A stretch of DNA of 19,654 nt from an uncultured Verrucomicrobiales bacterium (GTDB lineage Bacteria > Verrucomicrobiota > Verrucomicrobiia > Verrucomicrobiales > DEV007), in contig CALAIY010000139.1 in the NCBI GenBank assembly GCA_937922595.1, positions 1 to 19,654 on the forward strand. The letters are read 5' to 3'. This document shows, one piece after another, positions 1-19,654 of this stretch (position 1 is its first letter; each line of letters starts with the position of its first letter). The translations under genes were made by a program, and so were the position numbers. The notes under the pieces are model-generated. The model was not told the DNA's origin and did no database searches. It was given only the letters and a program-made list of their open reading frames with translations.

Positions 1-1
1 T

Positions 2-1279
2 GATGCGAAAACGCCGGTGGTGACGATTTTTGGTAAAAGCTGGAAGTTACATGTGACCGAGGTGCTAGGCACGACAGTGGAGGAAAATTGTGCGATGATC
101 CGAGATACATGCCGGTATCTCAAGGAGAATGGGAAAGAGGTCGTTTACGATGCTGAGCATTTTTTTGATGGCTATAAAGACGATCAAGAGCATGCGCTTA
201 CTACGCTAGCGGCGGCAAAAGAGGGGGGAGCGGATATCCTTGTGCTCTGTGATACCAATGGAGGGACGCTTCCGAGTGAGGTGAAGGAGGTTACTAAAGT
301 GGTAAAAGAACGTCTGAATATGGCGGTCGGGATTCACACTCACGATGATTCAGGCTTAGGTGTGGCCAATGCTTTAGCGGCTGTGGAAGAGGGGGCTGAG
401 CAGATTCAAGCGACGATCAATGGCTACGGAGAGCGAACAGGGAATTGTAACATGACGAGCGTGCTTCCCAATTTACAGCTGAAAATGGGAATTAAGGTGG
501 TTGAGAATCTTGATCAACTTACAACGATTTCACATTTCATCGATGACTTGGCGAATTGTTCTCATGACCCGCGGGCTCCTTTTGTTGGGACTACGGCGTT
601 CTCTCATAAAGGAGGAATGCATGTCAATGCGGTGCAGAAGCTTGCTCGGACCTATGAGCATATTCGTCCGGAGGAAGTGGGGAATAAGCAGCGAATTCTT
701 GTTTCTGAGCTTTCAGGGCAAAGCAATGTTTTGCTTAAGGCGAAAGAGATTGGGTTTGAAATGGGGAAGGGCGATCCTGTAGCGCTTTCGCTTCTGAGTG
801 AATTGAAGCAGCTGGAGAAGGAAGGCTATGAGTTTGAAGCTGCCGAGGCTTCATTTGAGCTTTTGCTTCGGGAGAAACTTGGGCGGAAGCAGGTCTTTTT
901 CGAACTGCTCGAATACACCTGTTCTTCACGGCATGATGGCGTGAGTGGCTACGAGCGGTGCTCGGCGACAGTGAAGCTTAAGGCTGCGGGAGAAGAGTGT
1001 TTTACTGTGGCTGAGGGGAATGGGCCGGTGAATGCACTGGATGCAGCACTGAGGAAAGCTCTTGAGCCGATCTATCCGCAGCTATCGAAGATGAATCTTG
1101 AGGATTATCGGGTGAGGATTATCGATTCTCGCCTGAAGACTGGAGCTAAGACGCGCGTACTGTTGGATTCGACTGATGGAGAAACGTCTTGGAGCACCGT
1201 CGGCGTTTCTAATGATATTATTGCCGCTAGTTGGGAAGCGCTGGTTGATGCGGTGGAGTATTTCTTGGTGACGCGGTAG
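2..1279 (+). CDS. cimA: Citramalate synthase / 2-isopropylmalate synthase family protein (LeuA/CimA family). C-terminal ~425 aa only; the gene starts upstream of the window.
   Basis: The frame is open from window position 2 with no in-frame stop upstream; the GTG at 17 is only where the ORF track begins. The translation shows the HMGL-like TIM-barrel C-terminal half ('GIHTHDDSGLGVANALAAVEEGAEQIQATINGYGERTGNCN') followed by the LeuA-type dimerisation/allosteric domain. 'VLCDTNGGTLP' is typical of the TIGR00977-like citramalate synthase clade. Assigning cimA rather than leuA is inference from family resemblance. Confidence 0.8.
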   Translation, partial: DAKTPVVTIFGKSWKLHVTEVLGTTVEENCAMIRDTCRYLKENGKEVVYDAEHFFDGYKDDQEHALTTLAAAKEGGADILVLCDTNGGTLPSEVKEVTKVVKERLNMAVGIHTHDDSGLGVANALAAVEEGAEQIQATINGYGERTGNCNMTSVLPNLQLKMGIKVVENLDQLTTISHFIDDLANCSHDPRAPFVGTTAFSHKGGMHVNAVQKLARTYEHIRPEEVGNKQRILVSELSGQSNVLLKAKEIGFEMGKGDPVALSLLSELKQLEKEGYEFEAAEASFELLLREKLGRKQVFFELLEYTCSSRHDGVSGYERCSATVKLKAAGEECFTVAEGNGPVNALDAALRKALEPIYPQLSKMNLEDYRVRIIDSRLKTGAKTRVLLDSTDGETSWSTVGVSNDIIAASWEALVDAVEYFLVTR

Positions 1280-1297
1280 CAATTGGTTGTGCGTTTT

Positions 1298-2422
1298 CTA
1301 GCGGAGAGGTGCACTGATCACGGCAAAGTCGCGGACATTGGGGCACCAGTGGCGTTTCGTTGCTAGGGTGAGGGAGCCGTTTGGTTGTATGGTGAAGATA
1401 GAGAGGGTGCTTTCGGTGATTTCGCTGACGAGGAGGTTGTGACCGTCCGGGGAAAGGGCGAGTTTCCATGGGATGTCTCCGACGGGGGTGCGGGCGGTTT
1501 GGCTTAGCCTGCCATCCGCTTCGATGCGAAAGGTAAAGATGCTGTCTTCGTCTGAGATGAAATCTCGGAGGGCGATGAAAAGCTGCTTTCCGTTGGGGGA
1601 GAGGAGGATGTCGGAGGCGTGAAGGCTGCGTTTGCCTTTTTCGAAGGGATGTCTGCGGGCGATGGTGGTGGCGTGCTGGATGTCGCTTAGTTGCCCGTCT
1701 TTTCCTATTTTATAGGCGCTTACGCCGAGCTGCTGCTCGTTGCTAAAGTAGGCGATGGGAAGCTTAGGGTGATAGGCGATGTGGCGTGGGCCGAACATCG
1801 CAGGGGGTTTGGCGTCGAAGGGCGTGAGTGGGGTGAGGTGCCCGGTTTCGGCGTTGAATGCGTATTGGAAGATGGCGTTGTTGTTTTTGACGCAGGGAAT
1901 GTAGGCGAAGCGATTGTCCGGAGTGGTGAGGATGCAATGGGCTTCCTTTAATGGTGTTTTGATCGTGAATGTGGCTTTTCCGATTTTCCCATTGTCTTCG
2001 ATTTTGTAGGTGGAAAGGCTGCCGCTGCGGTAGTGAGCGGTCATAAAAAAACGCCCGCTTCGGTCTATGCTGGTATAGCCAGATGGCTGATCGAGGGGCG
2101 AGGAATTGATAAGCTGAAGGTTGCCATTTTTCGTGATCTCGGCGGAAGCTGCGGTGGGAGTGTCTTTGCCGCTATTTGTGATGATGAGATGTTTCTTATT
2201 TGGATGAATGGTGGCAGTGGCCGGCTCAAATGAAAGGGGGAGCGAGGGGGCGTCTTCGATGGTGATGCGCTGACCTTGTTTGTGAACGATGAATTGGCTG
2301 ATTTCTTTGTCCCTCTTATTGGGGACAAAGATACGAAACGTGTTTTTTGCTGTTTCTGCGAAGGTAGTGTCGGTTTGCAGGAGGCCTAGAAAGATGATGG
2401 GGAGGAGTTTTTGGGTCATCAT
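1298..2422 (-). CDS. Secreted lactonase of the 7-bladed beta-propeller family (6-phosphogluconolactonase / cycloisomerase-like, PF10282-type)
   Basis: 374-aa ORF with an N-terminal signal peptide (MMTQKLLPIIFLGLLQTDTTFA). Propeller-lactonase signatures recur ('FAYIPCVKNNNAIFQY', 'HPKLPIAYFSNEQ', 'LLSPNGKQLFIA', 'LALSPDGHNLLVSE'). Its start codon lies 15 bp downstream of the stop of the upstream minus-strand gene, so the two are probably co-transcribed. Confidence 0.7.
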   Translation of the reverse strand: MMTQKLLPIIFLGLLQTDTTFAETAKNTFRIFVPNKRDKEISQFIVHKQGQRITIEDAPSLPLSFEPATATIHPNKKHLIITNSGKDTPTAASAEITKNGNLQLINSSPLDQPSGYTSIDRSGRFFMTAHYRSGSLSTYKIEDNGKIGKATFTIKTPLKEAHCILTTPDNRFAYIPCVKNNNAIFQYAFNAETGHLTPLTPFDAKPPAMFGPRHIAYHPKLPIAYFSNEQQLGVSAYKIGKDGQLSDIQHATTIARRHPFEKGKRSLHASDILLSPNGKQLFIALRDFISDEDSIFTFRIEADGRLSQTARTPVGDIPWKLALSPDGHNLLVSEITESTLSIFTIQPNGSLTLATKRHWCPNVRDFAVISAPLR

Positions 2423-2437
2423 TCGGGGCGGAGGGGG

Positions 2438-3673
2438 TCAATCGAAGCTTACGCGATAGAAGCGGCGGGGGATGTTACTAGCGGTGTCTGTCCATATTCC
2501 ATCGGTGGATGGCCAGGTTCCGCTGGGAGCGTCTTGCCAGTTGTTCATGGATGGTGCTGAGATTTGAACGGTGGCGGGGATTCCGGGCGCCCAGTTGAGG
2601 ACGGGTTGGCGATTGGAATTAAAGGAGATCGTTATATTTGTATCTAGGAGGAGTGCTACGGCTAGATCTTGGGATGCGTTGATTGCGGAGCCGGGGATGG
2701 GTGGTAGGCTGAGGAGATCGAGGGCTAGATTTGCGGTGTCTCCGTTGCGGATGGGTTGGTTGGTGAGGGCGAATGGGGGGCGACCGTTGTTTGGATCTAC
2801 TCTAGTGGTTGCGTTTAAGGAGTAGAGGTCGCCTTGGGCGGGGACGTCTGTGCCCCAGACATAGAATGGGATTTCGTAGTTATCGCGGTCATCGGGATCG
2901 GCATGGGAAATGTCGTCGCCGCCGTGGTCTGCGGTGAGGATGATCGTTGTGTTGCCGGTGTAGGGGGCGTTGTTTTCGATGGCCTGAAGAATTTGGCCGA
3001 GGTAGGTATCGACGCGCTCTACGGCGTCGTAGTAGCCGTCGGTTTCCCAGCGGTCACCGTGGCCGGCTTTGTCGGGATCGATGAGGTGAATGAAGGCTAG
3101 GTGGATGGGGGCATCGAGCAGGTCTTCGATGAATTTATTTACGAGATCAGCGGCTTGGGCGTTGCCTTCTTCGATGACCGTGACGTCGATTTTGCGCCGA
3201 CCATCATCACTCCCGGTCTGGTCGAAAGCTCCATCGGATGAATCGTAGCTTTCGTCGATGAGTTCGAGCTTTTCTTTTCCGACGTGGAAGGAGGTGCGAA
3301 GGCCGTGGTCGTGGGAGATGTCAAACATGCTGCTGACATAGCTTCCTTTATTATTGTGAAGGGTGTCGGATGGTGAGGGATCGCTGTTTTTGCTCCATCC
3401 ATGTCCTTCGATTTCACCGAGGAGAACTGGCCGCCCGGTGACGATTGATACGTTGTTTGGAATGGTGCGGGTGTAGTGGTAGTCAGTGCGGGCGTCGTGG
3501 GTCCAGACGCCTTCTTGCTGCAGTCGCTCGAAATTCGGCCCGTCGTCATCGTTGATGATGATGTCGATGGCTTCTGACCGGAGACCATCGACGGAAATGA
3601 CGATTACGTGGTCTGCGGCGTGGGCGGCGGATACGAGGAGAACTGTGGCGAGTGCGATAAATTGTGCGCTCAT
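2438..3673 (-). CDS. Secreted nucleotide pyrophosphatase/phosphodiesterase (NPP / type I phosphodiesterase, alkaline-phosphatase superfamily) with a ~110-aa C-terminal extension
   Basis: Signal peptide MSAQFIALATVLLVSAAHA. NPP hallmarks are 'VIVISVDGLR', the catalytic Thr context 'RTIPNNVSIVTG', and the metal site 'LTADHGGDD'. The C-terminal tail ('...SFNSNRQPVLNWAPGIPATVQISAPS...RFYRVSFD') lies outside the catalytic core. Confidence 0.8.
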   Translation of the reverse strand: MSAQFIALATVLLVSAAHAADHVIVISVDGLRSEAIDIIINDDDGPNFERLQQEGVWTHDARTDYHYTRTIPNNVSIVTGRPVLLGEIEGHGWSKNSDPSPSDTLHNNKGSYVSSMFDISHDHGLRTSFHVGKEKLELIDESYDSSDGAFDQTGSDDGRRKIDVTVIEEGNAQAADLVNKFIEDLLDAPIHLAFIHLIDPDKAGHGDRWETDGYYDAVERVDTYLGQILQAIENNAPYTGNTTIILTADHGGDDISHADPDDRDNYEIPFYVWGTDVPAQGDLYSLNATTRVDPNNGRPPFALTNQPIRNGDTANLALDLLSLPPIPGSAINASQDLAVALLLDTNITISFNSNRQPVLNWAPGIPATVQISAPSMNNWQDAPSGTWPSTDGIWTDTASNIPRRFYRVSFD

Positions 3674-3862
3674 ATAAATAAATAGTGAGCGAATATGGCT
3701 GGGGAGATCCCAATAGCCATCGAGAAAGAGGAAGTATGGTATCTACGTTTTGCGGCGTACTCTAAAATTTATAATTAAGTGGAATGATTTTAGTCAGAGT
3801 TTTCGCGGTGTCCTTATCGTTACGTGAAATTGATTTCTATTTTAAAGGTAGAAATGGGATGT
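3674..3862. promoter_or_regulatory. AT-rich intergenic spacer. It probably holds the promoter for the NPP-lactonase operon and a transcription end for the upstream NUDIX-exonuclease operon.
   Basis: This ~190-bp gap, clearly AT-richer than its neighbours, is the only sizeable non-coding stretch in the window. It lies immediately upstream of the 2438-3673 minus-strand gene and downstream of the 3863-4462 minus-strand gene. The reverse complement contains a TATAAT-like 'TTATAAA' about 100 nt upstream of the ATG, and there is a weak inverted repeat TTTCTA..TAGAAA near 3835-3860. No strong sigma70 -35/-10 pair is evident. Confidence 0.35.
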
Positions 3863-4462
3863 TCACTTAAGAGTGATTGTTTCTAATGGATGATCTTGAA
3901 GGGCAAATTGTGCGATGATTTCTCGGAGGATGAGAAGGCTTGCGACAGAATCGAAGAGGGCATCGTGCCACTGGCGTCCGGGGCAGAGGGAGGCGGTTTC
4001 GTCGGAGACGCGGAGGTGATCGGAGACGGTGCCGAGAGAGTGGGAGGGGAGGTCTGGGAAAGCTTTGCGGGCGAGGGTGAGGGTATCGACCCAGGGGGAG
4101 AAGCTGTGGAGGGGAAAGGTGCGGAGAAACCGCTTTTCGGTCCCGGCGCCGTGGGCGACGACGGCGGCACCACCGAGGTGGGTGCGAAATTCGCCCCAGA
4201 GGTCGTGCATTGTGGGGGCTTGATCGAGGTCGGCGGTGGTGATGCCGTGGACTTTTTGTGCGGCCCAGGTGACGGGGCGGTCGGCGGCGAGGTAGCTGAC
4301 GAAGAGTGAATCGGGAGAAATGGTGTTTCCTTTTAGGCTCGCCATGCCGACTTGAATGGGGACGTCGGTGGCTCCTGGCATTGATCCGGCAGATTCGAAA
4401 TCGATGGCGGTAAAGCGGATGCCGCTGATTGGGGTTGATAGGGAGAGGGGAGGAGTGGCCAC
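3863..4462 (-). CDS. DEDDh-family 3'-5' exonuclease (DnaQ/epsilon-like, RNase T/oligoribonuclease-sized)
   Basis: 199 aa. Exo I 'FTAIDFESAG'; Exo II 'VVAHGAGTEKRFL' (the usual FD position reads E); Exo III 'HDALFD'. It is the last gene of a three-gene minus-strand operon (gaps of 9 and 11 bp). Confidence 0.75.
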   Translation of the reverse strand: MATPPLSLSTPISGIRFTAIDFESAGSMPGATDVPIQVGMASLKGNTISPDSLFVSYLAADRPVTWAAQKVHGITTADLDQAPTMHDLWGEFRTHLGGAAVVAHGAGTEKRFLRTFPLHSFSPWVDTLTLARKAFPDLPSHSLGTVSDHLRVSDETASLCPGRQWHDALFDSVASLLILREIIAQFALQDHPLETITLK

Positions 4463-4473
4463 GAGAGAGCGTT

Positions 4474-4956
4474 CTATGGACGAGGATTGATTTCGGCGAC
4501 CATCATTGGGCTGCGGCGGATTTCGCCGGCTTCTCGTGTGAGGATAATTTCCCAGAGCTGGATGGAGCCAGGGGGCATTCGAGATGCGAGGGTATCGACA
4601 AGATGGTGAAGGGTGGCTTCTCCTGCTGGGCGTTTTTGCTCGGGGGTGAGTTTTTCTAGTGAGACGCCTGATGCTTTCTTGATGGCTTTGAGCTTTCCTT
4701 CGTAGACTTTTTTGAGGATGGACGTTCGCACTCCAAATTCGTGGTTTGCGGCGAGGGGGGTGCCTTCGGCATCTGCGACGTAGACGACGAATGGTCTTGG
4801 CGAGAACCCCGAATACATGGGGAATGACGAGAAGGGGAAGAATTCGGCTTGTTTGATTCTGTCGCGGCTGAAAGCGAGCCCGATGAAAAGTGGGTCGCGC
4901 TCTACGACTAGCAGTGAGAGCACGAGGGCGATCAGAAAGATCCAGAATCGTTTCAT
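4474..4956 (-). CDS. Hypothetical membrane-anchored protein with an N-terminal signal/anchor helix
   Basis: 160-aa ORF packed between the NUDIX gene (9 bp upstream) and the exonuclease gene (11 bp downstream) on the same strand. N-terminal hydrophobic segment MKRFWIFLIALVLSLLVV. I recognise no family motif. Confidence 0.55.
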   Translation of the reverse strand: MKRFWIFLIALVLSLLVVERDPLFIGLAFSRDRIKQAEFFPFSSFPMYSGFSPRPFVVYVADAEGTPLAANHEFGVRTSILKKVYEGKLKAIKKASGVSLEKLTPEQKRPAGEATLHHLVDTLASRMPPGSIQLWEIILTREAGEIRRSPMMVAEINPRP

Positions 4957-4965
4957 CTTTAGATC

Positions 4966-5493
4966 CTAGATTGCGGTGATGAATCGCTCAAGTCCACGGC
5001 GGATGGATGCGAACGCGATTTGTGAGAGGTCGATCTCGCGGGGGGGGAGTGTGAGGAGTTCGGTGATTTCATTAGCGTCTCCAATTTCGGGGATCTCGGG
5101 GATGCGGACGTGGAAGAAGATATCTACCGTATGGTAGAGTACGCCGGAGAAGAGGTATTGGTTTGGGAAGGTGAAAAGGGGTTTCAGCTCTGAGGGGGAG
5201 AGTTTTAGGCGTAGTTCTTCGTGGAGCTCGCGGCAGGTGGTCTCTTCTGCTGATTCACCAGGGTCGACGAATCCGCCCGGGAGGTCGAGGGCTCCGGCTC
5301 CGGGATCGAGACCTCTGCGGGTGAGGATGATGTGGTGATTGGGGAGTTCTAGAATTGCGACGGTCGCCGCTACGGGGCTTTTGTAGAAGAGCCATCCGCA
5401 CTCCGGGCAGGAGAATCGGTGGCCATTACGGCTTTCGGTTTTTTTACGACCGCAGCCGCCGCAAAAGCGGAATGGATTTTCCTGGCTAGACAC
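4966..5493 (-). CDS. NUDIX hydrolase with N-terminal zinc ribbon (NudC-like NADH pyrophosphatase / putative RNA deNADding enzyme)
   Basis: Zn ribbon 'CGGCG...CPEC' (C-x2-C...C-x2-C) sits immediately N-terminal to the Nudix fold. The Nudix box 'GFVDPGESAEETTCRELHEELRL' fits G-x5-E-x7-REUxEExGU with G->R at the penultimate position. 175 aa is shorter than E. coli NudC, so the NudC N-terminal domain is absent. Confidence 0.75.
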   Translation of the reverse strand: MSSQENPFRFCGGCGRKKTESRNGHRFSCPECGWLFYKSPVAATVAILELPNHHIILTRRGLDPGAGALDLPGGFVDPGESAEETTCRELHEELRLKLSPSELKPLFTFPNQYLFSGVLYHTVDIFFHVRIPEIPEIGDANEITELLTLPPREIDLSQIAFASIRRGLERFITAI

Positions 5494-5517
5494 GCCTTGT
5501 GATAGGCGACATTTGAG

Positions 5518-7662
5518 ATGAAGAAAACCGCAAAAACTCCTATGAAGATCCTTATCCTACCGCTCATGTCCCTTCTTCCGTTTACCGCATTTGCTCTTGA
5601 GTATCCTGAAGCCGTCCGTGGTGGTGTGGTGGAGACGCTGCATGGGAAAGAGGTCGCGGATCCATATCGCTGGATGGAGGATATCGATTCGGAGGAGGTC
5701 TCAGTATGGGTGAGGGAGCAGGCGCAGCTTGCTGATGATTTTATTAAAGAGGTCTCTGGGCGTGATGCTGTTCGGGATCGTTTGGAGAAGCTTCAGGATT
5801 ACGAGAAAGTGTCTCGCCCGACGAGGCGGGGCGGACGTGTATTCTTTTCGCGGAATTCAGGTCTGCAGAATCAGAGCGTGACTTATTGGCACGAAGAGGG
5901 GGGCGAGCCGAAGGTTCTCCTTGATCCTAATGCGATGTCCGAAGATGGCACGGCGGCGCTTGCAGGGGCGGCGTTGAGTGACGATGGAAAGTATTTTGCT
6001 TATGGGATTTCACAATCGGGTAGCGACTGGAAGGACTGGAGGGTGCGGGAAGTGGCGACGGGGAAGGATCTTCCTGAGACGGTAAAGTGGGTGAAGTTTT
6101 CGGGAGTCTCGTGGGTGCCTGATAATAGTGGTTTTTATTACAGCCGATATGATGCTCCGAAAGAGGGGGAGGAGCTTAGTAGTACGAATTACTTCCAGAA
6201 GGTCTATTTCCATAAACTGAATACTCCTCAATCGGAGGATAAGCTTATTTATGAGCGTAAAGATCAAAAAGAATGGGGTTTCAGAGCGAGCTTCAGTGAG
6301 GACGATCAATGGATGTTGCTTTCGATATGGAAAGGTGCCGGCGGAAATAATGGGCTCTTTTATCGTAAGCACGGCGATGAAAAACTTCCTTTCGTGGAGC
6401 TTTTTAAGGATTTTGATGCGCAATATAGCTTTGTCGGAAATGATGATTCGATATTCTATCTCTGGACGAATCGTGGTGCGCCGAAGGGGAAAGTGGTGGC
6501 AATAGATTTGGAGAAACCGGAGGAGGCGAATTGGCGCACGGTCATTGCTGAGGGAGACGATGTGTTGAAGGGGGCTTCACTCTTTGGTGATTTTGTTGCT
6601 GCTACGTATCTTTCTGATGCGAAATCGCGCGTCGCGATCTACGATCTTAAAGGGGATAGTAAGCTTGTGCGGGATGTGAAATTGCCTGGAGTGGGATCCG
6701 TTCGCGGATTTGGTGGTCGCCGTAGTGATACGGAAACTTATTATACGTTCACGGGGTTTACCGATCCGGGGACGATTTATGAGTATGAGATTGCCACTGG
6801 AGATACGGCTATCTACCGCAGACCGAAGACTGCGTTCGATCCGGAGGATTTCACTACTCGACAGGTGTTTGTGCGGAGTAAGGATGGCACTAAAGTTCCT
6901 GTGTTTCTCACGCACAAGAAGGGGCTGACGATGGATGGGGAGCGCCCGGTCTATCAGTATGGATATGGCGGGTTTGATGTTTCGCTTAGCCCAGGCTTTT
7001 CGGTGGCTAATCTTGGTTGGATGGAGCTAGGTGGCATTTATGCACAGGCTTCGCTTCGTGGGGGTGGTGAGTATGGTGAAGCGTGGCACAGTGCGGGGAA
7101 GCGTTTGAAGAAGCAGAACGTTTTTGATGATTTCATTGCCGTGTCCGAGTGGCTGATTTCCGAGGGGATTACGAATCCGAAGAAGCTTGCGATTGGTGGT
7201 GGGAGCAATGGTGGTTTGCTAGTGGGTGCTTGTCTTGTTCAGCGGCCGGATTTGTTTGGAGCGTGTGTTCCGGCGGTGGGGGTGCTTGATATGCTTCGAT
7301 TCCAGAAGTTTACTATTGGCTGGGCTTGGCAGGATGAGTATGGATTCCCAGAGAAGGACGCTTCTGAGTTTGAAGCTCTTTTAGCTTATTCGCCGTATCA
7401 TAATGTGAAGAAGGGGACGTGCTATCCCCCAACGATGGTTTTCACGGGCGATCATGATGATCGCGTCTTTCCGGCACATAGCTTTAAATTTGCGGCTGAG
7501 TTGCAGCAGGCACAGGGCTGTGAAAATCCGATTCTTCTCCGTGTAGATATCAAAGCGGGGCACGGCGCGGGCAAGCCTACTTCGATGGCGCTTGATGAGG
7601 CTGCTGATCGGTGGGCGTTTATTGCGAAGTCTCTTGGGATGGAGCTTCCTGGAAGTAAGTGA
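5518..7662 (+). CDS. Prolyl oligopeptidase (S9A family serine peptidase), secreted
   Basis: N-terminal propeller-start signature 'YPEAVRGGVVETLHGKEVADPYRWMEDIDSEEV'. Catalytic Ser in 'GGSNGGLLVGA', Asp in 'TGDHDDRV', His in 'KAGHGAG'. Signal peptide present. The start may instead be the second Met at 5542 (MKILILPLMSLLPFTAFA). The divergent gap to the NUDIX gene is only 24-48 bp. Confidence 0.9.
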   Translation: MKKTAKTPMKILILPLMSLLPFTAFALEYPEAVRGGVVETLHGKEVADPYRWMEDIDSEEVSVWVREQAQLADDFIKEVSGRDAVRDRLEKLQDYEKVSRPTRRGGRVFFSRNSGLQNQSVTYWHEEGGEPKVLLDPNAMSEDGTAALAGAALSDDGKYFAYGISQSGSDWKDWRVREVATGKDLPETVKWVKFSGVSWVPDNSGFYYSRYDAPKEGEELSSTNYFQKVYFHKLNTPQSEDKLIYERKDQKEWGFRASFSEDDQWMLLSIWKGAGGNNGLFYRKHGDEKLPFVELFKDFDAQYSFVGNDDSIFYLWTNRGAPKGKVVAIDLEKPEEANWRTVIAEGDDVLKGASLFGDFVAATYLSDAKSRVAIYDLKGDSKLVRDVKLPGVGSVRGFGGRRSDTETYYTFTGFTDPGTIYEYEIATGDTAIYRRPKTAFDPEDFTTRQVFVRSKDGTKVPVFLTHKKGLTMDGERPVYQYGYGGFDVSLSPGFSVANLGWMELGGIYAQASLRGGGEYGEAWHSAGKRLKKQNVFDDFIAVSEWLISEGITNPKKLAIGGGSNGGLLVGACLVQRPDLFGACVPAVGVLDMLRFQKFTIGWAWQDEYGFPEKDASEFEALLAYSPYHNVKKGTCYPPTMVFTGDHDDRVFPAHSFKFAAELQQAQGCENPILLRVDIKAGHGAGKPTSMALDEAADRWAFIAKSLGMELPGSK

Positions 7663-7667
7663 GAGCG

Positions 7668-9041
7668 CTAGACGTTTTTGAGGACTCCCGTTGAGTCGCC
7701 GAAGCTGGTGGCCTTTACTCCGAATTCTTGGAGCATGCGGACGTAGAGATTGGTAAGGGGCTCGCCTTTGCCTAGATTTACGTGGCGTCCGGGAGTGAAT
7801 GCGCCTCCGGCGTGTCCTGCGAGGGTGATGGGGAGGTTTTTATTGGAGTGGCGGTTTCCATCGGAGATGCAGCCTCCGTAGACGACCATGGAATTGTGCA
7901 GGATGCTTTGTCCGTCGATGTCTTCGGTGTTTTCGAGTTGATTGAGGAAATAGGCGTATTGCTCCATGTAGAAGCGATCGATTTTCGCGATTTTTTCTAA
8001 GTTATCCGCTCGGTTTTTGTGGTGGGATAGGTTGTGGTGGCCTTCTGAAACTCCGATGTCCTTGAAGTGGCGGTTGTGCCCTTCGTGCTCGAGCATGAAG
8101 GTGGAGATTCGGGTGGAATCGGTCTTGAAGGCGAGAACCATCATGTCCATGAGGAGTCGGATGTGCTGTGTGTAGCTGGTGGGGCGTCCGTCTGGCGGGG
8201 CTGGGGCTCCGGGGTCTGGGGGGAGGCCGAGGGATTCGATGCGTTCGACTTGGAGTTCGATTTCGCGGACGCCGGTGAGATATTCGTCGATTTTATGTTG
8301 GTCGGCGCGTCCGAGATATTTGGTGAGGGCGCGGGCGTCTTGCTGGATGAAATCGAGCATGGATTTTTTTGAGGCGTAGCGCTGGCCTAGGCTGGATGCG
8401 CGCTCGGTCTTGTTGCCGGTGCCGAAGAGGCGTTCGAAGACGGCGCGGGGGTTTGCCTCTGGCGTCATGGGCTGGGTTTTGGAGCGCCAAGATAGGTTGA
8501 ATTGGTAGGCGCATGAGTAGCCGGAATCGCAGTGGCCGGATTTGCGCACGCCGGATGTGGTGAGCTCGAGTGAGGGGATGCGGGTGAGATCGCGGGCGGC
8601 TTCTGCTGCGATCTGATCTACGGAGATGCCGAGGCGGATGCCTGCGCCGGATGTTTTTTTGGCACGTTGGCCGGTGAGGAAGGTGGCGATTCCTCGGGCG
8701 TGGTGACCGGCACCATCACGGCCTGAGGTGGCATTGAGGTGCTCAAATCCGGAGAATACTTGGAGGTGATTCCGCATCTTTTGGATGGGCTCGAAGGTGG
8801 GGCCGAAGGTGAAGTCGGAGCCGGTGCCGGTGGGTTTCCAATTGGCGACGTTGACGCCATTTGGAATGTAGAGGTAGGCCATGCGCAGTGGCGCGCCGCT
8901 GGGTGTGGTGGCTACGAGTCTTGATCCTGAGGCTTTGGCAATGCTGGGATGGAAGGCTTCGAGGGCTGGAAGCCCCATGGAGACACCGAGGCCGCGAAGG
9001 AAGCTACGGCGGTTGAGCTTGGAGAAGTCTTGTTGAGCCAT
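7668..9041 (-). CDS. DUF1552-family protein (Tat-secreted; partner of DUF1592-type cytochrome-c-like proteins)
   Basis: Twin-arginine signal 'NRRSFLRGLGVSMGLPALEA'. Family hallmark 'HNLSHH' (HxxSHH) near the C-terminus. It lies 44 bp downstream of, and co-oriented with, the DUF1592-type gene, matching the conserved two-gene arrangement known in Planctomycetes/Verrucomicrobia. Confidence 0.75.
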   Translation of the reverse strand: MAQQDFSKLNRRSFLRGLGVSMGLPALEAFHPSIAKASGSRLVATTPSGAPLRMAYLYIPNGVNVANWKPTGTGSDFTFGPTFEPIQKMRNHLQVFSGFEHLNATSGRDGAGHHARGIATFLTGQRAKKTSGAGIRLGISVDQIAAEAARDLTRIPSLELTTSGVRKSGHCDSGYSCAYQFNLSWRSKTQPMTPEANPRAVFERLFGTGNKTERASSLGQRYASKKSMLDFIQQDARALTKYLGRADQHKIDEYLTGVREIELQVERIESLGLPPDPGAPAPPDGRPTSYTQHIRLLMDMMVLAFKTDSTRISTFMLEHEGHNRHFKDIGVSEGHHNLSHHKNRADNLEKIAKIDRFYMEQYAYFLNQLENTEDIDGQSILHNSMVVYGGCISDGNRHSNKNLPITLAGHAGGAFTPGRHVNLGKGEPLTNLYVRMLQEFGVKATSFGDSTGVLKNV

Positions 9042-9085
9042 GGTGGTTTAGTTTAGCATGTTTGTGGATTGGGGGCGAGTGGGGC

Positions 9086-11431
9086 TCAGTTGTTGTCGTT
9101 CCGGCGTTTTTGGAATGGGGCGCTTTCTGTGATGCTGTGGATGAGTTGGCGGAGATTTCCGTTGCTGGATTCTAGGCGGGCTACGAGTTGATCGATGGTG
9201 GTGGCATCGTAGTATTCGATTCCGCGGCCGATGGCGTAGGTGAGGAGTTTCTCGGAGAGGCAGCGGTAGAAGTCGCTGCGGCGTTCGGTGGCGAGGATTT
9301 TTTTAAGCTCGGCGGGACTGGAGAATTTTTCTCCGGTGATGAGTTCGCCGGCGGCGTCGATGGGGGCACCGGCTTCTTTTTCGCGGAATTGGCCGAGTGC
9401 ATTGAAGTTTTCGAGGCCGAGGCCGATGGGATCCATGCGGGCGTGGCAGGAGGCGCATTCGCGCTTCTTGCGGTGGATTTCCATCATTTGGCGCATTGTG
9501 GGTGTGGAGGTGTTGGTTTCGCTGGCGGCTTCTTCGAGTTCCGGGATGTCGGGTGGTGCGGGAGGGGGCGGGGTGCCGAGAAGATTTTCGAGGACGTAGA
9601 GTCCGCGCTTCACTGGTGATGTGCGGGTGGGATTGGAGCTTACGATAAGGTAGGAGCCGTGGGTGAGGACGCCGCCGCGTTCGGGGTGTTTACTAAGATC
9701 GACTTGGCGGAAGGAGTCCCCTGAGATGCCTTTGATTCCGTAGAATTCTGCGAGCCGGGAATTGAGGAATGAATAATCGGCGGAGATGAGCTCTTCGATT
9801 GGGCTTTCGGATTTGAGGAGATGCTCGAAGAGTAATTCCGTCTCGCGCTGCATGTCGTCCCGGAGGCGGACGTCGAATGCGAGTGAGGCTTCGCGCTTGG
9901 AATTGAGTCCAAGGATGGATTGCGGATTGACGGGCGCGGATTGGAGATTGTTTACTTGAAGCCACTGGCCGGTGAAGTCGGATGTCATGCGGGAGGCGCG
10001 TGAATCAGCGAGCATTCTTTCGACCTGGGCGGGGAGGTTTTTGCGGAGCTCTTTGTTGAAGGCGAGGCTTAGTAGCTCGTCATCGGGAATCGAGCGCCAG
10101 AGGAAAAATGAGAGTCGGGTGGCGAGGGCATATTCGTCGATGGGGAGGCTTTTTGCTCCGGGGGAGTTTTGGCCGTGCTGGAGTTCGATTCGGAAAAGGA
10201 ACCGGGGGGAGCAGAGGCAGGTGGCGATGGCTTCTTTGATCCCGTCTTTGAAGTTCTTACCAGGGCGGGCGTCGACTTCTTCGATGATGTGCAGGAGGCG
10301 GTCGATGGTTTGAGTGTCGAGAGGGCGGCGGAATGCGCGGCTGACGAAGCTCTTCATGATTTTTCTGGCGTAGCGCTTTCTTGCGGTGCTGTTTTTGGGG
10401 GCTTCGCCATCGACGAAGATCATGCGGTAGCCTTTTGCGTATTCTCGCTGATTGCCATCTAGGGGGCCTTTGAGGATGAGGCGCTGGATGACGAGTGATT
10501 GTTCTTCTTCTCCTTTTTCGGGTTCATCAAGGGGGGTGAGGGAGAGTTCGAAGGGTGATTTTCCTTTTTTGAGTTTTGTTTTCCCGATGAATTGAATCGT
10601 GTTTTGTGAATCCCAGGCGACGAGTTCTTTGCCGATGACATTGCTTCCGGCGAGGAGTGCAAATTCGGCAGATTGGGTGGTGGCATCGGTGGCACCTCGG
10701 ACGGCGTATTCGAGAATGACTTTGTATTCGCCGGGCCACTGGATTTCTGCGGTAGCTTGAATTTTCTGGGGGGTCTTAAAAGGGAGCCAGCTGCCTGAGA
10801 TTGATTCGTCCGAGGGGGATTTGAAATTGGTGCCATTGATGTCGATTCGGGGGACTTGCGCGGCAGCTCCGGAGGGGAGTGCGCGAGAGACGACAGTTTC
10901 CGCGGCGGCGATGTATTTCTCCATGAGGAGTGGCGAGATGGAGAGGACTTCGCCGATGGTATCGAAACCGTATCCTGTGTCGTCGGGAGGAAATACTTCT
11001 GTGGTATCGAATTCGACGCCGAGCAGGTCGTAGACTGCGTTGCTGTATTCGGTGCGGTTCAGCCGACGGATGATGACTTTACCTGGATCGGGATTTTTGG
11101 GGTCGAGCTTGAAGACGTCGCTCTGGATCCAGGAAAGGAGTGTTTTCCGATCTTTGGGAGTTAGAGGCTCGCCCTCGGATGGGGGCATGATCTGGCTTTG
11201 GACGTTGCGCCAGACAGCTGTCCAATGCTCGATGTCATTGAGGTGAGAGGCGAGGTCTTTGAATGTATCTGCGGAGAATTCGCCTTTGGCAGAGCCTTCG
11301 CCGTGACACTCGTAGCAGGCGTTTTCGAGGATTGGCAGGATTTCCTCGTGATAGCGGTTTTCGGCGGTCGCTGTTGCGAAACTTAGGAGTGTGGCGATGA
11401 ATGCCTTTGGAAGTGCTGCCGGAGAGATCAC
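9086..11431 (-). CDS. Planctomycete-type cytochrome-c-like 'PSD' protein (DUF1587/DUF1592/DUF1595/DUF1588/DUF1585 architecture) with two CxxCH motifs
   Basis: 781 aa with a signal peptide. N-terminal 'CYECHG' and C-terminal 'CASCHARMDPIGLGLENF' are CxxCH heme-binding-type motifs. Overall size and motif placement match the DUF1592-family proteins that pair with DUF1552. Confidence 0.75.
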   Translation of the reverse strand: MISPAALPKAFIATLLSFATATAENRYHEEILPILENACYECHGEGSAKGEFSADTFKDLASHLNDIEHWTAVWRNVQSQIMPPSEGEPLTPKDRKTLLSWIQSDVFKLDPKNPDPGKVIIRRLNRTEYSNAVYDLLGVEFDTTEVFPPDDTGYGFDTIGEVLSISPLLMEKYIAAAETVVSRALPSGAAAQVPRIDINGTNFKSPSDESISGSWLPFKTPQKIQATAEIQWPGEYKVILEYAVRGATDATTQSAEFALLAGSNVIGKELVAWDSQNTIQFIGKTKLKKGKSPFELSLTPLDEPEKGEEEQSLVIQRLILKGPLDGNQREYAKGYRMIFVDGEAPKNSTARKRYARKIMKSFVSRAFRRPLDTQTIDRLLHIIEEVDARPGKNFKDGIKEAIATCLCSPRFLFRIELQHGQNSPGAKSLPIDEYALATRLSFFLWRSIPDDELLSLAFNKELRKNLPAQVERMLADSRASRMTSDFTGQWLQVNNLQSAPVNPQSILGLNSKREASLAFDVRLRDDMQRETELLFEHLLKSESPIEELISADYSFLNSRLAEFYGIKGISGDSFRQVDLSKHPERGGVLTHGSYLIVSSNPTRTSPVKRGLYVLENLLGTPPPPAPPDIPELEEAASETNTSTPTMRQMMEIHRKKRECASCHARMDPIGLGLENFNALGQFREKEAGAPIDAAGELITGEKFSSPAELKKILATERRSDFYRCLSEKLLTYAIGRGIEYYDATTIDQLVARLESSNGNLRQLIHSITESAPFQKRRNDNN

Positions 11432-11461
11432 GAAGCTACCCTCTTAGGAAGCGAGCCGCCG

Positions 11462-11504
11462 TCAAATGTGATTGATCGGGCTTCTGCCCGCACAGATCAT
11501 TTGA
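11462..11504. promoter_or_regulatory. Imperfect palindrome with a central GC hairpin (TCAAATG..TGATC-CGGGC-ttct-GCCCG-..GATCATTTGA) in the promoter region of the DUF1592/DUF1552 operon. It overlaps the stop codon of the HTH gene.
   Basis: Read directly: outer arms TCAAATG (11462-11468) and CATTTGA (11498-11504) are exact reverse complements. The inner CGGGC/GCCCG 5-bp stem (11477-11481, 11486-11490) has a 4-nt loop. The element lies 31-73 bp upstream of the ATG complement at 11431. On the plus strand it is followed by the T-rich 'TTGATTTTTGGGTTTG'. Confidence 0.35.
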
Positions 11505-11973
11505 TTTTTGGGTTTGTCTCTTTCATTGCTTGGAAATCGCCTTCTTCGCAGCAGCGGACGAAGCCTTCGGTGAAGGATTTGAGGTCGTCCCAGACTTCGC
11601 GGATGTCTTCGGATTCATCGTCTGTGATTTCGTTGTCGAGGGCTGCTTGGGTGATGGTGCTGAGGAGGCCGGCGAATTGTTTTACGATTTCGTTCGTTGA
11701 GGGGAGGACTTCGTGGCCTTCTTTGCAGCGACTTTTGGGGTTGCGAAGAAAGTAGCCGCCGGAGCGTTCGCAGAGCCATTTGATGATGAGGGGCTCTTGG
11801 GTGAGCTCGATCATTTTGGCTACTCGGTCGAGTGGGTTTCGGCTGCCGGAGCCCATTTCGGTGTTGGGCTGCGCCCATTTGTAGACTAGTGAAAGTGAGA
11901 CGCCAAGCTCGGCGCTGACCTCCTTCGGGCCACATTTTTTAAACGCTTCTCTAATGACTTCGTGGGATTCCAT
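11497..11973 (-). CDS. Small Cys-rich Cro/CII/YdaS-like helix-turn-helix DNA-binding protein (putative local regulator)
   Basis: 158 aa. The N-terminal HTH 'KEVSAELGVSLSLVYKWAQ' resembles the phage CII / YdaS-type pattern (LGVSxSxVSxW). The C-terminal half is acidic and holds five cysteines including a CC pair ('FVRCCEEGDF'). It is divergently transcribed from the flotillin-AAA cassette across a 104-bp spacer and is co-oriented with the downstream DUF1592/DUF1552 pair. Confidence 0.55.
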   Translation of the reverse strand: MESHEVIREAFKKCGPKEVSAELGVSLSLVYKWAQPNTEMGSGSRNPLDRVAKMIELTQEPLIIKWLCERSGGYFLRNPKSRCKEGHEVLPSTNEIVKQFAGLLSTITQAALDNEITDDESEDIREVWDDLKSFTEGFVRCCEEGDFQAMKETNPKIK

Positions 11974-12077
11974 CGTGGTAATATTGTAGCAGACGTTCGG
12001 TGGTTCGGGGGGATTGTAAAACAGCCTCTTTATTATACTTGGAACCAGATGCCTGTGCCGCTAGCATCGGTCACATT
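11974..12077. promoter_or_regulatory. Divergent promoter/operator region between the HTH regulator gene and the flotillin-AAA cassette
   Basis: 104-bp spacer between divergently oriented start codons, moderately AT-rich ('cctctttattatacttggaacc'). No consensus promoter can be read confidently. Confidence 0.35.
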
Positions 12078-14105
12078 ATGCTGCCAGTTGCTTTTCTTGA
12101 TTTGTTGTTGGGTTCTGTTTGGATCCTTGTCGCTATCGTTGCTTTTGTTCTTTTTGTCGTATTGGCCTGCGTCGCGGCGACGTTCTTCCGAAAAGTTCCT
12201 CAGGGAAAGGCGTTGGTGAAAACTGGTTTTGGAGGAGCTAAGGTCTCTTTCTCAGGGATGTTTGTGGTGCCTTTCGCTCACAAGCCGGAGATGATGGATA
12301 TTTCGGTGAAGAGGATCGAGATCGACAGAACCGGGCAAAATGGCCTGATTTGTAAGGACAATATGCGTGCAGATATCAAGGTGGCATTTTTTGTGCGCGT
12401 GAATCCGACTGAGGCGGATGTGCGGAAGGTCGCGCAATCGATTGGCTGTGCGCGTGCTTCCGATATTAAGGCAATTGAGGCGCTCTTTGATGCGAAATTT
12501 TCGGAGGCGCTCAAGACCGTTGGTAAGCGGTTTGATTTTTCGGAACTTTACGAAGAGCGCGATACCTTCCGCAATGAGATCATTAAACTCATTGGCACTG
12601 ACCTAAACGGTTTCTCCTTGGAGGATGCTGCAATCGATTACCTAGAGCAGACGCCGCTTAGTTCACTTGATCCAGACAATATTCTTGATTCTGAGGGTAT
12701 CAAAAAAATTACGGAGCTCACGGCGACTCAGGCAAAGCTCGCGAATAATATCCAGCGGGATAAAGAAAAGGTTATCAAGCAACAAGACGTGGAAGCTCGC
12801 GAGGCTATCTTGGAGCTTGAGCGTCAGCTCGCGGAGACTGAAGCGAAGCAGGCACGAGAAGTGGCGAACGTGCAGTCACGAGAGGAAGCGGAGACTAAGA
12901 AGGTTGCCGAAGAGAATCGCCAGCGTTCTGAGCAGGCGAGGATCGCCGCAGAAGAAGAGATTCAGATTTCCACGCAGAATCAGGAGCGCCAGGTGATCGT
13001 GGCGCAGCGAAATAAGGAGAAGACGGATGCCGTGGAGCAGGAGCGTGTGGAGCGTGAGCGCCAGCTTGAGCAGATCGAGCGGGAGCGGGTGACGACACTT
13101 AAATCAATTGAAAAGGAGAAGGCTGTAGAGATTCAGAAGAAGGAGATTCAGGACGTTATCAAGGAGCGCGTCGCGGTGGAGAAGACCGTCGTCATTGAGC
13201 AGGAGAAGATCAAAGATACGGAGGCGTTTGCGGGGGCAGATCGTGAGAAGCAGGTTGCGGTGACGCTTGCCGAGAAGGATGCGGAATCGACCTTGATTCG
13301 TAAAGTCCGCGAAGCTGAGGCGGACTTAAAGGCGGCACAATTTGATGCGGATGAAGAGGCATACAAAGTCACGGCTCGCGCCGAGGCTGCGAAGGGAGCT
13401 GCGGATAAGCGTGCTCAGGAAATCGTCATCCTTGCAGAGGCAGAGCAGGAAGCTGCGGAGAAAACGGCATCTGCACGGATGAAGCTTGCCGAGGCGGAGC
13501 GCGCTGAAGCGGCGGCGACTGGACTTGGACAGGCTGAGGTGCTTCGAGCCACTGCGGATGCTGAATCCGAAGGGATTGAGAAGAAGGCGGCAGCGATGAA
13601 GCTCTTTGAGGAAGCGGGGCAGGAGCACGAAGAATTCAAGCTCACTCTTGATAAAGAGAAGGCGGTGGAACTCGCCGAGATCGATGTTCAGCGCCTGGTC
13701 GCTGCTGAGCAATCGAAGGTGGTGGGCGAAGCCCTCAAGACTGCCAAGATTGATATCGTGGGTGGTGAATCTGAGTTCTTTGATCGTATTACCAAAGCTG
13801 TCACTTCCGGTAAGGTAGTGGATAGAATGGTCGATAATAGCGAGACGCTTTCGAACGTGCGCGATACCTTCTTCAATGGTGATCCCGAATACTTTAAGAC
13901 GCAGGTTCGCAGCTGGGCGGATCAATTTGGGATCAGCGCAGAAGAGATGCAGAATCTCACGGTGAGCGCTGTTCTTGGGAAGATGCTAGCGGGCGGGCCG
14001 GATGCCAAACAGGGCTCGGCGATTCGTGGGTTGCTGGCTGCTGCGGAGCGGTTTGGCTTTGCCAATGAAAACGCGGCGGCCGCCCTCAAGCAGCTCGAAA
14101 GCTAA
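12078..14105 (+). CDS. SPFH/Band-7 flotillin-like protein (YqiK/FloT-type) with N-terminal membrane anchor and an extended E/A/K/R-rich coiled coil
   Basis: The ORF is open from 12000, but I place the start at the ATG at 12078 (MLPVAFLDLLLGSVWILVAIVAFVLFVVLACVAA), immediately before the transmembrane helix as in YqiK/flotillins. The SPFH core reads 'KALVKTGFGGAKVSFSGMFVVPFAHKPEMMDISVKRIEI...ADIKVAFFVRVNPTEADVRKVAQSIG'. About 350 aa of heptad-like E/A/K/R-rich sequence follows (flotillin coiled-coil domain). At ~675 aa it is longer than typical bacterial YqiK. Confidence 0.85.
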   Translation: MLPVAFLDLLLGSVWILVAIVAFVLFVVLACVAATFFRKVPQGKALVKTGFGGAKVSFSGMFVVPFAHKPEMMDISVKRIEIDRTGQNGLICKDNMRADIKVAFFVRVNPTEADVRKVAQSIGCARASDIKAIEALFDAKFSEALKTVGKRFDFSELYEERDTFRNEIIKLIGTDLNGFSLEDAAIDYLEQTPLSSLDPDNILDSEGIKKITELTATQAKLANNIQRDKEKVIKQQDVEAREAILELERQLAETEAKQAREVANVQSREEAETKKVAEENRQRSEQARIAAEEEIQISTQNQERQVIVAQRNKEKTDAVEQERVERERQLEQIERERVTTLKSIEKEKAVEIQKKEIQDVIKERVAVEKTVVIEQEKIKDTEAFAGADREKQVAVTLAEKDAESTLIRKVREAEADLKAAQFDADEEAYKVTARAEAAKGAADKRAQEIVILAEAEQEAAEKTASARMKLAEAERAEAAATGLGQAEVLRATADAESEGIEKKAAAMKLFEEAGQEHEEFKLTLDKEKAVELAEIDVQRLVAAEQSKVVGEALKTAKIDIVGGESEFFDRITKAVTSGKVVDRMVDNSETLSNVRDTFFNGDPEYFKTQVRSWADQFGISAEEMQNLTVSAVLGKMLAGGPDAKQGSAIRGLLAAAERFGFANENAAAALKQLES

Positions 14106-14114
14106 GATCCTGCC

Positions 14115-17100
14115 GTGTCCAATGATGCACAGACCGCGATCGAGGGCGGTACCTATGAGGTGATTCGCGCGCGCCTCGCCGCTGCTGGCGAGGCGCTCGA
14201 GCAACGTATCGGCGCGCTCAATTCCGAGCGGCAGTCGATCTTTGGAGCGGTCGATTCTGCTCTTCTTACGACTGAGCGGATTACTACAGAGCATGCGTGC
14301 ACTCCGCGCGACATGACGGCGGTCGGTGGTGGGAAGTTCCTTTTCGGATATAATGTTCAGCTAGGATTGAAATCGACCACTGAGCTGGCGGATGTTTTTT
14401 CCGTCTACCGCTACGATAGTGAGGCAAATACGTTTCTCCCGGATGGGCTCGAAGGAGTGGATCTGGATCGCTTTGCGGAGGACTTTTCCTATCTTTATAA
14501 ATACTACCGTGAGACGAGTTTTGTAAAATTTCTCAAGCGTGGAGCACATCTTTATCTGGCTTTCCGTAGCGGAAAATCGGTCGATGATGTGAAGGCGTTT
14601 AAGTTTCTTCTTCCGGGTGATGGCACGGTCGAGTACTTGGGGAATCGTTTTGATCACGAGTATCTTTTTCCGCCGCAGCAGGAATTCGAATGGAAGCGGG
14701 CGCATCGGGATATGCACCGTGGAGGTGAGCATCCTCATATCTCGATTAATGATCGCGTCTTCGTTGAAACCGTCGGCGGGGATCTTACGGTAAAGGTCGA
14801 GGATAACACGGCTTCAGGCGGCGGAATTTATGCGGAACCGGTCGAGAATGTGGATCAGACGTTGGATGATGCCGAGATTCTTTACGCCGAGGTAGGCAGC
14901 TTGATCTTGCTGAAGATTCGTCCGTATCAGGAGGAGGCGTTTCGCTATCTTGTTTTTTGTGAGAAGACGAATGAGGTCTTTCGGGCGGATGCGATTGCGG
15001 ATTCGTGCGTGCTTCTTCCCGACGATCATGGAATTGTGGTGGCGAATGGATTTGTTCTTCAGACGGGGGAGGCGAAATTTTTCGATAGCGGTCTTGTAGA
15101 TATGCGCTTCGAGCGCCGCGTCGCTTCTTCGAACGGGGAGGATACGTTTTTCGTCTTCTATAATCGCGCTTCGGGAACTTATATTTTGCTCGCCTATAAT
15201 TTAATTGGCCAGAGTATTGAGACGCCGGTTGTATGTAATGGCTATAGTTTGTTTCCAGATGGGCGAATGCTCGTTTTCCGGACGGAAGATCAGCCGCAGA
15301 AGCATCATGCGGTGCAGATTTGGCAGACTCCATTTATGGAGGAGGACGGCTCTTCGTCGATCGAAGGGGCTTCTTATCTTGCTAAGATAGGAAATGCTGA
15401 AGTGGTGCGCTGCATGGCTGAGTGCCGGGAGGTGCTCAAGCTGATCGGGAAGGATGACACTTATGCCGATCTCTATATCGATCTCGTAAAGAAGACGCGA
15501 GATATCGTAGATAGCTATTTTTGGGTGGGGAGCGATGAGGCGCAAAATCTCCGAGAACCCTTGATGGGAGTGAATACGGCTGCTCAGGGGGCAATTGCAG
15601 AATTTGATAAGGTGCAGAAGCTACGCGCTGGGACGGCTGCTGAAACGGCTCGTGTGCAGGAGGTGGTGCGGAAGTTGCTCGCGCGTGTTGAGCACGAAGT
15701 TCCGGATGATATTCAGGGGTTTGTTCATGATCTTGCGGGGCTGCGAGGTGTTCGAGGAGAGGTGGTAGCGCTGCGCGATCGTCGGTATGTGGATCAGGAA
15801 TTGGTCAATACTCTCGAAGAGAGTGTGAAGGTGGCTACGGAAACGGCGTCGAATGGGTGTGTGCAGTTTCTCTTGGAGCCTCAAGCGCTTGATCCTTATC
15901 GCGCGGATGTGGGCGAGCAGGAGAAGGCGGCGGGAAAAATTGCTAAAGTTACCGAAGCGGAGGTGGTGGAGGAGGCGCTTGATGCTGCGGGTGAAGAGCT
16001 GGAGATGCTCATCGATGTGGTGGGTAATCTTAAGATTGAGGACACGACTGAGGCGACTGCGATTACTGAATCGATCTCGGATATTTACGCGGAGCTCAAT
16101 CGGGTGCGTGCGGGGGTGCGGCAGCAGAAGAAGGAGCTTAGCCGCGAGGAAGGTGCTGGGCAGTATCAGGCTCAGGTGCGGCTTCTCGGCCAGGCGGTGG
16201 CGAATTATCTTGAGCTTTGTGATACTCCGGAGCGCTGTGATGATTCACTGACGAAGGTGATGATTCAGCTTGAGGAGCTTGAGGGTAGGTTTGGTGAATT
16301 TGATGAATACGTTGCTGCTTTGGCGGAGAAACGTGAGGAGGTTTATGGGGCGTTTGAGACGCGTAAGCAGCAGCTTCTGGAGGCTCGCAATCGCCGGGCA
16401 GCGACTCTTGAGAAGAGTGCAATGCGTGTCCTTGATGGGATTGTGCGTCGGGTAGAGACGTTTTCGGAGCAGGCTGAGATTAATAGTTACTTCGCGGGCG
16501 ATCTGATGGTGGACAAGGTGCGTGATGTGATTGAAGAGCTTCGCGAGCTAGGGGATCCGGTGAAAGCGGATGGCATTCAGACGCGTCTGAAAACGCTTCG
16601 GGAAGATGCGGTGCGTCAGTTTATTGATCGTAAGGAACTCTACGAGGATGGAGGAAACGTGATCAAATTTGGGGATCATGCGTTTTCCGTAAATACCCGC
16701 GATCTGGAGCTTACTCTTGTGCCTCGCGATGAGGAGATGGCTTACCATCTTACGGGGACGGGTTTTTATGAGGAGGTGGCCGATGCGAAATTTCTCGAGA
16801 CGCGTGAGGTGTGGGATCAGGAATATGTCTCTGAGAGTCGGTGTGTCTACCGCGCTGAGTGGCTCGCGTATCAATGGCTTTTGAGTGCGCGGAATCTTTC
16901 TTTATCGGAATTTATGGCTGCTCGCTATGGCGAAGGCTATGTGAAAGGCGTTCATGATCGTGATGCACAGAAGATTATAGATGCGCTGATTCCAATTCGT
17001 GAGGCGGCAGGGCTCTTGGAATATTCGCCGGAGGTTCGGGCGGGAGCGATGGTTTTCTGGGCTGCTTGGGAGGATGAAGAAATGAAATCGCGGCACGCGG

Positions 17101-19037
17101 CAAGGTTACTCGCTGCGGGTGTCTCGCGGGAGGCGTTTGGCCATACGGGGGGCTTTGAGAGTGCGGTGGCTGAGCTGAGGGAGTATGCGGGAGAGGGCGC
17201 AGAATTTCTGGGTGAAGTGCTTGCTGCGGGAGGGAAGTTTCCAGCTTCTGCGGGGGCGGTGGCAGATTTAGAGGCGTTCCATAATGAACTTAAAAGTAAG
17301 CGGCTGGCGGTGAAGTTTAAGGAATCGATTGAGGCGATGGGGAGCAATGTGGAGGCGCGCTATGCGGTGCTTCTGGATTGGATGGGGAATTCAGTGGAAG
17401 CGGCTGCGGTGGAGCTTTGTGGAGGGCGGCTTGTTCATGATGTTCGCGAGGTGGAGACTGTGGTGGAGCTTACGGAGATGCTTGGTGATCATTCGATGAT
17501 CGAGGGAGGGCGTTACCAGCTCGATTACCATGAGTTCATGGCGCGCCTTGGGGACTATGCGGGGGAGCGGGTTCCGCTTTATGAGCGTTATCATACGTTG
17601 CGTAGTGAATTGGTGGAGGCGAAGCGCGAAGATCTGAGGCTTGCCAGCTTTAAGCCGCATGTGATGAGCGCTTTTGTCCGCAATCGTCTTCTTGATGAAG
17701 TCTATCTTCCGATGATTGGCGCGAACTTGGCGAAGCAGATTGGCGCGGTAGGTGCGGGGACTCGAACGGATCGGATGGGGCTTCTCCTTCTTGTGTCGCC
17801 GCCTGGCTACGGAAAAACGACGTTGATGGAATACGTGGCGAATCGGTTGGGGATCACGTTTGTAAAAATTAATGGGCCTGCGCTGGGGCATGATGTGACG
17901 TCGCTTGATCCGGTGGATGCTCCGAATGCGAGTGCTCGTGAGGAAGTGGAGCGGCTGAACCTATCGCTGGAGATGGGTGATAACGTCATGATCTACGTGG
18001 ATGATATCCAGCATTGTAACCCAGAGTTTCTTCAGAAATTCATTTCGTTGTGTGATGGGCAGCGGAAGATCGAGGGTGTGTGGGATGGGAAGGCTAAGAC
18101 TTATGATTTACGCGGAAAGAAGGTGGCGGTGGTGATGGCGGGAAATCCTTATACGGAGACGGGTGGAAAATTCCAGATTCCCGATATGTTGGCCAACCGT
18201 GCGGATACTTATAATCTGGGGGATATTATCGGAGAAAATAGTGGTGCTTTTGAATCAAGTTATCTGGAGAATTCGCTGACGAGTAATCCTGTGCTTTCAA
18301 AGCTTGCTGGTAAAGGCCAGGGGGATGTGCGGGCGATTTTGAAGATGGCAGCGGCTGCCGATGGCGCGGTGTCGGATGAGCTTGAAGGGAATTTTACGGC
18401 GGAGGAGGTGTCTGAGTTTATTTCGGTGGCACGGAAGCTTCTTCGTGTTCGTGATACGATCCTGCGGGTGAATCTGGAATATATTCGCTCGGCGGCGATG
18501 GAAGATAGCTACCGCACTGAGCCTGCTTTTAAGCTTCAGGGGAGCTACCGGAATATGAATCGGATTGCGGAGAAGGTGCTTCCGGTGATGACTGATGATG
18601 AGGTGGAGCGTCTCATTCATGATCACTACCGGGGGGAGAGCCAGACTCTTACGACGGGCGCTGAAGCGAATTTACTTAAGTTCTTCGAACTCGAAGGGGA
18701 GATGGCGTCCGAGCAGGCTGAGCGTTGGACGCAAATTAAGACGGAGTTTAATAAGCAGAAGCTTCTGGGAGGTGCTGGAGAGGATGATCCGGTGTCGCGT
18801 GTGGTGGCGCAAATGATGCAGTTTCAAGATGGGCTCAGAGATATTGCTGGCAAGATTGGTGGCTCGGAGCTGGCAGATTCTACTGTGGCGAAGCTGGAGA
18901 AGGTCATCGCTGGTCTGCGGGCGGTTCCGGTGGAGGTGGAGATCAAAGTGGTGCCGGTTGAGCCTGGTGAGACTTCGAGGAGCGCTCCGGGATTGCCGGT
19001 GGACGTGGAGTCTCGGACGACGCAGGGGATGGAGTGA
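14115..19037 (+). CDS. Giant (1640-aa) uncharacterised protein with a C-proximal MoxR/AAA_5-type AAA+ ATPase module; co-operonic partner of the flotillin gene
   Basis: GTG start 9 bp after the flotillin stop, and a single uninterrupted 4.9-kb ORF. Walker A 'SPPGYGKTT' (~aa 1229). Walker B plus the MoxR-type post-Walker-B helix 'MIYVDDIQHCNPEFLQKFISLCDGQRKIEGV' (cf. hhhhDEINRAxPxxQxALLEAMEE). Sensor 1 / Arg finger 'VVMAGNPYTETGGKFQIPDMLANRAD' (cf. MoxR 'ATQNPxE..G.Y.LPEA.LDRF'). The N-terminal ~1200 aa are a mixed beta-rich (aa ~60-410) then long alpha-helical region with no motif I can assign. There is no P-loop N-terminally and no vWA/MIDAS (DxSxS) motif anywhere. Confidence 0.8.
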   Translation: MSNDAQTAIEGGTYEVIRARLAAAGEALEQRIGALNSERQSIFGAVDSALLTTERITTEHACTPRDMTAVGGGKFLFGYNVQLGLKSTTELADVFSVYRYDSEANTFLPDGLEGVDLDRFAEDFSYLYKYYRETSFVKFLKRGAHLYLAFRSGKSVDDVKAFKFLLPGDGTVEYLGNRFDHEYLFPPQQEFEWKRAHRDMHRGGEHPHISINDRVFVETVGGDLTVKVEDNTASGGGIYAEPVENVDQTLDDAEILYAEVGSLILLKIRPYQEEAFRYLVFCEKTNEVFRADAIADSCVLLPDDHGIVVANGFVLQTGEAKFFDSGLVDMRFERRVASSNGEDTFFVFYNRASGTYILLAYNLIGQSIETPVVCNGYSLFPDGRMLVFRTEDQPQKHHAVQIWQTPFMEEDGSSSIEGASYLAKIGNAEVVRCMAECREVLKLIGKDDTYADLYIDLVKKTRDIVDSYFWVGSDEAQNLREPLMGVNTAAQGAIAEFDKVQKLRAGTAAETARVQEVVRKLLARVEHEVPDDIQGFVHDLAGLRGVRGEVVALRDRRYVDQELVNTLEESVKVATETASNGCVQFLLEPQALDPYRADVGEQEKAAGKIAKVTEAEVVEEALDAAGEELEMLIDVVGNLKIEDTTEATAITESISDIYAELNRVRAGVRQQKKELSREEGAGQYQAQVRLLGQAVANYLELCDTPERCDDSLTKVMIQLEELEGRFGEFDEYVAALAEKREEVYGAFETRKQQLLEARNRRAATLEKSAMRVLDGIVRRVETFSEQAEINSYFAGDLMVDKVRDVIEELRELGDPVKADGIQTRLKTLREDAVRQFIDRKELYEDGGNVIKFGDHAFSVNTRDLELTLVPRDEEMAYHLTGTGFYEEVADAKFLETREVWDQEYVSESRCVYRAEWLAYQWLLSARNLSLSEFMAARYGEGYVKGVHDRDAQKIIDALIPIREAAGLLEYSPEVRAGAMVFWAAWEDEEMKSRHAARLLAAGVSREAFGHTGGFESAVAELREYAGEGAEFLGEVLAAGGKFPASAGAVADLEAFHNELKSKRLAVKFKESIEAMGSNVEARYAVLLDWMGNSVEAAAVELCGGRLVHDVREVETVVELTEMLGDHSMIEGGRYQLDYHEFMARLGDYAGERVPLYERYHTLRSELVEAKREDLRLASFKPHVMSAFVRNRLLDEVYLPMIGANLAKQIGAVGAGTRTDRMGLLLLVSPPGYGKTTLMEYVANRLGITFVKINGPALGHDVTSLDPVDAPNASAREEVERLNLSLEMGDNVMIYVDDIQHCNPEFLQKFISLCDGQRKIEGVWDGKAKTYDLRGKKVAVVMAGNPYTETGGKFQIPDMLANRADTYNLGDIIGENSGAFESSYLENSLTSNPVLSKLAGKGQGDVRAILKMAAAADGAVSDELEGNFTAEEVSEFISVARKLLRVRDTILRVNLEYIRSAAMEDSYRTEPAFKLQGSYRNMNRIAEKVLPVMTDDEVERLIHDHYRGESQTLTTGAEANLLKFFELEGEMASEQAERWTQIKTEFNKQKLLGGAGEDDPVSRVVAQMMQFQDGLRDIAGKIGGSELADSTVAKLEKVIAGLRAVPVEVEIKVVPVEPGETSRSAPGLPVDVESRTTQGME

Positions 19038-19124
19038 AGTAGGAGGGGGCGCTAGATCTGGGGAGTTGCCGAAGGTTTCGGTAGAGGTAATGTCGCGGGT
19101 AGAATCCAACCCATACTGATTATC

Positions 19125-19654
19125 ATGTTTTTGCAAAAACTGCTCCCCGTTGCCCTGCTTGCCATTCCGTCATTGGCGGTGTCTCAATCGATCGTGTTCA
19201 CCAATGCCATCATCGCTGATCAGGTGGCGGGGGCAAATGACGTCGCTGCGGGTGATTTCGATGGAGATGGACTGCTTGATGTTGTGGTGCTTGAATCGAA
19301 TGCTGACAATGTTTTGTGGCTTCGGAATCCAGGTGGAGATTTGAGCGGAGAATGGGTGGAGACGAGGATTAATTCAGCTTTTGGAAATGGTGCAAGTGTC
19401 GGTGTTGGGGATTTTGATGATGATGGTGATCTGGACGTTGCTGCCGCGTCGCCGGAAGATAATGATATCGCGTGGTTTGAAAATCCTGCTGGGACGGCTG
19501 CCGATTGGGAGGAACATATCCTTGACCCGGCTGCGATGGCAGTGAGTGACATTGAGGTTGTTGATATCGATGGAGATGGTGATTTGGACATCGTTGCCAC
19601 AGCGACTGGAGATAATGATGTGCTCCTTTTTCGGAATCCGGGGAGGGAGTTGGT
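19125..19654 (+). CDS. Secreted FG-GAP/VCBS-repeat protein (integrin-alpha-like beta-propeller repeats); 3' end lies beyond the window
   Basis: It is absent from the ORF track because no stop codon is reached, so I translated the frame by hand. ATG at 19125 gives 'MFLQKLLPVALLAIPSLAVSQS' (signal peptide), then repeated 'GDFDGDGLLDVVV', 'GDFDDDGDLDVAAA', 'VDIDGDGDLDIVAT' Ca-binding FG-GAP/VCBS units separated by 'NPGG/NPAG' segments. The minus-strand ORF 19220-19600 is its antisense shadow. Confidence 0.75.
   Translation, partial: MFLQKLLPVALLAIPSLAVSQSIVFTNAIIADQVAGANDVAAGDFDGDGLLDVVVLESNADNVLWLRNPGGDLSGEWVETRINSAFGNGASVGVGDFDDDGDLDVAAASPEDNDIAWFENPAGTAADWEEHILDPAAMAVSDIEVVDIDGDGDLDIVATATGDNDVLLFRNPGREL

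Follow-up and report, generated by a model that had tools for sequence, protein, structure and literature searches.

The E. coli yqiJK and B. subtilis yuaFG (floT) loci are NfeD-flotillin operons, the former with no third gene past yqiK in strain K-12, where sibD/ibsD comes next. At membranes, SPFH proteins assemble into attached cages in which AAA+ machines are housed or by which they are regulated, as in the case of HflK/C with FtsH and of prohibitin with m-AAA. MoxR ATPases remodel partner complexes; CbbQ, NorQ and RavA are proteins of ~250-500 aa that function with a vWA/MIDAS adaptor. Using comparative genomics, Ravi et al. (mSystems 2024; PMC11237479) reported a longer operon of the CesT-PspA envelope-stress type, in which CesT/Tir, PspA, YqiJ/YuaF and flotillin are joined by a 'novel AAA+ ATPase with beta-propeller and coiled coil', the prototype being the neighborhood of Dokdonia donghaensis ANH61663.1. 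Abbreviated operons devoid of PspA were also accepted by these authors. Their treatment occupies one paragraph that covers neither function nor Pfam families, motifs or the frequency of synteny, and our literature, full-text and broader searches recovered no functional study of the giant ATPase and no experimental datum for any member.

The DNA analyzed here, 19,654 nucleotides from an uncultured Verrucomicrobiales bacterium (hereafter, the window), contains an added member of this known, uncharacterized module. A gene for a CII-like regulator (11497-11973, minus strand) is followed by a flotillin gene ending with its stop at 14105 and, after 9 bp, by a gene for a giant protein of 1640 aa (14115-19037, plus strand), and the preliminary description had placed all three genes correctly. 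It also held that the arrangement fits no known module, a view superseded by the operon of Ravi et al. (PMC11237479), the gene string of which is exactly reproduced in Flavobacteriia by loci retrieved with the protein of the window. The window differs from that operon in the absence of CesT, PspA and YqiJ, none of which has a homologue in its 19.6 kb, and in the replacement of the XRE-S24 gene by the CII-like regulator.

The flotillin and the giant protein form a conserved pair. When the giant was used as a seed, an orthologous flotillin was found upstream on the same strand in 61 of the 64 genome loci with room upstream of the giant; when the flotillin was the seed, the giant was located downstream in 61/63 metagenome loci. 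Thus, the adjacency is far above chance and not incidental. The cassette suggested in the preliminary description is therefore borne out from both genes, and homologues of the giant are not scattered without flotillin neighbors, the exceptions being three genome loci with no flotillin inside 6.5 kb. Identity matrices of the two proteins are correlated as well (r 0.79; Mantel 0/999). Paired loci were found in Verrucomicrobiota, Planctomycetota, Kiritimatiellota, Omnitrophota, Desulfobacterota, Bacteroidota and Bacillota, and a plasmid collection added Actinomycetota, Deinococcota and Pseudomonadota, so that the unit is present in at least 10 phyla. By contrast, the 9-bp gap and the GTG start of the second gene, previously taken for a signature of obligate coupling, are not conserved among relatives: the spacer varies from an overlap up to 2.3 kb and frequently contains unrelated selfish genes.

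In most loci the pair is preceded by a third gene. A YqiJ-like gene is found directly upstream of the flotillin in 55/58 genome loci and 67/73 metagenome loci, including the two closest relatives of the window. In the relatives, homology of this upstream gene to YqiJ is seen at E 1e-5, together with weak matches to the YqiJ_N and NfeD Pfam families. Thus, the system is a canonical yqiJK-type operon plus a third gene, and the ancestral unit of the family consists of three genes encoding YqiJ/NfeD-like, flotillin and giant proteins. The window copy is a reduced form that has lost the YqiJ-like gene: a tblastn search with 55 YqiJ-like proteins gave a best E of 0.025 in the window, and only 104 bp separate the regulator from the flotillin. 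The earlier claim that no NfeD/YqiJ partner is present thus applies to the window and not to the family. Deprived of this partner, the window copy may have a different mode of action or be in decay, although its two remaining ORFs are intact.

Further neighbors depend on the lineage. Across 160 loci, the recurrent ones are PspA, CesT, YqiJ and polyamine genes. The order XRE-S24 (opposite strand), CesT, PspA, YqiJ, flotillin and giant was observed in 15 Bacteroidota genome loci, and plasmid pQBR103 carries YjfI, PspA and, farther along, glutathionylspermidine synthase, a hypothetical gene, SPFH and the giant. PspA is encoded in 28/80 flotillin-seeded metagenome loci. It adjoins the module only in Bacteroidota and some Proteobacteria and does so neither in the window nor in other PVC loci; the CesT/Tir-PspA dyad is absent from all PVC loci examined.

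The mechanical ORF of the flotillin extends over positions 12000-14105, with GTG at 12000. Translation likely starts at ATG 12078, since a conserved promoter-like motif occupies positions 12014-12037 and the hydrophobic segment is where orthologues start. The resulting YqiK-type protein of 675 aa (12078-14105, plus strand) was recognized by its Band_7 match and alignment with YqiK, and its previous reading as a membrane-anchored SPFH/flotillin is confirmed by the order of hydrophobic segment, SPFH domain and coiled coil. The N-terminal hydrophobic segment, a predicted membrane anchor (aa 1-36; 12078-12185, plus strand), has Kyte-Doolittle values of 1.6-2.3 in 19-residue windows across aa 1-42. 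It is followed by the SPFH/Band_7 domain (aa 39-182; 12192-12623, plus strand), located in the best-conserved part of the orthologue alignment; PF01145 reached 46.8 bits (cut-off 23.6; E 4.6e-12) when the N-terminal 274 aa were scanned alone, the full-length Pfam scan giving no match. The next region (aa 221-520; 12738-13637, plus strand) is rich in Glu (20%), Ala (18%) and Lys (10%) and aligns with the coiled coil of YqiK. The sequence identity of the flotillin is 29% with E. coli YqiK across the anchor, SPFH domain and coiled coil (aa 7-495; E 9e-50), 43% with a Streptomyces 'flotillin family protein' and 36-66%, over the full length, with the flotillins paired with the giant in 68 loci. The C-terminus differs from that of YqiK. 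No Flot domain (PF15975) was found at E<=1 in the last 196 aa of the flotillin or in its Streptomyces and pQBR103 orthologues, whereas YqiK, the positive control, matched with E 2.4e-42. Judging from the conservation in 63 orthologues, this subfamily carries its own C-terminal block instead (aa 496-585, ...HEEFKL...IVGG..FF...; 13563-13832, plus strand).

The giant starts with GTG at 14115, and its first methionine aligns with the start of all homologues. More than 4800 homologues were found at E<=1e-10, and the protein could be aligned over its full length to 120 of them with 54-64% identity and 97-100% coverage. The architecture is stable in the family: DUF3686 is always N-terminal and the proteins are ~1600-1930 aa long. 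The ~1200 aa preceding the AAA+ module, in which no assignable motif had been recognized earlier, in fact correspond to Pfam families. PF12458 (DUF3686) matches aa 28-469 over profile positions 2-448 of 448, with 593.7 bits against a cut-off of 25 (E 2.3e-178). This region (14196-15521, plus strand) comprises an N-terminal helix, a beta-propeller and helices; strands at aa 49-404 in the AF2 secondary structure make up approximately seven blades by strand count, and Foldseek searches returned beta-propellers throughout, namely, WD40, Sec12, PON1 and the prolyl-oligopeptidase propeller. PF25472 (DUF7902; aa 590-674; 15882-16136, plus strand; 90.6 bits, E 7e-26) lies within ~280 aa of successive long helices (aa ~560-840), with AF2 helices at model residues 2-283, equivalent to aa 561-842 of the giant. 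The AF2 models have pLDDT values of 87 and 82. Hydropathy analysis revealed no TM-like segment in the giant. By their Pfam matches, the N-terminal 1200 aa belong to named but uncharacterized families, and with only DUFs devoid of an established function in this part, the cassette idea is left standing.

The single AAA+ module was correctly located in the preliminary description at aa ~1190-1400 (17682-18314, plus strand) and assigned to the AAA_5 type; Pfam AAA (33.5 bits) and AAA_5 (26.2 bits) both exceed their cut-offs. Its fold is MoxR/dynein-like with a pre-sensor-1 beta-hairpin, and the nearest folds are those of the MoxR remodelers CbbQ and NorQ, as well as dynein and midasin. The nucleotide-binding motifs are all conserved: across 75 sequences from many phyla, conservation is >=95% for Walker A (SPPGYGKTT, aa 1228-1236; 17796-17822, plus strand) and for the Y.DDIQH signature of Walker B (VMIYVDDIQH, aa 1291-1300; 17985-18014, plus strand), and Walker B was invariant in two other comparisons. 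Walker B contains Asp-Asp rather than the usual Asp-Glu of the canonical hhhhDE pattern throughout the family, suggesting that ATP hydrolysis may be slow or switch-like, not motor-like. The loop following strand beta2 is without an aromatic residue, which disfavors classical substrate threading. RuvB was considered as an identity for the module and rejected: the scores were 23.9 and 21.7 bits against equivalog cut-offs of 282 and 299, with a match of only 46-48 residues around Walker A. Unlike the much shorter MoxR ATPases, the giant possesses a 1200-aa propeller and helical extension and the Asp-Asp Walker B, and the helix-2 beta-hairpin is absent from its AF2 secondary structure. It also has no vWA partner, as noted before: no vWA/MIDAS protein was found in the window or among annotated recurrent neighbor clusters.

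The divergent regulator (158 aa; 11497-11973, minus strand) is an HTH protein and a candidate for the P2/186 CP76 type. PHROG 101 (E 1e-10), annotated as 'CII-like transcriptional activator', matches its aa 4-128, in agreement with the earlier designation as CII-like; Pfam Phage_CP76 (PF06892) scored 24.4 bits, just below the cut-off of 26, and a profile search revealed no solved homologue in the PDB. The regulator is lineage-restricted, with orthologues in the same divergent position in 6/80 genome loci (L004, L005, L014, L021, L025 and L085), all of Verrucomicrobiota or Kiritimatiellota, whereas Bacteroidota loci have an XRE-S24 repressor in its place. An alignment of the regulator-operon intergenic regions of the window, L004, L005 and L014 yielded the motif TTGTAAAA-N10-ATTATA (12014-12037, plus strand), which occurs once in the window versus 0.01 expected and is also present as the exact pattern in L025, a locus left out of the motif derivation. 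We consider it a putative promoter/operator.

A function can be proposed from what was observed: the genes present, their domain architecture, a pair conserved reciprocally, a repeated association with PspA and CesT and a giant free of TM segments. The reading we prefer, with about an even chance of being correct, is that of a flotillin-docked protein-remodeling ATPase acting on membrane-associated assemblies during envelope stress; the oligomeric state, physical docking, substrate and stress role are our propositions. The flotillin would be anchored through its N-terminal hydrophobic segment at the cytoplasmic face of the inner membrane and, through its coiled coil, would build a large oligomeric scaffold, as in other SPFH proteins. 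The soluble giant may oligomerize via its MoxR/dynein-like AAA+ module, while its N-terminal propeller, carried on long helical arms, would dock on this scaffold, probably contacting the subfamily-specific C-terminal block of the flotillin or scaffold-bound clients. With ATP turnover, membrane-associated assemblies (flotillin itself, PspA-type polymers or both) could then be remodeled, built or taken apart in response to envelope stress or for membrane maintenance. In a more specific and tentative version, which we hold to be possible though doubtful, the DUF3686 giant would be a dedicated ATP-driven remodeler of flotillin and/or PspA (ESCRT-III-like) assemblies, an SPFH-docked counterpart of Vps4 or of dynein/midasin-type pullers.

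A related possibility is that the giant is a bacterial Vps4 counterpart proper, which disassembles or recycles PspA/ESCRT-III-type polymers, with flotillin only as a membrane platform joining both. The immediate upstream position of CesT-PspA in the 15 Bacteroidota loci argues for it, as does PspA in 28 of the 80 metagenome loci and on pQBR103. Moreover, a Vps4-like ATPase appears to be missing from bacteria according to a 2025 review (PMC7619361), and Ravi et al. consider that abbreviated operons may act with PspA encoded elsewhere (PMC11237479). We nevertheless regard this reading as unlikely.

Quite unlikely, too, is membrane protein quality control in the manner of HflK/C-FtsH, whereby damaged membrane proteins would be confined by a flotillin cage and extracted or unfolded by the AAA+ enzyme for proteases encoded elsewhere. 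HflK/C-FtsH and prohibitin-m-AAA resemble the present pair in combining, both genetically and functionally, an SPFH-family membrane scaffold with an AAA+ enzyme, a precedent described, for example, in PMC12048511; the S. aureus FloA-NfeD stabilizes unfolded proteins, as cited in PMC13086221; and the soluble giant has a large propeller that may bind substrates. However, FtsH is membrane-embedded and contains a protease domain, whereas the giant is protease-free, with an association with flotillin that is presumed, and no recurrent protease is found among the neighbors. HflK/C faces the periplasm, while the window's flotillin belongs to the YqiK type, which faces the cytoplasm. The pore-loop region lacking an aromatic residue and the Asp-Asp Walker B also speak against extraction.

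An anti-phage or abortive-infection system at the membrane, a role on which the preliminary description had speculated, is improbable. Phage-type regulators (CII-like here, CI/LexA-like XRE-S24 in Bacteroidota), copies on megaplasmids and the link to PspA, which recalls 'phage shock', would be in line with defense. However, none of the three proteins had a significant match in PADLOC-DB v2, the two marginal ones being to LmuB (E 2e-4, coiled coil) and IetA (E 6e-4, a 29-residue P-loop), no copies were found in 50,697 phage records or IMG/VR, the window neighbors are housekeeping genes, the recurrent neighbors in the 160 loci are not defense genes, and the family shows stable inheritance, low copy number and uniform architecture. 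Least credible, and very improbable, is a DNA repair or DNA-translocating ATPase with a purely regulatory flotillin neighborhood, as implied by the database labels (NCBI 'DNA repair ATPase', Pfam 'ATPase involved in DNA repair'), the RuvB-like Walker A region, RuvB among the top Foldseek matches and the LexA-like S24 repressor flanking the operon in Bacteroidota: nothing links the module to phage defense or DNA repair, and the label is unsupported.

The window's own addition is minor, being a variant with loss of the YqiJ-like gene and a CII-like regulator. What is new for the family is the quantification of the flotillin-giant coupling, mentioned in passing in the literature, and the definition of conserved catalytic motifs of the giant. 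A subfamily of flotillins is almost never without one specific 180-kDa AAA+ protein in at least 10 phyla, often right behind PspA. Since the role of bacterial flotillins is still debated and no ATPase controlling PspA/ESCRT-III-type polymers is known in bacteria, the module provides a concrete handle on both questions, and genetically tractable carriers exist in Proteus, Vibrio, pQBR103, Streptomyces and flavobacteria. If the proposed function is true, the giant would be the first defined enzymatic partner of flotillins in bacteria, and the gap described as 'no Vps4 in bacteria' would be closed.

The flotillin-giant pairing is real and is observed in both search directions. In the genome scan seeded with the giant protein, 80 loci were recovered, and an orthologous flotillin lies upstream on the same strand in 61 of the 64 loci with upstream room. 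The paired flotillins are ~700 aa long and share 36-66% identity over their full length. Conversely, the flotillin-seeded metagenome scan yielded 80 further loci, with the giant gene present in 61 of the 63 that have at least 1.2 kb downstream. These counts bear out the cassette proposed in the preliminary description. The identity matrices of the two proteins are correlated (r 0.79, Mantel 0/999). Carriers are also found in a plasmid collection (Streptomyces, Nonomuraea, Deinococcus, Pseudomonas pQBR103, Proteus, Vibrio, Photobacterium and Halomonas), with gene order unchanged wherever annotated. The exceptions in the genome scan are three loci, L036, L045 and L051, which have no flotillin within 6.5 kb upstream. 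Nearby genes are DNA methyltransferase-like in L051 and small and toxin-antitoxin-like in L036, possibly a sign of relocated copies.

In the window, all three genes first noted were recovered in the six-frame ORF list: the CII-like regulator (11497-11973, - strand, 158 aa), the flotillin (+ strand, ending at 14105) and the giant (14115-19037, + strand, 1640 aa, GTG start), separated from the flotillin by 9 bp. Read mechanically, the flotillin ORF begins at GTG 12000. Its start is probably ATG 12078, giving 675 aa, because orthologues start at the hydrophobic segment and because a conserved motif at 12014-12037 would otherwise be intragenic. The remaining window genes are housekeeping (LeuA-like synthase, lactonase, phosphodiesterase, exonuclease, NUDIX protein, prolyl oligopeptidase and a DUF1552/PSD pair), and neither a tRNA nor an Rfam match was found in the window. 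At 7668-11431 (- strand), the DUF1552 (HXXSHH) gene adjoins a multi-domain PSD/PSCyt protein (DUF1587, 1592, 1595, 1588 and 1585 plus a cytochrome c domain), an uncharacterised pair typical of the Planctomycetota-Verrucomicrobiota group. Two ORFs on the - strand, 4474-4956 (160 aa, with a hydrophobic segment at the N-terminus) and 19220-19600 (126 aa), lack Pfam matches. Strand composition of the window is extremely asymmetric, with an overall GC skew of +0.29; at third codon positions the + strand has a skew of +0.35 to +0.79, whichever strand holds the gene, and T exceeds A too. The median |skew| of 85 related loci is 0.06; a value near that of the window is reached only in Rubritalea spongiae (L038, 0.26).

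The 9-bp gap and GTG start had been taken as a signature of obligate coupling. This reading does not hold, since the flotillin-giant spacer in relatives ranges from an overlap up to 2.3 kb. No conserved small gene occurs in the spacer, which contains solely heterogeneous selfish inserts and in which selfish genes have landed repeatedly. The variable, insert-bearing spacer indicates that the junction in the window is not a conserved coupling device. The inserts include PDDEXK_3 (GxxExxY) nucleases, RayT/IS200-like transposases, a ParE-like toxin-antitoxin pair and DUF559-like endonucleases. The PDDEXK_3 nucleases occupy the spacer of five Verrucomicrobiota loci; spacer inserts lie at L001 7489-7941, L007 7505-7927, L012 7505-7921, L031 2233-2658 and L013 73-498, and further selfish inserts are found in L002, L037, L062, L009, L050 and L052.

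Most relatives encode a third component. Immediately 5' of the flotillin, 55 of 58 genome loci and 67 of 73 metagenome loci, including the two closest relatives of the window, encode a YqiJ-like membrane protein (weak Pfam YqiJ_N/NfeD matches; E 1e-5 against YqiJ of E. coli). This gene is absent throughout the window. Thus, the earlier remark that an NfeD/YqiJ partner is missing is correct for the window but not for the family. Sister loci have the order CII-like regulator (- strand), YqiJ, flotillin and giant, versus regulator (- strand), flotillin and giant in the window, where the intergenic motif is kept; this comparison points to a recent and clean loss of yqiJ. This conserved motif, TTRYAAAA-N10-ATTRTA, lies between the regulator and the operon; it is shared by the window (12014-12037) and relatives (L004 4877-4900, L005 5007-5030, L014 5020-5043 and L025 5045-5068), and the window retains it despite the apparent loss of the first operon gene. 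It is possibly a promoter or operator. Scans of the window for sigma-70 and terminator consensus sequences gave results not above shuffled sequence. The regulator matches PHROG 101, 'CII-like transcriptional activator' (E 1e-10), and scores slightly below threshold against Pfam Phage_CP76.

The flotillin has a hydrophobic anchor of 36 residues followed by a coiled coil rich in E, A and K. A scan of just the N-terminal fragment detects Band_7/SPFH (E 4.6e-12). Full-length Pfam and NCBIfam scans and a phmmer search of the PDB returned no matches; the empty full-length scans are explained by coiled-coil bias. Over aa 7-495 the protein shares 29% identity with YqiK of E. coli. Unlike YqiK, which served as a control (E 2e-42), it shows no match to the Pfam Flot domain in its C-terminal ~180 aa. 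Instead, a C-terminal block (aa 496-585), with the residues HEEFKL...IVGG..FF, is conserved across 63 orthologues.

The N-terminal ~1200 aa of the giant, previously regarded as unassignable, hold two named families, PF12458 DUF3686 (aa 28-469, E 2e-178) and PF25472 DUF7902 (aa 590-674, Pfam). Pfam AAA and AAA_5, each over its cut-off, cover aa 1224-1347, and the ATPase is MoxR-like, as initially proposed. No TM-like segment was found in the protein. AF2 models (pLDDT 87 over aa 1-600 and 82 over aa 560-1640) predict that an N-terminal helix precedes a beta-propeller with about seven blades (aa 49-404), which is followed by ~430 aa of long helices, a small beta unit and a weakly conserved helical region; next comes the AAA+ core, which bears a pre-sensor-1 beta-hairpin, and then a lid and C-terminal helices. 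Five motifs are conserved in at least 95% of 75 family members from many phyla: Walker A (SPPGYGKTT), Walker B (Y.DDIQH), MAGNPYTE with the sensor-1 Asn, PDML.NRAD as a candidate arginine finger and QGSYR as a candidate sensor-2. Walker B is thus Asp-Asp rather than Asp-Glu family-wide. One homologue, P0100, is labelled 'phage shock protein A' by JGI; this label was rejected, PspA_IM30 similarity being absent from the helical region and from P0100 itself.

The membrane-anchored YqiK-type flotillin and the soluble giant, with its propeller, helical arms and MoxR-like ATPase, are inherited together as one unit, which is repeatedly embedded in PspA envelope-stress operons. In 15 Bacteroidota loci the module lies downstream of CesT-PspA with a divergent XRE-S24 repressor, and in pQBR103 a YjfI-PspA-...-glutathionylspermidine synthase block precedes it. 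On its flanks the module has polyamine/YjfL-type genes (L047 7036-7629, L029 13730-15415, L078 7811-9385 and L081 1-5122): DUF4178, DUF350 and a TM-fused spermine synthase downstream in some Bacteroidota loci, and DUF2491, DUF350, DUF1190 and glutathionylspermidine synthase upstream in pQBR103. These flanking genes correspond to the second class of PspA-associated operons in Ravi et al. (mSystems 2024, PMC11237479). The same study described exactly this operon in Dokdonia, noted abbreviated forms and proposed a chaperone-like role in membrane-associated assembly, so the pairing, first noted as fitting no characterised module known to the reader, has already been reported computationally. No functional study was found in the full-text literature on DUF3686/PF12458, flotillin/SPFH-linked 'DNA repair ATPase' or YqiK with AAA+, in agreement with the view of the cassette as uncharacterised.

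We propose that the flotillin would form an oligomeric scaffold facing the cytoplasm, while the giant would oligomerise via its AAA+ ring and dock through its propeller, possibly onto the subfamily-specific C-terminal block of the flotillin. During membrane stress, ATP turnover may then remodel flotillin and/or PspA-type assemblies. A rival explanation is that the giant is a Vps4-like recycler of PspA; according to a 2025 review (PMC7619361), a Vps4-like ATPase is apparently absent from bacteria. In another, the giant is a quality-control extractor. The Asp-Asp Walker B, together with a pore-loop region free of aromatic residues, speaks against a motor that threads rapidly. Phage defence, one of the roles initially considered, has essentially no support, since searches of phage genomes and viral contigs found no copy of the giant and its neighbours in the window are housekeeping genes. 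The same is true of the DNA repair function implied by the NCBI label, which is backed only by a resemblance to RuvB confined to the P-loop level. The window thus carries a reduced form of a module that is known in kind and experimentally untouched, the significance of which would be considerably higher if the role in remodelling flotillin or PspA assemblies were demonstrated.

Follow-up and report, generated by a model that had tools for sequence, protein, structure and literature searches.

SPFH/flotillin proteins build large closed assemblies on membranes, and we know of no description of how these assemblies open, turn over or are regulated. One SPFH scaffold, HflK/C, is coupled genetically and functionally to an AAA+ ATPase, FtsH. 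The scaffold of this pair is exposed to the periplasm, and FtsH is a classical AAA protease anchored in the membrane. Other AAA+ proteins that have to be considered here are Vps4, a small classical AAA protein with an MIT domain; midasin and dynein, which concatenate six AAA modules per chain, midasin having in addition a C-terminal MIDAS domain; and the MoxR-type ATPases, proteins of about 270-500 aa that are chaperone-like remodellers of other proteins.

A paper on the evolution of SPFH proteins lists HflK/C among the SPFH subfamilies and does not mention an ATPase partner (PMC2636767). Closer to the locus described here is an operon type found by comparative genomics (PMC11237479; mSystems 2024; 9(6): e00847-23), in which a band-7/flotillin protein is encoded with YqiJ/YuaF and a “beta-propeller + coiled-coil + AAA+ ATPase”, often together with PspA. 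According to excerpts of that article, these PspA-associated flotillin/YqiJ/AAA+ operons are proposed, on comparative-genomic grounds, to act in the chaperone-like assembly of sub-membrane complexes, and “abbreviated operons” without PspA are widely distributed and may work with PspA encoded elsewhere. Our window, i.e., the whole 19,654-nt stretch of DNA analysed here, has the same protein architectures in the same gene order as the operons of these excerpts, flotillin and beta-propeller/coiled-coil/AAA+ ATPase being neighbours, and differs from them in holding, of such an operon, the flotillin and ATPase genes only, without a CesT/Tir, PspA or YqiJ-like gene. Architecture and operon are already described in the excerpted text, which speaks of a “novel AAA+” and mentions neither MoxR nor a Walker B variant; the value of the present analysis lies mainly in re-annotation and context, the architecture having been previously catalogued and noted in the literature.

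The window is best explained as carrying a two-gene operon, a YqiK-type flotillin followed by a soluble 182-kDa AAA+ ATPase. The ATPase gene (14115..19037, +) starts with a GTG located 9 nt past the flotillin stop codon and runs for 1,640 codons; its product is an acidic protein of 1,640 residues (predicted mass 182 kDa, pI 4.8) in which a whole-protein scan detected neither a TM segment nor a signal peptide. The initial annotation had proposed an ORF for a protein of about 180 kDa at this position, and the gene is real: since a database search returned more than 4,823 homologues of equal length and architecture, it is not a chance reading frame. These homologues are spread over at least six bacterial phyla, the best non-self one being 64% identical over 99% of the length, and those with E ≤ 1e-30 fall into 284 clusters at 50% identity; the motif PPGYGKT is kept in all 68 full-length cluster representatives. 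Family proteins are about 1,600-1,900 aa long with one C-terminal AAA+ module, a description that the giant ATPase fits, and NCBI names them either “DNA repair ATPase” or “MoxR-like ATPase”. Pfam divides the protein into DUF3686 (593.7 bits versus a cutoff of 25, E 2.3e-178, full profile, aa 28-469), DUF7902 and AAA, so that the ~1200 aa formerly given as unknown sequence are DUF3686 and DUF7902. The giant ATPase belongs, over its full length, to a family that is large, uniform and already catalogued. Literature searches on DUF3686, DUF7902, flotillin with DNA repair ATPase and MoxR with flotillin returned nothing relevant, and no experimental work on any family member was found in the literature. 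A promoter and terminator scan of the window gave fewer sites than in shuffled controls.

The domains were mapped on AlphaFold models (pLDDT 83 for the AAA module; mean of 85.5 for m533b1b250236). In model m533b1b250236, a long N-terminal helix (aa 11-43; 14145..14243, +) precedes a predicted beta-propeller-like domain of about 26 strands (aa 49-404; 14259..15326, +; pLDDT ~90), which is the core of DUF3686. Foldseek comparison of this N-terminal domain with the PDB matched WD40 and other propellers with E-values from 1e-5 to 2e-3, such as the WDR of DCAF1 (target TM-score 0.40-0.42), Sec12, EED, Ycf48 and the prolyl-oligopeptidase propeller; the N-terminal domain of such ATPases is likewise labelled a beta-propeller in the excerpts of PMC11237479. 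A protocoatomer-like reading was tried and rejected, the Foldseek likeness to Elp1, IFT-A, Nup and clathrin being weak (TM-scores 0.07-0.15). Next comes an array of long helices (aa 421-838; 15375..16628, +), modelled like spectrin-repeat three-helix bundles, with DUF7902 inside it (aa 590-674; 15882-16136, +; 90.6 bits versus a Pfam cutoff of 26); past a low-confidence linker, the model shows a small beta-strand insert (aa 850-887; 16662..16775, +), of which G853 and F857 are invariant or nearly so in alignment A3, and then a second helical region (aa 913-1102; 16851..17420, +), where the conserved G945, H947, D948 and D950 of the same alignment sit. Altogether, the middle 650-700 aa or so are predicted to be mostly helical and acidic, in bundles resembling those of spectrin. 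The beta-rich block followed by a helical, acidic stretch that the initial annotation had read from the sequence corresponds well to this model (aa 49-404, then about 700 aa mostly helical), and the strings that it quoted were recovered in place, namely FLFGYNVQLG (aa 75-84), YLAFRSG (aa 147-153), IVVANGFVLQTG (aa 307-318) and FFVFYNRASGTYILLAYN (aa 345-362).

The motor itself has an AAA+ alpha/beta core (aa 1224-1366; 17784..18212, +). Its Walker A, SPPGYGKT (aa 1228-1235; 17796..17819, +), is invariant in alignment A2, built from 33 diverse members and numbered such that the protein number equals the A2 position plus 1100. The protein has no second P-loop, and Pfam sees a single AAA domain in it; the tripeptide GK[ST] occurs once more, at aa 153, in the beta domain and outside any P-loop context. 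The Walker B is a variant, DDIQH (aa 1296-1300; 18000..18014, +), in which an invariant Asp stands where the catalytic Glu is usually found (A2 positions D196, D197, Q199 and H200 are all invariant). The segment RKIEGVWDGKAKTYDLRG (aa 1317-1334; 18063..18116, +) is predicted by a template-free model to form the pre-sensor-1 beta-hairpin, with model strands 218-223 and 226-231 immediately preceding beta4, and it is followed by the sensor-1/Arg-finger block AGNPYTE...IPDMLANRAD (aa 1342-1364; 18138..18206, +). In this block, GNPYT, F1353 and PDML.NR are invariant in A2, and their position in the model makes N1344 the candidate for sensor 1 and R1362 that for the Arg finger. Nowhere is the family better conserved than in the motif block as a whole, with SPPGYGKT, DD.QH, GNPYT and PDML.NR invariant in 33/33 members. 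Here again the strings quoted earlier were found (GYGKTT at aa 1231-1236; the Walker B/helix string DDIQHCNPEFLQKFISLCD at aa 1296-1314; AGNPYTE at aa 1342-1348; IPDMLANRAD at aa 1355-1364), and the assignment to AAA+ rather than to an ABC or RecA-like P-loop family held, Pfam and the fold search agreeing on it. Indeed, the superfamily features are present (Walker A, Walker B, sensor 1, Arg finger, alpha/beta core and helical lid), and the motor is an AAA+ ATPase, an ABC or RecA-like P-loop being ruled out. Judging from sequence, hydrolysis may be slow and switch-like, given that Asp invariably replaces the Walker B Glu; the DD pair could also signal weak or absent hydrolysis.

The AAA_5/MoxR assignment proposed at first stood in part. 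On its side, the Pfam AAA_5 profile matches from Walker A through sensor 1 in 33/33 family members (26-28 bits versus a cutoff of 22, 124/139 profile positions covered), and a structure search with the model returned CbbQ and NorQ as the closest folds to the AAA module. Sequence profiles, on the other hand, do not single out MoxR: PF00004 scores 33-37 bits, slightly above AAA_5, but ends at Walker B; Pfam AAA_3 has no match in the family; the family profile run against PDB sequences finds Rix7, NVL, p97 and RuvB, around Walker A only; and hhalign gives 88% for FtsH versus 23% and 16% for E. coli YehL and RavA. These profiles lean to the classical AAA/RuvB Walker-A region rather than to MoxR. 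Placement in the MoxR clade is partly supported, by the AlphaFold model together with a modest Pfam score. Compared with the MoxR family (CbbQ, NorQ, RavA, YehL), the giant ATPase is 1,640 aa long, shows no vWA/MIDAS partner gene in the loci searched, has DD where their Walker B has DE, carries a classical AAA/RuvB-like Walker-A region, aligns weakly by hhalign to the two E. coli members, and is modelled with a loop in the helix-2 region (aa 1254-1271), where a beta-hairpin insert is not evident.

Directly 5' of the giant ATPase lies the gene for a YqiK-type flotillin (SPFH) of 675 aa (12078..14105, +). Taken alone, this upstream protein gave no significant match in Pfam, NCBIfam and PDB sequence searches, and it was identified only when its family alignment, A1, was compared with E. 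coli YqiK by hhalign (probability 99.94%, E 2.9e-37, 393 columns), the homology spanning the TM anchor, the SPFH domain and the coiled coil; it is also 28% identical (E 2e-50) to the Band_7-bearing protein of locus L044. The protein begins with a hydrophobic anchor (aa ~1-42), continues through an SPFH domain into a long coiled coil rich in E, A and K, and closes with a C-terminal domain specific to its family; the anchor is its single hydrophobic stretch and is followed by RK, and the SPFH domain and coiled coil probably face the cytoplasm from the inner membrane. The linkage of the two genes is near-obligatory: in 48 of 50 loci, a flotillin gene sits directly 5' of the giant ATPase on the same strand, the loci being from Verrucomicrobiota, Bacteroidota, Fibrobacterota, Deinococcota, Actinomycetota and Gammaproteobacteria. 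The pairing is kept in L040, though the N-terminal 700 aa of its ATPase are only 26% identical to ours and its partner only 29% identical to our flotillin; in L045, the ATPase has no adjoining flotillin. The initial annotation had overlooked this neighbour, 9 nt upstream of the gene it described.

Our preferred reading, to which we give as much credence as doubt, is that the giant ATPase uses ATP to remodel a flotillin/PspA membrane scaffold. By analogy with other AAA+ proteins, its working form is most likely a ring, probably hexameric and then about 1.1 MDa in size; we infer a cytoplasmic topology and physical contact with the flotillin as its client, with the propeller and helical arms docking onto the oligomeric flotillin scaffold, possibly via the family-specific C-terminal domain of the latter. 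ATP binding and hydrolysis by the ring would then drive assembly, opening or disassembly of the scaffold, and in fuller operons the ring would act on the PspA/ESCRT-III-like polymer as well, this remodelling serving a response to envelope or membrane stress or the maintenance of the membrane. As in HflK/C-FtsH, an SPFH-family scaffold is linked to an AAA+ ATPase, here by the genes; unlike FtsH, the giant ATPase is soluble, lacks a protease domain and has a predicted MoxR-like fold, and its partner, unlike HflK/C, is a flotillin of SPFH2 type that probably faces the cytoplasm. With Vps4-ESCRT-III it would have in common the logic of an AAA+ ring recycling a membrane-bound polymer, PspA/IM30 genes being present in several genomes; it differs from Vps4 in having no MIT domain, in its AAA lineage and in its constant partner, which is flotillin and not ESCRT-III. 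A bolder version is possible, though we lean against it: the giant ATPase would be the first dedicated ATP-driven flotillin/SPFH remodeller, a vWA-less ring of MoxR lineage that holds the flotillin cage by its spectrin-like arms, each ending in a propeller, and opens, closes or recycles this cage in a Vps4-like manner. If this were true, the two-gene form found in the window would show that flotillin and ATPase suffice. A widespread bacterial operon in which a flotillin is paired with an AAA+ motor of its own makes the opening, turnover and regulation of SPFH assemblies directly accessible to experiment, and it bears on the role of bacterial flotillins under envelope stress.

It should be remembered that linkage alone is compatible with either role of the flotillin, which may be the client or merely a platform. 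As a platform, it would recruit or enclose the ATPase, in the way that HflK/C cages hold FtsH; the ATPase would then turn its propeller to other targets at or beneath the membrane, for instance extracting or unfolding damaged proteins or assembling complexes. The flotillin linkage fits this equally well, CbbQ and NorQ are the top fold matches of the modelled AAA module, propellers typically bind clients or adaptors, and the excerpts of PMC11237479 favour a general role in assembling membrane-linked complexes. Against it, no third conserved client gene was found, save YqiJ and an occasional PspA or TelA, and a protease or other effector domain is absent from both protein and operon; we regard this explanation as unlikely.

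The wider gene context varies more than the pair itself. A YqiJ/NfeD-like gene lies 5' of the flotillin in about 35 related loci (in L037, YqiJ_N scores 25.1 bits versus a cutoff of 23), and every other locus with an adjacent flotillin and enough upstream sequence carries one; in the window it is absent, and not even a remnant was found. SPFH2 genes without NfeD occur in 17 genomes (PMC2636767). There is no PspA or CesT/Tir gene among the window ORFs either and, with both the YqiJ-like gene and PspA missing, the system is, therefore, a minimal one here. PspA/IM30 adjoins the pair or lies nearby in L040, in pQBR103 and in a Hymenobacter plasmid, which shows the full form, with a Tir-like chaperone, PspA, DUF1449 (YqiJ), a flotillin-like protein and the ATPase. 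TelA is found nearby in three loci (L043, L044 and L046) and was rejected as a core component at 3 of about 20 diverse loci.

Some of these contexts bring to mind an anti-phage or conflict system, in which infection or membrane damage would be sensed and answered at the membrane, possibly abortively. Thirteen records place the family on megaplasmids and chromids; L041 lies beside a Bil-like ubiquitin-type system and a deaminase, L043 beside HipA, an RNA ligase/kinase and TelA, and L044 and L046 beside TelA; and PspA is, after all, a “phage shock” protein. Such defence neighbours are, however, confined to a minority of loci, without a conserved nuclease or toxin effector; the only PADLOC matches, LmuB and IetA (E ~1e-4), are confined to the coiled coil and P-loop; a collection of 50,697 phage records contained no match; and housekeeping genes surround the pair in the window (peptidase S9, DUF1552, PSD-domain proteins, NUDIX and LeuA-like). 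A defence role appears distinctly improbable to us.

A vWA/MIDAS partner had been reported missing in the initial annotation, and it was indeed not found: there is no vWA gene within the window or in the downstream genes of the closest relatives, L037 and L038; five diverse members have none listed within the 8-10 kb that flank them on either side, and none is annotated in three plasmid contexts; and no vWA family recurs (at least two ORFs) among 150 neighbour ORFs of 20 diverse loci. Taken literally, the accompanying denial of any DxSxS motif is in error, as D411-G-S-S-S is present (aa 411-415); we rejected it as a MIDAS, and its presence is immaterial, since these residues belong to a low-confidence linker rather than to a vWA fold. 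As the contig spans only 19.6 kb, a vWA gene could lie outside it, so that the giant ATPase could be a MoxR-type ATPase whose partner is encoded elsewhere in the genome, in line with a modelled fold closest to CbbQ and NorQ, an AAA_5 score above the Pfam threshold and the “MoxR-like ATPase” name of some database records. We consider this very improbable in view of the searches just described and of the E. coli controls, where ravA-viaA and yehL-yehP adjoin, whereas here it is a flotillin that is conserved as the partner. Apparently, MoxR-like AAA+ modules are able to work without a vWA partner. The midasin/dynein-like logic invoked for the protein did not survive, for it has only the AAA_5 fold in common with them, with one AAA module per chain instead of six and no MIDAS or vWA domain.

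That the protein is an SMC/Rad50-like coiled-coil ATPase acting on DNA, as its Pfam/NCBI name “ATPase involved in DNA repair”, a weak PADLOC match to the SMC-like LmuB over the helical region and a LexA-family regulator 5' of the PspA-YqiJ-flotillin-ATPase run on the Hymenobacter plasmid might suggest, is scarcely credible, since the motor is AAA+ and not an ABC/SMC head, with one P-loop near the C-terminus, Pfam detects neither a DNA-binding nor a nuclease domain, the partners conserved across loci are membrane proteins, the helices are modelled as spectrin-repeat-like and not as an antiparallel SMC coiled coil, and literature searches found no paper backing the name. The “DNA repair ATPase” label carried by many family records is unsupported by anything here.

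Lastly, the AAA+ module had been placed at the C-terminal end of the protein. It is single and comes late in the chain, but about 275 aa more follow it: a helical lid and C-terminal helical extension (aa 1368-1603; 18216..18923, +), delimited from alignment A2 and the model and containing the invariant block R1467..P..F..QGSYR.M (aa 1467-1481), and then a tail that is predicted to be disordered (aa 1604-1640; 18924..19034, +; pLDDT <50) and is poorly conserved, its length and sequence differing between the family members of A2.

The open reading frame at 14115..19037 on the + strand, delineated in the initial annotation, does exist: it has a GTG start and 1,640 codons, and its product is predicted to be acidic (pI 4.8) and of 182 kDa, with no hydrophobic segment found in the whole protein and one AAA-type P-loop. 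The strings quoted in that annotation are all where it had placed them, namely GYGKTT (aa 1231-1236), DDIQHCNPEFLQKFISLCD (aa 1296-1314), AGNPYTE (aa 1342-1348), IPDMLANRAD (aa 1355-1364), and, between aa 75 and 362, the four strings of the beta block. The ~1200 aa preceding the module, described as unknown sequence, are covered by curated Pfam families: DUF3686 (“ATPase involved in DNA repair”) at aa 28-469 (E 2e-178) and DUF7902 at aa 590-674 (E 7e-26); C-terminal to the latter, the AAA region matches PF00004, AAA_22, AAA_5, and RuvB_N.

The ATPase belongs to a known kind of protein, so far described computationally; we found no experimental study of the family in the literature. More than 4,823 homologues were found among 5.8 billion proteins; their source databases name them “DNA repair ATPase” or “MoxR-like ATPase” or list them as hypothetical, and the best 120 have a uniform length (~1,630-1,800 aa) and an identical domain set. 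With aa 1-700, an exhaustive HMMER search gave 284 clusters (50% identity) when the cutoff was E <= 1e-30 and 906 when it was relaxed to E <= 1e-3; PPGYGKT is invariant, at about residue 1230-1350, in 68/68 full-length representatives, which are as low as 26% identical within the N-terminal 700 aa. Named members include Actinacidiphila, Vibrio, Streptomyces, Deinococcus, Hymenobacter, Nonomuraea, Pseudomonas (plasmid pQBR103), Proteus, Photobacterium, and Halomonas; the closest relatives, among the matches listed, are Verrucomicrobiota (Akkermansiaceae, Verrucomicrobiaceae).

In an AlphaFold model of aa 1-1130, built on a 58-sequence alignment (mean pLDDT 85.5), a long helix at the N-terminus (aa 11-43) is followed by a domain of ~26 strands (aa 49-404); long helices then form an array (aa 421-838), and a small beta insert (aa 850-887) precedes another helical region (aa 913-1102). 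For aa 1101-1640, a second model (33 sequences, pLDDT 83, pTM 0.69) has an AAA+ core of canonical form, after which come a helical lid, a C-terminal extension that is also helical, and a disordered tail. The module is certainly AAA+, and it probably belongs to the MoxR/AAA_5 group, as the initial annotation proposed. In favor of this placement, AAA_5 scores above its gathering threshold (26-28 bits vs 22) in 33/33 diverse members, its alignment spanning Walker A through sensor 1 in all of them; the beta-hairpin predicted just before beta4 (aa 1317-1334), that is, before sensor 1, and the invariant family block “GNPYTE..G..F.IPDML.NR” are similar to the MoxR pattern. Other lines speak against a firm assignment: PF00004 slightly outscores AAA_5, yet extends only to Walker B; the family profile matched only classical AAA (Rix7, NVL, p97) and RuvB among all PDB sequences, in matches confined to the region around Walker A; and hhalign gave 88% for FtsH (35 columns) vs 23% and 16% for the E. 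coli MoxR-family proteins YehL and RavA. Also against it, Pfam AAA_3 does not match the ATPase, and no helix-2 insert is evident in the model of aa 1101-1640. A peculiarity of the family is its Walker B, “DD.QH”, with an invariant Asp replacing the usual catalytic Glu. We found no basis for the midasin/dynein logic proposed initially.

The initial annotation also missed a flotillin partner, encoded at 12078..14105 (+) and ending 9 nt upstream of the ATPase gene. This 675-aa protein has a hydrophobic anchor at its N-terminus (followed by RK), together with a conserved globular domain and a long coiled coil rich in E/A/K. It went unrecognized in Pfam, NCBIfam, and PDB sequence searches; a 13-member family profile aligned with E. 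coli flotillin YqiK at an hhalign probability of 99.94% (E 2.9e-37; 393 columns, 31% identity), and the protein is 28% identical (E 2e-50) to its counterpart in the related locus L044, which has Pfam Band_7. In 48/50 loci (window counted), the gene directly upstream of the ATPase gene, on the same strand, codes for this flotillin. The exceptions are L045, with no flotillin gene adjacent, and L009, whose upstream sequence is only 824 nt and is occupied by an IS200/RAYT-like ORF. The pairing is kept in L040, where the N-terminal 700 aa of the ATPase are only 26% identical to ours and the flotillin 29%. In Verrucomicrobiota, the spot between the two genes is an insertion hot spot, with gaps of 370-1170 nt (e.g., L004:9475-10001, L041:7410-7784, L019:9119-10001, L021:9162-10001), each holding one of three kinds of insert: PDDEXK_3 (“GxxExxY”) genes of ~125-140 aa, which some loci have in degraded form; IS200/RAYT-like ORFs; or “WHSRGYLPHFD”-type ORFs; the window has only its 9-nt spacer.

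In ~35 loci, the flotillin gene is preceded by a gene for a ~210-aa membrane protein with an acidic DxD run and, at its C-terminus, a beta domain; in L037 this protein matches Pfam YqiJ_N (25.1 bits, cutoff 23); YqiJ/YuaF are NfeD-type partners of flotillins (PMC2636767). Such a gene is present in essentially all related loci but not in the window, where comparing 11974-12077 with L037:4815-5501 and ~35 other loci disclosed neither gene nor remnant; the operon is a minimal flotillin and ATPase pair without YqiJ. In its place, a divergent gene for a 158-aa Cro/CII-like HTH protein (11497..11973, −; Phage_CP76, 24.4 bits, just below the cutoff of 26) abuts the flotillin gene; kept at the same position in L037, L034, L039, and L038, it may regulate the operon locally. 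A Hymenobacter plasmid has the order Tir-like chaperone, PspA, DUF1449, flotillin-like protein, ATPase; pQBR103 has PspA and yjf-type polyamine genes just upstream of the module, L040 a PspA/IM30 gene, and three loci TelA nearby. The system is the one treated in PMC11237479, which reports a wider distribution for abbreviated operons without PspA and, in its supplement, gives the context as “Betapropeller+Coiled-coil+AAA-ATPase”. Beside some distant members we noted a Bil-like set (Multi_ubiq/E2, JAB-ThiF, BubE) with a deaminase (L041:14938-17399), RNA ligase, HD/kinase, HipA, and TelA (L043:2575-5232 and 13191-16303), and, in Vibrio, TelA with a ClpX-like ATPase (L046:15502-17823); this link to conflict/stress genes is too sporadic to call.

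What the evidence shows is a soluble protein made up of propeller, helical, and AAA+ parts and genetically tied to a membrane flotillin. AAA+ proteins generally form rings, and from this arrangement we infer, with about even confidence, that the ATPase would assemble as a ring, that its propeller and helical arms would dock on the oligomeric flotillin scaffold, and that ATP would be used to assemble, open or recycle this scaffold, with PspA where present, in envelope-stress or membrane maintenance. The main rival, in which flotillin is a platform only and the ATPase acts on some other client, seems unlikely to us. More doubtful still is a defense system: PADLOC gave no real match, and 50,697 phage records contain no member of the family. 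It is very improbable that the ATPase is a MoxR system whose vWA gene is unlinked. In E. coli, whose MoxR genes served as a control, ravA and yehL adjoin the vWA genes viaA and yehP, respectively; the absence of a vWA partner noted initially holds here for all window ORFs, for the downstream genes of L037 and L038 (the pair of syntenic relatives nearest to the window), for the genes listed within 8-10 kb on either side of five diverse members, and for three annotated plasmid contexts. In 20 diverse loci, none of the vWA families was matched by two or more of the 150 neighbor ORFs. Therefore, neither observation named beforehand as speaking against the initial reading, a non-AAA P-loop family or a vWA gene immediately downstream, was encountered. 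A literal DxSxS, said to be lacking, is present (D411-GSSS); it sits in a low-confidence linker without vWA context, and we rejected it as a vWA feature. A role in DNA repair, as the database name has it, is hardly credible.

Downstream of the ATPase gene, the context is not conserved among relatives; in the window, the gene there (19125-19652, +) runs past the window's edge, codes for a signal peptide with FG-GAP/VCBS-type repeats after it (FG-GAP_3, E 1.6e-26), and is unrelated to the operon. On the other side, at 7668-11431 (−), a PVC-typical pair of genes for DUF1552 (HXXSHH) and PSCyt/PSD-domain proteins (DUF1585, 1587, 1588, 1592, 1595, cytochrome c-like) is consistent with a Verrucomicrobiota/Planctomycetota origin; L038 likewise has a DUF1552 gene near its operon copy. 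The window has an extreme GC skew of +0.29 (G >> C on the + strand), strand-wide whatever the gene orientation, and of +0.35 to +0.79 at third codon positions in 12/12 genes, suggesting that replication-strand asymmetry, or mutational asymmetry of another kind, is unusually strong; in related Akkermansiaceae loci, the skew is 0.14-0.18 (L002, L005) or -0.17 (L041), and in most other loci it is near 0.
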